From an uncultured Methanosarcinales archaeon (GTDB lineage Archaea > Halobacteriota > Methanosarcinia > Methanotrichales > Methanotrichaceae), in contig CAWJKV010000005.1 of NCBI GenBank assembly GCA_963843555.1, positions 256,001 to 320,000 of the forward strand: a DNA stretch of 64,000 nt, written 5' to 3'. The notes below the pieces were generated by a model. It ran no database searches. It was not told where the DNA came from and saw only the letters and a list, made by a program, of their open reading frames with translations. The position numbers were made by a program, and so were the translations under genes. Below, piece after piece: positions 1 through 64,000 of this stretch (the first letter of the stretch is position 1; each line of letters opens with the position of its first letter).

Positions 1-503
1 ATGCCGTTCTCTTCCAGCCTCAGGGAGTGGCCGTGCACGGTGCAGCCTCTCATGGAGCAGAGGGCGACATCGGTCATCTCGCTGTCATACTGTTGCTTGG
101 TGTAAATCTCGATATCTCTCTCCCTGGCCTCAATGATCTGTCTGCCGGACAGGGTGCCTGGGTCGCAGCCCTTACAGTTGATGGCTCCCCAATAGGATCT
201 CCAGTATGGGATGGATGGTGCGAAGTACATGGAGTCGGTCCACTGAGAGTACCTTACACGGTCTCCAGCTGCCGCGCCTGCTGTGGGAGCTACGATCTGC
301 CTTATGGGGCAGTCGGGCTCGCCCATCTCTTTAAGGGGCGGGTGGGTGCTGGAATAATCGGCGCCAGGGGCCCTGTGGCCCATGATCGCCACTACATCTG
401 CCTCGGGGATATCTCTGAGCTTCTCGAGGTTGCCGGACATGTGCTTCCTTCTGTTGATGCCGACAGAGGTGCTTCCGGGATAAAATTGTGCTTTGTATGC
501 CAT
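1..503 (-). CDS. mcrG: Methyl-coenzyme M reductase gamma subunit (5' part; runs off window)
   Basis: Not in ORF track. Manual translation from ATG at 503 gives MAYKAQFYPGSTSVGINRRKHM...GHRAPGADYSSTHPPLKEMGEPDCPIR...DPGTLSGRQIIEARERD; directly follows mcrD. Confidence 0.97.
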   Translation of the reverse strand, partial: MAYKAQFYPGSTSVGINRRKHMSGNLEKLRDIPEADVVAIMGHRAPGADYSSTHPPLKEMGEPDCPIRQIVAPTAGAAAGDRVRYSQWTDSMYFAPSIPYWRSYWGAINCKGCDPGTLSGRQIIEARERDIEIYTKQQYDSEMTDVALCSMRGCTVHGHSLRLEENG

Positions 504-505
504 AT

Positions 506-1021
506 TTATCTCTCCTCATCGTCAATAGTCACTCTTTCTTCAGACAGTATGGCCAGTCTATCCGTTTTGGCCTTGGGATCGATCAGCCCTAAGATGCGCG
601 TGTCCCCCATCTTGCCGTACTTGGCATAATCCGTGATGGTCGGCCTGGTATGGAAGAACTTGCCGCGCTTGATATGGAAGGATATGGGCAACGCTCGCTC
701 ACACGCCGCCTTTAGCCCGTCGAAGTATTTTTCGCTCTCCAGCTCGAGCCTGATCCTACCAACTTTAACGCGGAGTTCAAAGGCCTGCCCTGCCACCTCG
801 ATGAGAAGATCTCTATTCTCTTCGATTGGGGCACCCCTTCCGGGGCCATAGGGCACGCTTCTGGGAAGGTTGGGGCCATGTATCATTATCCTGATGATGC
901 CCCCATTTCCATAGATCTCGTTCAGCAGTTTCTGGGCCGTTTCTGGCATCAAGAATCTGCTCGGGAGTATTTCTACCTGTATCGATTCAGTGTCTGATTC
1001 AGTGACCATTTCTTCCGCCAA
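506..1021 (-). CDS. mcrD: Methyl-coenzyme M reductase operon protein D
   Basis: QVEILPSRFLMPETAQKLLN, HGPNLPRSVPYGPGRG, PTITDYAKYG; lies between mcrB and mcrG. Confidence 0.95.
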   Translation of the reverse strand: MAEEMVTESDTESIQVEILPSRFLMPETAQKLLNEIYGNGGIIRIMIHGPNLPRSVPYGPGRGAPIEENRDLLIEVAGQAFELRVKVGRIRLELESEKYFDGLKAACERALPISFHIKRGKFFHTRPTITDYAKYGKMGDTRILGLIDPKAKTDRLAILSEERVTIDDEER

Positions 1022-1024
1022 TTC

Positions 1025-2329
1025 TTACACAGCCTCCGCAACCGATACGATCGGCTCACGGAATTCTTTGATCTCACTGTATATGGCACCGACCAGTCCA
1101 GATGTCATCTCGGGTGTGAACATCTGAGTACCGGCATCCAGTGCTACTGCTGCAGCCACGCAGGGTATGGCAAATCCTCTGGAGTGCCTGGTTACCACGT
1201 GGTTACCGTTGAATACACCGGGGCCGCCGCCGCCATAGATGGAGTGGCTGAAGAACGAGAATCCGACTGCCGTTCCCATGACCCTTCCGAAGTCGCATCC
1301 GGGCAGGGCGGTCTCCTTCTCGATAACATCGTTGAAGTACAGCAGAGTCGAGGACACAGCCTGAGCGCCCCTAAGGGAGCCGCAGTTGACCATTGTGGCT
1401 GCCAGTACGCCAGCGGCGCAGTAGGCGTTCCACTTGGAGACATCGTTGGCCTCGTACATGACGTAACCGGAGGGCAGCTTCTTGCCGGCCTTGATGACCT
1501 TATCTTCAAGGGCCTTGCCGACTGTGGTCTGTACCACTGTGCCGATGGTTCCGGTCTTGCCGTTTGCCTTGACGCACTCGTATACCATGTTGTTGGCGTT
1601 CAGACCCTGGTATGCCATGCCCAGGAGCTGGTGGCGCTCGAATATGCCCATGGCATTGCCCATCTCGAACTCGCCGATCTGCTCGTAGATCGAAGCGAGA
1701 GCTGCGGCGTTCATGGCATTCCTCTTGGTGATCATTGCGAGGTGGTTGGCCATGACGTTCCTCAGAGCAAAGCCCAGACCCTCATCGTTCTGGGGGATGT
1801 TGAGAACTGATGCAACGTTTCCGCCAGACATGCCTACGGTCTGCGGGTACTCGCCCCAGACTGAAGCGTGGACCATTGGAGCGTCGACGATGCCGACCTT
1901 GAACTGCTGGATGAGTGCCTCAGTTGCGGCTGCAGCTGCGCCGGTCAATCCGACGACGAACTCAGAGGCTGCGTTAACCCTCATGGTGGGGACCTGGACG
2001 AGCAACTGCTTGCCGCCGCCCAGCACCTGGACATTGGTATCGTCGCCTGGGGTAACCTGCAACAGAGTTTTAATCTTTTCAGCGAGGGCGCCAGCGTTGG
2101 CAACAACATCATAATTAAGCTCGCGTCCCTTGATCTGCCTCCGGCCTCCAGCTACCTTTCCAGTCTTTAAGGCGCCTTCGATGCCGGCCAGATTAACGGC
2201 TACGGTTCGCTTTGTGAGAGAAATGAGTCTCTGCATGGCCGCGTTCTTGAGAGGGCTGACGGCGCTCAGGTCGACGTCGCTCTTCAAAAGAACTCCGCGG
2301 TCGCTATATAGGTCTATCTTGTCAGACAC
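1025..2329 (-). CDS. mcrB: Methyl-coenzyme M reductase beta subunit
   Basis: SDKIDLYSDRG start, GFSFFSHSIYGGGGPGVFNGNHVVTRHSRG, DAGTQMF; GGAGG SD upstream of GTG start. Confidence 0.99.
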   Translation of the reverse strand: MSDKIDLYSDRGVLLKSDVDLSAVSPLKNAAMQRLISLTKRTVAVNLAGIEGALKTGKVAGGRRQIKGRELNYDVVANAGALAEKIKTLLQVTPGDDTNVQVLGGGKQLLVQVPTMRVNAASEFVVGLTGAAAAATEALIQQFKVGIVDAPMVHASVWGEYPQTVGMSGGNVASVLNIPQNDEGLGFALRNVMANHLAMITKRNAMNAAALASIYEQIGEFEMGNAMGIFERHQLLGMAYQGLNANNMVYECVKANGKTGTIGTVVQTTVGKALEDKVIKAGKKLPSGYVMYEANDVSKWNAYCAAGVLAATMVNCGSLRGAQAVSSTLLYFNDVIEKETALPGCDFGRVMGTAVGFSFFSHSIYGGGGPGVFNGNHVVTRHSRGFAIPCVAAAVALDAGTQMFTPEMTSGLVGAIYSEIKEFREPIVSVAEAV

Positions 2330-2355
2330 GTTCTTTATCCTCCTTTACCTTTTTA

Positions 2356-2497
2356 GCAGCGAAAACTGCAACGACGGGCTGTGCCGAAGCGACGACATGA
2401 TAGCTTAAGCTAGAAGGTATCATATCCGGCACCTCACAATTCGTTACAATCTCCCGCCGCTTCCTCTAATGCACCTTAGCTACTTATAGTTTTTGCG
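2356..2497 (-). promoter_or_regulatory. Putative mcr promoter (BRE/TATA ~2481-2497) and hairpin-forming 5' leader (2356-2460)
   Basis: Minus strand GCAAAAACTATAAGTA followed about 20 nt later by a long imperfect stem whose G-U pairs form only on the mRNA strand. Confidence 0.6.
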
Positions 2498-3132
2498 TGC
2501 TGTAATTATAACTTTCCATATTATAAGAATCTGTAGCCTTTGTGACGATATAATTAACTAAATTGTTAAAATTAATTATATTCTAATATGTATCTATAAT
2601 TACGCGATTCTATGCTTCTCGACCCTTGACCAGCTCATGGAATCTTGACCATATACGCTTGGTTTTTGTTCATCGCGATGATGGATAACGATCTCCCCCA
2701 GAGGGCCGTTATTATTTCTGCCCATTGATAAATATGTACTCCATTGCAAAAAATTTTCTCGAAGTGTATATTTGAGTAAATGCCCATATTGATCTTCACA
2801 AGGATCTAGAATGGCTTATCAAAAGCGATTTTACCTGAAAAACCTCAAACGAAAACAATCGAAATTTAGCGAATAATCATGTTGGTTGAATAATATGTAT
2901 AAAGCAATGAATATTCTTCTTGTTCAGTCCAATTCCAGTGTAGATAAAAACAATTATATAAACAATATAAAGAACATATAAAGCTATATAAAAGGCATGA
3001 ACTATGTAGAGTCACAAATCGGGCGGTTCCAGTTAGCGCATTGATAAAATCGGCCTGGCTGAAAGGTTCATTGGGTGAAAAGTGATTTTTTACAGAAAAA
3101 TTTAAATCAATGACAAGATTTGGCTATGAGGA

Positions 3133-5443
3133 ATGCATCTCATAATAGCAGAGAAGCACGATGCTGCTAAGAGGATTGCTCAGATCCTGGCGGGAAGCAA
3201 GCCCAGCACTCAGAGGATAGCAGGCGTCGAGGCTTTTCAGTTTGACGATAAGGTCGTCTTAGGCCTGAGCGGCCATATCGTGGGAGTCGACTACCCTTCG
3301 GAATACAACAACTGGCAAAAGGTGGACTGCAAGGATCTGATCCGAGCCGAGATTGTAGTTCGTCCCATAAATGAGAAGATCATCGATGCCCTGCGCTCTT
3401 TAGGTAAACAAGCAAGTCGCATCACTGTGGCCACGGATTATGATCGGGAGGGGGAGCTCATAGGTGTGGAAGCCCTGAAGATCATCCAGGAGGCAAATCC
3501 AGGCCTGCAGGCCGACCGCGTCAGGTACAGCGCTATTGTCAAGGACGAGATCCTCAAGGCCTTTAAGGACTCTGGAAAAGTGGACTTCGACCTGGCGGCC
3601 TCAGGAGAGGCCAGGCAGATAATAGATCTCGTCTGGGGTGCAGCGCTTACCAGGTACATCTCTCTCACCTCGGGAAGGCTGGGAAAGGAATTCCTTTCGG
3701 TCGGGAGGGTTCAATCGCCGACTCTTGCCCTTATCGTCGATAAAGAGCGAGAGATTCAGGCTTTTGTCTCAAAGGCTTACTGGGAGATCTATGCTGATTT
3801 GGAGAAAGAGCTCCGCGTGCAGCATGCCAAGGGCCGCATATGGGAGCAGACTGAAGTCGATAAAATAGTTGCCAACCTTGGCAAAGTAGGCGTCATCCGG
3901 TCCATCGAGACAAAACCACGCATCGAGAAGCCGCCTGCTCCTTTTGACACCACCAGCTTCATCTCTGCGGCCAGTGGAATCGGGTTTTCTGCCGCCAACG
4001 CCATGCGCATAGGAGAATGGCTCTACATCAACGGTTTCATATCCTATCCAAGAACGGACAATACCGTTTATCCTCCTTCCATCGACCTTGTGGCCTTAAC
4101 CAGGCTTTTCACCAAAGGCGCTTTTTCCCGAGAGGCGGAGCGGCTACTTAAAGGAAAGATGGTGCCCACTCGCGGCAAGAGATCGACCACAGACCATCCG
4201 CCTATCTATCCCACAGCACCGGCAGAGAAGAGCGAGCTTAAGGATGATCAATGGCGAATTTATGAACTGGTAGTGCGGCGCTTCTTTGCCACCCTGGCAG
4301 ACCAATGCGTTTGGGATGCCACCAGCCTCAAGGTGGATATTGGTCCGGAGCCCTTCCGGGCCAGCGGAGCGCGCCTCGTGGAGGCGGGCTGGAGATACTA
4401 TTATCCTTACAGCAAGGCCGAGGAACACATTCTCCCCGAGCTGAAAGAAGGCGAACGACTTAAGGTTCTGGGCCATAATGTCGAAGCTAAGGAGACCCAG
4501 CCACCGGCTCGTTATGGTCAGGGCAAGCTCATCAAGCTCATGGATGACCTTGGGTCTGGGCACAAAATCCACCCGCCACGACATCATCAGCAAACTTTAT
4601 GCTCGCGCTTATGTGCAGGGCAATCCCATGCGGCCTACCAACACCGCTTATGCCGTGGTGGACACGCTGCAAAAGTATGCGCCCACCATCACCAAGCCGG
4701 AGATGACTCAGACTCTGGAAAATGATATGACTCAGATCTCGGAGCGGAAGATCGGAGAAGACGAGGTCATCGAGGAGTCGAGAGTTATGCTCACTTCCGT
4801 CTTTGATGAGCTGACCCAGAACCAGGAGGGCATCGGTCAGTCTCTCAAGGACGGCCTTCGCATCGATAAGATCGTGGGAACATGCGAGAAGTGCAAATCC
4901 GAACTCATAATTCGGCGCGGCCATCGCGGCTCGCGTTTCATCGGCTGCTCCGGCTATCCGGAATGCAGATTCACTCTGCCCCTCCCCAGATTCGGATCGG
5001 TAGTGGTGACGGACAAGATGTGCGAAAAGCATGGCATGTTTCATATTCGCATCATCAACAAGGGCAAGAGACCCTGGGATCTGGGATGTCCGCACTGCAA
5101 CTTCCTGGAGTGGCAGGCCAAGAAGGCCATGGAGAAGGCCGATCCTGAGAGCAATGAGGTAAAGTTAGAGAAGAAGGGAGCGGCCCGGGGCGGAAAAACA
5201 AAGAAAGCCTCAACCAGGGGAGCAAGAGCCGGAAACACGGCAAAGAACGTAGTCAAGGCCAAAAGCGATAGCCTGGCGGATGTGCCGGGAATAGGCCCCA
5301 AGACCCTGGAGAAGCTGGCCTCTGCTGGCGTGACGACCTCTCAAGACCTGATCGGTGCCAAAGCCAAAATTCTGGCCACAAAGACCGGCCTATCCGAGAA
5401 GAAAATTCTGGCCTGGAAGAGCGTTGCCAAAGCCTCAAGCTGA
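3133..5443 (+). CDS. topA: DNA topoisomerase I (type IA) with C-terminal Zn ribbons and HhH tail; frameshift near 4555
   Basis: LIIAEK, ATDYDREGE, SVGRVQSPTL, GFISYPRTD (catalytic Tyr); GLGTKSTR continues in ORF 4478-5443; PGIGPKT HhH. Confidence 0.95.
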
Positions 5444-5550
5444 GCCGCCCGGATTCTATTTTTTAATCGTAAACTTTAGGCCCGAAATATCCAGCAGATA
5501 GCTCCATCGAACTCTGGCATTCGACCTGGAGAAAAGATCTGATGGCAAAA

Positions 5551-5624
5551 TGGGCCTGGCCGGATTTGAACCGGCGGCCACTCGGTTATGAGCCGAGCGC
5601 TCTACCGGACTAAGCTACAGGCCC
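5551..5624 (-). tRNA. tRNA with CAU anticodon, probably tRNA-Ile2
   Basis: GGGCCTGTAGCTTAGTCCGGTAGAGCG-CTCGG CT CAT AA CCGAG...GGTTCAAATCC...CAGGCCCA; GGGCC acceptor fits archaeal Ile2 better than Met. Confidence 0.88.
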
Positions 5625-5634
5625 AAAAGGAATG

Positions 5635-5726
5635 CGCCGCCAACAGGGCTCGAACCTGTGACATTCTGGTTACTGCTCTGTCCTGCAATTAACAGCCAGA
5701 CACTCTACCAACTGAGTTATGGCGGC
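5635..5726 (-). tRNA. tRNA-Asn(GUU) with 19-nt intron at 37/38 (5671-5689)
   Basis: GCCGCCATAACTCAGTTGGTAGAGTG-TCTGG CT GTT A[ATTGCAGGACAGAGCAGTA]A CCAGA...GGTTCGAGCCC...GGCGGCG. Confidence 0.93.
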
Positions 5727-5782
5727 TCGATACCCTGCCTGGATGCACAATGATTTAAGCCTTTTGATATGAAGTAGTTCCT

Positions 5783-6820
5783 ATGCGCGTCCTGAAGAAA
5801 AATCTGCGCGGCGATGAAGGGGAAATAGCTCTGCTCCCCGAGTCTTTAGACGATCTATGGCATCTGCAGCATCTGGTTGAGAGGGGCGATCTTGTATTTG
5901 CCCTGACTCACAGGAAGATGCCGGCCATCGCTGATAAGGCGCGGCCGGAGAAGATGGAGAGAAAGACGGTGCGCCTGGGGATTAAGGTAGAGGATATAGA
6001 ATTTCACATGTATTCCAACTGGCTCCGGCTGCACGGCATTATCAAATCGGGCATGGATGTGGGGGCATATCATACCCTGAATATCGAGGTTGGAACGGAT
6101 CTGTCCATTCTCAAGTACCACTGGAGGCCGGACCTGCTGGCGCGCATCGATGATGCGGTGGCAGAATCACAAAGGCCGAAAGTTGTTTTGGCTCTGGTGG
6201 AAGAAGGTGAGGCCACCATCGGCATTCTGCGCCAGTTCGGGGTGCAGATGGCAGCAGAGATACGAATGGGCAGCGGCAAAGGCAGCGGCGAGGACACCCG
6301 CGCCACCTTCATGAGTGATGTGGCCGAGGCCATCGACCAGACAGCCCAGGAGGGAGCGGAGGTGATCCTGGCCGGCCCGGGCTTTGCCAAAGAGGATCTG
6401 AAGAAGGTGATCGACTCCAGCTATCCGGAATTGTCCAAGAGGATAGCCATGGACGATGCTTCCTCCATTGGAAGATCCGGATTTCAGGAGGTGCTGCGTC
6501 GCGGAGCCGTAAAGAGCGTCCTCGAGTCCAGCCGCATAGCAAGGGAAGCGAAGCTCATCGAGGATCTCTTCCGGGAGATCGCCAAGGACGGCAAAGCCGC
6601 TTATGGCATCAAAGAGGTGCAAACCGCAATGAACTATGGCGCCATTGAGAGCCTCCTGGTCCTCGATGAACTGGCCCGCCGGGGAAAGGTGGATGAGATC
6701 ATGCGCGAAGTGGGCAACGCACGCGGAAAGGTGGTGATCTTCAGCTCAGAGTTTGAGCCTGGGGAAAGGCTGCTCTCCTTGGGCGGCGTGGCGGCATTGC
6801 TCCGATTCAAGATAGTTTGA
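5783..6820 (+). CDS. pelA: mRNA surveillance protein pelota
   Basis: PESLDDLWHL, RLHGII, YHTLNIEVG, AGPGFAKED, LGGVAALLRF. Confidence 0.95.
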   Translation: MRVLKKNLRGDEGEIALLPESLDDLWHLQHLVERGDLVFALTHRKMPAIADKARPEKMERKTVRLGIKVEDIEFHMYSNWLRLHGIIKSGMDVGAYHTLNIEVGTDLSILKYHWRPDLLARIDDAVAESQRPKVVLALVEEGEATIGILRQFGVQMAAEIRMGSGKGSGEDTRATFMSDVAEAIDQTAQEGAEVILAGPGFAKEDLKKVIDSSYPELSKRIAMDDASSIGRSGFQEVLRRGAVKSVLESSRIAREAKLIEDLFREIAKDGKAAYGIKEVQTAMNYGAIESLLVLDELARRGKVDEIMREVGNARGKVVIFSSEFEPGERLLSLGGVAALLRFKIV

Positions 6821-6847
6821 TTCAAGATAGTTCAACGGAGATTTGTT

Positions 6848-7642
6848 ATGACCAAATGCGACAAATGCCAGAGTTCTGCCATTATCTACCAGAAGTACTC
6901 GGGCATGCGTTTATGTCAAGCTCATTTCGACGAGGACGTGCACCGCAAGATCAGAGAGAGCCTGCGCCAGACAGGGCTTTTCGGTCGGGGCGCGCATGTG
7001 GCCCTGGCACTGGACGGCGGTAAGGATAGCGCCTCTATGGCTTTTGTTCTCAAAGGCATCTTCAGGAACCGAAGAGACATTGATTTTGTGGCTATCATCA
7101 TCGATGAGAAAGGGACTCCCGCGAAGCCTGCCAGACTTATTGCCGAGCAGCTGGATATCCCTTATGTCGAAAAGAGACTCCCAACTCCCCCTCTGCCCGG
7201 AGTTATCCCTCAGGATGCCTGCTCAGGGTTTGACACCACCACTCAGAGGATGGAGCATCTTATTGACATCGCGCAGGAGATGAAAGCCAGCGTTCTCGCT
7301 ACGGGCCATAATCTGGATGACGAGGCAACAGACGTATTTATAAGCTATCTATGGGGCGATGTGGATGGACTTCTGGATCATAGCCAGGGCATCAGGGAAG
7401 AGGGAAAAATTCCCTGGATTAAGCCCCTTCGTCGTATTCCGGAAAAGGAGGTAAGGCTCTTTGCCATCAAGCATGGTCTTGCCTATTCCGATGTTGCTCG
7501 CCGGGATCCCTTCCGGACAGAGGCAAAGAGGCATCTTTGCAATTTTGATTCCCGGCATCCTGGGACGAAGTATTCCCTTCTGCGAGGCCAGGAAAAAATG
7601 TCCCGGCATAGACGCGGGGGATCCACAGGGCAAAGCCTTTAA
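6848..7642 (+). CDS. TtuA/TtcA-like PP-loop protein (degenerate motifs)
   Basis: N-terminal CDKC...LCQAHF Zn finger, DGGKDS, ATGHNLDDEA, IKPLRRIPEKE. Confidence 0.8.
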   Translation: MTKCDKCQSSAIIYQKYSGMRLCQAHFDEDVHRKIRESLRQTGLFGRGAHVALALDGGKDSASMAFVLKGIFRNRRDIDFVAIIIDEKGTPAKPARLIAEQLDIPYVEKRLPTPPLPGVIPQDACSGFDTTTQRMEHLIDIAQEMKASVLATGHNLDDEATDVFISYLWGDVDGLLDHSQGIREEGKIPWIKPLRRIPEKEVRLFAIKHGLAYSDVARRDPFRTEAKRHLCNFDSRHPGTKYSLLRGQEKMSRHRRGGSTGQSL

Positions 7643-7670
7643 GTGTGGATGCAAAATAATCGAATCTTGC

Positions 7671-7745
7671 GCCTCGGTAGCTCAGCTGGTCCAGAGCGAT
7701 TGACTTGTAATCAATAGGTCGCGTGTTCGAATCACGCTCGGGGCT
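7671..7745 (+). tRNA. tRNA-Thr(UGU)
   Basis: GCCTCGGTAGCTCAGCTGG...ATTGA CT TGT AA TCAAT...GTTCGAATC...TCGGGGCT cloverleaf. Confidence 0.96.
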
Positions 7746-7770
7746 TTCTTTAGCTGTTTTATGATAAAGT

Positions 7771-7943
7771 TCGATGGCCACATCCACCCAAAAACGACTG
7801 AAATCCGGAACTCTATGTTCGTCTCTCTGCCCCATATTTAGGCAGGGAGGCAACACGTCCCGGGTCGAACAGAGGAGTTGACCATCGCAGTGATTGATAT
7901 CGATAATCGAGCCTGAATTGGGGACTCAGGCCTTTTTTATTTT
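7771..7943 (+). ncRNA. Candidate structured RNA ending in hairpin plus T-tract
   Basis: Nested stems 7772-7777/7882-7887, 7809-7821/7866-7879 and 7822-7831/7841-7850, then GCCTGA..TCAGGC and TTTTTTATTTT. Confidence 0.4.
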
Positions 7944-8033
7944 CTTCATATCCAGTCTGGTCTTGCACCTGGGGCAGGCCTTAGGTTTGTTCACCCTCGT
8001 CTCCCATCCGTAGTGGCATTTGGGACATTTCAT
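7926..8033 (-). CDS. 35-aa zinc-ribbon microprotein (CPxC...CPxC)
   Basis: Manual translation MKCPKCHYGWETRVNKPKACPRCKTRLDMKKIKKA*; below ORF-track cutoff. Confidence 0.8.
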   Translation of the reverse strand: MKCPKCHYGWETRVNKPKACPRCKTRLDMKKIKKA

Positions 8034-8155
8034 CTGTTTCATATTAATACAGTTGTAATAAGAGTATTAATAACTTTCGATTGTATATGATTATCCATAC
8101 TACTCCTGCAAGCGCAAAGCCTATAATTGAATAGAGGTGGTAAATACAGAACTTC

Positions 8156-8635
8156 ATGAACGAGATATTGGAGATCCTTTCTGAAAACGCCAAGGCGACA
8201 CCTTCTGAAGTCGCGGCGCTGCTGGGCAGATCTGAAGCGGATGTGGCCCAAGAGATACGGGAATTGGAGGAAGCGGGCATCATAAGAAAATACATCACCC
8301 TGATCAACTGGGAGAAGCTCGACCAGAGCCTTGTCTTCGCCGTCCTGGAGCTGAAGGTGGCCTTGCAGCGCAAGACCGGTTATGACGCTGTGGCGGAAAG
8401 GATCGCCAGGTTCTCTGAGGTGGAGTCGGTGAGGCTCATCTCCGGAGGACACGATCTCTCAGTCACTGTGCGGGGCAAGTCCATGAAGGATATAGCGTAC
8501 TTCGTGGCGGAGAGGATCGCCCCGCTGGAAGGCGTCCAATCGACGTGCACCCACTTCATCCTTAAGAGTTACAAGGAACACGGCGTCATCCTGACCGATA
8601 AACCTAAGCCCAAGAGGTTGGTGATAACTCCATGA
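8156..8635 (+). CDS. Lrp/AsnC family transcriptional regulator
   Basis: N-terminal HTH, IRELEEAGIIRKY, C-terminal RAM domain; overlaps aminotransferase start. Confidence 0.92.
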   Translation: MNEILEILSENAKATPSEVAALLGRSEADVAQEIRELEEAGIIRKYITLINWEKLDQSLVFAVLELKVALQRKTGYDAVAERIARFSEVESVRLISGGHDLSVTVRGKSMKDIAYFVAERIAPLEGVQSTCTHFILKSYKEHGVILTDKPKPKRLVITP

Positions 8636-9827
8636 AGCAGAGCCTCAAAAATGTTCCAGCCTGGAATGCTGATAGGCACCTAAATAAGGCGGTCAGAGAC
8701 ATGCCGCCTTCGGGGATACGCAAGTTCTTCGACTTGGTGAGCGAGATGGAAGGGGCGATCTCTCTGGGCGTGGGCGAGCCGGATTTTGTCACGCCCTGGC
8801 ATGTGCGCGAGGCCTGCATCTATTCACTGGAGTCTGGAAACACTCACTATACCTCTAACAAGGGGATGCCGGAGCTGAGGGAGGTCATCTGTGATCAGGC
8901 TTACACTGATCTGGGATCTGGATTACGATCCCGCCGAGGAGATTCTGATCACCACAGGCGTGAGCGAAGCCGTGGACCTGGCTTTTCGAGCCACGCTCAA
9001 CCCTGGCGACGAGGCTATTGTGCCCGAGCCCTGTTATGTGGCCTATACTCCGGATATCATCCTGGCGGGAGGGGTGCCCAAGACGGTTCCCACGCGCCTG
9101 GAAGACGAGTTCCGGGTGCAGCCTGAGGAGATTGCCAGGGCCGTGACTGAGAAGACCAAGAGCCTTCTGCTCAGCTATCCCAACAACCCCACCGGCGCGA
9201 TAATGACGCGCTCCGACCTGGAGGACCTGGCGGACGTCGTGGTGGAGAACGATCTGATTGTCATATCGGATGAGGTCTATGGCAAGCTCTGCTACTCCGG
9301 CAGCCACGCCAGCTTTGCTCAACTGGAGGGCATGAAGGAGAGGACGGTCATCTTAAACGGCCTTTCCAAGTCGCATGCCATGACCGGCTGGCGCGTCGGC
9401 TACGTGCTGGGCGATCCAGCAGCTGGTCGCGGCCATGACCAAGATACATCAGTACACCATGCTCTCTGCACCCACCATGGCCCAGGTGGCGGGGCTGGAG
9501 GCATTGCAGAAGGGCGAGGAGGAGATGCTGAACATGAAGCATGAGTACGATCTGCGGCGGCGCATGTTCGTCTCCGGCCTGAACCGCATCGGCCTGGACT
9601 GCTTCGAGCCCAGAGGGGCGTTCTATGCCTTCCCGTCCATAAAAGCCTGGGGTCTGTCATCAGAGGAGTTTGCGGAGCGCCTGCTGCATGAGCAGAAGGT
9701 AGCGGTTGTGCCGGGCGATGTCTTCGGACCGAGCGGCGAGGGTTTCCTGCGCTGCAGCTATGCCACCTCCCGTGAGGAGCTGATCGAGGCTCTGGACAGG
9801 ATGGAGACATTCATCAAGGGCCTGTGA
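8632..9827 (+). CDS. PLP-dependent aminotransferase class I/II; two frameshifts (~8905, ~9420)
   Basis: ISLGVGEPDF, SYPNNPTG, ISDEVY, SKSHAMTGWRVG, GAFYAFP, VVPGDVFG across three consecutive ORFs. Confidence 0.92.
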
Positions 9828-10447
9828 GACGATATAAGATGCTCAAAGCCAATCTCAGATCAGAGAAAACGGACCGTCTGGCGGGTGGGCTGGCGGCTCT
9901 GGGCCTCTCGCCCAACACCTGGACACTTCTCTCGCTGGTGCCGGCGCTGTTTGGTCTGGCGGCATTGGTTATGCACCAACTCGCCTACGGCCTGGTGCTC
10001 TTTGCCCTTTCCGCTTTTATCGATCTCGTGGACGGGACGGTAGCCCGCGTGACAAATCAGGCCACGAATAAAGGAGCCTTCATCGACGGGGTTGTGGACA
10101 GGTATGTCGAGATGATGCTGTATCTCGGGCTTTTGCTATATCTTGGCAGAGGAGAATTTCTGAGTATTCCCAATGAGGCCTGGTTTATGGTGCTCATATT
10201 CGGGGCAATGATGACCAGTTTTGTGAGGGCCTATGCCGATCACCGCGGCATTGTAAAGGACCCCGCGGAGCTGAAGAGGATGGGCGGACTCCTGGAGCGG
10301 ATGGAGCGGCTGATGCTTCTTTATGCTGGGATGTTTCTCGGGCTCTTCAATATAGAGTGGATGATGGCGGTGATAGCCATAACCGCGGTTCTGGCGAATG
10401 CGACGGCTCTGCAGAGGATAGCATTCGCAATGAGAAAAGGAAAATGA
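9824..10447 (+). CDS. CDP-alcohol phosphatidyltransferase (archaetidylinositol-phosphate synthase-like)
   Basis: DLVDGTVAR...GAFIDGVVDR signature, SPNTWT, GLLERMER. Confidence 0.9.
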   Translation: MRRYKMLKANLRSEKTDRLAGGLAALGLSPNTWTLLSLVPALFGLAALVMHQLAYGLVLFALSAFIDLVDGTVARVTNQATNKGAFIDGVVDRYVEMMLYLGLLLYLGRGEFLSIPNEAWFMVLIFGAMMTSFVRAYADHRGIVKDPAELKRMGGLLERMERLMLLYAGMFLGLFNIEWMMAVIAITAVLANATALQRIAFAMRKGK

Positions 10448-10490
10448 TGCTAAATGATGCTGGGCATTAATTCTTGAAGCGATAGCGCCG

Positions 10491-10903
10491 TTAAAGAAGC
10501 TTCTTGATGGCATCGGTGATGGACAAACCTCAATGATGTCAACTTCTTTTATGCCATCAAAATGGGCATCATTGGATATCAAGACCGCTCCAGTATGCAA
10601 ACAGGTTGCTGCATGGACTACGTCCGCTTCAGATCCTGGAGGGAAGTATGGTTTGCACTTGAGAATATCCTCTTCCGATTGCTCAATGACAATGACCCTT
10701 CTTCGAATGAGTTCAAAAAAGCCATGCGCTTCAAACTTAAGGGCGTATCTTTCATATTCTGAGATAAGGATGTCATCGGCGACCAATTCCCAGGTCCCTT
10801 CAATTAGGTTTACAAGGAGTTCGGTGCTTTTCGTTTTCCCGCTCTTGACTGCTGCTACGAAAAGATTGGTATCAATCAAGAACTTGGTATTTCTTTCGGG
10901 CAA
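10491..10903 (-). CDS. PIN-domain toxin (VapC-like); frameshift near 3' end
   Basis: FLIDTNLFVAA, ADVVHAATCL, LISNDAHF; ITDAIKKLL* ends at 10491 in another frame. Confidence 0.85.
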
Positions 10904-11153
10904 GCCTGTTTGCCTCTTCCTCGATCTCTTCTTCCAGCCGGTCCAAGTCTGCGTTTTTGGCCTTCTCTATGATATCCTCAATCATGGCGCGTAGATCGAC
11001 TCTTTTCAGAACGAGGGCATCAGGGCCAAGCTCATCCACGATAAATTCGTCACCAGGGCAAATGTCCAACTTCGTGCGAAGCTCACTGGGAAGAACCACC
11101 CTGCCTTTTTCATCTACTTTTGTAAAGGGCATGAACTCACTCTTGCATCCCAT
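10872..11153 (-). CDS. AbrB/MazE/SpoVT family antitoxin
   Basis: KVDEKGRVVLPSELRTKLDICPGDEF; overlaps PIN gene start. Confidence 0.88.
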   Translation of the reverse strand: MGCKSEFMPFTKVDEKGRVVLPSELRTKLDICPGDEFIVDELGPDALVLKRVDLRAMIEDIIEKAKNADLDRLEEEIEEEANRLARKKYQVLD

Positions 11154-11294
11154 ATGTGGGATATGATCTTATTAAGACTTTTGCATTTCCACCCTCAATG
11201 TTTAAAATAACATACGTCAATAAAAATATCAAGATAGCTTCTCCAAATTTCAGCTCGATACTTTTATCATTTCTGCCGTCAGGCCTAGGGGAGA

Positions 11295-11525
11295 ATGTCC
11301 CCGGATTCGCGCCCCTTCAAGAACAGCAATCTGTTCTCCAATCACTACCTTGAGAAGCTGGTCAAAGACAGCCCGGAGTGGCAAGACGAGGCGGGCCTGG
11401 CGGAGGCTTTCGCCAGGATCAAAGAGCTCTATCTACGCAAGGCGCGCGTCCTGGAGAACTACAACGAGTCCCAGCTGGAGGAGAATTTTATCCGCCCGGT
11501 GCTGCGGCTGCTGGGCACTGGATTA
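11295..11525 (+). pseudogene. N-terminal fragment of a probable type IIG/Eco57I-like restriction-modification enzyme
   Basis: NLFSNHYLE...PEW...NESQLEENFIRPVLRLLG resembles the N-terminal nuclease region of such enzymes; abrupt switch to AT-rich sequence at ~11520. Confidence 0.55.
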
Positions 11526-11642
11526 AATTTAGTGTCTTCCTTAGAAATGTTACTGATCAGAGCATATTATTTATCTTCAGGACAGACAGAATTCATTCTG
11601 CATTCGGTGATTGCCCACGAAGAGGTCCTTGGAGTGCATCTC

Positions 11643-12053
11643 CTAGATTAGCTGCACATTCCTGGTCGATTTGGCCTTCTCATACAGCTTTCTGTCCAGC
11701 GTCAAGAGTGGCACTTGCCTTCTCTCAGCCGCGGCCAGAAAGAGTGAGTCGTAGAAATCGGTCCTGGTCTCAACAGAGACGCTGTATGCCTCTATGGTCA
11801 GATCCTCTGCCCGGACGAGCTCACACGCCTCAGTGATAAAACTCTGGCACTTCCGAAAGGCCGCCAAGGTCAGGTCTTTATCTTCTCCGCAGAGGACGAC
11901 CAGTTTCCAGGCCACATTCCCAACTTCAGCGATTGCAAGGTCCAGGGTGATCAGGTCGGATTTTGCGGCTGCATCCAACGCCCTCATGGAGGCATCTTCT
12001 TTGAAGAACATGGCTGCGATCACACTTGAATCAAGGACTACTTCATATGGCAT
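11643..12053 (-). CDS. vapC: VapC PIN-domain toxin
   Basis: VVLDSSVIAA, AEVGNVAWK, FYDSLFLAAA, LLTLDRKL. Confidence 0.92.
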   Translation of the reverse strand: MPYEVVLDSSVIAAMFFKEDASMRALDAAAKSDLITLDLAIAEVGNVAWKLVVLCGEDKDLTLAAFRKCQSFITEACELVRAEDLTIEAYSVSVETRTDFYDSLFLAAAERRQVPLLTLDRKLYEKAKSTRNVQLI

Positions 12054-12270
12054 CCCGATCCTCCCTGACCATCTCCGCTGCCCCGATTTTATTGGGGCTT
12101 TGGTTCGTCCACAGCTCTTTTGCCTCCGTCAGGAGCCTCTGCTTTTTCTTCTCCCGGACTATCCTCTCCACCGACTGCCTGATCTCAACCTGCCAGTTGA
12201 CGTCACTCATTTCATCCATCATCCGGCGAATACGACCGTCTATACGAATGCTGTAAACATTGGTGGACAT
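12043..12270 (-). CDS. vapB: VapB-type antitoxin (RHH-like)
   Basis: VYSIRID, VNWQVEIRQ, C-terminal AAEMVREDRD; overlaps vapC. Confidence 0.88.
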   Translation of the reverse strand: MSTNVYSIRIDGRIRRMMDEMSDVNWQVEIRQSVERIVREKKKQRLLTEAKELWTNQSPNKIGAAEMVREDRDAI

Positions 12271-12438
12271 AATGATACATGTTTACGATCTAAGTATATG
12301 GACTTAGCGGCAGAGCCTGCAAATCAATTGCAGCTCTTCCGGTGTTTTTGCTTTATTGTTTTGGCAGGGCAGCTGCTTAATGAGTTTCTGGGGATAGGCA
12401 TATCTATTCTGAAGTAAATAAAAGCATGAGTTGATCTT

Positions 12439-12768
12439 ATGGATGAAGTAGATCAAATGAGAGTAAATCAAGCAAGCGCATCAATGGATTCAGGACAAAA
12501 AGCGTTGCTCTACGAGGTGATGAAGAAGAATGTTGGTTTGATTACGCTTATCAGCATTTTCATTCCCGGTGGAGGTCAGATATATTTAAGCCAATATCTA
12601 AAGGGCATATTGATCTTGCTCCTCTCCTGGCTAATTATACCTTGGCTATATGGCATATATGATGCACATACGACTGCAAACAGATTCAACCTCGAGCTGT
12701 ATGGGTTGATCTACCCAGAGTCGTCAGCTCTCGCATTGAATTCTGTGAAAATTCAGGTGCAGGAGTAG
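12439..12768 (+). CDS. Small TM2-like membrane protein
   Basis: LISIFIPGGGQIYL...KGILIL...WLYGIYDA. Confidence 0.7.
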   Translation: MDEVDQMRVNQASASMDSGQKALLYEVMKKNVGLITLISIFIPGGGQIYLSQYLKGILILLLSWLIIPWLYGIYDAHTTANRFNLELYGLIYPESSALALNSVKIQVQE

Positions 12769-12886
12769 GTTTACAGCCAAGGAACGCCAAAACAGTTCCT
12801 TGAAAGGGGGATATGACATCAATTGAATCAGGTGCGTATCTGGTAGGATCGTTGGCCTATCTCCTTGTGGATTGGGATATAAAGAT

Positions 12887-13699
12887 CTATTCTGCCGAAA
12901 CGATTTCCAGATCCTCCCTGGCATGGAGACCCTTATGCACTACCCCGCAGATGCGGCGTACGATGAGCTCGGGGCTTTCATGCTGGAAGACATTCCTGCC
13001 GATGGCCACCCCCCGCGCTCCCGCTGATATGGCTCCTTCCAACATGCAGAGCAGGTCCAGCTCTGACTCCACTCTCGGCCCTCCTGCAATGACCACTGGA
13101 ACGGGGCAGCTCTCCACCACCCGGGCAAAGCTGTCCGGGTCGCCTGTGTAGTTGGTCTTTACAATATCAGCTCCAAGCTCTGCTCCAACTCGAGCCGCGT
13201 GGGCGATGTACTCAGCACTATATTCGTCTTTGATCTTCTTTCCCCGGGGATACATCATAGCCAGCAGCGGCATACCCCACTCCTGGCAGTCGCGAGAGAT
13301 CTCACCCAGAGTTGAGAGCATGCGACTTTCATCCTCTGCACCCACATTGACGTGAATGCTCACGCCATCCGCTCCGATCTTCAGAGCCTCTTCCACAGTG
13401 GCCACCAGGACTTTATTGTTGGGGTCCGGGCCTAGATTAGTGGAGGCGGAGAGATGAATGATCAGTCCCAGGTCTCGGCCGTAGCCGCGATTGCCGAATA
13501 TGGCCGCCCCCTTGTGCACCACGGCGGCATCCGCCCCTCCTCGGGCTACAGCATCAGCGATAGTCTTGACGCACTTGATGCCTTTTATGGGGCCGGCAGT
13601 GACCCCGTGGTCCATGGGAATTATGACTGCTCTTCCTGTACTGCGGTTGAATATTCTCTCCAGGCGAATCGATGTTCCTCTCAATTTTGGCACCCCCAC
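12887..13699 (-). CDS. aroA': 2-amino-3,7-dideoxy-D-threo-hept-6-ulosonate synthase (class I aldolase, DhnA family)
   Basis: [33 protein letters not shown] (Schiff-base Lys), GRNVFQ. Confidence 0.85.
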
Positions 13700-13853
13700 A
13701 GAGTATGTTTTTAATGTACATATTAGTACAACATAGTCTATCTTATTACTACAATGAGCATCAATGTGTATTTATAGTTTGCCGTTCTATCGGGCCTGAA
13801 ATGGTCCTGGAATCAGTAAGCCTGAAATAGTGGCATGACGCCGTATCCTCGGA

Positions 13854-14885
13854 GTGATTCCGATGGGTGGCGGTGTGTCTTATATTAAGAGGCTGCAAAA
13901 ACTGGCAGGAATGACGTTGATTGCGTCCCTGCTGGCAGCTCTCTATCTCAACCTGGTTTTAGGCATAGCACTGGCGGGCACAGAGACCGGCGAATTCTGT
14001 CCCACCTGCCCGGACTGGACCAACCTGGAAGGCTGGCTGGCCCAGAAGGAGGCCTATGAGAGAGCCCAGGGAGCAGGCCAGCCAAATGGACAGTCAAACG
14101 TACAGGCAACCGGCAATTCTGCAGCCGCAGCGCGGGCCGATCCGCCGAAAAAGGGCTATGCACTGCCCGAGCTCATCACCAGCCCTGCATCAATAAAGAG
14201 CGATCAGGTTATTCTGGACGTGAGGTCCAAACCGGACTACCTTTCCGGACATATCCCCGGCGCTAGAAGCCTGTACTGGAAAGATCTGCAAACAGATGGC
14301 GTTTTGGATCCATCCCGGGCCAAAGAGGCGCTGGGACGAGCCGGGGTGAACGAGAGCGACAGGCTCCTCGTCTACGGCGATTCCGGTGAGGGGGCAGCTT
14401 TCGTCTTCTGGGCGTTGAGCTATCTCGGGCATAAGGATGTTAGCCTGATTGACGGCGGCGCTGATGCGGCCCGGGATGCAGGAGTTGCTTTAACAACAAA
14501 TGCACCGTCTCTTGCGCCTACCAACTACTCCATCCATATCGTGCCATGGCTCCTGGCGACTTCCGAGGATCTGGAGAGCATGCTTGCAGAGGCTGATATT
14601 GGGATTGTGGATGCGCGTGACTTTTCTGAATACGGCAGGAATAGAATTAATAGATCTCTCAGTCTCTCTCTCGATAAAATCTATGAAGACTCCATGATCA
14701 AAGATGCCGCCACGCTGGAAGATCTGTTCGGGCGCCGCCTGGATGAATCAGGAACTGCCATCGTCTACGGCACACCGCAGGCTTACTCGCTCTTCTACAG
14801 CCTCAGGCTCATGGGCTATAATGCAACCCTGCTGGAAGGCGACTGGTGGAAAGAGACGAAATGGGCTGTGAGCAATGTAAGATAA
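13854..14885 (+). CDS. Exported tandem rhodanese-like protein
   Basis: Hydrophobic N-terminus, ILDVRSKPDYLSGHIPGA, second domain IVDARDFSEY. Confidence 0.8.
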   Translation: MIPMGGGVSYIKRLQKLAGMTLIASLLAALYLNLVLGIALAGTETGEFCPTCPDWTNLEGWLAQKEAYERAQGAGQPNGQSNVQATGNSAAAARADPPKKGYALPELITSPASIKSDQVILDVRSKPDYLSGHIPGARSLYWKDLQTDGVLDPSRAKEALGRAGVNESDRLLVYGDSGEGAAFVFWALSYLGHKDVSLIDGGADAARDAGVALTTNAPSLAPTNYSIHIVPWLLATSEDLESMLAEADIGIVDARDFSEYGRNRINRSLSLSLDKIYEDSMIKDAATLEDLFGRRLDESGTAIVYGTPQAYSLFYSLRLMGYNATLLEGDWWKETKWAVSNVR

Positions 14886-14947
14886 GCCCCATTCCACATT
14901 TTTTTATTTTGTACGTAGGGCGTTTGAACTTGTGAGCCAAGTGCTCC

Positions 14948-15908
14948 TCAAATATCCCTGAGGAGCGCCTTCACTGCCATTTCGATGGCCTCTGCCGATC
15001 CCAGCCGGGGCGTCCAGCCAAGCCTTTTGATCTTCTCTATGGAGAGCAGCATGACTTTCACGTCTCCCTTCCAGCCCCGGCCATCGACGCCGCCCGTATA
15101 ATCGTACTCGACATCCGTTGAGGCCCATCTGCTCCACAACTATGTCAGCGATCTCTGTCACATCCACGGAGTCGGTTGAACCTATGTTGAAGACATTGGT
15201 CTCGTCACCGGAGCCTTCCACAGTGTCTACCATGGCTTGAACACAATCCTTCACTTCCAGGTAGGACTTGCGCTGCTTGCCTGATCCCAGTATCTCCAGT
15301 CGCTCGGGATTTTCCCGCAATTTTCGGATGAAGTCCACCAGGACTCCGTGAGTGCCCCGCTCACCCACGATGTTGGCAAATCGATAGACCCAGGATTGCA
15401 TCTCGAAGGTGTGGCAATAGGAAGAGATCAGCGCCTCGCAGGAGAGCTTCGATGCGCCGTAAAGGGAGATGGGCAGCAGAGGGCCATAGTCCTCAGGTGT
15501 GGGCACCGTTGCCGCCTCGCCGTAAACTGTGGACGTAGAGGTGAATGCGATGCGTCGGACCCCATTCTTCCGCATGGCCTCCAGAAGATTATATGTGGCC
15601 TGCACATTTTGCTCCAGATGTACACTGGTGTTTTCTGCGCCCAGTTTCACATCGGGATTGGCGGCCAGATGAAAGACCAGATCCTTTCCTTCAATAGCTT
15701 TTTCCAGTATGCCGGCATCCTTCAGATCTCCTTCCAGCAGATGGAAATCCGGGTTGTCCTGGTGAGGGACCAGGAACTCTCTTTTTCCCGAGCTGAAGTT
15801 GTCCAGGACGGTTACTTCATTCTGCAAAAGCAACCTTTCCACGAGGTGGCTGCCTATGAAGCCTGCGCCACCTGTGACGAGGATGGATTGACCCTTGAGC
15901 ATCATCAT
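14948..15908 (-). CDS. NAD-dependent epimerase/dehydratase (UDP-glucose 4-epimerase-like); frameshift ~15120
   Basis: VTGGAGFIGSH, STSTVYG, YGASK, GRGWKGDV in second frame. Confidence 0.92.
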
Positions 15909-16234
15909 AAGTAAATTCTCTTCAGGGTAATCAAGGTTGTGGACTGGCGTGGAGCAGTTCCCACCACATATGACCATATATGCACACTGTCTATAGATTG
16001 GGTTTTGACCATTTCTGGGGAGAAGCCACTTTTGGGCAAATCGATTTTTTTCTCATAATAAAATATTTTTAAAAAGAAATGCAATTAGTAAGAGAGATAC
16101 TGACGATCTGGTATTTGAATATAATTATAATTATTGTCTTTGGATGTCATAATACTTAAATAGAATCCCACCTGCTATACTAAGGCTAGAGATTTAGAGC
16201 TTAAGGTTCAAAGGATTAATGGTGAGGTTGACTT

Positions 16235-17977
16235 ATGAAAGTTGCAATAGTAGGAGCAGAACTGGAAGAAAACCTGGGAATGCGCTACATGGCCTCTTCT
16301 CTGGAAAGCAAAGGGCACGTGGTAGAGATCGTTCCCTTCAACACGGAATGTGATATTCAAAATGTCGTGCAAAAGGTGAACTCGCTCTCTCCCCAGATTG
16401 TAGGTCTCTCCATGGTCTTCACGGGCAGGGGCAGAGAGTTCTGCAATCTGGCCGGGGCTTTGCGGGACGGAGGCTTCCGGGGTCACCTTACTGCGGGTGG
16501 GCCTTTCGCCTCTTTCAACTGTGAGGCTCTGTTGCGCGATTTTCCTGCCTTCGATTCCATCGCCCTTGGCGAAGGCGAGACGCTCTTCTGTACCCTGGCT
16601 GAGCATCTGGATGATCTCTCTCTGGTTCCCGGCCTATGCTACAGAAAATCGGATGGATCTGTGGTCACAAACCCGACCATTAGCGAACAGGACGATCTGG
16701 ATTCGCTGCCTTTTCCCAAGCGCACCACCTTCCACTCTTACTTTGGCAAACCCATCGCCAGCATTCTCACCAGCCGGGGCTGCTGGAGAAACTGCGCCTT
16801 TTGCAGCATCAATGCCTGGTATGACCGCGTGGGTGGAATGAAGTTCAGAGTAAGAAGCGTCGACAATATAGTGGCGGAGATGAAGGAGCTCTACGACAGA
16901 TACAATGTGCGCATATTCAACTTCCAGGATGATAACTTCTTCTTGCCCGAAAAGACGAAGGCCCTGCATAGATTCGAGGCCCTGCGGGACAGGCTCAAAC
17001 AGGAGGGCGTGGAGGATATCGCCATCGCCATCAAGGCCCGCCCGGACAGCATCACCCGTGAGTCTATAAGCGTGCTCGACGAACTGGGCCTCTTCCGGGT
17101 TTTCCTGGGAGTGGAGAATGCTTCCGAGAACGGTCTACGTAACCTCAACCGCAAGCAAACCGTTGATCAATCCCTGAATGCTCTGCAGATCTTGAACGAC
17201 TTCGATGTGCACCTGGCCTTCAATCTGCTCATGTTCGAGCCGGATACGGTCATGGACGACCTGCTGGTCAATCTGAGGTTCATGGAGCGGCATCTGGATA
17301 ATCCCTTCAACTTCTGCCGGGCCGAGGCCCATGCAGGCACCGGCCTGGAAGCAAAGCTGAACGCGGAGGGGCGGCTCCTGGGCGACTACTTCGGGCTGGA
17401 TTACCGGCTCAAAGACCCGCAGTGCGAGGCGTTTCACCAGGTCGTCAACTACGCCTTCTTTGACCGCAACTTCAGCGACTACGGCCTGCACTACTTCAAT
17501 ATGCAGGTGGACTTCACCTACCAGCTTCTGCGGCGATTCTATCCCGAGGTGCTGACCGAGTCCCTGAGGGGTGCCGTGAAGAGCTTCATCAAAGAGACAA
17601 ATCTGGACACCTACAAGTGCCTCTGCCAGACCTACGACTTTATCGAATCGACGGACCCCGGCAACCGTCTGGCGCTGCAGGGCTTTGCCGGTGAGATGAG
17701 GATGATTGTAGACGAGGGAAGCAGGGGTCTCCACACTCAGGGCGAACAAATCCTGGATGCTCTGAACAATGCCTATGACCGCCGTGGATTGGGCGAGTCG
17801 CGGGTTATGTCAGCGCCAATAGCAAGCGTTGTCTCGCCCTACTTCGGCATTGGAGGACCCGAACAAGGTGCCTATTCACCGGGCTCCATGGGCCTTGTCG
17901 ATCTCTTCGGACTGACACCGGTGCCCATACCCTATCAGACATTCAAGTCCCAACTATCCCGGCAAGAGGGAAGGTGA
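16235..17977 (+). CDS. Cobalamin-binding radical SAM protein (class B methyltransferase-like)
   Basis: N-terminal B12 domain (NLGMRYMASSL, IVGLS, AGGPFAS, GEGE), SRGCWRNCAFC (CxxxCxxC), FQDDNF, FLGVENAS; GGTGAGG SD. Confidence 0.93.
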   Translation: MKVAIVGAELEENLGMRYMASSLESKGHVVEIVPFNTECDIQNVVQKVNSLSPQIVGLSMVFTGRGREFCNLAGALRDGGFRGHLTAGGPFASFNCEALLRDFPAFDSIALGEGETLFCTLAEHLDDLSLVPGLCYRKSDGSVVTNPTISEQDDLDSLPFPKRTTFHSYFGKPIASILTSRGCWRNCAFCSINAWYDRVGGMKFRVRSVDNIVAEMKELYDRYNVRIFNFQDDNFFLPEKTKALHRFEALRDRLKQEGVEDIAIAIKARPDSITRESISVLDELGLFRVFLGVENASENGLRNLNRKQTVDQSLNALQILNDFDVHLAFNLLMFEPDTVMDDLLVNLRFMERHLDNPFNFCRAEAHAGTGLEAKLNAEGRLLGDYFGLDYRLKDPQCEAFHQVVNYAFFDRNFSDYGLHYFNMQVDFTYQLLRRFYPEVLTESLRGAVKSFIKETNLDTYKCLCQTYDFIESTDPGNRLALQGFAGEMRMIVDEGSRGLHTQGEQILDALNNAYDRRGLGESRVMSAPIASVVSPYFGIGGPEQGAYSPGSMGLVDLFGLTPVPIPYQTFKSQLSRQEGR

Positions 17978-18044
17978 AACCGGATCTGAGCGCCTGGCTT
18001 ATGGGGAAATCCTTGTTGAAAAAGTATCAAATTTATTTATTAAT

Positions 18045-19436
18045 ATGAGTACGGAGGTTAGTTTAATGGAGAATAAAACGTTAGAGAATATGCGCTATTG
18101 CGTAGAGCCGGTTCACCCTATGGCGGTCAGGCTCTACAGCGATCTGGTGGCGATATACAGGTTCGTCAAAGATACCTACCAGACAGAGATAGATGCCGCC
18201 TTTGATAGGGCATCGCAGCAGATCGGCTTCGTGGTCACCACCACTGTGCCGGTGATGCTGGAAGTGGGAGAAGGCGGGGCCATAAAGAGCCTGAGCATGG
18301 GCTCGGAAAGCCTGAAGAACACACCCTTCGAGAAGGAGATAACTGCCGTTTTTGATGCCAAGAGAAAGGGAGAGAACAAGCTTGGCGTCTCCCCCGGAGT
18401 TTACAATCTGGCCCTATTCTGGTACGACGCAGTTAAGCTCAGGCTGAGGACGGACTGGATGGAGCCCGCCCAGCCGGTTTATCAGTTGCAGTCAGAGCTT
18501 ATGGGAATGAGACGGTCGCCTCAAAGTGCCCAGGCCATGAGCATGGCAATCCAATCCCATCATTGGATGGAGCCGGTCCATCACAGACCCTGGTGCGAAC
18601 CCGTTCATACGCCATGGATGGAACCGGTCCATCATAGACCCTGGTGTGAACCCGTTCATACGCCATGGACAGAGCCAGTCCACCATATGCCCTGGATGGA
18701 ACCTGTGCACCCGCATACGCCCTGGATGGAGCCGGTCCATTATCCAGGCTGCAGGCCGTGGCTGGAGCCAGCACACCCTGTCTTCCAGACGGCAGCAGAT
18801 CTGAAAAAGGCCGGTGAGGCGAAGACGTTTGAGCATACGGAACCTGTTCAGTACTTGAATAGAGTGAATCAGATAATCCTGGAGAGATCGATCCTGGTGT
18901 CGGCCATCGATGAGGTTTATCCGGAGCTGAAGCTGGGCGAGAGACTGAATCAGGCCCAGTATGCCATGTCTCCCACTCTTCCACTGCCACCACCGCGTGC
19001 AGCAGCCTGGCCCGGCGTCCGAGAGCCGGCGCATATGATGGCATATCAGTGGGCCCGTGAGCCCTTGCCTAATCCCTGGAGACAGGCTATGGCCGAGATC
19101 GCTCAGGTGCTGGAAAGATATGGACCTACACCTGAGCCGTGGAAAGGTCAGCTACTGTCTGAGATTGCGAGTGTTCTGGCCAGGTTCAGCTATGCAATGC
19201 TCAACCCCCAGCCGCTACCTCCACGCATGGCGGCCTGGCCTGGCGTCCGAGAGCCGGCGCATATGATGACGCCTTTCCAGTGGGCTAGTGAGCCACAGCC
19301 CAATCCCTGGAGGCAGATGAATTTCCCAGGAGTAAGAGAACCGGCGCATCAGATGGCAGGTATGCAGCCGGAGATGCCTCAGCAGATGCTATCCGAGATG
19401 GCTGCAGTGATGCGCAGATACGGCTTCCAGATTTGA
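18045..19436 (+). CDS. Repeat-rich protein with 14 EP[VA][HQ] motifs; candidate precursor/substrate of the adjacent radical SAM
   Basis: 463-aa ORF 67 nt after rSAM on the same strand; tandem W-x-E-P-V-H repeats with synonymous divergence; start may be Met8 behind GGAGG. Confidence 0.85.
   Translation: MSTEVSLMENKTLENMRYCVEPVHPMAVRLYSDLVAIYRFVKDTYQTEIDAAFDRASQQIGFVVTTTVPVMLEVGEGGAIKSLSMGSESLKNTPFEKEITAVFDAKRKGENKLGVSPGVYNLALFWYDAVKLRLRTDWMEPAQPVYQLQSELMGMRRSPQSAQAMSMAIQSHHWMEPVHHRPWCEPVHTPWMEPVHHRPWCEPVHTPWTEPVHHMPWMEPVHPHTPWMEPVHYPGCRPWLEPAHPVFQTAADLKKAGEAKTFEHTEPVQYLNRVNQIILERSILVSAIDEVYPELKLGERLNQAQYAMSPTLPLPPPRAAAWPGVREPAHMMAYQWAREPLPNPWRQAMAEIAQVLERYGPTPEPWKGQLLSEIASVLARFSYAMLNPQPLPPRMAAWPGVREPAHMMTPFQWASEPQPNPWRQMNFPGVREPAHQMAGMQPEMPQQMLSEMAAVMRRYGFQI
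18564..18776 (+). repeat. Coding tandem array of eight W-x-E-P-[V/A]-H units
   Basis: WMEPVHHRP WCEPVHTP WMEPVHHRP WCEPVHTP WTEPVHHMP WMEPVHPHTP WMEPVHYPGCRP WLEPAH. Confidence 0.95.
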
Positions 19437-19448
19437 AGGATGCCTGCG

Positions 19449-19496
19449 TTTGTATGCCCGACCATTGGGCATACAAATACCAATTTTTTCATTTTT
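19449..19496 (+). terminator. Hairpin plus T-tracts closing the rSAM/repeat-protein unit
   Basis: TTTGTATGCCC-gaccatt-GGGCATACAAA (11-bp stem) then TTTTTTCATTTTT. Confidence 0.7.
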
Positions 19497-19593
19497 GAGC
19501 ATTAACGCCAGGATGATTCCTGTTCGTCATTTGATTAGCTCGCTAACATAACTTATTTATCGTAAGCCTTTGTGTTTAACCTGCGTGATATGT

Positions 19594-20514
19594 ATGGCAG
19601 GAAAAATGCTCAAGCTATCCTTGCTGCTCCTGGTGCTGTCTGTCTTTTGCAGCGGCGCACATGCGGCGGAAGGCGAACGATTGAAGCTGGCAACTACCAC
19701 CAGCCTGCAAGATACCGGACTCCTTGACAAGATCAAAGAGAAGTTCGATGAGAAGTACAACGTATCCCTGGATGTCGTCTCCGGCGGGACCGGCATTGCT
19801 CTCCAGTACGGAGAGCGCGGTGATGTTGACGTCCTCATAGTCCACGACAAGCCGAGGGAGCTGAAGTTTATAGAGGACGGGCAGGGACTGGAGAGAAGAT
19901 GCATTGCCTATAACTACTTCTATGTGGTCGGCCCGAAGGATGATCCAGCGGGCATCAAGGGCATGAATGCTTCACAAGCACTTGCTGCAATCATGACCAG
20001 GGGAGAAGCCGATCCCGCATCGGTGATGTTCGTCTCTCGAGGCGACAACTCGGGAACACATGCCCGCGAGAAGCTGCTCTGGAAGAATGCCGGTCTCAAC
20101 TACAGCCTGGTCAACAGTTCCGGACCCTGGTATGTCGATGCCGGCCAGGGCATGGGCGCCACACTGAACATTGCCAATGAGAAGCAGGCCTACACTCTGA
20201 GCGATATGTCCACCTTCATGGCCTACCAGGGCAATCTGACTCTGGTACCCTTGATTGGAGGCGGAGATGATCTCCTGAATGTTTACGTGGCCATGGCTGT
20301 GAACCCGGAGAAACATCCTGATGTGAACTGCGCTCTGGCTAATGAGTTCATCAACTACCTGGTATCTGATGAAGGCCAGGATCTGATAGCCAGCTATGGT
20401 ATGGAGAAATACGGCAAGCCTCTCTTCTCTCCGGCCAGGGGCAATTGCACCCTCATCGGCTGCTCAGATGGAGAGTGCGCAAAACCCGCGACCGCCACCT
20501 GTGCTGCAGCATAA
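19594..20514 (+). CDS. tupA: Tungstate ABC transporter substrate-binding protein
   Basis: LATTTSLQDTGLL, GTGIAL, SRGDNSGTH, GQGMGATL; signal peptide. Confidence 0.93.
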   Translation: MAGKMLKLSLLLLVLSVFCSGAHAAEGERLKLATTTSLQDTGLLDKIKEKFDEKYNVSLDVVSGGTGIALQYGERGDVDVLIVHDKPRELKFIEDGQGLERRCIAYNYFYVVGPKDDPAGIKGMNASQALAAIMTRGEADPASVMFVSRGDNSGTHAREKLLWKNAGLNYSLVNSSGPWYVDAGQGMGATLNIANEKQAYTLSDMSTFMAYQGNLTLVPLIGGGDDLLNVYVAMAVNPEKHPDVNCALANEFINYLVSDEGQDLIASYGMEKYGKPLFSPARGNCTLIGCSDGECAKPATATCAAA

Positions 20515-20542
20515 ACTGAAAGATCGCTAGTGGTGAATTTGG

Positions 20543-21238
20543 TTGGAAGAGATCTGGAACGGCATTATCAGAACTATAGAGCTGATAATGACCCTCGACT
20601 CTCAGGTGGTGGAGATCACCACCAGGTCTCTTTTCATCTCTTTATCGTCCGCCTTTTTGGCCGCCGTCGTATGCATCCCCCTGGGGGGCTTCATCGAGTT
20701 TCGCAGCTTTTGGGGAAAAGGGGCATTAATAAACGCTATTCACACCCTTTACAGCCTACCAACGGTTACTGTAGGCCTCCTGGTCTTCCTGCTCATCTCG
20801 CGCTCCGGTCCGCTGGGCGGTCTGGGCCTGCTCTTCAGCCCGGCGGGGATGATCCTGGGCCAGGCTATTCTTGTCGGCCCAATTATGGTTGGGCTCACCA
20901 TTACAGCTCTGGCGGAGGTCAACCCGCTGATCAAGGAGACTGCTAAATCATTGGGCGCAACAGAGCTGCAGATAATAGTCACCGTAATAAAAGAGGCCCG
21001 CGTCGCGGTCATGGCTGCCGTTCTCCTCGGATTTGGCAGGGCGCTCTCGGAGGTTGGTGTGGCCATGATGATCGGTGGAAACATTCGGGGCTACACGCGC
21101 GTGCTCACCACGTCCATTGCCCTTGAGACCTCCATGGGCAACCTGGAGCTATCCATTGCCCTGGGAATTATCCTCATATCCATCTCGCTGGTGATCAATA
21201 TCGTGCTGAATAGATTTCGAAGGCGACGGATTGACTGA
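20543..21238 (+). CDS. tupB: Tungstate ABC transporter permease
   Basis: SRSGPLG, FGRALSEVG, GGNIRGYTRVLTT. Confidence 0.93.
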   Translation: MEEIWNGIIRTIELIMTLDSQVVEITTRSLFISLSSAFLAAVVCIPLGGFIEFRSFWGKGALINAIHTLYSLPTVTVGLLVFLLISRSGPLGGLGLLFSPAGMILGQAILVGPIMVGLTITALAEVNPLIKETAKSLGATELQIIVTVIKEARVAVMAAVLLGFGRALSEVGVAMMIGGNIRGYTRVLTTSIALETSMGNLELSIALGIILISISLVINIVLNRFRRRRID

Positions 21239-21241
21239 GGA

Positions 21242-21998
21242 ATGGAGGATGGACGGGCTGATGGAATGACCGGTGAACTGCCATTTCTGGAGATTAAGAG
21301 CTCTCGGCAAAAGCTATGGCAAGGTGGAGATCCTCAAGGACATCGACATAACTATGGAGCGTGGCGAAGTCCTGGTCCTCATCGGTCCCACTGGATCAGG
21401 GAAGACAACTCTGCTGCGGCTGGTGAGCCTGCTGGAGGCGCCAAGCTTAGGGTGCATCCGGTTCAAAGGCCAGATTGTCACAGCCGGTCCAGAGAAAGAG
21501 AGACTTCTGGCCCGCCGCAGCATGGCCATGGTCTTTCAAAAGCCGGTCATGTTCAAGTCCAGCGTTCAGGAGAATGTCTCCTTCGGTTTGAGGATGAGGG
21601 GAAGGAATGATCGCGGAAAAGTGCGGGAGGCTCTGGCTGCCGTTGGCCTGTCCGGATACGAGAAGCGGGACGCCAACACGCTCTCGGGAGGGGAGATGCA
21701 GAGGATCGCCCTGGCCAGGGCAATGGTCCTGGAGCCGGAGCTGCTGCTTCTGGACGAGCCGACAGCCAACCTGGATCCGAAGAGCGCTGCGGCGGTCATC
21801 AGCCTCCTGCAGGAATTGACCGGAAGGAAGACGACTGTGATCATGGCCACGCACAATATGCGGGAGGCCCTGTTGCTGGCGAGCAAGGTGGCAGTGCTGC
21901 AGGCGGGCAGGCTGACGGCCGTGGGAAGGCCGGACGAGATATTCAGGTCCCGAAAGGTCACAGACCCTCTTTCGTCCGAAATCTCAGCACCCTGGTGA
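21242..21998 (+). CDS. tupC: Tungstate ABC transporter ATPase; frameshift near 5' end
   Basis: GPTGSGKT, LSGGEMQR, LLLDEPTANLD. Confidence 0.88.
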
Positions 21999-22018
21999 TG
22001 ATTGTCAAACTCATTACT

Positions 22019-22912
22019 CTACGCGCCAGATTCTCCTTCATATGCCTTCTTCAACAGCTCAATGTCAAATTTTTTCATTTTGAGAAACGCCTCGGTCACC
22101 CGCGCCAATCTCTCTAGGTCTTTGTCTTTGAGCATCTCATCCATAATCGTGGGAACAATCTGCCATGAGACGCCGTACTTATCCTTCAGCCAGCCGCATT
22201 GCTCCGCCGTTGGGTCTGCAGAAAGCTTTCCCCAGTAATAATCAATCTCCTCCTGCGTCTCGCAGTGCACCATGAAGGAAATGGCCTCGTTGAAAGCAAA
22301 TTTGTGTTCAAACGCGCTGTCCATGGCGGCAAATTCCAGCCCCTCAAGCACGAAAGAGGCGTGCTTTATTGTTCCAGCTTTATCCGGTTCTTCACCTTTG
22401 TTGTAGCGGTCTATATCGCCAACTCTTGCATCGCGGAACACCGTTGCGTAAAAATTAATCGCTTCTTCTGCTTTTCCGTATTGTTTGCCGACAAACAAAA
22501 GCGTCGGGGTGATTTTCCGCTTTATCTTACGACCGCCTATGAACATCACCTGCCATGAAAGGCCGTACCTGTCCTGCACCCACCCATATCTCTCGCTGAA
22601 CGGATATTCACCAAGCTCCATGAGTGCCGTGCCTCCTTCTGAGAGTTTATCCCACAATAGGTCGACCTCATCCTTCGTCTCGCATGCGACAAGAAATGAT
22701 ATCGATGGATTGAATTTGAAGAGCGGGCCTGCGCTGATGAGCGTGAATTCCTGCCCCAAGAGTTCAATGGTAACAATATCAACCGAGCCTGATGGCGTGT
22801 TATGAAGCTCTGTCGTATTACTGATTTTCGAGTCCTTGAAGACAGATGTGTAGAACCCGGCTGCTTCCCTGGCTTCTTTGTCAAACCATAGATGCGGTGT
22901 GATTTTTTCCAT
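22019..22912 (-). CDS. VOC/PhnB-like protein (3-demethylubiquinone-9 3-methyltransferase family), two domains
   Basis: MEKITPHLWFDKEAREAA, YGWVQDRYGLSWQ, CGWLKDKYGVSWQIVP. Confidence 0.9.
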   Translation of the reverse strand: MEKITPHLWFDKEAREAAGFYTSVFKDSKISNTTELHNTPSGSVDIVTIELLGQEFTLISAGPLFKFNPSISFLVACETKDEVDLLWDKLSEGGTALMELGEYPFSERYGWVQDRYGLSWQVMFIGGRKIKRKITPTLLFVGKQYGKAEEAINFYATVFRDARVGDIDRYNKGEEPDKAGTIKHASFVLEGLEFAAMDSAFEHKFAFNEAISFMVHCETQEEIDYYWGKLSADPTAEQCGWLKDKYGVSWQIVPTIMDEMLKDKDLERLARVTEAFLKMKKFDIELLKKAYEGESGA

Positions 22913-22913
22913 G

Positions 22914-23579
22914 TTATTCTCCCTCTTTAAGCCGTTTGCGACGGGCAAGTTCTGCCTCACTTGGCATATCCTGGGCAACTGACCCTGTCTTGACTTTTCC
23001 TGCGCGCTCATAAGTGGCAACTATAACGCCTGTGGTTGAAGTTCTACTATCGATGAGTTTTAGGCCTGCTGGAATGGTACCGTTCCCAAACAAACGTTTG
23101 CCTGTTCCGAGGGTAATCGGGAATATCTTCAAGCGGAACTCGTCAATTAAGTCGTGCTTTAATAGCGTTTGAATAAGGTTGCTGCTGCCGTAGACCTGCA
23201 GTTCAGGCCCGTCCTGTTGTCTTAGTTTTTCGATTTCTTGAACGACGTCACCTTTGACGAGCGTGGAATTGCTCCAGTCAAGCTTCTGCAACGTCGTTGA
23301 GACGACATATTTTTTGGTGCTGTTGAACTTGCCTGCAATCGGATCATCGCTTTTCGCATAAGGCCAGTATGCCGCGAAAATCTCATAAGTCTTCCTTCCC
23401 AGCAACAGATCAAAAGGTTTTGCCATTTGCTCATCCATTACGCCGCCAAGAAAATCATCCCAATAATTGACAATCCAACCGCCGTACTCGAAGCCACCAG
23501 TCCGGTCCTCGTCAGGTCCGCCCGGGGCTTGTATGACGCCGTCAAGCGTTACGAAAGATAATACAATGAGTCTTCTCAT
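22914..23579 (-). CDS. Dihydrofolate reductase/RibD C-terminal family protein
   Basis: FVTLDGVIQAPGGPDED, LLLGRKTYEIFAAYWP, GTGKRLF. Confidence 0.9.
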   Translation of the reverse strand: MRRLIVLSFVTLDGVIQAPGGPDEDRTGGFEYGGWIVNYWDDFLGGVMDEQMAKPFDLLLGRKTYEIFAAYWPYAKSDDPIAGKFNSTKKYVVSTTLQKLDWSNSTLVKGDVVQEIEKLRQQDGPELQVYGSSNLIQTLLKHDLIDEFRLKIFPITLGTGKRLFGNGTIPAGLKLIDSRTSTTGVIVATYERAGKVKTGSVAQDMPSEAELARRKRLKEGE

Positions 23580-23901
23580 TTTATTTTCTCCTCAGCTGTT
23601 CTTGCTTTAAGCAGCATTGGTTGCTCTTTATCTGGCTCAGAAGGCTCCAGAGTTTCCGCGTCGAAGACGCTATCCTGCATCAGCCACTCTGAAACGATTA
23701 TTTCATCTCATACTAATTAGGTTGAGGTTGTTTATTAAATTTCTTAATGATTACTTGCGGTTAAGTTGCCACGCTCGATTTCACCGTTAAAATGGTCCTG
23801 AATGATTGCTGTATTGTTGGACAGATAAATTTTGTTTTTCAGCCAGATCTGAAAGCCGCCTCTGAGGAGACCGAGCTTGTGCGTCTGGGCCTGTTCCCTG
23901 A

Positions 23902-24753
23902 TTAGCTTCTGGGATATTCCAGTTCATTAACTTTGGCGAGGGCCAGATCGGCCTCCGCGTTCCGTCCCAACGACCGGAGGGCAGTCTCCTTGCATCTCCA
24001 GGCCTCCGCCAGCATGGGATCGATTTCAATGGCCTTTTCGGATGCCAGTAGCGCCAGATCGTGCTTGCCCAGATCGTTTAATGCATTGCCTTTGTTGCAC
24101 CAGGCTTCAGAGGATTGTGAATTGATCTTCGTAGCTCTATCATAGGCTGCAACGGCCCCGTCATACCTGGCCAGCTGATAAAGCGCATTGCCTTTGTTTA
24201 TCCAGGCGTCTGCATACTGCGAGTCCAGCTCTATAGCCCTATCAGATGCAGACAATGATTCATCATACTTGCCTTGAATGTAGAGAACAACGCCTTTATT
24301 GTACCAGGCGTTTGCATCCTGCGGCTCGATCTCGATGACTCTATCGTAGGCATGGATTGCCTCATCGTACTTGTGTTGCAGGGTGAGAACCACGCCTTTG
24401 TTGTACCAGGCTTTTGCATCCAGCGGATTGGCCTTGATGTAGCTCTCAAATTCCGCGACGGCCTCATCATATCTCTCCTGCTCTGCAAGAGCAATGCCCT
24501 TGTTGTAGCAGGTGATCCCTGCTGGCTTTCCTGCTGCTGGAGCGAAAAGCAGAGCAAGCAGTATTATGACGGGGATAAGATTTCCTTTGATTGATCTCCC
24601 TCCATTGTCCTCTGTTTGACAGATCTGGAGAAAAAGATTTTGGAGGCGAATGCTGAGACTTATTGATATCGTATTCAGGCCTGCCAGGCGGTGCCAGGTC
24701 GCATTCACCAGGCAGTTCAATCCCATCCGCACCATTCGATCTCTTTTCGGCAT
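23902..24753 (-). CDS. Exported TPR protein (true start probably near 24600)
   Basis: Repeated AWYNKG TPR units after hydrophobic IILLALLFAPAAG. Confidence 0.85.
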   Translation of the reverse strand: MPKRDRMVRMGLNCLVNATWHRLAGLNTISISLSIRLQNLFLQICQTEDNGGRSIKGNLIPVIILLALLFAPAAGKPAGITCYNKGIALAEQERYDEAVAEFESYIKANPLDAKAWYNKGVVLTLQHKYDEAIHAYDRVIEIEPQDANAWYNKGVVLYIQGKYDESLSASDRAIELDSQYADAWINKGNALYQLARYDGAVAAYDRATKINSQSSEAWCNKGNALNDLGKHDLALLASEKAIEIDPMLAEAWRCKETALRSLGRNAEADLALAKVNELEYPRS

Positions 24754-24828
24754 CGCAGAGGCGACAGAATTGCTGCTTCACCAAGGATGCTTTTATCTTC
24801 TTATACATCTTCTGGATCCAATGATAAG

Positions 24829-25284
24829 ATGATGCCCGAAGACACTACGGCCGAGGCAAAGATCGAAGAATCAGCAGATTCCTTTCTAACGGCGAGACAG
24901 CTTATGGTATTGCAGCTGCGCCACCATGGCCTCTCTCAGCAGGATATCGCAGAGCGGCTGGGCACCACGCGCTCCAATATCAGCATCCTGGAGAAGCGAG
25001 CCCATCAGAATATCGCCCGGGCGGAGCGCACGCTTCAGCAGTGGATGATGATTCGCGCCCCCATATCTCTGCAGGCCAAAGCGGGAACGGATGTCTTCGA
25101 TCTGCCCAGGATGATATTTGCAGCTGCGGATGAGAAAGGAGTGAGGTTGCCGGTCACCTCCATGGATATCGTGGTGCAACTTGGGCGGAGAGCGCCCCGG
25201 CTCTTCAAGAAGAGGGCTCTGGAGCAGGATGCCGAGATCTATGTGACAGAAGAGGGGGAGGTGATGGTGGAGGGAGTGGGGTGA
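24829..25284 (+). CDS. Tfx family DNA-binding protein
   Basis: SFLTARQ..VLQLR..GLSQQDIAERLGTTRSNISILEKRA..NIARAERTL. Confidence 0.88.
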   Translation: MMPEDTTAEAKIEESADSFLTARQLMVLQLRHHGLSQQDIAERLGTTRSNISILEKRAHQNIARAERTLQQWMMIRAPISLQAKAGTDVFDLPRMIFAAADEKGVRLPVTSMDIVVQLGRRAPRLFKKRALEQDAEIYVTEEGEVMVEGVG

Positions 25285-25441
25285 ATGCAATTCGGTTCTC
25301 GTCAGAAACATTTAAAAATAATCTTTACGGATATCAGCACAACTCTCCACTCAGTTATCCTGCATAGCATCTTCCCAGCCTCGTCTTAGCCCTCCAGGCC
25401 AAGGAAAATCTATTTCCCTCTCCGACCCCAATCCCATAATC

Positions 25442-26031
25442 GTGATCAGAATTCCGGTTTCCCGAATCCTAATTCCAGCCTTTCTTCTCTTCATCATAGC
25501 CACGACCCCTGCCGTCTCTGCCTATGGTCGCAGCGTGGAAGACCTGGTGGGCGCCTTCTCCATCGAGAAGACCATAAAGATCGGAAGCAGCAGCCAGGAT
25601 TTTTCCATCGTCGGGCGAGAGCCTCGATCCCCTGAGCCCGCCCCAAAGCCTGGCCTCTGGCCCTCTGGCAGACGACCAGGCCCCCAGCCTGGCGGGCTTC
25701 GCCTTTGAGCCGAACCTGGTTTCGTCCAACTCCTCCCAGCCCATCAACCTCACGCTTCATGCCATAGACGACCAGGCCGTCTGGGCAGCGGAGGCCAGGT
25801 TCTACCGGCCCGACGGGAGAAGAAGCAGTGGCGCTCTTCCCGGCCCAGAACCTCACCTCCGGATCGGCCAAGGATGGAATCTACAGCGCACAGATGCTCC
25901 TGCCCGCGAATGCGACAGGCGACTGGTATCTGCAGAGCTTGATCCTGGTGGACAGGGAAGGCAACCGCAGGACTCTGGCGCAAAGCGACCTTCTGCAACT
26001 GGGGCTGCCTACACAGATATCGGTGATCTAG
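25442..26031 (+). CDS. Hypothetical exported protein, split by frameshifts
   Basis: Signal-like N-terminus in 25442-25708; coding-like continuation to GDWYLQSLILVDREGN. Confidence 0.5.
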
Positions 26032-26152
26032 CGCTCTGCCTTGGAAGAAGTAAGAGGCGCGGGCTCTTCGCGATCTATTGTGGGCAAGGCTGCGATTCGA
26101 TTCTGAAAGCCTACAAAATGAATGGATCTGCACTAATCCGCATCGTCAGACT

Positions 26153-26263
26153 TCAAGAATTAGATTTAATCAATCGTGCGTGTATTGAATGATCCTTAAG
26201 AAGAGCTGATATAAGGATATTAGTATCGGCTACAATCCTAGGCTCTTCTTTTCTTCCTTCCAT
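26153..26263 (-). pseudogene. Truncated PIN-domain toxin
   Basis: Manual translation MEGRKEEPRIVADTNILISALLKDHSIHARLIKSNS*; overlaps the 3' end of the upstream small ORF. Confidence 0.7.
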
Positions 26264-26439
26264 ACCCTCTCCCGCACTTCCTCTAAAGCAAGAAGATCCT
26301 CTTTCGCAAGATCCAGATCCTCCACTGCTCTCTCAAATAGCACCCATTTGGTTTCTTCTTCTTTAATGAGGTCATCGATCTTCTTCTTTAGGGGCTTCAA
26401 GGGCAGGCAATCTGGGATCTCAACCTCAATCACACTCAC
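26230..26439 (-). CDS. Small charged protein, probable antitoxin
   Basis: 69 aa, GGTGA SD, coupled to a PIN remnant. Confidence 0.65.
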   Translation of the reverse strand: MSVIEVEIPDCLPLKPLKKKIDDLIKEEETKWVLFERAVEDLDLAKEDLLALEEVRERVWKEEKKSLGL

Positions 26440-26494
26440 TTTATCACCACATGGCTATCTATCCTTGTTGTTCATAAACTCTTTCTTGAATTGA

Positions 26495-26626
26495 TCATTT
26501 CAAGGATCGCAGAATTTCAGTGTCTTCCTCCAGCTCGAAGATCTCACATAGAGTAAGTGGCTTGTTTAGTTTTATTATGCCTACATAACTCTCCAGAATC
26601 TTCACCCTATCCTCTTTGGCAGACAT
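26495..26626 (-). CDS. Small hypothetical (antitoxin-like) peptide
   Basis: MSAKEDRVKILESYVGIIKLNKPLTLCEIFELEED after GAGGAG SD. Confidence 0.4.
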   Translation of the reverse strand: MSAKEDRVKILESYVGIIKLNKPLTLCEIFELEEDTEILRSLK

Positions 26627-26774
26627 TTTTTGGTTCTCCTCATCCTTTGTTGATCCTGAGGCAATTAATGATTTTAGCCATAGCAATCTGCTATGATTGT
26701 GATACGATGATATTTCAGACCTTCTAATTCTGAGACGTTCATTCAAGGATGGTTTTTGAAAAGTCTAAACACGA

Positions 26775-27209
26775 CTATTCTCCCATAATCTGCAGGACAA
26801 TCTTCCGCTGCCGGGGTCGGTTATCCAGCTCCAGGAAAACGATCTGCTGCCATGTTCCCAGCATCAGCCGCCCCTCACAGAAGGGCACAGAGAGGCTGGG
26901 CCCCAGGAGCGAGGCGCGAATGTGGGAGTGGCCGTTGCCGTCATGCCACCGCTCGTTGTGGGCATATTCGATCTCCTGCGGGGCGATCCTCTGCAGGGCA
27001 TCGGCAAGGTCGGCCACCAGCCCATCCTCGTACTCGATGGTTGTGACGGCCCCCGTGGCTCCGGGCACAAAGACGGTGACCACTCCTGCCTTTAGGGGCG
27101 TGCTCTCCAGCGCCTCCTGCACTTCATCCGTTAAATCACTCACTTCTCCGCTCAGCGTTTCAAACTCCAGATATCTGGTTACGATCAAGACATCAACTCC
27201 GGGCTCCAA
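26775..27209 (-). CDS. YjbQ/UPF0047 family protein
   Basis: GATGAVTTIEYE, NGHSHIRASLLG, LGTWQQIVFLELD. Confidence 0.92.
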   Translation of the reverse strand: MEPGVDVLIVTRYLEFETLSGEVSDLTDEVQEALESTPLKAGVVTVFVPGATGAVTTIEYEDGLVADLADALQRIAPQEIEYAHNERWHDGNGHSHIRASLLGPSLSVPFCEGRLMLGTWQQIVFLELDNRPRQRKIVLQIMGE

Positions 27210-27462
27210 GATATTTCCTTTCTCTTTCGATAAAATTTTGGCTCATTGAACTTCAAGCTTTCTGGATATCGATCAAAAATTGCTGCGGATCAATGAATGG
27301 GCTTGCAATATGATGACTTCAGAGGCAACCGAGATGATTGAAAGCTTGAAATAGTTTAGGGACGCAAATACTATTAGCTTAATATATCTAAAATATCGGC
27401 GGGCATGCACGAGCCCGGATGGCATGTCCGTCCGCTGATTTCGTAAGTAAGGAGAGCTGTTT

Positions 27463-30132
27463 ATGAGTAGAGAAGTAGATGTTAGAGATTCCAGCGTCAA
27501 TAGAGCAACGAGCGCCAGAAAGAATAAGCTGACGTCCCTGGCAACGGACGCCACGTCAAAAGATCTCAATGTTAGTATCAAAAGGTTCAACCCGTTCACC
27601 GGCAACCCGGAGTTGATAGCGATCTGAACCAGCCGCGTCTGAGAAGGTCAACTTCGTTCAGAGAGCTCTGGATCATGTCCAGAGGTTATCAAGGCCAATG
27701 GGATTGGCTGCAACTCAGTCTGCCGAGTACATGCCTGATCCGAATTATCAAGACAACCAGCAGCGGTGCAGTGGCTGTCCACCTGCGTCAGAAGTACAAG
27801 GGCATCAAGATCTTTCAGGCAGCTCAGACAGTGCGATTTGATCCTGACGGCGGGATCAAGGAGACTGTGGGCAACAGCTTCACCGTCTCAGCGGATCTTC
27901 CGGTATCGCCCAAGCTATCAGTCGAGGAGGCGGTGCTCGTGGCGGCAAAATTTGTAGCGTCGCCTCATGCCGATGAGCAGGGGGCCAAAGATCAGTTCGG
28001 AGAACCAATGTACTTTAGCAGCATAGACCTGACCGGCTTTGTCCCCAGGGTCACAGCGGCCTTCAACAACGGTCCCGATCGTTCCTCAGTGCTGGAAAGT
28101 GGTCCCTTTGGCGATAGCATTAAGGCCAACCTGGAATGGTTCCCGGTGGGCGACGACTTCAAACTGGCCTGGCAGATGATCCTGACCATGCCCAAATCTG
28201 AAGGTCAGTACCGGGTCATAGTGGATGCAGAGACAGGCGAGATACTCTACTCCCATCAGCTCATGAAATCTTTGACATTCAGAGGAAACGTCTTCAAAGT
28301 GGACGGAGGACAGCCGCGCCAGATGACCGATATTCCTCTTCCAATGAACAACTATGGCATGCCTCCCAGGATGCCCATGCCCCCATCTCCACCTGACTTC
28401 CCCTGGAATTGGGTGGAAAGCGACAGCACTGCAGGCAACAACGTGTATGCTCACCTGGGTGACAACGGTCCGATTGTGAAGGGAACGGTTAAGGACGGAG
28501 TCCTGGTCTTCGACGACCCTGATGATAAAAGCGATTTCCAGAAGGTCGTCAACATATTCTATTACTGCAACTATATGCACGACTTCCTTTACGTTCTGGG
28601 CTTCAGAGAGGCCGACGGGAACTTCCAAAAAGACGATTTCGGCAGGGGAGGGCAACCAGGCGATCGCGTCGATGCCCGCTCTTATCCGGGAGCAGTTAGC
28701 GGTACCGCCAACATGTCCACTCCGGCGGACGGCAAGACGCCTATTATGAGAATGGGGCTGGTGACTTCAACACAACGTCATACTGCCATGGACTCCACCG
28801 TCGTCTTCCACGAGTATACCCATGGCCTAACCAACCGCCTGGTCGGCGGGCCCATGAATGACAGCGCTCTGGAAGCAGAACAGAGCGGAGGGATGGGTGA
28901 GGGCTGGAGCGACTACATGGCCTGCACCATCAATAACATCGACGTGGTCGGGGCATGGGTAGTTAACAACCCCGACGGCATCAGGCAGTTCCGCTATGAC
29001 AGCAATTTTCCGGACAACTTCGGAGATATCGGGAGCGGTCGCTACGATGAGGTGCACAACATCGGAGAGCTCTGGTGCGCGACCTTATTGGAGATGAACA
29101 GGAGGATAGGAGATGAGCTGACCCTAAATCTGGTACTGGACTCCCTGAGGCTGGCACCTGCAAATCCAAGTTTCATCGACATGCGCGACTCCATGCTTGC
29201 GGCTCTTGAACATATGCTTACAGCCCCTAATCCCATGAGCCCTGCGGATTACGACAAGGCCAAAACGGGAATGTGGGCGGTCTTTGCCAAGTTCGGCATG
29301 GGTGTGGGAGCAAGATCGAATGGCGCAACTCTGGATGGAGTTGTGGGAAGCTTCGAGATTCCCTCCCCGGTAGAGCCAGGGACGACGATACATGTGGAGG
29401 CAAACCCCAATCTGGCCATTCCGGATAATAATTCGAATGGAGCCACCAGCGTGCTAAATGTAACTGAGACGGTCGCAGTCGCACGATTGGCAGTCACACT
29501 CAAGATCCAGCACAGCTATATCGGAGACCTCAATGTGAGCCTGACCACACCGAACGGCAAGATCGCCATCCTGAGCGACAGGGAGGGAGCAAGCACGCAT
29601 AACATGGACAGGACCTTTACGAGCCAGGATACGCCGGTTCTGGCTGCACTCATAGGCGAACAGGCCAGAGGGAGACTGGATCCTGAAGGTCGCAGACGTG
29701 GCAGAGAATGATACCGGCACATTAGATCACTGGAGCCTGGATTTTAATCCCTCTCAGGTGAAGGAGCCGGTGCGCGGCGAGGCGACACCAGCAACAGCGA
29801 TCCCTGATAAAGATCCCAGCGGCGTTTCCAGCATCATTGCCATCCCCCAATCCGGCAAAATCCAGGGATTGAAGGTCGGAGTCGATATCACTCACACGTA
29901 TATTGGCGACCTGAAGGTAGAGCTGACCTCACCCGCGGGCAACAAGGTTGTGCTCTGGAACCAGGCCGGGTCCGGTCAAGACAACCTGATAACCGTCTTC
30001 GATCCAGTATCGATACCGGCTCTGGCGACTCTGGCCGGCCAGGAGATGAAGGGCAACTGGACTCTGAAAGTGAGCGACCTGGTGGGTCAGGATGTAGGTA
30101 AGCTTAACAAGTGGAACCTGGAGATTACCTGA
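27463..30132 (+). CDS. M36 (fungalysin-like) metallopeptidase with propeptide and two P-proprotein convertase domains; several frameshifts
   Basis: GFREADGNFQ, ANMSTPADG, VFHEYTHGLTNRL, GMGEGWSD, EVHNIGELW; two H[ST]YIGDL domains; 5' end MSREVDVRD at 27463 after GGAG. Confidence 0.88.
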
Positions 30133-30239
30133 TCCAAACGAGAGATCAATTTCTAAATTAAATTCTATTTTTTATCATCTTCGATCAAGTGATCAACTCC
30201 GCACCAAGAAATTATTTATTGCTTCCCGGCATAACTATC

Positions 30240-31142
30240 ATGGTGACCTACTACGATGCGGTTCGGCGCATTCTTATCGTTGTATTCGTCCTGAACATAT
30301 CCGTAGCCCTGCTTAAAGGAGGTTATGGCCTGATCACCAACTCCCTGAGCATGAGCGCCGACGGCCTGCATTCCCTTTTCGATAGCACCTCCAACATCAT
30401 AGGCCTGGTGGGCATCTCCATAGCCTCCCGCCCGCCCGACAAGGAGCATCCATACGGCCATGCCAAGTTCGAGACATTTGCCTCTATAGGCATCGCCGTC
30501 CTTCTCTTCTCCAGCTGCTTTCAACTGATACTGGCCTCAATCGATCGCTTTGAAAATCCGTCTGTCCCCGAGGTAACCTTGCTCTCCTTCGGCATCATGG
30601 GCCTGACTCTTGCTATCAACATCGGCGTTTCGGCTTATGAGTATATCCTGGGCAAGAGGTTGAAGAGCAGCATCCTGGTGGCCGACTCCATGCACACCCG
30701 AAGCGACGTTTATGCTTCGCTGGGGGTCATTCTGGGACTTGTGGCCATCAAGATGGGCTACCCACTGGCCGATCCGGTCATAGCCCTGATCATCTGCGGC
30801 CTGATCATTTTGACCGGCCTGGAGATCATAAGAGACAGCTCCAGTGTCTTGCTGGATAAGGCTCCGATTGAAGAGAGCGTGATAGTCGATCTGGCAAAGT
30901 CGGTAGATGGGGTTTGCACCTGCCACCGCGTCCGGACGCGCGGCATGGCGGGAGAGATTTATGTGGATCTGCATATCGGAGTGGACTCGTCGCTATCCAT
31001 CGACGCCGCTCATAAAGTGGCCAAAGATGTAGAGCATAACATAAAAAGCAAGATCATTGGCGTCAAGGATGTAGTGGTGCACCTGGAGCCCAAGGACTAC
31101 TGCGAGATGAGGGCTCCAAAAGGCTCAGCCAGCCAGGAGTGA
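30240..31142 (+). CDS. Cation diffusion facilitator family transporter
   Basis: ADGLHSLFD, PPDKEHPYGHAKFE, ADSMHTRSD, VVVHLEP. Confidence 0.93.
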   Translation: MVTYYDAVRRILIVVFVLNISVALLKGGYGLITNSLSMSADGLHSLFDSTSNIIGLVGISIASRPPDKEHPYGHAKFETFASIGIAVLLFSSCFQLILASIDRFENPSVPEVTLLSFGIMGLTLAINIGVSAYEYILGKRLKSSILVADSMHTRSDVYASLGVILGLVAIKMGYPLADPVIALIICGLIILTGLEIIRDSSSVLLDKAPIEESVIVDLAKSVDGVCTCHRVRTRGMAGEIYVDLHIGVDSSLSIDAAHKVAKDVEHNIKSKIIGVKDVVVHLEPKDYCEMRAPKGSASQE

Positions 31143-31191
31143 GTCTGTCTAAAAGCGATAATAGGAAAAAAATGGAGGATGAGTATGGCGG

Positions 31192-34100
31192 ATGAGCATG
31201 GGGGGAGAAGTACTGATGCAAGATATTATAATTGCTGTTTCTGAGTCAGGAACCGCGCAGACCAGAACCTTTGACTACATAGTTACAGTGGCGGGAGAGG
31301 TCAAAGCCGAGGAGGACGCTCTCACCCGTCCAGACTTCCCAGGTGCGAGAGATGGCAATGCAGTATCTCTCTCTTCTGAATAGCGCAAGCCCGGGCGGGA
31401 AGAGTTATCTGCCCATCCTGGGAGCAGGTCTATTTCATCTCTTTCTTGAGGCCGGATGGCAGGAATTCGGCTCAAAGGTATTGCCGGGAGGTAGACTGGT
31501 TATCAGTTCGTCAATTCCGGAGGTTCTGCAGCTGCCCTGGGAAGAGCTCCGCCTACCCGGCCTGGAAAATACCCTGGGCCAGAGCGACAAATTCAGCATC
31601 TTACGCCATCCAAAGAGTTCGGTTGGACTTTCCACATCCTCGCACGATCTGTCTCCCGGCCCCTTGCGGGTGCTCTTCCTGGCGGCCGAGCCCCTGGAAT
31701 TCGAGCGAGAAGAGAGCGAGATGCTCAAAATTGCCGAGGGACTGGAATTAATACTGGAGATCTCTGACACCGGAACCCTGGAAGAGCTGAAAAGCCTGGC
31801 TGAGGCCTTCCGCCCTCACCTGGTGCACCTGGTGGGCCAGGGAAGAATGACCGGCGTTCAGGCCCTGTTTTCCATGCCGGGCACGGGAGGCCGAATGATC
31901 CCTCGATCTGCAGAGGAGCTGGCCGGGGCCCTGAGGAATAATGGTGTCGAGTGTTTAATCCTGGGCGGCCGGCAGAGCGAGCCCGCATTTGCTCAGGGGC
32001 TTCTCAGCCAGCAACTGGCGGAGCATATCCCTCTGGTCCTGGCCTGGAATGGCTCAACCGCTTCTGCTCTGTCCTTCTATCGTTCTATTGTAAAGGGCCA
32101 ATCTCTGGATATGGCTCTAAAAGCCACAGCTCACGAGATGCAAAAGAGCGGAGGGGAAGCGATCACTGCTTTTCCCGTCCTTTATGCGACCATAGATCAA
32201 TCCAGAGATCAATCAGGGCTCTTCGATCCCCAACGAATGGCCCTCGTTCGGGCCTCTGTCTGCAAAGAGCAGCCTGCACTGCCCGGCATGACAGAAGGAT
32301 ATGCGGAGTGCTTCCTGGACAGGAGACGGGATCTGCAGCAATTCGTTCCTGCTCTTCTTGATGGATCAACGCATACTCTGATCCTAACCGGCCCCCGAGG
32401 CTCCGGCAAGAGCACTCTTTCTAACCATCTTGCCCGCATGCTTACTCAATCCGGCTATTCCATCCTGCCCATCTACTCGTCTCCCAAAAATCCCCTGAGC
32501 TCAGCTCGCCTTCTGGAAGCAGTCATTGGCCATATAACCGCAGCCGGACCTCTGGAAGAACAAAAGAGGCTCAAGGATCCGAATCTCCCCGTCGAGGAAA
32601 GGCTGAAGAATTCAATGGAGTTTTTGAAAGCAAGTCGCATCCTGATGGTATGGGATGACCTGGATCTGGAGGCCAAGACGGGCAAGATAACAGACCCCAT
32701 TCTTAAAGACTTCTATCTGCAGATGCTCAAAGGCATGAACTTCGGCCGCGCCATCATCACCTGCCCCTCTCTTCCCAATGATGCCGCAATACTGCCCGCC
32801 AAAGCCCGTGAGCTGAAGCTTGCCGGCCTATCCGAGACTGCTTTCATAAGAGTTCTCCTCCAGGATGATTTGGTGGCGAATCGCTATCGTAAGGGCGAGA
32901 TCTCCTATGCCAGTCTTCAAGCGCTGCATTCCAGCGTTTTGGGGAACGCAGCTCACCTGGCCCGGATGCGACGGGCTTTGAGGACGGACTTAAACCCGGG
33001 CGACGATGCTCTTGCATTGCTATGCGCTTCTCTGAGCCAGGCGTCTAATCAGGCCCTTTCCCGGGCGGCGGTCTACGACATAGCCGTAAGCCCTGCAGGA
33101 TTTGCGGCCGTGGCAGAAGTCCCAGTTGAAACAGCTCTTGGGAACGCCGTTCTCTGGCAGAGTCTTTCCCTCGTTTACGGAGTGGGAAAGCTGTGGGCTG
33201 TGCCCTCAACTGCACGTGACCGGCATCTTTCCAATTTGAGCACCGATGAGCGCCACAGAGCACACAGATTGGCTGGAGATTTTCTCCGAGACCTGGGCGA
33301 ATCGGGCCGCTCCTCGGAGCTTCAGCTCTCCCGGCTGGACTGTCTCCTGGAAGCGCGAGGTCACTATCTGGCGGCAGGAGATCTGGAAGATGCCCGGGCC
33401 GTGACGACGCGCATCAGCGGCTATCTGATGAAGCGCGGCTACTATTCTGAACTGATAAGACTGAACCAGGAGTTATTGGGCGAGCCTCATGCCGAGCCCA
33501 TGACATGGATCGCCCGGTCTTATGCGGATCAGGGCGATTACGGAAGGGCTCGAGAGTGGTACGGGCGAGCTATCGAGATTGCACCTGTTGCTTCTGCCTA
33601 TCAGGGTTTGGGCATGGCATACCTGTTCCTGGGAAAACACGACATGGCCAGAGAAAACCTGCAAAAGGCTGTGGATATCTATATTTCCAAAGGAGACAGG
33701 GCAGGCGAGGCGGCCGGCCTGCAGGGATTGGCATCCATCAATATTACGAAGAACGAGAATGAGGCCGCCCATTTGAAACTGCAGAGGATCGCGGAGATCT
33801 CGGGGAGTCTGGGAGACCTGCAAGGCCTGGCCGCCGCTTTGCAGGAGATGGCACGCTTGGATACGATCCGGCATGATTATGAGGCTGCACGACCAAAGCT
33901 CCTCGAATCTCTGCAGCTGATGCAGAAATTGGGCGACAGAACCGGTGAAGCTGTAGTCCAATTCAATCTGGCCAGCCTCTCCCTGGAGAAGGGCGATCTG
34001 GCACTTGCAGATCAGGAGTTCCAAAAGGCACTATCGCTTGCGCGTGAGAATTGTGATCGAAGAGGCGAAGCCACCATCCTGCACAGCCTGGGTCTGATCG

Positions 34101-34450
34101 GCTCGCAGACAGGGGATAAAGAGAAGGCGATGGAGAATTTCCAGGACGCTCTGCGGATTTTTCAAGAGCTGGCAGATAGATCTGGCGAAGCGGGAGCCTT
34201 CTTTCAGCTCGGAGCCGCGGCCGTGCAGCGGGACAAAATCCAGGAGGGGCTCCGTCTGATGGCCATGGCCGCCATAATACTGAGGAGCATCAAGAGCGAT
34301 GAGGTCAAGAACGTCGAGCCACTGGTAGAGCGTCTGGCCTCGCAGCTCGGCTTTACGCAGGAGCAGTTCATGACCATGGTGCAGGAGGTCTTGCAAAATT
34401 ATGTCAAAGATAAGGGATGGGGGCTCGTGGATAGGGCCTCAGGAAAATAG
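31192..34450 (+). CDS. CHAT-like domain + STAND-type P-loop NTPase + TPR protein; frameshift near 31325
   Basis: QLPWEEL, PLRVLFLAAEP, FRPHLVHLVGQG; GPRGSGKST, LMVWDDLD; GDRAGEA/GDRTGEA TPRs. Confidence 0.82.
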
Positions 34451-34513
34451 AGCCAAAATTTCAAGAAAGGCTCTTACGGTCTTTTTTTGCAATCCCGCTC
34501 ACTCTTGATTTAA

Positions 34514-36705
34514 TCATATCCTGCCGAATGGGTTTTGCTTCAACTCACCCTTCTCCTTCCTGTAGTCCGCTTTTAAAGCCTTCTCAAAGCCTTTGCGGTA
34601 GAACTTTTCCATGTACTCTTTGGCCATGCGGCGAGCGCTGAAATTAGGCCCGGACATCTTGATGGTCTCTTTCATCACCTGTACCCAACCGTGAGAGACG
34701 CCATCCTCGTCCACGTTGTAGAATAGGGGCACAATATCTTTCTCCAGCAGCTCGTAGATTGCCGCAGCATCCTTTGCATCTCTGTTTGGACCTTCTTGGG
34801 CGCCCGAGACCGCCCATCCATTCTTGCCGTTGTAGCCTTCAATCCACCAGCCGTCCAGTATGGAAAGCTGCGGAACTCCGTTTAGTGAAGCCTTCATGCC
34901 GCTCGTTCCGCTCGCCTCCATGGGCGGCAGGGGATTGTTCACCCAAACATCCACGCCGTGCACCATGTACTGAGCCAGCAGCTCGTCATAGTCCTCCACG
35001 AATGCGACCCTGCCCCCGAAGACCGGGTTCTTGGCGGCATTGAAGACCTGCTGCAAGAGCAGTTTGCTCTGCTCGTCGTCGTGATGAGCTTTTCCGGCAA
35101 AGATGAGCTGTACCGGCCTCCAGGGGTCATTCAGAATCTTCTTGAGCCTTGCCAGATCCTGCAAGAGAAGCGTGGGCCGCTTATAAGAGGCGAAACGCCT
35201 GGCAAACCCCAGGGTGAGGGCTTTGGGATCAAGCATAATCCCTGAGGCCATAACAAGATTCGGATCAGACCCTGAGTTCAGCCATCTATTCCGCGCCCGT
35301 TCTCTTATCTTTTCGATAAGCATGCTCTTCATGGTATTGATGGTGACGCCATAGATTCATGATCCGGTATCTCGTCGATCAGCTCCCAGATGCGGCTCTG
35401 GTCGTGCTCCTCCAGCCAGGTCCGGCCAAGGTAGCGGTTGAAGATCACATCGCCCAGGCGCCTGTCAATCCAGGAGGGCACATGCACACCGTTGGTTATG
35501 TAATCGATGGGAACCTTTTCCGGAGATTGTTTCTGCCATAGCTGCTGCCACATCTTTCGGCTGACCTCTCCGTGCTTCTTGCTCACAGCATTGCGATATC
35601 TAGCGGAGCGAAGGGCAAAAGCGGTCAGGTTGAAGCCGTCGGGCTTGGTGGGGTCTGTCCCCAAGCGGAAGAACTCCTCCCTGGATAGATCCATTGAAGG
35701 CAGATAGGAGCCGAAGTACTTGTCCAGGAGCTGATAGGTGAAGATATCATGGCCCGCAGGGACGGGCGTGTGAGTAGTGAAGACTGTTGTGTCCTTGACC
35801 TGCTCGAAGGCGTCTTGATAATTCAAACCCTCCTCCACCAACATCCTGATCCTCTCCAGAACAGCAAAGGCAGGATGCCCTTCATTCAGGTGAAGGACGG
35901 AGTATTTCTCACCCAGGGCCTCTAAAATACGTACGCCCCCTATCCCCAGAACGATCTCCTGGCGCAGGCGCCGCTCATTATCTCCGGTATAAAGCCGATC
36001 AGAGATGACACGGTTGGGGGGCTCATTGGCCTCGCTGGAAGTATCGATCAAATAGAGCCTGGTCTTTCCCACCTGGACCTTCCAGACCTCTAAATTAATG
36101 GGAGGATCCATGACTGGCACCTTAATGGATATCGGATTTCCGCTCGAGTCGACTATCTTGCGAATGGGCGCATTCTCCCGGTCCAGGATCTCGCAGGCTC
36201 CCACCTGCCAGCCGTCCGGCGATATCATCTGGCGGAGGTAGCCTTGCGGGTACATGAATCCCACACCCACCAGAGGAATGCCAAGGTCGCTGCACTCTTT
36301 CAGGAAATCTCCCGCCAGAAAGCCCAGCCCTCCCGCATAAAATGGGAGCGCATGGTGCAAGCCGTACTCCGCTGAGAAATAGGCGACAGTGCATTTTTCA
36401 GGGTCAGTCACATTGGCACAAAACCAGCCGCTGGTTGGATTCATATAGCCCTCAAACCTGGCCATCACAGAATCATAATGCCTGAGAAAGTGTTGGTCTT
36501 TAGATGCAACTTCAAGCATTCCTTTGTCTATCTGATTGAGCATCTTCACAGGGTTATGGTTGCTCAGATACCAGCCTTGACGATTGAGGAGCTTGAATAG
36601 CTCCCTGCCTTCCGGATGCCAGCTCCACCAGAGATTGTAGGCCAGCTCTCTCAGCCCGGAGATCCTTTCGGGCAGATCGGGGAATTTGTCTTTGATGCCT
36701 TGCAT
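34514..36705 (-). CDS. glgP: Alpha-glucan (glycogen) phosphorylase; frameshift ~35345
   Basis: LAYNLWWSW, YAGGLGFLAGD, HLNEGHPAF, FTTHTPVPAGHD, ITNGVH, EASGTSGMK. Confidence 0.94.
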
Positions 36706-36830
36706 GAGTGTGCAGCTCCAAGCCGTTATCACTGCGGCTGTCTTCAGAGATATGTCCTTCGATCAAATATTATATAATTTTACTTTTGCAGCTCGCAAAA
36801 CCATAAATGAAATACAGTCCTGGATAATTT

Positions 36831-37283
36831 ATGCAGCGAAAGGTCCAGCTTCGGCGCACTTTAGGGCTCTTTGAGGTCACTTCTGGATATCCTTCTTGCG
36901 ATCAGAGGTGGTTGCCGTCTTTGCCGGCCTTTCTTATGCAAGCTTGCTTCCATGTTTCCCAAAGCCAGCGCCGAATACGGATATACACCTCAGGCCTTCT
37001 GACCTTTTCCGGCATATTCCAGGCGTCTGCCCTGATATTCTTTGCCTTCTCGGCTTTGAGGAGATGGTCAAGCTCTCCAAGGAGGCAAAAGATCCCCAAA
37101 AAAAATATCCCGCGGGGCCTTATTCCGGCCATATCGGCGAGCATCGTGCTCTACATGATGGTGGCACTCTCTGCCGTAAGCGTTCTTGGTTGGGAGAGGC
37201 TGAGCCATTCCGCGGCACCCTTCGCCGAAATTGCCTGTTCTGCCTTGGGGCCAAGTGCTTCCACATTGGTCTTGGACTCATGA
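36831..37283 (+). pseudogene. Internally deleted APC-family amino acid permease remnant
   Basis: LRRTLGLFEVT start, then ALIFFAF/LGFEEMVKLSKEAKDP/KNIPRG and LGWERLSHSAAPFA pieces; only about 450 bp remain. Confidence 0.7.
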
Positions 37284-37411
37284 TTCTGGGTGGCCTGGCG
37301 GCAACGCTAAACAGGCGCTCTCTTCGGTCCAATCCTGAAAGCAATTCCTGAAAACAATTCGATTAATTAATAATTTCTGCAGGTAATTATTAATCAAAAC
37401 AAATTATTATC

Positions 37412-37900
37412 GTGATATCGAAACCTTTAAAGATTCATAGGTGCAACATCTTTTGGGGTGATTTATTGCCTATTAAGTTCAAGATAAGCATTTTAGTGCT
37501 GGCCATATTATTGCTGGCAGGAGCGGCTATTGCCGCTGAAAAGATGAACGAGTATACTGTGAATCTGACGACTAATGATACATTAGGATCTTATCTGGTT
37601 AACCAGACTGGATTTGCCCTCTATTACTTCGCAAATGATGCCCCTGGTAATGGCACCAGCACCTGTACTGGCAAATGCAGCGAGTTCTGGCCTCCATTTT
37701 ATGCTGAAAAAATCTCAGTACCGCAGGGCCTCAACGCTTCTTACTTCACAAATGCCACTAGAACGGATGGGATTGAGCAGACTGCATACCAGGGATGGCC
37801 TCTTTACTTATACTCCAAGGATAAAAAGCCAGGAGACACCAACGGCCAGGGAGTCAACGACGCCTGGTTCGTCCTCAATACCACATATTTCCAGGCTTGA
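37412..37900 (+). CDS. Secreted protein with Lipoprotein_15 (COG4315-like) repeats
   Basis: GFALYYFAND, CTGKCSEFWPP, QTAYQGWPLYLYSKDKKPGDTNGQG. Confidence 0.88.
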   Translation: MISKPLKIHRCNIFWGDLLPIKFKISILVLAILLLAGAAIAAEKMNEYTVNLTTNDTLGSYLVNQTGFALYYFANDAPGNGTSTCTGKCSEFWPPFYAEKISVPQGLNASYFTNATRTDGIEQTAYQGWPLYLYSKDKKPGDTNGQGVNDAWFVLNTTYFQA

Positions 37901-37917
37901 AACTCTGAAGATATAAT

Positions 37918-38454
37918 TCATTCTTCAGACTTTTTTGCCAGCTTATCGGCATACTTCAGATAATTGCAGGCAGGGCTTCCAGTGGGAATGATATTGCCAC
38001 ATACTCTGCCGTCAATGATCTCGAGCTCGGCGACCGATGGGGCGGACATTCTCGGCAGCGTGGTGCTTCCGGGACAGATCAGAAGCCTCTTGCCTTTTTC
38101 GACCAGTGGACGGTGAATGTGCCCAAACACCAGAACCTCCACATCCATCTCTCGAGCCATCATCTCTGCTCCTACTAGATCGGAACCATGCGAGGCCATG
38201 TGCACCAGGCCAATTCTGATGCCGTCAACAGTGATAACCTTCCTTTCCGGAAGGAGTCTTTTCAGCTCAAAAGAGTCGGAGTTTCCCCGCACCGCCTCCA
38301 GCCGTCCCAGCTCTGCCAGGGCAGCGTAGCACCTGGCAGAGACGAAATCGCCGGCATGAAGGATAATGTCCGCTTTCCTGGCGAGCGCGACAACCGCCAG
38401 AGGGAGCTCTTCATCTTCCAGATGAGTATCAGAAAGCGCAATTATTCTGGTCAT
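37918..38454 (-). CDS. Metallophosphoesterase (YfcE/MJ0936 family)
   Basis: LSDTH, HAGD, VRGNSD, FGHIH, PGS. Confidence 0.92.
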   Translation of the reverse strand: MTRIIALSDTHLEDEELPLAVVALARKADIILHAGDFVSARCYAALAELGRLEAVRGNSDSFELKRLLPERKVITVDGIRIGLVHMASHGSDLVGAEMMAREMDVEVLVFGHIHRPLVEKGKRLLICPGSTTLPRMSAPSVAELEIIDGRVCGNIIPTGSPACNYLKYADKLAKKSEE

Positions 38455-38499
38455 GGAAGTTCTATTTGCCTCAAAATCTGAAATCCCCAGTAAATGATT

Positions 38500-39699
38500 T
38501 CACACGTGCATCCTCTTCATGCCCTCTTCCATAATTCCCAAGAACTCCGCTCCCACGGCCACGACACTGTTAGTGAATATGGAGGCATTTATCTCGAAGA
38601 TGGGATAGCGGAACTTGGTGAAGTCGGACATCAACCAGGTGGTAGAGCTGGTGTCTCCGCTGAATAGCTCTGCATACTCTGGCTTTACTGGAATGATCGC
38701 TATATCCTTCTTCCGGCCGTGCTTCTCCAGAATAGCGACCTGACGGGAAGAGGGATTGGCCGTTATGGGCATAACATCTGCCCCTTTGCTGAGTGCGGTA
38801 ATAGTGCCCTCCAGAGCCTCATAGGTATTGCCGATTCCGGTTATGGGTATATAGACATCGCCGATTTGGAAACTTGGCGTATTGAAGTCTCTCTCCCAAT
38901 AACTGATCTTATTTAAATGGGTGAACCTCATCTCAAAGGCCCGGGCCACCAGGCCGGATCTTCCCACACCGCCGATGATGTATCTTCCGCTGCGGGGCAG
39001 AAGCCTCTTGAACCAGTAATCCAAATGGCCAGGGTTCAATTCGTCCATCTGAGAGATGAGGCGGGCGTTCTCCTCAAAGTCTTTTATCCTGCTTCGGTAT
39101 TCAGGACAGGAGGAATCACATACACCCTCAAGCCTGCACTGGATATCAACGAAGAGGGCATTGAGAAAGGCCAAGACCTCCAGCTCGAACTCCGTTCCCA
39201 TAGGAGAGAGTCTGGACCTCATGTCCTTATCGGTGGCGTATTTCGTTCGGGCCTTGATCACCAGCGCCGATCCGCGCTCGTATTCGCTCACCATCTTGTA
39301 GGCCATGCCATTCTCATTGGCCGTTATGAGCTTGATTTCGCCGCCGCGGGTGATTAAGTCGTCGATATATTTGTTGACAGACAGGGTCTCACCAGAGCCG
39401 GATATGGCAATGCCGAGGTTCTTACCCTTGCGGTAGTGCCTTTGCAGTGGATCTTCCAGGGTAAAAGGAAATACGTTTTCAAAATGGTTTTGGATGAGCT
39501 GCAGAAAGCTGTAAAGCGCAAGGGCTGATCGACCCGCAGCGAGGCCATAAACGAACTTGTTCTCTGATGTTGGTCTCAGGAACTCCACCATGGAGTCGGA
39601 GAAAGCGGCAACGTTTGCCATGTCCAGATCCAACAGCTTCTCCAGAAAGCTGCATTGCAGGATCGTGGCATCGCGGAAGGTCTCGATCAGGCCTGACAT
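38500..39699 (-). CDS. Tandem SIS-domain protein (6-phospho-3-hexuloisomerase-like)
   Basis: AAGRSA...AISGSGET in first half; GVGRSGLVARAFEMRFTHL...ITGIGNT in second. Confidence 0.7.
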   Translation of the reverse strand: MSGLIETFRDATILQCSFLEKLLDLDMANVAAFSDSMVEFLRPTSENKFVYGLAAGRSALALYSFLQLIQNHFENVFPFTLEDPLQRHYRKGKNLGIAISGSGETLSVNKYIDDLITRGGEIKLITANENGMAYKMVSEYERGSALVIKARTKYATDKDMRSRLSPMGTEFELEVLAFLNALFVDIQCRLEGVCDSSCPEYRSRIKDFEENARLISQMDELNPGHLDYWFKRLLPRSGRYIIGGVGRSGLVARAFEMRFTHLNKISYWERDFNTPSFQIGDVYIPITGIGNTYEALEGTITALSKGADVMPITANPSSRQVAILEKHGRKKDIAIIPVKPEYAELFSGDTSSTTWLMSDFTKFRYPIFEINASIFTNSVVAVGAEFLGIMEEGMKRMHV

Positions 39700-39780
39700 A
39701 TTGCATCAAAGAGTGACCCCCCAAAGATAAGCCTTTCCAGGCCACGATCCTTTAGCTTTGCCAATTCATTGGCGGAGCGG

Positions 39781-40851
39781 TCACGTCACTATCTCGTGAA
39801 GCAGGTTCTTCTCATTTGCCGACTTGATCTCCTGGGCAATGCGCCTGCCGTTAGAGAGTCCGGGCTCGATGAAATCGGTGTAAGGAGAGCCGCTGATATA
39901 GAGATTGGTTCCTGCAACGATGCGAGCCGATATCTCGAAGACCTTGAACTCCAGCTCGTCGGTGACAATTGTCTCCAGGCTGAAAGCCCCCACCATACCT
40001 CCGAAGAGATCCAGACTGGTTTCCACGACCCTCTCGCCCAGCTCGAAGGCCCGGGGAAGGAGCGACTCGCGCAGCACAAGCGGCAGGTTGCCTGTTACAA
40101 CGAAGCTTGGATAGATGCCTGCCTCTGCCAGCTCTTTCATGCTTCCGATGCGAAAGATCTCGTCTGCATTTGATTCCACGCGCCGGTCGATGCCCAGCAT
40201 CTCCAAAGATCCCTTGCTCAGCCGGTATCCTTCCGACTTTATGGGCGAGTAGAAGAAATGAATATAGTATCTGGTGCCGAGGATGAACTCCTGGATGGTG
40301 TACTTCTCTTGGGTGCTCATCTTCGATTGCAGCTCTTCTTTCGTCTTAGCGATGAAAAATCCCCGCCCGCCTTTGGCACCATGATACTTGACTATGACCG
40401 GCCGGTCGATATCCTCTGCCTTTTCAAATCGCATGGGAACATTGACTCCAGCCTTGAGGAGCCATTCGCGCTCCATCTCCCTGTCGCTCTCCCATGCCAG
40501 GACGCGGCGGTTGCCGAAAGTGGGAACTGCCAGGGACTCGAACCTCTCTATTCCTAAATACTCGACAAGAGAGCCATGGGGGATTATGATGACATTCTCA
40601 TCCACGAGATCATTTGCACAACCCAGAAGTGCCTTGTAGCTCTCTACACTGACGAACTTATCCGGCTTGGCCAGTGGGAAAGCATCGTAGAACCGGGGCG
40701 GCCGGCCGATGCAGATGCCTACGGTCTTGAAGCCCTCCTGGCGCGCGCCATGAAAGATTTGCAGGCTGCTGTGAGAGCAGATGGTAGCGATGGTAAGATC
40801 GTCTTTGTCGTATCCTTTCAAAATCTCCTGGATATCTTCTTTAGAAATCAT
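39781..40851 (-). CDS. purP: Formate-dependent AICAR ligase (FAICAR synthetase)
   Basis: IATICSHSSLQIFHGARQEGF, IIPHGS, GAKGGRGFF, FEISARIVAGTN. Confidence 0.92.
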   Translation of the reverse strand: MISKEDIQEILKGYDKDDLTIATICSHSSLQIFHGARQEGFKTVGICIGRPPRFYDAFPLAKPDKFVSVESYKALLGCANDLVDENVIIIPHGSLVEYLGIERFESLAVPTFGNRRVLAWESDREMEREWLLKAGVNVPMRFEKAEDIDRPVIVKYHGAKGGRGFFIAKTKEELQSKMSTQEKYTIQEFILGTRYYIHFFYSPIKSEGYRLSKGSLEMLGIDRRVESNADEIFRIGSMKELAEAGIYPSFVVTGNLPLVLRESLLPRAFELGERVVETSLDLFGGMVGAFSLETIVTDELEFKVFEISARIVAGTNLYISGSPYTDFIEPGLSNGRRIAQEIKSANEKNLLHEIVT

Positions 40852-40988
40852 GGTGATAACCCTTTGTTCTATGACCTATGAAACTTCAGGGTTGGCACAA
40901 AGGTAGATAAGCTCTTCGGAGACGATCAACCAAAAACCCTCCCGTCCAGATCGATGAGCTTAAAAATGTAAGATAAGTAGAATATATC

Positions 40989-41510
40989 ATGTTGGCATCG
41001 AAGAAAAGGGAGACAAAAGAGACCCGCATCGACGTAATTCTGGAGACCGACGGCGCGGGCGTCACTGAAGTCGACACAAAAATCGAGCTCCTGGATGAGA
41101 TCCTGCGAGCGTTCGGCAGAGGTGCGCTCTTTGATCTGACAGTCATTGCCAGGGGCGATCTGGAGACTGGGGACCACCACACCACCGAGGACGTAGGCAT
41201 CGCCCTGGGAGGGGCGCTGGCCCAGGTCATAAAAAGCGGCATTGGAAGCTCAATTGTTCCATCAGGCCAGGCCATGGCCACGGTGGCAGTGCGCTTCGGC
41301 GAGCCGGGATACCGTGGGGATTTCGATCTGCAGTCCGGGAGTGTCGCAGGCATGAATTTGGAGACCTTCAGCCACTTCCTTCGGGCTTTGGCTTATAATG
41401 GCCGGTTCTCCTTAGTCGTTCGCGCGGAAGGAGGCGACGATCGGAGCAAGATAGAGACCATAAGCCTGGCACTGGGAAGAGCGATGAAAAAGGCAGCACG
41501 CGACGTATAG
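40989..41510 (+). CDS. Imidazoleglycerol-phosphate dehydratase-like protein (second metal motif lost)
   Basis: RETKETRI, GDLETGDHHTTEDVGIALG; second NxHHxxE reads DDRSKIE. Confidence 0.75.
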   Translation: MLASKKRETKETRIDVILETDGAGVTEVDTKIELLDEILRAFGRGALFDLTVIARGDLETGDHHTTEDVGIALGGALAQVIKSGIGSSIVPSGQAMATVAVRFGEPGYRGDFDLQSGSVAGMNLETFSHFLRALAYNGRFSLVVRAEGGDDRSKIETISLALGRAMKKAARDV

Positions 41511-41585
41511 ATCAATATCTTGGTGGATCAAAGCATAACTGCCGATGTGGACCAATTATCGATTTGAAAAATTAAGTGCGGAGCC

Positions 41586-44510
41586 CTAGCCCCTGCGTCG
41601 AGCATAGGCTCCAGCGACAAAGGCAGCCAATGTTGCCATGATTCCCAGAGTGTCGCTCTTCTTGGAGGCGGAGCCATCCGCTGCAATGGAAATAGAGCCG
41701 TTGGTTATAGTTTCTGGATCAAAGCCGCTCGTGCTTGTAATATTGAGGTCAACTGTCACATTCTCTTTTTCTGCTGCAGTGTTCCTGGCGGCAAAGGTGA
41801 GATTGGCGGCACCGCAGCCTTCCGGCAGAAGGACGGTTATCGTTCCTGGATTCGATTCCACCTGCCAGGTGGGTTTGCACTCTCCCTCAATGCCCGTGGC
41901 CTTCACGATGGAGGCATCATAAGAGATACCTATTCTCTTCTCACTGCCATTAACTGGGGCCTCAAGTGGAATGGTAACGCTTTCTCCCGCAAGGGCTTCA
42001 GCCGAGCCCAGGGATACCCCACGCACCTCTGCAGGAGTCACGTTGAAGAACTCTCCAAAAGCCTGAATGGCATTGACGGCGTTCTCTACCCTTACCCGCA
42101 GCTCGTATCGACCGGGTTTGGCCGCCACTGTGACGGCATGAGGCTCCAAGACCGCCAACGTCCCCTGCAGCGTATGATTTATGCCGCTTGGAACCAATTT
42201 TCCATCAATGACATCATAAAACTGCAGAATGCTCCTTTCGGGCTCAATTTTGAGGAAATCCTTTCTGCTGCTCTCATTGGTTATCATGACATCATAGTCC
42301 ATGCCAGCATCTATTCTACCGTATTCACTGCGGGAAATGTAATAGACAGATTTGCCGCTCGTGATTCTGCTGATTCTTCCCGTGGAGTTGAATACAACCC
42401 CAACCTGCACCGGAGGCACAGATTGGTCCAGGTAAAGCAATCCCGGCACGGAGCTCTCGCCTGCATCCATAATAAAGCTCTTATCATCGCTGAGCTGCAG
42501 AGTCGTTGCATTCCAGTTCCAGCCAAATACCCAGATATCTCTCGAGCCCAGGCCTGAGGCAGTGATATCTCCGGCGAAGACGGTTTTATTACTTGAATCC
42601 AGTATATCTGCTGTAACCTGACTAATCTCTGCTGCCTGAACGACCATGGAAAAGTTCGCTGCGGCTCCTGAAGTTACGTTGTCTGGCTTTTTGATCAGGG
42701 GCGGCTCTGGCCGGGGAACAACATATGCCGCGGTGTAAAGATAATACCGAAGCGTATCGTTGTCCGCCACCCGGATGTTCATTCCCGGCCCGAGGGAGAT
42801 CGTTGAGTCGCGATTGAGATTGATATAGTCGTCGTTGAACATGAATATCCCAAACGGTTGAACGGATACGATTCTGAGATCCGCCAATTGCAGACCCGGC
42901 TCGACGGAAAGAACTTCTTGATCAGAGATCTGGAAAACGCCATCGATGGTTGCAATGCTCTTCGTCCCATTGCGGAAGACATTGTTGAGATGCACCATTA
43001 TTATCGGCAGGTCTTTGACGTCACCCAGATCCCTTTTATAAATATAGGTCGAGTTGGATTTAACTACCGAGCTCTCAACCGGCATGCCATCTTTTAAAAG
43101 CTGGAGAAAGATGCTGTCATTTCCCACGTCGCGAATACGCATTTCATAGCCTTCCTGAAGAGAATAATTGCCGGCAAGGATTATTGCCTGCGGCTCTATG
43201 TCCCAGAGCACCTTTCCCAGGTATTCGTGCTCCAGCAAACTCTTGGTCGCTTTTCGGCCTTCAATGCTGGAATCGTATCCTGCGAACCACTGCGATCCCA
43301 GGAAGCTTATGACATAGTATTGTCCCCAGGAATCGAATTCAAATTTCTTGGGCTGGAGTAATGTGTTATACTGAAAACCCTCCGGAACCGGATTATTGCT
43401 CTCCCTATTTGAATTATTCAGGAAAATAGAGGGTACCCTTCTGCCTTGAACATTATGAAGGATGAGAGTCTCCTCGCCCAGACTCTTCGTAGGGTCGAAG
43501 TAAAATCCGCTGTAATTTTGGGAATTCCACCTGGCTATGGCGGGAAGATTCTCGTCGCCCTGACTAATAGATACGGAAGGATTACCATCAAAGGCCGGAC
43601 CCCTTATTTCGTGGATTCCGTAATCGAAGATAGCACCCACGGGATAATAGGCCAGATCCGGCTGATCAAGCACAATTATTCCCAGATCCGGTGTCAGTGG
43701 AACCACAGAATCTCTGCGGAGGGTGAGAGCTTTGCTATTTCGAAACTCAATGCCATCTTCAGAGAGATCATTAAGCTCCATGTTGCCTAACTGGCCGCCC
43801 TCAAAGAGCCTGATGTCGGGGAGATCGCTGATCTGAAATATTCCGTCCACCTGGGCAAATCCGTCATCCTCTCCTTTCATGGCATCGGCCAGATGGACCA
43901 GTATCACCGGGACATCATTTACCTTGTAAGTGAATGTATCACCAAGGCTTACCACTGAACCGTATATCGGCTTTCCATTTTTTAAAAGAATGAAGTTAAC
44001 GGCTCCATCCTTGCGGGAGGTTTCCACTGCAGCCAGCTCGTAGCCATATGCGAGGGGAAGAGTGCGGTTATAGCTCAGGGTGTAGGTCTCTTTTTCATCC
44101 TTGAGTATCTCTCTCAGCTCTCCTTTGTCAAGAGAGCTGACCTCTTCGGTAATAGAGCTCTCCGGATAGCCGGCCAGATAGAGCTTGCCCAGGAATGCCA
44201 CCGCATAATAGCTGCCCCAGGGCTCATACTCAAACGGTCTCGACCATGCTTTAGAAGTGTAGACGATTTGGCCTTTTTCTGCAGACCTTTCCTGGAGGCC
44301 TATTTTTAGCTGCTCGCCACCTTCGGCTTTGTCCAAGTCATAGTAGAACCAGCCGAAGTCAGCTGCGCCCCAAGTCCCGTCGCCATTGCTAGTATGACCT
44401 CGTACCTCGACAGCCTCTACAGGCTCTTGCGCCGATGCCGCAGAAAGAAGCACGATATGCATAGCTATGATTGCCAATGCAACCATCAACCAGATTTTCC
44501 TGATCTCCAT
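41586..44510 (-). CDS. S-layer protein with two DUF1608-like domains and a C-terminal membrane anchor
   Basis: Signal peptide; FGWFYYDLD and YSGFYFDP; WG[SQ]YY..FLG; DG[IV]FQISD twice; C-terminal TM + RRRG. Confidence 0.88.
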   Translation of the reverse strand: MEIRKIWLMVALAIIAMHIVLLSAASAQEPVEAVEVRGHTSNGDGTWGAADFGWFYYDLDKAEGGEQLKIGLQERSAEKGQIVYTSKAWSRPFEYEPWGSYYAVAFLGKLYLAGYPESSITEEVSSLDKGELREILKDEKETYTLSYNRTLPLAYGYELAAVETSRKDGAVNFILLKNGKPIYGSVVSLGDTFTYKVNDVPVILVHLADAMKGEDDGFAQVDGIFQISDLPDIRLFEGGQLGNMELNDLSEDGIEFRNSKALTLRRDSVVPLTPDLGIIVLDQPDLAYYPVGAIFDYGIHEIRGPAFDGNPSVSISQGDENLPAIARWNSQNYSGFYFDPTKSLGEETLILHNVQGRRVPSIFLNNSNRESNNPVPEGFQYNTLLQPKKFEFDSWGQYYVISFLGSQWFAGYDSSIEGRKATKSLLEHEYLGKVLWDIEPQAIILAGNYSLQEGYEMRIRDVGNDSIFLQLLKDGMPVESSVVKSNSTYIYKRDLGDVKDLPIIMVHLNNVFRNGTKSIATIDGVFQISDQEVLSVEPGLQLADLRIVSVQPFGIFMFNDDYINLNRDSTISLGPGMNIRVADNDTLRYYLYTAAYVVPRPEPPLIKKPDNVTSGAAANFSMVVQAAEISQVTADILDSSNKTVFAGDITASGLGSRDIWVFGWNWNATTLQLSDDKSFIMDAGESSVPGLLYLDQSVPPVQVGVVFNSTGRISRITSGKSVYYISRSEYGRIDAGMDYDVMITNESSRKDFLKIEPERSILQFYDVIDGKLVPSGINHTLQGTLAVLEPHAVTVAAKPGRYELRVRVENAVNAIQAFGEFFNVTPAEVRGVSLGSAEALAGESVTIPLEAPVNGSEKRIGISYDASIVKATGIEGECKPTWQVESNPGTITVLLPEGCGAANLTFAARNTAAEKENVTVDLNITSTSGFDPETITNGSISIAADGSASKKSDTLGIMATLAAFVAGAYARRRG

Positions 44511-44580
44511 TCACCTCTCAAGAATCATTGCTGGATAAGCTGTATATCCTATGGGGATACCACAAACGAAGCGGAGTTAG

Positions 44581-45381
44581 ATGTCATCTATTAAACACGT
44601 TGCGATATACGGCAAAGGTGGTATCGGCAAGTCGTGCACTGCCTCGAACGTCGCCGCCGCCTGTGCCGAAGAAGGCCATAAGGTGCTGGTTGTAGGTTGC
44701 GACCCGAAGAGCGATTCGAGCATAACTCTGGTGGGCAGAAGGATTCCCACCATGATGGATCTCATTTTACGGGGTGGAGAGATTGCAGAAAAGGATGTGG
44801 TCTTTCAAGGATACAGAGGAGTGAAGTGCATTGAGGTCGGAGGGCCGGAGCCGGGCGTGGGATGCGCCGGCCGGGGGATAATCGTCGCCATCGATTTCCT
44901 GCGCAAGGTCTCCAAGGCTATGGAAGAGGTGGACCTGGTGCTTTACGATGTGCCGGGGGACATTGTGTGCGGCGGATTCTCTGCGCCCATCCGCAAGGGG
45001 TTGGTGAGCCAGGCTTACATCATCACCTCCGGAGAGTACATGCCTCTTTATGCCGCGAACAATATCAGTAAAGGCTTACTGCGCTTGAACACGCCTCTGG
45101 CGGGAGTGATCTGCAACTCACGTGAGGCTGCTGGAGAGCGGGAGAAGGAGATTGTGGAGAAATTTGCCAGGGAGCTGAAGAGCCGCCTCGTAGCATTCAT
45201 TCCCAAAGAACCCATAGTCCAGCAGTGCGAGAGGAGAGCCGTGACTGTCATCGAGGGTGCGCCCGACTCGAAGATTGCCGACGTCTATCGCGCCCTGGCC
45301 AGAGAGATCATGTCTGGCGCCTCCCCCCAAATCCCGCAGCCACTCAGCGATGAGCGGCTCCGGGAGTTATCCTGCGATTGA
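44581..45381 (+). CDS. cfbC: Ni-sirohydrochlorin a,c-diamide reductive cyclase, NifH-like subunit
   Basis: [54 protein letters not shown]; next to cfbB. Confidence 0.9.
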
Positions 45382-45447
45382 ACTGTAGGGATAAAGAAGC
45401 CGGAAAGGTAAGTGAGAAAAGGACGAGAGCAATGGAAGTGTGAAATA

Positions 45448-46831
45448 ATGAAGGCCGACTGCGCCCGGGTTTTGCTGGCAGGCGATAGAAGCTCCAGCGG
45501 CAAGACCACCATAGTTGCCGGTCTGCTCTCCGCCCTGCGTGGTCGCGGCCAGGTAGTGCAGCCCTTCAAGGTTGCCATGGACTACATCGATCCCAGCTAT
45601 CACACCTGGATCACCGGGAGGAGCTGCCGCAACCTGGATGGCTATCTCATGCCAGAAAAGGCAGTTCGGGAGATATACGCCCACGCAGCTTCAGGCGCGG
45701 ATGTGGCAGTGATCGAGGGTGTGCGGGGCCTTTACGAGGGTTACGACGGGGACCTGGGCTCGACGGCCCAGATCGCCAAGATGCTTAATGTGCCCGTCAT
45801 CTTCGTAGTGGACGCACGCAGCATAACGCGCAGCTGTGCCGCGCTTGTGAAGGGCTACATGGATTTCGACCCCGAGGTTCAGTTTAAGGGGGTCATACTG
45901 AACAAAGTTGGGTCAGCGAGGCATGCCGAGAAGGCCACAAAGGAGATAGAGCGCTACGCAGGCGTGGAAGTGGTGGGCGTTATCCGCCGCAATGACGACA
46001 TGCACCTGGCCATGCGGCACCTGGGACTGGTGCCCGTGCTGGAGGGCAAGACCCGTCACGAGGGTTTCCAAGAGAGAGTGGATCGGATCCGCCAGATCGT
46101 AGAGGATGGGCTGGACCTGGATCGCATTCAGGAGATTGCCAGGTCTGCGGAGCCTCTACCTGAAGCAGAGATCGACCTCTACCGGGAGAGCAGTCTCGGG
46201 AAAGGCATTAGCATCGGCGTGGCCAGGGACGAGGCTTTCAACTTCTACTACCGGGACAACCTGGAGCTGATGGAGCTGGCCGGAGCCAGGGTGGTTCCTT
46301 TCAGCCCGGTGCACGATGCTAGCCCTGCCGGACGTGGACGGCATCTACATCGGCGGTGGTTATCCTGAACTCTATGCCCGTGAGCTATCCGAAAACCGGA
46401 GGATGATCAGCTCGCTGGAGAAAGCGCACGAGAAGGATCTGCCCATTTACGCCGAATGCGGCGGGCTGATGTACCTCGCGCGTGAGATAGAATGGGATGG
46501 CGAGCGGCAGGAGATGGTCGGCCTGGTTCCTGGAAAGGCCAGGCGGGGAAAAAATCGCATAGTCAGCTATGTGCATGGCCGCATTGAGAAGGACTGTCCG
46601 CTCGGGCCCGCAGGCTCCCCGATCATGGGCCATGAGTTCCACCATTCCGAGATGCTGATGGATGAGAAGGTGAATTACGCCATCCATCTTGAGCGGGGCA
46701 CGGGCATCGAAGGCGGACATGATGGCGTGTGCGAGGGCAATATGGTGGCCAGCTACGCTCATATTCATAGCGCATCTTTCCGGGGATTTCCTGCCAACTT
46801 CATCAAAGCTTGCCGGGGGAGAAAGGAATAA
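45448..46831 (+). CDS. cfbB: Ni-sirohydrochlorin a,c-diamide synthase; frameshift ~46325
   Basis: AGDRSSSGKTT, FKVAMDYIDPSYH, IEGVRGLYEG, MRHLGL, YAECGGLMYL, GHEFHHS. Confidence 0.88.
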
Positions 46832-46938
46832 AAGAGCCAACTGTAGATCGAAGTTCTAGATCGAATTTTTTCTTAAGATGCCAATGTTCGCTTTTGATTG
46901 TGATTACTGAAGGACAAAGAGCATAGCTCCATAGATTG

Positions 46939-47158
46939 TTCCCCGCGGACGCAGGGGGGGCCTGCACGGCCATAAGTCGGGCCGTCAACCCCAGCGCGTA
47001 GCACCGCGCGGAACCCCGGAAGAAGTTGTGGGACAATTTTTGTAGCGAATTAGAATTCATTTAACTGTAAATAGGATCTATCTGATGCTTGCAGGGAAAA
47101 CGTGAGCACATTCTTCCGGGGCGCCGCTCCAGGCCGCGGCCGGCCGAGCGACGGCGGT
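46939..47158. repeat. GC-rich palindromic intergenic element
   Basis: Three adjacent hairpins, 11-bp inverted repeat CCCCGGAAGAA (47014-24)/TTCTTCCGGGG (47111-21), another GC hairpin. Confidence 0.55.
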
Positions 47159-47326
47159 TAAGCTACAGACTAAAAAGAGAGCAGCCCTTTCTTGACCATG
47201 AGACAATAGAGCTCACAGAGCGCCCAGAGTGCCCAGAGCAAAGCCTCTTGAAATAGCGAAGGCACACATTCAACGCGCAGGTATTTATCGAATGCTGGAC
47301 TTATTTTATCACAAGGTGATTTAGTT

Positions 47327-47731
47327 ATGGTAAAGATGCCAGCAGAAGTCAGGGAGACCCTGGAGAAGCAAAAGCCCATACCAATTGCCACAGCGAGCAA
47401 GTCGGGAGTTCCCAACGTGGTCTTTGTGGGACTGTTGAAGATCATAGACGATGAGACGCTCATGTTGGCGGACAACTTCTTCCTCAAGACCGCTCAGAAC
47501 CTGATGGATAACCCCAAGATCGCCATCCTATGCTACAACAGCGAAACGAAGAAGTCCTTCCAGATCAAAGGCAATGTAACGCTCTGCAAAGAGGGCGAGA
47601 ACTTCGCCGCGATGAAGTCCTGGGTGCACGGAATCAATGACAAGCTGCCGGCCAAGTCTTGCGTCATGGTCAAGATCACAGAGATCTACAACGCCATGTG
47701 GGGACCGGCTGCAGGGAAGCAGATCGCCTGA
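47327..47731 (+). CDS. Pyridoxamine 5'-phosphate oxidase family FMN-binding protein
   Basis: IATASKSGVPNVV, ADNFFLKTAQNL, SFQIKG; GGTGA SD. Confidence 0.9.
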   Translation: MVKMPAEVRETLEKQKPIPIATASKSGVPNVVFVGLLKIIDDETLMLADNFFLKTAQNLMDNPKIAILCYNSETKKSFQIKGNVTLCKEGENFAAMKSWVHGINDKLPAKSCVMVKITEIYNAMWGPAAGKQIA

Positions 47732-47766
47732 GACGATAACGCTTCTATCTTTTTTTCCGGCATTCC

Positions 47767-49518
47767 TCATGGCTCAGAGTCGCCTGTGAATCCAAGTTCC
47801 TTTGCCCTGGAAAACGCCTCTTCCGCTTCTGTATCGCGATGAAGTAGCTTGAGAACTGAACCTCTGTTATGCCAGGCTTGGGAGTGTTGAGGATTGAACT
47901 CGATCGCTTTTTCATAGGAGGCCAATGCATTCTCGGCTTGGTTCAATTTGACAAACGCACCACCCTTGTTGTTCCAGGCATCTGAATCCTGAGGATCAAG
48001 CTCAATTGCTTTATTATAGGCAGCCAAGGCGTCCTCAGGCCGATTCAATTTGCCATACGCAACACCTTTGTTGTACCAGGCTACATGCAATTGAGGATTG
48101 AGCTCGATAGCTTTGTCAAAGGCTGCTAGTGCATCCTCGGATCGGTTCAATTTGGCAAGTATGATACCCTTATTGTACCAAGCATCGAAATTCTGTGGAT
48201 TGAGCTCGATCGCACTTTCATATGCCTTCATGGAATTCTCGAGCTGGTTCAATTTGCCAAGTACATTACCCTTATTGTATCTGGCATCGGAATTTTGAGG
48301 ATCGAGCTTGATCGCTCTCTCGTAGGCGACAAGTTCCTCTTCGGGCCGGTTCAATTCGCCGAGCACAACGCCCTTATTGTACCATGCCTTGGAATCCTGA
48401 GGATTGAACTCGATCGCTTTATCAAAGGCAGCAAGAGCATTCTCATTTTCACCTATCAGCCAAAACGTAAATCCAAGGCCGAACGACCCCAGGTCTATTT
48501 TGAATTTTCTCACGATCTTGAATATTTTCTTCGTCTCGGTGTAGTCTTTTTTCTCCACATAAACAAATCCAAGGGCTCCTAACATTTCTATGGCTTTGTT
48601 GTATTCTTTTTCTGAATACACTGCTCTGATGCAGCTCCTCTTGGATCTCCTCAGATCTCTTGCACTGCCCGTCTGCGTATAATTGTAATAGGCCTCCAGC
48701 GCCTTTGTGAAGTGCATGAATCCACGCCATGTCTTTGCGGAAACACCCAAATTGGAATCAGCTAAAGCCAGATCAAAAGCGATCTTGAAGGAGAGATCTC
48801 TGATCAAGCCAGGGATGCAATCTTCCAAAGCAGGTCCACCTGCTTTTGGACCTTGCCTGACCTCCCAGGCCTGGATCTTTCTGCCCTCCAGACAGGCGGC
48901 GAGTTCGATCAAAGAACCGAAGCAGCCCAGGGAACCGGTGAGGATTGGCACAGGCTCGCTCCCCGGGCATAGCCTCTTGAAGGTGACAATAAGGCTTCCG
49001 ATGGATAGCGTTGTGGAGCCATTTCCCACTGTTCCCATATCAGCTATGCTGTAATCCAGGGTCTCACTTCTGGGAACTATCGCCGGAATCCTCAGATTCT
49101 CCGCCGTCACAGAAATCCCCTCGAATTTATGACTGTGAACATTCAATATTCTCTGGAGCTCGCCGGTTAGAAGATCGGAAACCAACTTCCCGTTGTATTT
49201 TCCTTGCTCATTGCCAGAGGTCTCGAAAGGCATGATGACAAGGCCCTCCTCCTTCTTGAAGACCCTGCGAACAAGAAGGATCATGAAGGCCAAGAGAAGA
49301 AGAAATGCAGCGATCTTCAGAAGGTTGAATGTTATATCGCTGATTATATCGCTGATTATATTCAGTGAGCTAAAAAACCACTCCATGGAGAGAAAAGTCC
49401 TGAACCACCAAAAGAATACATTGCCAAGAGAGTCACCTATCTGGGAGAGAATTTCCAGAAAAAAAAGACGTATTGTAGATTTTCGTCCACGCTTGATTTG
49501 GGGTGGCCTGGGATGCAT
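47767..49518 (-). CDS. Membrane-anchored TPR protein
   Basis: TM segment then about seven DKAIELNPQ..AWYNKG TPRs. Confidence 0.88.
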   Translation of the reverse strand: MHPRPPQIKRGRKSTIRLFFLEILSQIGDSLGNVFFWWFRTFLSMEWFFSSLNIISDIISDITFNLLKIAAFLLLLAFMILLVRRVFKKEEGLVIMPFETSGNEQGKYNGKLVSDLLTGELQRILNVHSHKFEGISVTAENLRIPAIVPRSETLDYSIADMGTVGNGSTTLSIGSLIVTFKRLCPGSEPVPILTGSLGCFGSLIELAACLEGRKIQAWEVRQGPKAGGPALEDCIPGLIRDLSFKIAFDLALADSNLGVSAKTWRGFMHFTKALEAYYNYTQTGSARDLRRSKRSCIRAVYSEKEYNKAIEMLGALGFVYVEKKDYTETKKIFKIVRKFKIDLGSFGLGFTFWLIGENENALAAFDKAIEFNPQDSKAWYNKGVVLGELNRPEEELVAYERAIKLDPQNSDARYNKGNVLGKLNQLENSMKAYESAIELNPQNFDAWYNKGIILAKLNRSEDALAAFDKAIELNPQLHVAWYNKGVAYGKLNRPEDALAAYNKAIELDPQDSDAWNNKGGAFVKLNQAENALASYEKAIEFNPQHSQAWHNRGSVLKLLHRDTEAEEAFSRAKELGFTGDSEP

Positions 49519-49737
49519 TAACGAGATCGGAATTGGCTGCCAATGATTCCAGGAAAATAAGCGAATGGTTCGTCTATCTTCAACTCCCTCGCGTAGAAAA
49601 ATGAGACTTAAGGTAAATTAAACTATCGACATTAATCAAAATCTGATCCAAGTTTAATCCTGTCACAATAGCAGCAACGAAAACATTCAAAGGATAGAAA
49701 GATCTTGAAACAGGGAACATGGGGGAAGTGTGATTTA

Positions 49738-50019
49738 GTGGCCTTTAGAATAATGATCTCTCCTCGGGCTCAAAAATACCTAAAGAGCCTGGATAAAAGG
49801 GAGGCAGGAATGATTAGAGAGAGCATTGATGAACTGAGGGATGATCCCTTTACACCCAGGCCAGAGTGCGATATTATTAAGGAAAAAGGAAAGAGGCCGC
49901 CACTTTATAGACTGAGAGTAGGAAGGCATCGCGCAGAGTACTTCATTGAAGATGATACAATTTTCGTATCGAGAATGTTTCTGCGGTCTGGCGATTCAGA
50001 TTACAGGGTAAGGTTATAA
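49738..50019 (+). CDS. RelE/ParE family toxin
   Basis: ISPRAQKYLKSLD, LRDDPF, YRLRVGRHR. Confidence 0.85.
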   Translation: MAFRIMISPRAQKYLKSLDKREAGMIRESIDELRDDPFTPRPECDIIKEKGKRPPLYRLRVGRHRAEYFIEDDTIFVSRMFLRSGDSDYRVRL

Positions 50020-50055
50020 ATAAAAAGACGAATGAATTGAGATAGAGAGGTTAAA

Positions 50056-50187
50056 ATGGCTGCCGAGATTAGCAGAGAAGTCCTCACCAAAGAGGAAGAA
50101 TACGCCGATGCTGAATACAGGCGCTTCCTTAAGGAAAAAAGCAAGTATGTAGATTTTGATGATTTTTGCCGCCAAGAAGGAATTTAG
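50056..50187 (+). CDS. 43-aa charged peptide, probable antitoxin
   Basis: Manual translation MAAEISREVLTKEEEYADAEYRRFLKEKSKYVDFDDFCRQEGI*; GAGAGG SD. Confidence 0.65.
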   Translation: MAAEISREVLTKEEEYADAEYRRFLKEKSKYVDFDDFCRQEGI

Positions 50188-50340
50188 AAAGCGGTTCCAC
50201 GATCTAATTCATAAATTTATATTATTTTTGCTCGTAGCTTCTGGGTAGTTATGCAGTTGGGCACATCGAAAGGCTCTCTGGAAATATCGCTATTATCGAA
50301 GCAGGTCCGCAATTCATTCGGAACTGCAAAGCCAAGAGAT

Positions 50341-51084
50341 TCAAATTATCACGCTCACCAGATCCCAGCCTGCGATCGTCGGCGCCCCGGAGAGCTCTAT
50401 AACCTGCTCAGCCATCTCATCCTCATGCCCCTCCGCCTGCGGGTAGAGGTGAGTGAGAATCACGCGCTTTACGTTCTGATTGCGAAGCATATGGCCCAGC
50501 TTCCTGGGCGTGCTGTGGTTGGTGACATCAAAGGGCTCAGGGAAAGAGCACTCATGGATGAGCAGGTCTGCACCATCCGCCAGCGCCGCTACGCGGGCCG
50601 AGGGCTCGGTGTCGCCCGAATAGACGATCACTTTATCCTCTGCCTCAAGGCGATAGGCCAGGGCGGTTACGCTATGGCGCGCCTCTTCTGCAAAGATGTC
50701 GAAGCCCTTGATAGAGAAGGAATCCATGGGGGAGAGTTCGTGCACCACAGACTGCATCCTTTCCAGGTTAGGGTAAGCACTGCGAACTATCTTAAACCAG
50801 ATATCAGTTCCGTTGGGGCCATAAATCTCCAGGCCGGGCAAGCCTGATAGGTAGCGCGCATTGGCCAGAGCCAGGAGATCTGAGACATGGTCAAGGTGCA
50901 GATGCGTGAGCACGACTGTGTCCAGAGGTTCGATGGCCATACCGGCCTGCTCCAGGCGCAGGAGCGTGCCTGCACCGCAGTCAAAGAGAAGGGGCTGACC
51001 GTTCTCCAGCAAGACCGCCGCCTGGGAGCGGCCGGGCTGGGGGATGCCGACGCCAGTTCCAAGCAAGGTGATTTTCAGGCTCAT
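50341..51084 (-). CDS. MBL-fold metallohydrolase (RNase Z-like)
   Basis: LLGTG, LFDCGAG, THLHLDHVSD, YSGDT, LIHECS, ILTHLYP. Confidence 0.9.
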   Translation of the reverse strand: MSLKITLLGTGVGIPQPGRSQAAVLLENGQPLLFDCGAGTLLRLEQAGMAIEPLDTVVLTHLHLDHVSDLLALANARYLSGLPGLEIYGPNGTDIWFKIVRSAYPNLERMQSVVHELSPMDSFSIKGFDIFAEEARHSVTALAYRLEAEDKVIVYSGDTEPSARVAALADGADLLIHECSFPEPFDVTNHSTPRKLGHMLRNQNVKRVILTHLYPQAEGHEDEMAEQVIELSGAPTIAGWDLVSVII

Positions 51085-51121
51085 TCAATAGTATTTTGGA
51101 CTCGATGGTAAATAATGGTAT

Positions 51122-51457
51122 TCATGACCTTATCATAACCAATAGCATCTTAAATTTGCTTAGAGCCTTGAGGGCATGAGTCTCGCCGGCAGGCAAGATC
51201 ACATGGTCGCCTTGGCCCAGATGGTACGATTTTCCTGAGATCTTAATCTCGACCTCTCCATCAATGACATGCACAAGTGCATCAAAGGGTGCTGTGTGCT
51301 CGCTTAAACCCTGGCCTTCATCAAAGGCAAAAAGCGTTACTGTCCCAGTGCTTTTGCGAATTATCTCCCGGCTCACCACTGATTCGTCCTGATAGCCTAC
51401 CAGATCCGCAAGCTTCTGGACCTTTGGTATACTGATATCGTTCTCTTTTTCTGTCAT
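51122..51457 (-). CDS. Cupin domain protein
   Basis: FAFDEGQGLSEHTAPFDA, PAGETHAL. Confidence 0.9.
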   Translation of the reverse strand: MTEKENDISIPKVQKLADLVGYQDESVVSREIIRKSTGTVTLFAFDEGQGLSEHTAPFDALVHVIDGEVEIKISGKSYHLGQGDHVILPAGETHALKALSKFKMLLVMIRS

Positions 51458-51475
51458 CTAAAAATTCTCCTAATT

Positions 51476-51881
51476 CTAAATCATCTGAACATTTATGGTC
51501 GCTCTCGCTTTCTCATACATTTTTCTGTCAAGGGTCAAAGCGTCACTTCTCCCTCTCTGCTGCTGCCAGGAAGAGCGAATCATAAAATGTCGTCTTATTC
51601 TCCAAAGCAATCTCGTAAGCCAATTCAGCCAGATCTGAGGTGAGAATCACTCTGCATGCTTTAATGAATTCCAGGCATTTGGAGAGCGACTCTCTGGTGG
51701 AGTCTTTGCTTTCCTTAAACAGGGCGACCCTCTTCCAGGCAGCATTGCCAACTTCCGTTACGGCAAGATCAAGTGTAATCGGACTGAGTAGATCTACAGC
51801 ATCTATTGCCCGTTGAGATGCGTCTTCTTCAAAGTAGGGGGCAAATATAACACCTGAATCAAGGACAGCTCTATCTCGCAT
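51476..51881 (-). CDS. vapC: VapC PIN toxin (paralog of 11643-12053); frameshift ~51545
   Basis: VLDSGVI, EVGNAAWK, FYDSLFLAAA; LTLDRKMYEKARATINVQMI* continues in another frame. Confidence 0.85.
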
Positions 51882-52102
51882 CCCTGTCCTCTCTTATCAG
51901 TTCAGATCCACTAACGCCTATATTCTTCGTCGCCTTTCTCAGCTCTCCTGCCTCACTAAGGAGAATATGTCTTCTCTTCTCCCTGACCAGCTCCTCGACC
52001 GCCTGCCGGAGATCCGGCTGCCAGTTAACGTCCTTCATTTCAGCCATCATTTGCCGGTCTTCTGCAGGGACGCGAATTTGTATACACACAACTTGCAGAC
52101 AT
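51871..52102 (-). CDS. vapB: VapB-type antitoxin (paralog of 12043-12270)
   Basis: MKDVNWQPDLRQAVEELVREK, SELIREDRDAR. Confidence 0.8.
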
Positions 52103-52562
52103 AATGTTATGTTTATGTTAAAGATATATACATATTACTGTCTCCTCTAATACATCATAAACTTTTAAGATGAGAACGGCCCAAAGAAGCACTGGGGTTA
52201 GAGAATGTTTTGCAACAACTCAAGGGAGGACGGGGAAGTTAAAATGGCTAAGAACTCCTCCTGGCTTTCCTTCCCTTCCTGCCGAGGAGAGCGAAATCAA
52301 CAGCATTTTGTCGATGCTGATTGGAAATGAAATAGGCCCGGGCAAGGTCGGAGGCTATTTGGAGAAGTTTCGATCTCATGTTGCAGCCCAAAAGGCCAGA
52401 TACCTGCCTTTGCGACTCGCGTCGGCCAACCAGGAAAGCATTAGAGCTGCCTGGCATAGTGGCGGCGCTCCCGAAAATGTCAAAGACTGGGCGAGCGCGG
52501 GTGCGGCAGGGCAGAGATAGTCGTTATGACCTTGAAGTCTGAATACAGCCGCTAATCCGGGG

Positions 52563-53885
52563 TTGGGTTTAAGTATCAGCAAAAAGGTTCTTTCTTCCAG
52601 TCAACTAAGAAATTTCCGGGTGATATTTTTGCAGAAGAGCGTCGTCAAGGATCCAGGTCTGGCAGAAGCAGGGGAGAAGCGCATCGAATGGTCCCGCAGG
52701 CACATGCCCGTTCTGGAGAAGATCAAGCAAGAGTTCGAAAGGGACAAGCCCCTCAAGGGCGCGCGCATCGTAGCCTGCCTGCATGTGACTGTGGAGACGG
52801 CCAACCTCATAACTACTCTCGTGGCGGGCGGAGCCGAGGTGGCAGTCACAGGCTCCAATCCTCTCTCCACTCAGGATGAAGTGGCAGCAGCTCTTGCAGC
52901 TCGCGGCCTTCACGTCTACGCCTTCCGGGGCGAGAACGAAAAAGAGTACTATGAGTGCATCAAGAAGGCCCTGGAGCTCAAGCCCAATGTCAGCCTGGAC
53001 GACGGCGCCGACACCATCGCCATTATCCACAAGGAGCAGCCGGAGCTTGCCGCCCAGATGTTTGGCGGCTGCGAGGAGACCACCACCGGAGTCGTGCGCC
53101 TGCGGGCCATGGCCGAGGATAATGCGCTGCTCTACCCGGTAATAGCCGTCAACGATGCCGAGACCAAGATGATGTTCGACAACCGCTATGGCACGGGCCA
53201 GAGCACATTGCACGGCATTATGCAGGCCACTAATTTTCTCTTTGCCGGAAAAACCGTGGTCGTGGGTGGCTATGGTTGGTGCGGCCGGGGATTTGCCATG
53301 CGGGCCCATGGCCTGGGTGCTAATGTCATCGTCATAGAGATCGAGCCGCGCAAAGCCCTGGAGGCTGCTATGGACGGCTACCGGGTCATGCCTATGCTGC
53401 AGGCGGCCCCCCTGGGAGATCTATTTGTCACCCTCACCGGCGACATAAACGTCATCCGAAAAGAGCACTTCGAGTTGATGAAGGACCAGGCAATCCTTGC
53501 CAACAGCGGTCACTTCAATGTGGAGATCGACATACCCTCACTGGAGAAGATGGCATCAGAGAAGAATGAGATACAAAACAACGTCACAGAGTATAAGCTC
53601 AAAGACGGCCGCAGGCTTTACCTGCTGGCGGAAGGCCGGCTGATCAATTTGGCTGCTGCCTACGGCCACCCTCCCGAGGTCATGGACATGTCCTTCGCCA
53701 ACCAGGCACTGGCAGTGCGCTACATTGTAGAACACGGCCGAAACCTGGAGAAGAAGGTCTATGCCGTGCCTGTGGAGATCGATCGCAGAGTAGCGGAGCT
53801 GAAACTGGCCTCCATGGGTCTTGAGACGGAGAAGCTCACTGCCGAACAGGACAAATACATGCATAGCTGGCAGATGGGGACTTGA
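52563..53885 (+). CDS. ahcY: S-adenosylhomocysteine hydrolase (true start probably ~52620-52629)
   Basis: [55 protein letters not shown]. Confidence 0.95.
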
Positions 53886-54988
53886 AAGGGGGGTGTTCGG
53901 CCTTGGATCTGTTGAGGGAGAATCTGGAGGCATACCTGAAGAGCCTCTATGGAAACGATCTTACGCTCATTAGCCTGCAGAAGCTGGGTGAGACCATCCC
54001 TACCACAGAGGACGTGAAGGGATTCGGATATGGATCGCCTCTGCTGGTGGAGTATCAGGTCTCGGGAAAAAAAGGCTCTAGCGTACTCTCTTCCATGCGC
54101 GTGCAGCACGGCTTCGGCCATGACCATTTCTCCGACCGGGCGAGGATAATGATCTGGCAGAACTCGACCTTTGCCAATCTACCCAAGCATGTCCCATCTC
54201 TTGACGTGGGCTACTTCACAGAAAAAGGGAAGCTGGTATCAGCCGGAGACGCTCGCGAGTATTTCTTGCTCATGGAGAAGATCGAGGGAAAGGAGTACTT
54301 CTTCGATCTGGAGAGGGTCAAAGAGCAGGGAGCGACAGAACTGGACCGCGACCGGGTCATCGCCCTCTCCAATTATCTTGCTGAGATTCATTCCGTCAAG
54401 AACGACTGCCCACCGCTATATCTGCGCAAGATCAGGGAGACGGTGGGAGATGGTGAGTGCATTTTCGGCATCCTGGACGACTACCCGGAAAACCCCAGTT
54501 TCCTGGACCCGGATGAGCTGCAAGAGATGGAGAAGGTCTGCGTGGAATGGCGCTGGAGGCTTCATGACAAAGCCCGCCGCCTCTGTCAGGTGCATGGCGA
54601 TTTTCATCCCTGGAATATCATGTTCCGGGAGGGCACGGACTTCTCCGTCCTGGACAGAAGCCGGGGAGAGTGGGGTGAAGCGGCTGACGACATCACCGCT
54701 CTGGCCATGAATTACATCTTCTACTCGGTGCAAAAGAGCCTGCGACTGACAGGTGATTTGAAAGACCTCTTTGAGCTCTTCTTTGAGAACTACCTGGAGA
54801 AGACTGGAGACGACGAACTCCTGGAGGTTATCGCACCATTCTTCGCATTCCGAGCGGTGGTCGTAGCCAGCCCCACCTGGTATCCGCTTCTCTCTGATGA
54901 TGTTCGAAGGGCGCTCTTCAATTTCCTGGAGAAGGTTCTGGCCTCGAAGCGATTCAATTTCAGGGATGTGAACAGCTACCTGGATTGA
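53882..54988 (+). CDS. Aminoglycoside phosphotransferase-like kinase
   Basis: [26 protein letters not shown]; overlaps ahcY stop. Confidence 0.85.
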
Positions 54989-56052
54989 AGAAGAAAATGA
55001 AAACCTACGCCTTCGAACTCTCCGGGGAACATGAAACTCTGCCCAGATGTGAAGCTCTGGCTCTGGTGGAGATCAATTCCACCAGCTTTCAGGAGACGGC
55101 CTTCCTGGACCAGTGCCTGATCGTCGAGGCGGAAGGCCTCGATTTGCAGCTGCTGGCTGAGCGCCTGGCTATGACTCATCGCATTATCGAGGTCCTGACG
55201 ATCTGCGACGCAAATCTGGAGGCTCTTGCTGGGTGTGCAGGCGGCCTGGATCTTCCTAAGAAGAGATATCTGGTCAGGGCTCGACGGATCAAGGACGCTG
55301 CGCCCGGTGCAGATGCCGTGGAGCATGAGGTGGGACGAGTTCTCTTTCAGAAAGGCTACAAGGCAGACCTGAAAGATCCGGAGATGGTGTTGAGGGCCAT
55401 TATCACATCAGGAAAGATAATCATAGGGATGGAAGCGGCCGTAATGGATCGCAGCTCTTTTGAGTGGCGCCGTCCACATCTAAAGCCCTTTTTTCACCCC
55501 GGCGTTCTCATGCCGCGCATGGCCCGCTCATTGGTCAACCTTACCCAGACTCGTGCTGGTGAAAGGCTGCTCGACCCCTTTGCAGGAACCTGCGGCATTC
55601 TGATCGAGGCCTGTCTGATTGGCATTGAGGGTGTGGGCATCGAAGTTCAAGCTCGGCTGGTGAAGGGAGCTCTCTGCAACCTCCACAACCAGGATTGCAG
55701 TCTCGTACTGGGAGATGCAAAGCGTCTGCCCCTGCAAGATGCTTCCATGGACGGAGCCGTCCTGGATACGCCCTATGGAAGGTCGGCCAAGATACTGGCC
55801 GTCTCCAAAGAACTACTCCTGGAGGAGAGCCTGGGGGAGCTATTTCGGGTGATCAAGCCCGGCAGACGCATGGTAATCGTGGCGGATGCGCCCCTGGATG
55901 ACATGCTGGCCAATGCCGGGTTTAGCATCATCCAAAAACATACAGACCGGGTGCATCGAAGCCTGACCAGGCATATTTTTGTTGCCAAAAAAGGGGATGA
56001 GATGCGAACAATGCTGCAAGATAAAATGTCAAAAACTTTTGACTTGTCTTAA
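54985..56052 (+). CDS. trm11: tRNA (guanine-10-N2) methyltransferase, THUMP + Rossmann
   Basis: FELSGEH, RRPHLKPFFHPG, LDPFAGTCGILIEA, DTPYGRS, VHRSLTR. Confidence 0.88.
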   Translation: MKKKMKTYAFELSGEHETLPRCEALALVEINSTSFQETAFLDQCLIVEAEGLDLQLLAERLAMTHRIIEVLTICDANLEALAGCAGGLDLPKKRYLVRARRIKDAAPGADAVEHEVGRVLFQKGYKADLKDPEMVLRAIITSGKIIIGMEAAVMDRSSFEWRRPHLKPFFHPGVLMPRMARSLVNLTQTRAGERLLDPFAGTCGILIEACLIGIEGVGIEVQARLVKGALCNLHNQDCSLVLGDAKRLPLQDASMDGAVLDTPYGRSAKILAVSKELLLEESLGELFRVIKPGRRMVIVADAPLDDMLANAGFSIIQKHTDRVHRSLTRHIFVAKKGDEMRTMLQDKMSKTFDLS

Positions 56053-56167
56053 AGCTCTATAGTCGATTGTGAAGACGCAAAGAGGAACCGCGACAGCCAA
56101 TTTCTGCCGGTTATTCTATTCCTGCATCATAATACCATTGTTGATACTCATTATTTTTCTATTTTTA

Positions 56168-56410
56168 TTAATATATCTCTTTCTGAATCGCTTTGAGACT
56201 CCCCAAGAGCTCTGTTCCCTTTTCCGTAGTTTCATATACTAAAGAAGGTTCTTGTTTAGCATCAATAAACCCCTTTTCGGTCAATAATTTTAAATACGGG
56301 TCTACAGTTCTGAAATTGAGATTCGCCTGGTACACTATCCGAGTCTTATTTGCACCATGAGTACAAATATACAATATCTGAGATATGATCAGATCGCGGC
56401 TGCGTTTCAC
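56168..56410 (-). CDS. Winged-helix regulator (small archaeal family)
   Basis: KRSRDLIISQIL..C..GANKTRIVYQANLNF, YETTEKG. Confidence 0.85.
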   Translation of the reverse strand: MKRSRDLIISQILYICTHGANKTRIVYQANLNFRTVDPYLKLLTEKGFIDAKQEPSLVYETTEKGTELLGSLKAIQKEIY

Positions 56411-56993
56411 GATTCCACCTCTTTATTTCGGTTTGCTTTTTCACGAGCTCTTTGGCAAGTTTGCTTTAATCAGTATATTTTGCTTCAAGTCAGCAATTAT
56501 TGTAAGGTCCAAATTGGGATATAAATCTGGTGTACCAAAGATACGGAAGATTTATCCCTAGTATTTGAAAGAACGTAGCTGATTCTGTCTGATTATAGTG
56601 CCCCCATATCGATTTATGAGGAAAATGTACATGATGACGGATTTCTTGTCACAGATACGGATCTTGCCATGGGCACAAAGGAGCTTGTCGATAAAAAATC
56701 ATTTGTCAGTGAACCAGATTGGACTAACGGCGTTGCGGACAAAGACTCCTTACTGAGATTGGTTTTATTCAATTGGTCAATGGCACGTCTTACAAAAACT
56801 CTCCCATATTTTGGTCGCGCATCTTGGTCGCGTATCAATTTAGCTTAAGAATCGTGATTTGTGGTTCAAATCCTGAGCGAGTAAAAGGGATGAAATCTTA
56901 ACATACTAAAAAAATGCATTATGCTTAAATAGTTTGGTCGGTGATGGTCATTCATGGACCCTGTGAGCCAAAAAAGCGAATAAGAGGCTAGCT

Positions 56994-57806
56994 ATGTCGT
57001 TTGCATACGATAAATACGATCTGGCCGAGACCAAACTGAAGGCTTTCACCAGATCTGCAGTGCGCACAAGAGTGATGCTCTGCCTGCTGGAAGGAGAGCT
57101 GAACGCAGGAGAGTTGGAGATGGAAATGGGTCTTCGGGCCACCACAATACTTCATTGCCTCAAAGAGTTGAGCGAGGAAAAACTGGTCACAAAAAGGGAC
57201 CATGGATACAGACTCACAAATATTGGCAGAATCCAGGCTATGATCCTGGAAGAGCTGATAGGCACCATTGTGATCCTGGATCGACATTGGAATTTCTGGA
57301 TGATTCATGACCTGAGCGACATACCTGCCAGGCTGCAAATGAATTTGGGAATGCTTGTTCAATGCCAGTTGATCAAATCGGACCCTACCTCGCTTCTCAA
57401 AAGCCATGAGCACTTTCTTGCAGAGCTCACGAGGTCCAGGAAAATTCGTAGCATTACGCCTATAATTGCTCCCGGGCACACGGAGGTTATCACCGGGGCC
57501 GTCGAAGATGGGGCTAAAGTCGAATTGATCTTAACCCCTGCCGTCTACAGTGCCATGCTCAAAGAATGCTCCGATCTCTTGAAGAGGTTGCTCCAATCCG
57601 ATAACTTCCAGTTGTATATGCTAAAAAAAGAAATTAAGATAGCCCTTACTGTGACAGATTCCCTCATATCCCTGGGACTGTACAGGCTGGACGACGGGTA
57701 TGACCTCGGCAATGAACTTTTCTGTGAGAAAGAGACATCGCGCGCATGGGGCAAAGAACTTTTTAATTATTATCTGAATCAATCCACATTGGTAAAGAGG
57801 GTTTAG
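56994..57806 (+). CDS. Winged-helix regulator with DUF1724-like C-terminus
   Basis: SAVRTRVMLCL, YRLTNIGRI, FW..HDLSDIP, LTVTD, WGKELFNYY. Confidence 0.82.
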   Translation: MSFAYDKYDLAETKLKAFTRSAVRTRVMLCLLEGELNAGELEMEMGLRATTILHCLKELSEEKLVTKRDHGYRLTNIGRIQAMILEELIGTIVILDRHWNFWMIHDLSDIPARLQMNLGMLVQCQLIKSDPTSLLKSHEHFLAELTRSRKIRSITPIIAPGHTEVITGAVEDGAKVELILTPAVYSAMLKECSDLLKRLLQSDNFQLYMLKKEIKIALTVTDSLISLGLYRLDDGYDLGNELFCEKETSRAWGKELFNYYLNQSTLVKRV

Positions 57807-57939
57807 CTGATTAGATTGAGCTTTCGTAATATTCATACAAAATGGGCATGACCTGAAGCAAAGCTCGAACATCTCTTTTTCTCTCCTCAGAACTGCCATT
57901 TGGCAATCAGGCAAGAGTCAAGAGATCGAAGCAGAGGAT

Positions 57940-58536
57940 TCAGGCCTCTGCTGCCTCGTAGTCTGTATCGATGGTATCCTGAAGACCATCCTCGGTATGA
58001 ACCGTCACCATGCGCTCAGAGACGTCCTGATCGGAGAGAATATCCGAAAAGCGCTTCGTGTAGCCGTCTCTCTCTGACGCCTTCTGGCTGTCAAAGATAT
58101 TTCTATATTCAGAAATGGTTGAAGGAGCTACACGCAGGCTTTCTGCCATATCTTTAACGGATTTGCCGGCATCTGTCAGGCGAAGAAACTCCTCCTTATC
58201 AAATGGAGGCTTCAGATCCGTCTCGCGAAATAGATGGAGCTTAATTCTGGCCCGGCTGACAGTCTTATTGAGGGCTCTATCACCCAATTGCTCTGCTATC
58301 TCAGTATCACTCAATCCTTTATAAAAGAGTCTCACCACAGAGGATAACTGCTCGGGAGTCAGCTTCGTCTGTATGCTGTATTGTTTGATCATCTCCCGGA
58401 CTACCCCCAACAGGGCGCGCTCGATCTCGCCGCTTCCCCGGAGACTACCATGACGAGTGGCCTGCTTCTCCACGACCTTGGTGGTGGCGCCAATCTTCAT
58501 AACGAGATCCCGCAGCTGATCAGTCCTACCACTCAT
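57940..58536 (-). CDS. Conserved euryarchaeal HTH protein (resembles haloarchaeal 'conditioned medium-induced protein 4')
   Basis: LRDL, RHGSL, VVRLFYKGLSDTEIAEQLG, TVSRARIKLHLFR, PPFD; recalled resemblance only. Confidence 0.6.
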   Translation of the reverse strand: MSGRTDQLRDLVMKIGATTKVVEKQATRHGSLRGSGEIERALLGVVREMIKQYSIQTKLTPEQLSSVVRLFYKGLSDTEIAEQLGDRALNKTVSRARIKLHLFRETDLKPPFDKEEFLRLTDAGKSVKDMAESLRVAPSTISEYRNIFDSQKASERDGYTKRFSDILSDQDVSERMVTVHTEDGLQDTIDTDYEAAEA

Positions 58537-58637
58537 TTGAGATACTCACCCCAAGGGAACTCCCATGTTTATAGTATAAAGAGATTTCGATTGTATTACA
58601 AACCTTTTTATACACGGCCTTCGTCTAGGAAGGCGGA

Positions 58638-59093
58638 ATGTCCGAGACCAGCATATATGTTGTCAAGACCACTGCGAATCAGGAACGATCGGTGGCCAAC
58701 ATGATCGCCCAGATAGCACGCAAGGAAAAGTATGATATAAGGGCACTGCTGGTACCAGATGTGCTGAAAGGCTACGTTCTTGTGGAATCACCAGCCCCCG
58801 AGATCGTGGATCAGGCGATTCAAGGAATACCCCACGCACGCTCTGTGATAAAAGGGGCCTCAAATATCGAAGAGGTTGAACACTTTCTCACCCCCAAGCC
58901 GGCAGTAATCGGAATTAATGAAGGCGCAATCGTTGAGCTCATATCCGGGCCCTTCAAGGGAGAGAAGGCAAGGGTCAAACGCGTGGACGTTGCCAAAGAA
59001 GAGATAACTGTGGAACTCTTTGAAGCTATGGTGCCCATCCCCATCACAGTAAGGGGAGATCACGTGCGCGTGCTCAGTAAAGATGAAACTTAG
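58638..59093 (+). CDS. spt5: Transcription elongation factor Spt5 (NusG)
   Basis: [34 protein letters not shown]. Confidence 0.96.
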
Positions 59094-59104
59094 AGGTGTT
59101 TAAT

Positions 59105-59582
59105 TTGGCTAATGTCGTAGAAGCATTGGTCCCTGGCGGAAAGGCTAGCGCGGGGCCACCTTTGGGCCCGGCCCTTGGACCTCTGGGCGTGAATGTAGCC
59201 CAGGTGGTTGCCAAGATCAATGAGCAGACAAAAGATCTCAATGGAATGCAAGTTCCCAGTCAAGGTCATAGTGAAGTCCAGGACCGAATTCGAAATCGAA
59301 GTTGGCACTCCTCCCACATCGGCTCTTATCATCAGGGAGATAGGTGTGGAGAAGGGCACCGGCGACAAGACGATCGTGGGGAATCTGACAATGGAGCAGG
59401 TCTGAATGATCGCGAACATCAAGAGAAAAGGCCTTCTCTCCAAGACCCTGAAGAACGCTGCCCGCGAGGTCATCGGCACAGCAGGATCTTTGGGCGCGAC
59501 CGTTGATGGTATGCCCAGCAAAGAGGCCCAAGCGGCTGTGGCCAGCGGCAAGTACGATGAGATATTAGAAGCGAAGGCTTGA
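59105..59582 (+). CDS. rpl11: 50S ribosomal protein L11; frameshifts
   Basis: [37 protein letters not shown]. Confidence 0.95.
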
Positions 59583-59626
59583 AATATAAAGTTATAATCT
59601 CAATTCTGATTCTCTTTTTTGAGAAG

Positions 59627-59662
59627 CCGTAGGAGACCACAAAAGTCGCAGACTACGGAGGA
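59627..59662 (+). promoter_or_regulatory. Putative ribosomal protein L1 autoregulatory binding site overlapping SD
   Basis: CCGTAG-GA-GAC-cacaaaa-GTC-GCAGA-CTACGG followed by GGAGGA. Confidence 0.7.
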
Positions 59663-59667
59663 TTGAA

Positions 59668-60300
59668 ATGGATATCGAAGAAGCCGTTAAACAGGCTATC
59701 ACTGAGGCACCTGCCAGGAAGTTCAGCGAGAGCGTGGATCTGGCCATCAACCTTCACAACATCGACCTTGCCCAACCGGCAAACAGAGTCGATGCCGAGG
59801 TTATCCTACCCCACGGACTTGGCAAACCGACCAAGATCGCTGTATTCGCTGCCGGAGAGACTGCCCTGCGAGCCAAGAGCGCCGGCGCTGACCGGGTTAT
59901 CTCTGCGGACGAGATCAAGGAGTTCGCCGGAGACAAGAGAGCAGCGCGAAAACTGGCCGATGAGTACAAGTTCTTCATTGCAGAGACTCAGTTCATGCCT
60001 GTCATAGGTAAGAGCCTGGGTTCCGTCTTGGGCAAGAGGGGCAAGATGCCAACACCTCTGCCGCCAACACAGGATGTAACCCCGCAAGTACAGAGGCTCA
60101 GGAACATGATCAGGATCAGGTCCAGGGACAGACCGACCTTTCACCTGACTGTTGGGAATAGAAATATGAACACCAAAGAGCTGGCCGAAAACATCGAAGC
60201 GGTCGTCGTCAAGCTCGAGCAGACCCTGAAGGATGGTCGGCATAACCTGAAGTCCGTTTATGTCAAGACCACCATGGGGCCTTCTATAAAGGTGATCTAA
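59668..60300 (+). CDS. rpl1: 50S ribosomal protein L1
   Basis: RKFSESVDLAINL, LPHGLGK, LGKRGKMP, YVKTTMGP. Confidence 0.97.
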   Translation: MDIEEAVKQAITEAPARKFSESVDLAINLHNIDLAQPANRVDAEVILPHGLGKPTKIAVFAAGETALRAKSAGADRVISADEIKEFAGDKRAARKLADEYKFFIAETQFMPVIGKSLGSVLGKRGKMPTPLPPTQDVTPQVQRLRNMIRIRSRDRPTFHLTVGNRNMNTKELAENIEAVVVKLEQTLKDGRHNLKSVYVKTTMGPSIKVI

Positions 60301-61270
60301 ATGGCAGGAGCGACTCGTCACACTGCCCATATACCTGAATGGAAGGTTAAGGATGTAGAAGAGCTCGTCGAGAAGATAAGCAAGAGCAGAGTGGTCGGCA
60401 TAGTGGGCGTGCGTGAGATCCCTGCCAGCAATCTGCAGCAGATGCGAGGGAGTCTCAGAGGCAAGGTCGAGATAAGAATGGTGAGAAACACCATCGCTCG
60501 CCGTGCGCTGGAGGCATCCGCCCCGGATATCAGGCCGCTGGCTGATTTCATTGAAGACCAGACTGCTTTGATATTCAGCGATGAGAATCCCTTCAAGCTC
60601 AACAGCCTGCTGGAGAAAGGCAAACAGCCCATGCCCATTAAAGCCGGCTCACGTGCCCCCAAGGACATTATTGTCGAGGCCGGAGAGACTTCATTCTCAC
60701 CAGGACCCATGGTCGGCAAGCTCCAGGCAGCCGGTATTCCTGCCGCCATCAAAGGCGGAAAGGTGGTCATCAACCAGAAGATCACTCTCGCCAAAGAGGG
60801 AGAGATCGTTCCGCCAAGACTGCAGACATTCTGAAGACCATGGAGATCTTCCCCAGAAACGTAGGTCTGGAATTGAGAGCAGCCTACGAGGGTGGATTGA
60901 TCTTCAAGTCCAAGGATCTTTCCATCGATGTGGACGAGCCAGATCAGCTGAGCTATGCAATGCTTCAGCCAAGGCGCTGAGCTTTGCTGTCGAGATTGGC
61001 TATACCACGCCGGTTACGATCGGACCTATGCTGCAGAAGGCCCAAGACCAAGGCCAGAGCCCTGGTACTGGAAGCGGGAATACCCGTGCCGAGCATGATG
61101 GAGTTCATTCTGGCCAAGGCGGCTGCCAATGCCAAGGCCATTGCCAGCATGACCAGCGGCAAGACAGCTCCGGCGGCAGCCCCGCGGCTGCGCCCGCTGC
61201 CAAGGAAGAGAAAGAAGAGAAGAAGGATGAAGGAGACACCGCAGCAGGACTTGGTGCTCTATTCGGTTAA
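60301..61270 (+). CDS. rpl10: 50S ribosomal protein L10 (P0); several frameshifts
   Basis: [27 protein letters not shown]-terminal AAGLGALFG. Confidence 0.95.
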
Positions 61271-61302
61271 CTTGGTTTAAGATAATTAGAGGTCGATTCA
61301 AA

Positions 61303-61612
61303 ATGGAATACGTATATGCTGCATTACTGCTTCACAGCGCAGGCAAAGACGTTACTGAGGATGGAATAAAGAAGGTCGTCGAGGCCTCTGGTGTGGCCGT
61401 TGACGATGTTAGGGTCAAGGCCCTGGTGGCCGCTCTAGAAGGCGTGGACATCGCCAAGGTCCTCTCCCAGGCTGCCGTCATGCCAGTAGCCGCTGCCGCA
61501 CCGGTCGCTGCCGCTGCTGCTGCCGCGACTGCCGCCAAGCGAAGAGAAAGAAGAGAATAAGGAAGCTGCAGAGGAGAGCGGAGTAGAGGGCCTGGGTGCC
61601 CTATTCGGCTGA
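61303..61612 (+). CDS. rpl12: 50S ribosomal protein P1 (archaeal L12); frameshift in Ala/Glu hinge
   Basis: [25 protein letters not shown], ending EGLGALFG* at 61612. Confidence 0.95.
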
Positions 61613-61739
61613 ATCTCCTTTCAGCTTTTACCCATCTTTTTTTCGGCCAGTTCATTATGCTTTTTGGAATCTTTAACTTTAGCAAAAATATTACGGAATA
61701 TTTCTATATGGATAATAAAAGAATGTAATAAAAAGAGTA

Positions 61740-62012
61740 TTAGAGCTCTTCTAACTTCTCGATGGAGACCTTCTTGACATTCGGCTTCCAGATATTGGTT
61801 GGCATCCAGCTGGGTGCATTGGAGGGCTTTGGCACCTGTATTCGCTCGCCCTGAAAGATATGAACCTTCTTGGTCCCTCTTTCCCGGAGCCTTATGTCGG
61901 TGAAGCCGCGGTTTGCCGCCTTCAGGGCAGCTTGTCTGGGTTGCTTTCCGGAAAAGACTCCGATCTCATTTCCATCCCTGTCCCGCAATGCGAAATTCCT
62001 TTTTTCTATCAT
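61740..62012 (-). CDS. Non-histone chromosomal protein MC1
   Basis: KRNFALRD..GNEIGVFSGKQPRQAALKAANRG, IRLRERGTKKVHIF, WMP..IWKPNVKK. Confidence 0.95.
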   Translation of the reverse strand: MIEKRNFALRDRDGNEIGVFSGKQPRQAALKAANRGFTDIRLRERGTKKVHIFQGERIQVPKPSNAPSWMPTNIWKPNVKKVSIEKLEEL

Positions 62013-62223
62013 ATTTTTATTCCTCTTCAAAGCCGTGTGCGTCGGGCAATAAGCCGTGCAGCATGTCTATATAACATCTACTCTTATATTAATCTTTTGT
62101 TTGGTTCAAGAATTTGTAGAGAGTTTTCAAGAAAACAACATTTATCCCTGATCAATCTCAATGCCAGGAAAGGGACGCCCAAGAGGAATGACTTTTTATT
62201 CTGGCCGGAACTCTCATCCATTC

Positions 62224-62769
62224 ATGGCATGGGTCATGTGGTTCACGGGCCTTCCGGGCTGCGGGAAGACCACTATTGCAGATCGAGTCAAGGAGAAGCT
62301 CTCTGAAGAAGGGATATATGCCAAAATACTGCAACTGGATGAGATCAGAAGGGCCATAACTCCAGAGCCCAAATATACAGAAGAGGAGAGGGATATCGTT
62401 TATGCGAGCCTGGCCTACATGGCAAAGCTCCTGGCAGACGAGGGAATAAATGTTATGGTAGATGCGACTGCCAATAGACGTCGTTATCGTGACTTCGCCC
62501 GCCTTTTAATCCCGAATTTCGGCGAGATATTCATCCGCGCACCCCTGGAGATCTGCAGGACCCGAGAAGAGAAGAGAAAGGCAAAATTCTCCCCCAAAGG
62601 CATCTACAAGAAAGCCTCAGAAAAGGAGGCGACAGTTCCCGGAGTCAATGTGGCCTACGAGGAGCCCCTGGCAGCAGAGATTGTTGTGGACACATTGGAA
62701 ATGAACGTCGAAGAGAGTGCCAGGTTTATAGCGGATCGGATCCTGGACCTCGATTGGTCAAAGAAATGA
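62224..62769 (+). CDS. Adenylyl-sulfate kinase-like P-loop kinase
   Basis: WFTGLPGCGKTT, LQLDEIR, VPGVNVAYEEP. Confidence 0.8.
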   Translation: MAWVMWFTGLPGCGKTTIADRVKEKLSEEGIYAKILQLDEIRRAITPEPKYTEEERDIVYASLAYMAKLLADEGINVMVDATANRRRYRDFARLLIPNFGEIFIRAPLEICRTREEKRKAKFSPKGIYKKASEKEATVPGVNVAYEEPLAAEIVVDTLEMNVEESARFIADRILDLDWSKK

Positions 62770-62835
62770 TCTAAGACCCAATCCCGGAAAGATTAAAATA
62801 CAGTCACTTAGACCTTTATTCAGGAAGTGTGATGC

Positions 62836-63990
62836 TTGAAGTCCAATGCTGGTTTTGTGGGTTTTGATGGTACGGAGAATAAACGAACTCTCTTGGCTCT
62901 GGCAGAGGTCAAGAAGGCCTCGGGCATCGAGGGCGATCTGAATGTGCTGCTCAGAAAACCCCATGGCAGGGCCCTGTCAATCGTCGCCAAATTCAACCGC
63001 TTGTATGGAGTGAAGGCCTTCGTCAGCGACGTGGCCAATAAGGAGAAGTGGGAGAAGGCAGGAGTAAAGATCGAGGGCGGCTATGACGATTTCTTTGCGG
63101 CATCGGATTTTGTGATGGTGGGGACACCGGGCGACGAGGAGCTGCCTTATGTCGAGTCTGGCCTTGCCAACGACTGCTTCGTCTCCCTCATGGGCGGCGC
63201 GGACCGGCCGGAGATTCTAAAAGGTTTAACAGAAAGCAAGAAGGTCAAGATCACAGACGAACTCAAGGCTGACTTTGCCCGTGAGTTCTTCTTCGGCCTG
63301 GAGAACTACGAGATGTTTCTCAAGGCCAAGCCCAAGCTGGTGCAGTGCACAAGCTGCAACACCACAGGTCTGTCCCGTCTGGCATTAGCCGCCCGCCCTC
63401 TGGGCTTGACTGCCATTTTAGGCAACATCGATCGCCGGCATGGCGACCCCCACACGGTGGTAAAGGCCTCGCCAAGTGCTATCCAGTTCGGCAAGGGAGC
63501 CGGGCATCAGGGCACGGACGCGGGAACGGTCTTCGAAGAGGTCAAGTTCAATATTCGGGCCAGCAAGGTGCCGACCACAGTGCCGCATACCAACTTCCTG
63601 AACATGATCTTTAAGGGAGATGTAACTCCAGCGCAGTTGGTCGAGCAGTATGCCAAGACCCGGGAGGTTGTGGTCATGCCCTACCAGGATGAGGGCAAGA
63701 AGCATGATTGGACGAGCGAGATTCTGGAGGCCTTCCTCTCCGGCGTGGAGCGGCCCATCAGCCCCGAGATCTTCGAATTGATCGTCTCCGATGCTATCAT
63801 ACCCTTCAAATTGGGAGACTTCACCGTTCTGCAGACTGTTTCCATGGTGGAGCAGATGTCCATCGCTGTGCCAAACCACGTAGAATCCTATCTGCTTTCC
63901 GCGGGATACCCGGCAGCCGATGTGCACGCTTTGGTGGACAAGTCCCTGGGTATCATGCACGGCATCTGGCCGGACAAGCTGAGCTATTGA
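62836..63990 (+). CDS. Divergent archaeal-type (type II) glyceraldehyde-3-phosphate dehydrogenase-like protein
   Basis: TSCNTTGLSR catalytic motif, RRHGDP, HQGTD, KVPTTVPH, SIAVPN. Confidence 0.75.
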   Translation: MKSNAGFVGFDGTENKRTLLALAEVKKASGIEGDLNVLLRKPHGRALSIVAKFNRLYGVKAFVSDVANKEKWEKAGVKIEGGYDDFFAASDFVMVGTPGDEELPYVESGLANDCFVSLMGGADRPEILKGLTESKKVKITDELKADFAREFFFGLENYEMFLKAKPKLVQCTSCNTTGLSRLALAARPLGLTAILGNIDRRHGDPHTVVKASPSAIQFGKGAGHQGTDAGTVFEEVKFNIRASKVPTTVPHTNFLNMIFKGDVTPAQLVEQYAKTREVVVMPYQDEGKKHDWTSEILEAFLSGVERPISPEIFELIVSDAIIPFKLGDFTVLQTVSMVEQMSIAVPNHVESYLLSAGYPAADVHALVDKSLGIMHGIWPDKLSY

Positions 63991-64000
63991 CGGGCTTGGC

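Follow-up and report, generated by a model that had tools for sequence, protein, structure and literature searches.

A cobalamin-type radical SAM enzyme and an EP[AV]H-repeat protein are encoded together in a conserved two-gene unit of many bacteria and some archaea

A gene for a class B (cobalamin-binding) radical SAM enzyme and a downstream gene for a protein with repeated EP[AV]H motifs form a fixed, undescribed two-gene unit that is found in many bacteria and in some archaea. We analyzed this unit in a window of 64,000 nucleotides, i.e., the whole stretch of DNA considered here, from an uncultured Methanosarcinales archaeon (contig CAWJKV010000005.1); all positions below refer to this window. 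With slightly better than even confidence, we read the unit as a dedicated enzyme-substrate pair, in which the radical SAM enzyme (gene 1) would modify the repeat protein (gene 2) at each motif and the product would stay intact. The C-H chemistry of class B radical SAM enzymes ranks among the most difficult in biology, and substrates are known for only a minority of the subfamilies; for this enzyme, the genome context points to a likely substrate and to a four-residue site within it. The elements of the unit are as follows:

15978..16234, + strand: AT-rich upstream intergenic region (GC 0.319), presumed promoter region
16235..17977, + strand: gene 1, class B (B12-binding) radical SAM enzyme, 580 aa
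16265..16597, + strand: B12-binding domain of gene 1, residues 11-121 (Pfam PF02310, E 1.4e-13, 51.2 bits, cut-off 32.1)
16766..17245, + strand: radical SAM core of gene 1, residues 178-337 (Pfam PF04055, E 2e-18, 67.6 bits)
16781-16804, + strand: CxxxCxxC cluster motif CWRNCAFC of gene 1, residues 183-190
17978..18044, + strand: spacer between genes 1 and 2, 67 nt, GC 0.358
18045..19436, + strand: gene 2, EP[AV]H-repeat protein, 463 aa
gene 2 residues 19-24: first motif, CVEPVH
18099..18464, + strand: predicted folded N-terminal domain of gene 2, approximately residues 19-140, bracketed by CVEPVH and WMEPAQ (pLDDT 84-97)
gene 2 residues 138-143: motif WMEPAQ
18564..18776, + strand: tandem array of eight WxEP[VA]H units, gene 2 residues 174-244
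18834..18968, + strand: motif HTEPVQ (residues 264-269) followed by conserved helices (ILVSAIDEVYPELKLGERL), gene 2 residues 264-308
19011..19034, + strand: PGVREPAH motif 1 (the family consensus), gene 2 residues 323-330
19239..19262, + strand: PGVREPAH motif 2, gene 2 residues 399-406
19326..19349, + strand: PGVREPAH motif 3, gene 2 residues 428-435
19448..19495, + strand: hairpin and T runs, presumed terminator of the two-gene unit

The preliminary description of this DNA had proposed a self-contained two-gene unit, and the ORF coordinates, the 67-nt spacer and the hairpin were all found as claimed. The AT-rich TATA region that it placed upstream of gene 1 is also seen, with TATA-like runs and a GC content well below the 0.555 and 0.563 of the two genes; its role as a promoter is presumed. 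A ribosome-binding-like site, GGTGA, immediately precedes the ATG of gene 1. A T run comes directly after the hairpin (19448-19478), whose stem comprises 14 base pairs and whose predicted RNA fold has an energy of -22.5 kcal/mol (z -3.67 compared to shuffles).

The pairing of the two genes is near-obligate in both search directions. At 37 of the 41 genome loci found via gene 2, an ortholog of gene 1 (58-71% identical) lies upstream on the same strand, within approximately 350 nt of the repeat gene at 36 loci and at 1.4 kb in the remaining one (L046). As to the exceptions, one locus (L020) is cut by the contig end, in another case (L053/L055) the ortholog (66%) is located on a different short contig of the same genome, and the repeat genes of L018 (split into two ORFs) and L054 (N-terminus lost) are degenerate; the genomes of these last two contain no radical SAM ortholog at E <= 1e-30. 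Starting from the enzyme, we found the repeat gene 26-382 nt downstream on the same strand at 75 of 80 metagenome loci, which were the best 80 of 318 relatives; the other five end too soon, and the repeat gene is present at every metagenome locus that leaves 300 nt or more for it. Thus, the finding that would have counted against the preliminary description, namely close radical SAM homologs without an EPxH-repeat neighbor, did not occur at any of the 75 testable metagenome loci, which are not independent because many of the metagenome contigs are near-duplicates. Over the 37 genome loci and all 80 metagenome loci, the orthologs of gene 1 are 58-91% identical to it.

The pairing is limited to this clade of radical SAM enzymes. 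The partner is missing beside the 32% paralog of gene 1 in its own genome, and it is equally missing beside the homologs of no more than 33% identity that 19 related genomes encode (the tree of the radical SAM enzymes was a quick tree with SH-aLRT support). The pair has no conserved third gene: in the 540 ORFs of the 41 loci, the next commonest cluster, a LuxR-type regulator, occurs at five loci. This regulator, as well as TPR proteins, a membrane protein (three loci) and a large Cys-rich protein (two loci), were inspected as potential third partners and rejected. It had been noted earlier that the unit contains no protease, transporter or RRE, and no protease, transporter or recognizable RRE is conserved beside the pair across the 41 loci either.

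Most carriers are bacteria, including Acidobacteriota, Geobacterales, Brocadia, Anaerolinea and others, and the same-strand adjacency spans at least eight phylum-level groups. The suggestion of an archaeal system therefore did not hold: only one of 36 other genomes of the window's genus has the pair. Both genes are jointly present or absent across this genus, and a single genome (G022) among 60 relatives carries both, again adjacent to each other. The gene 2 family is compact, with 183 representatives at 50% identity among 1.84 billion proteins.

By its domain architecture, gene 1 is a class B radical SAM enzyme, with cobalamin binding and SAM cleavage predicted. The cobalamin-binding domain and the CxxxCxxC motif reported in the preliminary description were recovered as PF02310, PF04055 and CWRNCAFC, and C183, C187 and C190 are invariant across 27 orthologs. 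At E <= 0.01, Pfam gives the B12-binding and Radical_SAM domains only, with no SPASM domain in gene 1, and there was no Pfam match to PqqD in either protein; a divergent RRE, within the C-terminal 240 aa of gene 1, is conceivable. The chemistry does not follow from class B membership, because OxsB, the best solved relative of gene 1, is not known to methylate, and BchE-type cyclase models score gene 1 as high as methylase models do. The scores are 97.9 bits for the HpnR hopanoid C-3 methylase (TIGR04367, cut-off 650), 91.4 bits for the RiPP maturation radical SAM C-methyltransferase (TIGR03975, cut-off 281.85), 89.3 bits for the BchE cyclase (TIGR02026, cut-off 481.35) and 65.8 bits for MgmA/QCMT (TIGR04014, cut-off 360), i.e., all are under the respective cut-offs; the name "BchE" on homologs of gene 1 is an automatic source label. 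A role in anti-phage defense was considered and rejected: PADLOC returned nothing for the repeat protein and only a generic 32-bit match (PDC-M51A) for the radical SAM enzyme.

The product of gene 2 has exactly 14 EP[VA][HQ] motifs, in the number and layout listed earlier, whereas 2000 shuffles of the same protein yielded a mean of 0.068 motifs and a maximum of 2. The copies differ by synonymous codons (GAG/GAA, CCG/CCC/CCA/CCT, GTT/GTC/GTG and CAT/CAC), so that it is the amino acid sequence of the motif that is conserved, and part of the tandem array is also a DNA repeat (18564-18703, period 51, 2.7 copies, 86% matches). All 100 aligned relatives contain 4-15 EP[AV][HQ] motifs. In the 719 instances from these sequences, E and P are present in 100%, followed by A (81%) or V (18%) and by H (94%) or Q (5%). 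The flanks are variable, with W, V and I at position -2 in 40%, 31% and 12% of the instances; thus, the conserved core is EP[AV]H, and not the W-x-E-P-V-H unit that had been proposed. The window copy is rich in His and Trp. The eight-fold WxEP[VA]H array is missing from bacterial homologs of approximately 260 aa and is a lineage-specific expansion.

Proteins of the gene 2 family are 230-550 aa long. There is no Pfam or NCBIfam match to the gene 2 protein, no match to metal- or B12-binding families, and no signal peptide. Outside the motifs, D289, L295 and L297 are invariant in 100 sequences of the family, within helices predicted at pLDDT 93, and a C-terminal helix ending in YG is conserved. 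The motif-bearing segments have pLDDT < 50 in the models of both the window protein and a homolog (P0108), including residues 175-249 (the tandem array, predicted to be disordered), compared to 85-97 for the N-terminal domain. Two family members are aberrant. P0105, the only one of 74 members scanned that matches a leader family, has its C-terminus swapped for a segment similar to nitrile-hydratase leader/Frankia_peptide (E 4e-4) with a Cys-containing tail at the end; it is a single sequence on a 1.6-kb contig. P0311 (525 aa), a membrane protein fused to the C-terminal half of a repeat protein with no Pfam match, was set aside as a one-off rearrangement.

As modeled, the N-terminal domain weakly resembles TolA domain III and TonB C-terminal domains, the only fold resemblance that recurs across comparisons. 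When the P0108 model was compared to 48,161 chains, only four had Z >= 5, and all of them are TolA domain III: 1tol_A (Z 6.2, rmsd 2.8, 84 aligned residues), 4g7x_B (6.2), 6s3w (5.7) and 6fw4 (5.5), with 84-90 residues aligned at 3-10% sequence identity. TonB C-terminal domains came next (Z 4.6-4.7); they were also the top Foldseek matches (HasB/FusB/TonB, E 0.14-0.24, probability 0.54-0.69) and formed the Protein Atlas clusters with scores of 0.87-0.88, all scores there being below 0.9. It should be noted that these values are under the levels taken as reliable (Z >= 8, Foldseek E <= 0.001, Atlas 0.9), and that neither gene 2 model matches the PDB in Foldseek at E <= 0.001. TolA-III and TonB C-terminal domains bind partner peptides by strand addition; in distinction from TolA and TonB, the gene 2 domain is N-terminal, lacks a membrane anchor and has no Pfam TonB_C match. 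Structural matches to the 463-aa model were mostly generic helical hairpins (residues 333-399, Z up to 6.2), which were disregarded, and the one hit of a family-profile search of PDB sequences (a KefC fusion, E 0.6) is at the chance level.

We infer the action of the enzyme on the repeat protein at the motifs, as well as the chemistry and the biological role. The pair would be carried as a self-contained, horizontally mobile two-gene cassette, and the cobalamin-type enzyme would recognize the repeat protein, maybe via its folded N-terminal domain and conserved helices, and modify one invariant residue (Glu, Pro or His) per motif. Motifs on flexible linkers could be threaded one by one into the active site; for an enzyme of this class, C-methylation would be the default assumption. 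As neither a protease nor an exporter accompanies the pair, the modified protein would most likely remain intact and in the cytoplasm, with modifications at multiple sites. The preliminary description regarded released peptides and an intact protein as equally possible; the intact protein fits the length of 230-550 aa and the confidently folded domain better, and a classical multi-core RiPP precursor is the less fitting of the two. The co-folding that it proposed gave an ipSAE of 0.32 for the enzyme and the repeat protein (runs 0.35, 0.32 and 0.29), compared to 0.00 for the best control, with at least 7% of contacts shared between runs and a partner pLDDT of at least 45. In the benchmark, 116 of 157 solved complexes and 2 of 215 mismatched pairs reached the mark; scores of 0.60 or less comprised only 18 of the 157 complexes and both passing mismatches. 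The score stands above the control as a pass of the weak class, which, unless there is a strong prior, is wrong in more cases than not, and no interface was returned.

A more specific form of this reading, which we hold with somewhat less than even confidence, is a new modification on Glu, Pro or His of the E-P-A-H site, made 4-15 times on a dedicated carrier protein by C-methylation or by a non-methylating radical reaction, e.g., a cross-link. Such a modification would create the function of a multiply modified intracellular protein, and the product could be, e.g., an array of protein-derived cofactors that binds a metal or a corrinoid or is redox-active.

Several known systems share parts of this arrangement. 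OxsB acts on a nucleoside; it is likewise a B12-binding radical SAM enzyme, and only the shared core of its structure (PDB 5ul2) aligns with gene 1 (E 9e-12, residues 29-352). Among RiPP enzymes, the closest in design are the TIGR03975-type class B C-methyltransferases, which include PoyC, the bottromycin methyltransferases and the clavusporin enzymes. They have the same B12-binding and radical SAM architecture and repeatedly modify an adjacently encoded ribosomal product; however, gene 2 proteins are longer (in the size range given above), contain a folded domain and have no recognized leader in 73 of the 74 members scanned, and, at the profile level, the pair is accompanied by none of the conserved protease, exporter or RRE genes of a classical RiPP cluster. 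The repeat protein is unlike the known peptide substrates of class B enzymes, with a folded domain of approximately 115 aa and neither a leader nor an RRE recognized. Among solved structures, the second-best match to gene 1 is 9ccb_A (E 1.3e-10, residues 80-350), i.e., MgmA, a protein-methylating B12 radical SAM enzyme (PMC11796369). MgmA/QCMT, too, acts on a full-length protein, in which it modifies a residue (a glutamine of MCR), and not on a small molecule; however, its substrate is an enzyme, whereas the presumed substrate of gene 1 is a dedicated, adjacently encoded repeat protein, and the pair occurs mostly in bacteria without MCR. No ORF of the host genome reaches the TIGR04014 cut-off. 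A link to MCR modification was rejected, since most carriers are bacteria and the MgmA model cut-off is not reached. The mcrA gene is located approximately 18 kb upstream of the pair on the same contig, i.e., the host genome belongs to an McrA-encoding archaeon.

Other explanations of the pairing are less probable. An unlikely alternative is that the repeat protein is an obligate accessory of the enzyme and not its substrate: the protein could be a cobalamin or metal carrier, or a chaperone, acting via the His and Glu of EPAH, or a scaffold that presents another substrate via its TolA/TonB-like domain. His and Glu, both invariant here, are classical ligands of metals or corrinoids, and repeats rich in these residues could equally well act in this way; the window copy is rich in His and Trp. 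The weak N-terminal fold resemblance (Z 5.5-6.2) suits a scaffold, and tight gene pairing suits any obligate partnership. On the other hand, 4-15 copies of an invariant core are typical of repeated modification sites and hard to reconcile with a stoichiometric cofactor carrier, the neighborhood has no other conserved gene that might encode a substrate, and metal- and B12-binding families do not match the protein.

We consider it more doubtful still that gene 2 encodes a true multi-core precursor whose EPAH units, once modified, would be released by unlinked housekeeping proteases as small peptides or as a redox or metal cofactor, by analogy with PQQ, which is made from PqqA. The leader-like segment and Cys-containing tail of P0105 would agree with such a precursor, although this is the single sequence mentioned above. 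The conserved folded parts outside the motifs, including the helix ending in YG, speak against it, as do the absence of a signal peptide and of an export gene and the lack of a conserved protease, transporter or recognizable RRE at any of the 41 loci. Identical short motifs beside a radical SAM gene do have a parallel in the poly-cyclopropylglycine system TvgA/TvgB: TvgB modifies each TVGG motif repeated in TvgA, the product of the neighboring gene, and it is a radical SAM-SPASM enzyme of a five-gene cluster with an oxidase and peptidase/transporters (PMC9062424). The likeness is that of a radical SAM gene next to a gene for a short-motif repeat protein, whereas gene 1 is of the B12 type without a SPASM match and the unit has two genes instead of five. 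Finally, it is highly improbable that genes 1 and 2 are mere neighbors with unrelated functions, given their same-strand adjacency in at least eight phylum-level groups (37/41 and 75/75 testable loci), their joint presence or absence in the window's genus and the decay of the repeat gene in the two genomes without a radical SAM ortholog.

Within the literature searched, which includes a minority of subscription-journal papers, we found no description of the pair and no mention in print of EP[AV]H as a substrate motif. Together with the lack of a Pfam or NCBIfam model for gene 2, this agrees with the earlier statement that the pairing is not a described family; as the gene 2 family is widespread across phyla and absent from both databases, there is a clear annotation gap. 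If the more specific reading, that of a new modification on a dedicated carrier protein, is true, no earlier class B radical SAM enzyme would have had a full-length protein other than an enzyme as its own substrate, and the pair would have spread horizontally among soil bacteria and anaerobes, reaching methanogen-type archaea as well. The pair also occurs in the cultured bacteria Geobacter hydrogenophilus DSM 13691 and Geomobilimonas luticola JCM 17780.

Gene 1 is a radical SAM (rSAM) enzyme with a gene-adjacent, repeat-motif candidate substrate, and the feature itself is real. We recovered the two-gene unit in the sequence as the preliminary description had it, with both ORFs, the 67-nt spacer and the hairpin with its T run in place; the low-GC region that it had placed upstream of gene 1 was found as well (intergenic GC of 0.319, vs. 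0.555 and 0.563 in the two genes). On folding, the hairpin gave -22.5 kcal/mol, with a z of -3.67.

Features of the two-gene unit in the window
16235-19436, + strand, two ORFs on the same strand (ORF calls)
16235-17977, + strand, gene 1, 580 aa (Pfam B12-binding and Radical_SAM)
Between genes 1 and 2, spacer of 67 nt, GC 0.358
18045-19436, + strand, gene 2, 463 aa (14 EP[VA][HQ] motifs)
19448-19478, hairpin with a 14-pair stem and a T run, 3' of gene 2

In the product of gene 1, Pfam recognises B12-binding at residues 11-121 (E 1.4e-13) and Radical_SAM, the core, at residues 178-337 (E 2e-18), the cluster motif CWRNCAFC occupying residues 183-190. Mean column identity among 27 aligned orthologs is 67%; all of them keep the three cluster cysteines, and C70 and C361 are likewise invariant, as are extended runs within the C-terminal 240 aa. 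There are more than 1000 homologs; the top 120 are all at least 63% identical and carry generic or automatic names only ("B12-binding domain-containing radical SAM protein", "BchE", "YgiQ"). All NCBIfam matches fall far under the curated cut-offs, i.e., HpnR (97.9, cut-off 650), the RiPP C-methyltransferase TIGR03975 (91.4, cut-off 281.85), BchE (89.3, cut-off 481.35) and MgmA, TIGR04014 (65.8, cut-off 360); the MgmA cut-off is reached by no ORF of the window's genome. Among solved structures, the top-scoring relatives are OxsB (E 9e-12) and then 9ccb_A (E 1.3e-10), which is identified as Methanothermobacter marburgensis MgmA in the data-availability statement of PMC11796369. Because every tested equivalog cut-off is missed, gene 1 belongs to none of the named families; by sequence it is a class B radical SAM enzyme of a clade without a name.

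We scanned metagenomes with gene 1, which returned 318 relatives, and kept the best 80 of the 318 (62-91% identical). The preliminary description had paired the enzyme with an EPxH-repeat protein, and such an ORF indeed follows gene 1 on the same strand at 75 of these 80 loci, after a gap of 26-382 nt (several contigs are near-duplicates, and related loci are not independent). The other five contigs end too soon to tell; among the best 80, no gene 1 locus with at least 300 nt of downstream room is without the repeat protein. The cassette is rare in the window's genus: across 60 related genomes, both genes were found only in the same-genus relative G022 (rSAM 81%, partner 70%, adjacent), that is, in 1 of 36 same-genus genomes and in none of the 24 taken from two further families within the class. 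In another 19 of the related genomes, the only rSAM homologs have 33% identity or less, and the window genome's own 32% rSAM paralog has no EPAH neighbour.

Another contig of the window's genome (locus L056, G000:C18:26000-40000) carries a second, different candidate peptide-modification cluster.

Features of locus L056 (coordinates within the locus)
4846-6261, + strand, MFS transporter
6373-7971, + strand, B12-binding rSAM, 532 aa, with 32% identity to gene 1
7983-9239, - strand, second B12-binding rSAM, 418 aa
9341-9814, - strand, 157 aa, PqqD/RRE domain match (E 2.5e-6)
9831-10223, - strand, 130-aa ORF, no family

The reciprocal scan with gene 2, in which each prokaryote species was represented by a single genome, gave 41 loci, in Acidobacteriota, Geobacterales, other Thermodesulfobacteriota, Brocadia, Anaerolinea, Nitrospinae, a Pedobacter MAG, Methanoperedens and a Nitrososphaerales MAG. 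Carriers in culture include Geomobilimonas luticola and Geobacter hydrogenophilus; the pair of the latter (L041) is compact, at ~265 aa. For 37 of these 41 loci, a full-length gene 1 ortholog (tblastn; 58-71% identical) lies upstream on the same strand, at about 350 nt or less in 36 of these 37 and at 1.4 kb in the remaining one (L046). One of the four exceptions, L020, is cut by a contig end. In the Nitrososphaerales MAG, the repeat gene is at the end of a short contig (L053) and the ortholog (66%) is on another (L055); the pair may have been split by an insertion or by an assembly break. The ORF that follows the ortholog on L055, at 3346-3498 (+), is transposase-like by eye, and the repeat gene is not there. 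In two bacterial MAGs the repeat-protein gene is degenerate, being broken into two ORFs (L018 1802-2530) or deprived of its first ~55 residues (L054 8004-8570), and neither genome has an rSAM ortholog at E <= 1e-30, a state consistent with decay of the partner after loss of the rSAM gene. When the 540 crude ORFs of the 41 loci were clustered, the only two recurrent clusters were the pair itself; the next commonest, a LuxR-type regulator, occurs at 5 of 41 loci, so that no third conserved gene accompanies the pair at these loci. A quick, unrooted tree of gene 1 places the window and G022 beside an unclassified "bacterium" MAG (SH-aLRT 99), separated both from the Methanoperedens pair (98) and from the Nitrososphaerales sequence, with the Geobacterales-type sequences in a separate clade (100); as far as an unrooted quick tree goes, this topology fits horizontal spread.

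Gene 2 contains exactly 14 EP[VA][HQ] motifs, in the number and layout first listed, compared to a mean of 0.068 and a maximum of 2 in shuffles of the protein (n = 2000). The synonymous codons vary among the copies, which indicates conservation of the motif in the protein itself; the eight WxEP[VA]H units also form a recent tandem repeat in the DNA (period 51 nt, 86% matches). W-x-E-P-V-H, originally proposed as the repeat unit, has to be replaced by EP[AV]H. Across the aligned family, with 719 instances of the motif, both E and P stand at 100%, the third position is A in 81% and V in 18%, and the fourth is H in 94% and Q in 5%; position -2 is variable (W 40%, V 31%, I 12%), and therefore the tryptophan is not part of the conserved unit.

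The gene 2 family is compact. At E <= 0.01, gene 2 has no match in Pfam or NCBIfam; 313 relatives were found at E <= 1e-3 among 5.8 billion proteins searched, none of which bears any name but "hypothetical protein". When a profile was run exhaustively against 1.84 billion cluster representatives, only 183 were retrieved at E <= 1e-3 and 151 at E <= 1e-10, the weaker matches being mostly short fragments. The shared plan runs from an N-terminal W[VM]EPAHP through a globular domain of ~115 aa, DW[MVI]EPAH and a variable linker to xEPAHWF, a conserved helix (ISAIDEVYPELKLA[DE]R) and at least two PG[VI]REPAH units, and is closed in the alignments by a C-terminal helix with a YG end. Bacterial members are ~260 aa long; in the window's clade, a tandem WxEPVH array has been added, along with further helix-plus-PGVREPAH units. 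Each of the 100 aligned relatives has 4-15 motifs, and only one member, with 15, exceeds the window's gene 2. This high count, the tandem WxEPVH expansion and an McrA-encoding archaeal host, in whose genus the pair is rare, set the window apart.

Two relatives depart from this plan. In P0105 (303 aa, from a 1.6-kb contig), the usual C-terminus is swapped for a Frankia_peptide (E 4e-4) / NHase_alpha (E 0.034) segment, both Pfam families being RiPP-leader-like, with a short Cys-containing tail at the end; it could be either a genuine fusion, linking the family with RiPP biology, or an artefact of the assembly. P0311 (525 aa), which has no Pfam match, joins a multi-pass membrane protein of ~386 aa to the C-terminal half of a repeat protein, starting from WYPALKLRLKTDFMEPAH, and is probably a rearrangement.

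In the AlphaFold2 model of the window's gene 2 (100 sequences; mean pLDDT 64.8, pTM 0.54), the N-domain (~20-140) has a pLDDT of 84-97 and helices 268-308 of ~93, while all motif-rich stretches (175-249, 316-340, 390-441) are below 50. The model of the 264-aa homolog P0108 (74 sequences; pLDDT 72.5, N-domain 82-97) likewise has motif segments (130-165 and 204-237) below 50. Compared to 48,161 chains, the P0108 model gave just four with Z >= 5, all TolA C-terminal domain III (5.5-6.2, 84-90 aligned), followed by TonB C-terminal domains (Z 4.6-4.7); the best Foldseek matches were the TonB-type C-terminal domains of HasB, FusB and TonB (E 0.14-0.24). The window's model gave equally weak TolA/TonB matches, as did the Atlas (0.87-0.88 vs. 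the 0.9 line), and the predicted likeness of the N-domain is a consistent, sub-threshold lead.

Co-folding of gene 1 (27-row alignment) with gene 2 residues 1-335 (100-row alignment) gave ipSAE values of 0.35, 0.32 and 0.29, compared to 0.00 in three of three controls, with at least 7% shared contacts and a partner pLDDT of at least 45. Of 157 solved complexes, 116 reach the ipSAE mark, as do 2 of 215 mismatched pairs; only 18 of the 157, together with both passing mismatches, lie at 0.60 or under. The co-fold is graded "weak support"; the models raise the odds of enzyme-partner binding slightly and do not establish it.

The pairing of the two genes is strongly supported, and from the sequences we infer its function: the simplest reading is a dedicated enzyme-substrate pair. 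This is suggested by genes that stay adjacent through transfer across phyla, by the lack of a third partner, by joint presence in the window's genus along with two degenerate partners in genomes without an rSAM ortholog, and by a radical enzyme accompanied by an invariant four-residue motif of variable copy number on flexible linkers. With adjacency at 75 of 80 and 37 of 41 loci, it is highly improbable that the two genes are neighbours by chance. An accessory role, in which the repeat protein is a cofactor- or metal-binding partner of the enzyme, is unlikely, though it shares the adjacency with the enzyme-substrate reading; the invariant motif in variable copy number is among the grounds for the latter. 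Somewhat less likely still is a true RiPP or cofactor precursor that is cut by unlinked proteases: P0105 could tie the family to RiPP biology, whereas the window's pair, compared to classical RiPP clusters, is without leader, protease and exporter; a divergent RRE may be present.

As an enzyme-substrate pair, the enzyme would dock onto the folded parts of its partner and modify Glu, Pro or His in every EP[AV]H unit, and the modified partner would remain intact and cytoplasmic; the alternation of A and V argues against residue 3 as the target. C-methylation is the default chemistry of class B. Its methylases include PoyC, the bottromycin methyltransferases, TsrM and Mmp10, and OxsB and BchE exemplify further kinds of radical reaction within the class. 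MgmA is described as a methylase in published abstracts. In its mode of action, the pair may resemble those methylases of class B that act on proteins and peptides (MgmA, TIGR03975). It may likewise work like the repeat-motif radical SAM systems; in TvgA/TvgB every TVGG repeat is modified, but TvgB is of the rSAM-SPASM type and its cluster has five genes (PMC9062424). We found no description of an rSAM and EP[AV]H pair in the literature searched, which included only a minority of subscription journals.

The mcrA gene (MCR_alpha, 229.9 bits) lies at G000:C5:254345-254725 (-), ~1.3 kb before the window start and ~18 kb upstream of the cassette; its presence on the same contig indicates an McrA-encoding host, i.e., a methanogen or methanotroph-type archaeon. 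Immediately after the presumed terminator, an ABC transporter set (19570-21998, +) begins with a PBP_like_2 substrate-binding protein (E 5.9e-39), followed by a permease and an ATPase by eye; the set is not kept beside the cassette at the other loci of the 41-locus comparison. Upstream, an NAD-dependent epimerase/dehydratase gene (14904-15977, -) has a Pfam Epimerase match that ends at residue 266 of 357. Its 3' end is overlapped by an ORF of 63 aa in a different frame (14948-15139, -; GWKGDVKVMLLSIEKIKRLGWTP...), which, by eye, resembles the normal C-terminus of such enzymes; this points to a frameshift or an error of sequencing around 15140 in the epimerase gene.
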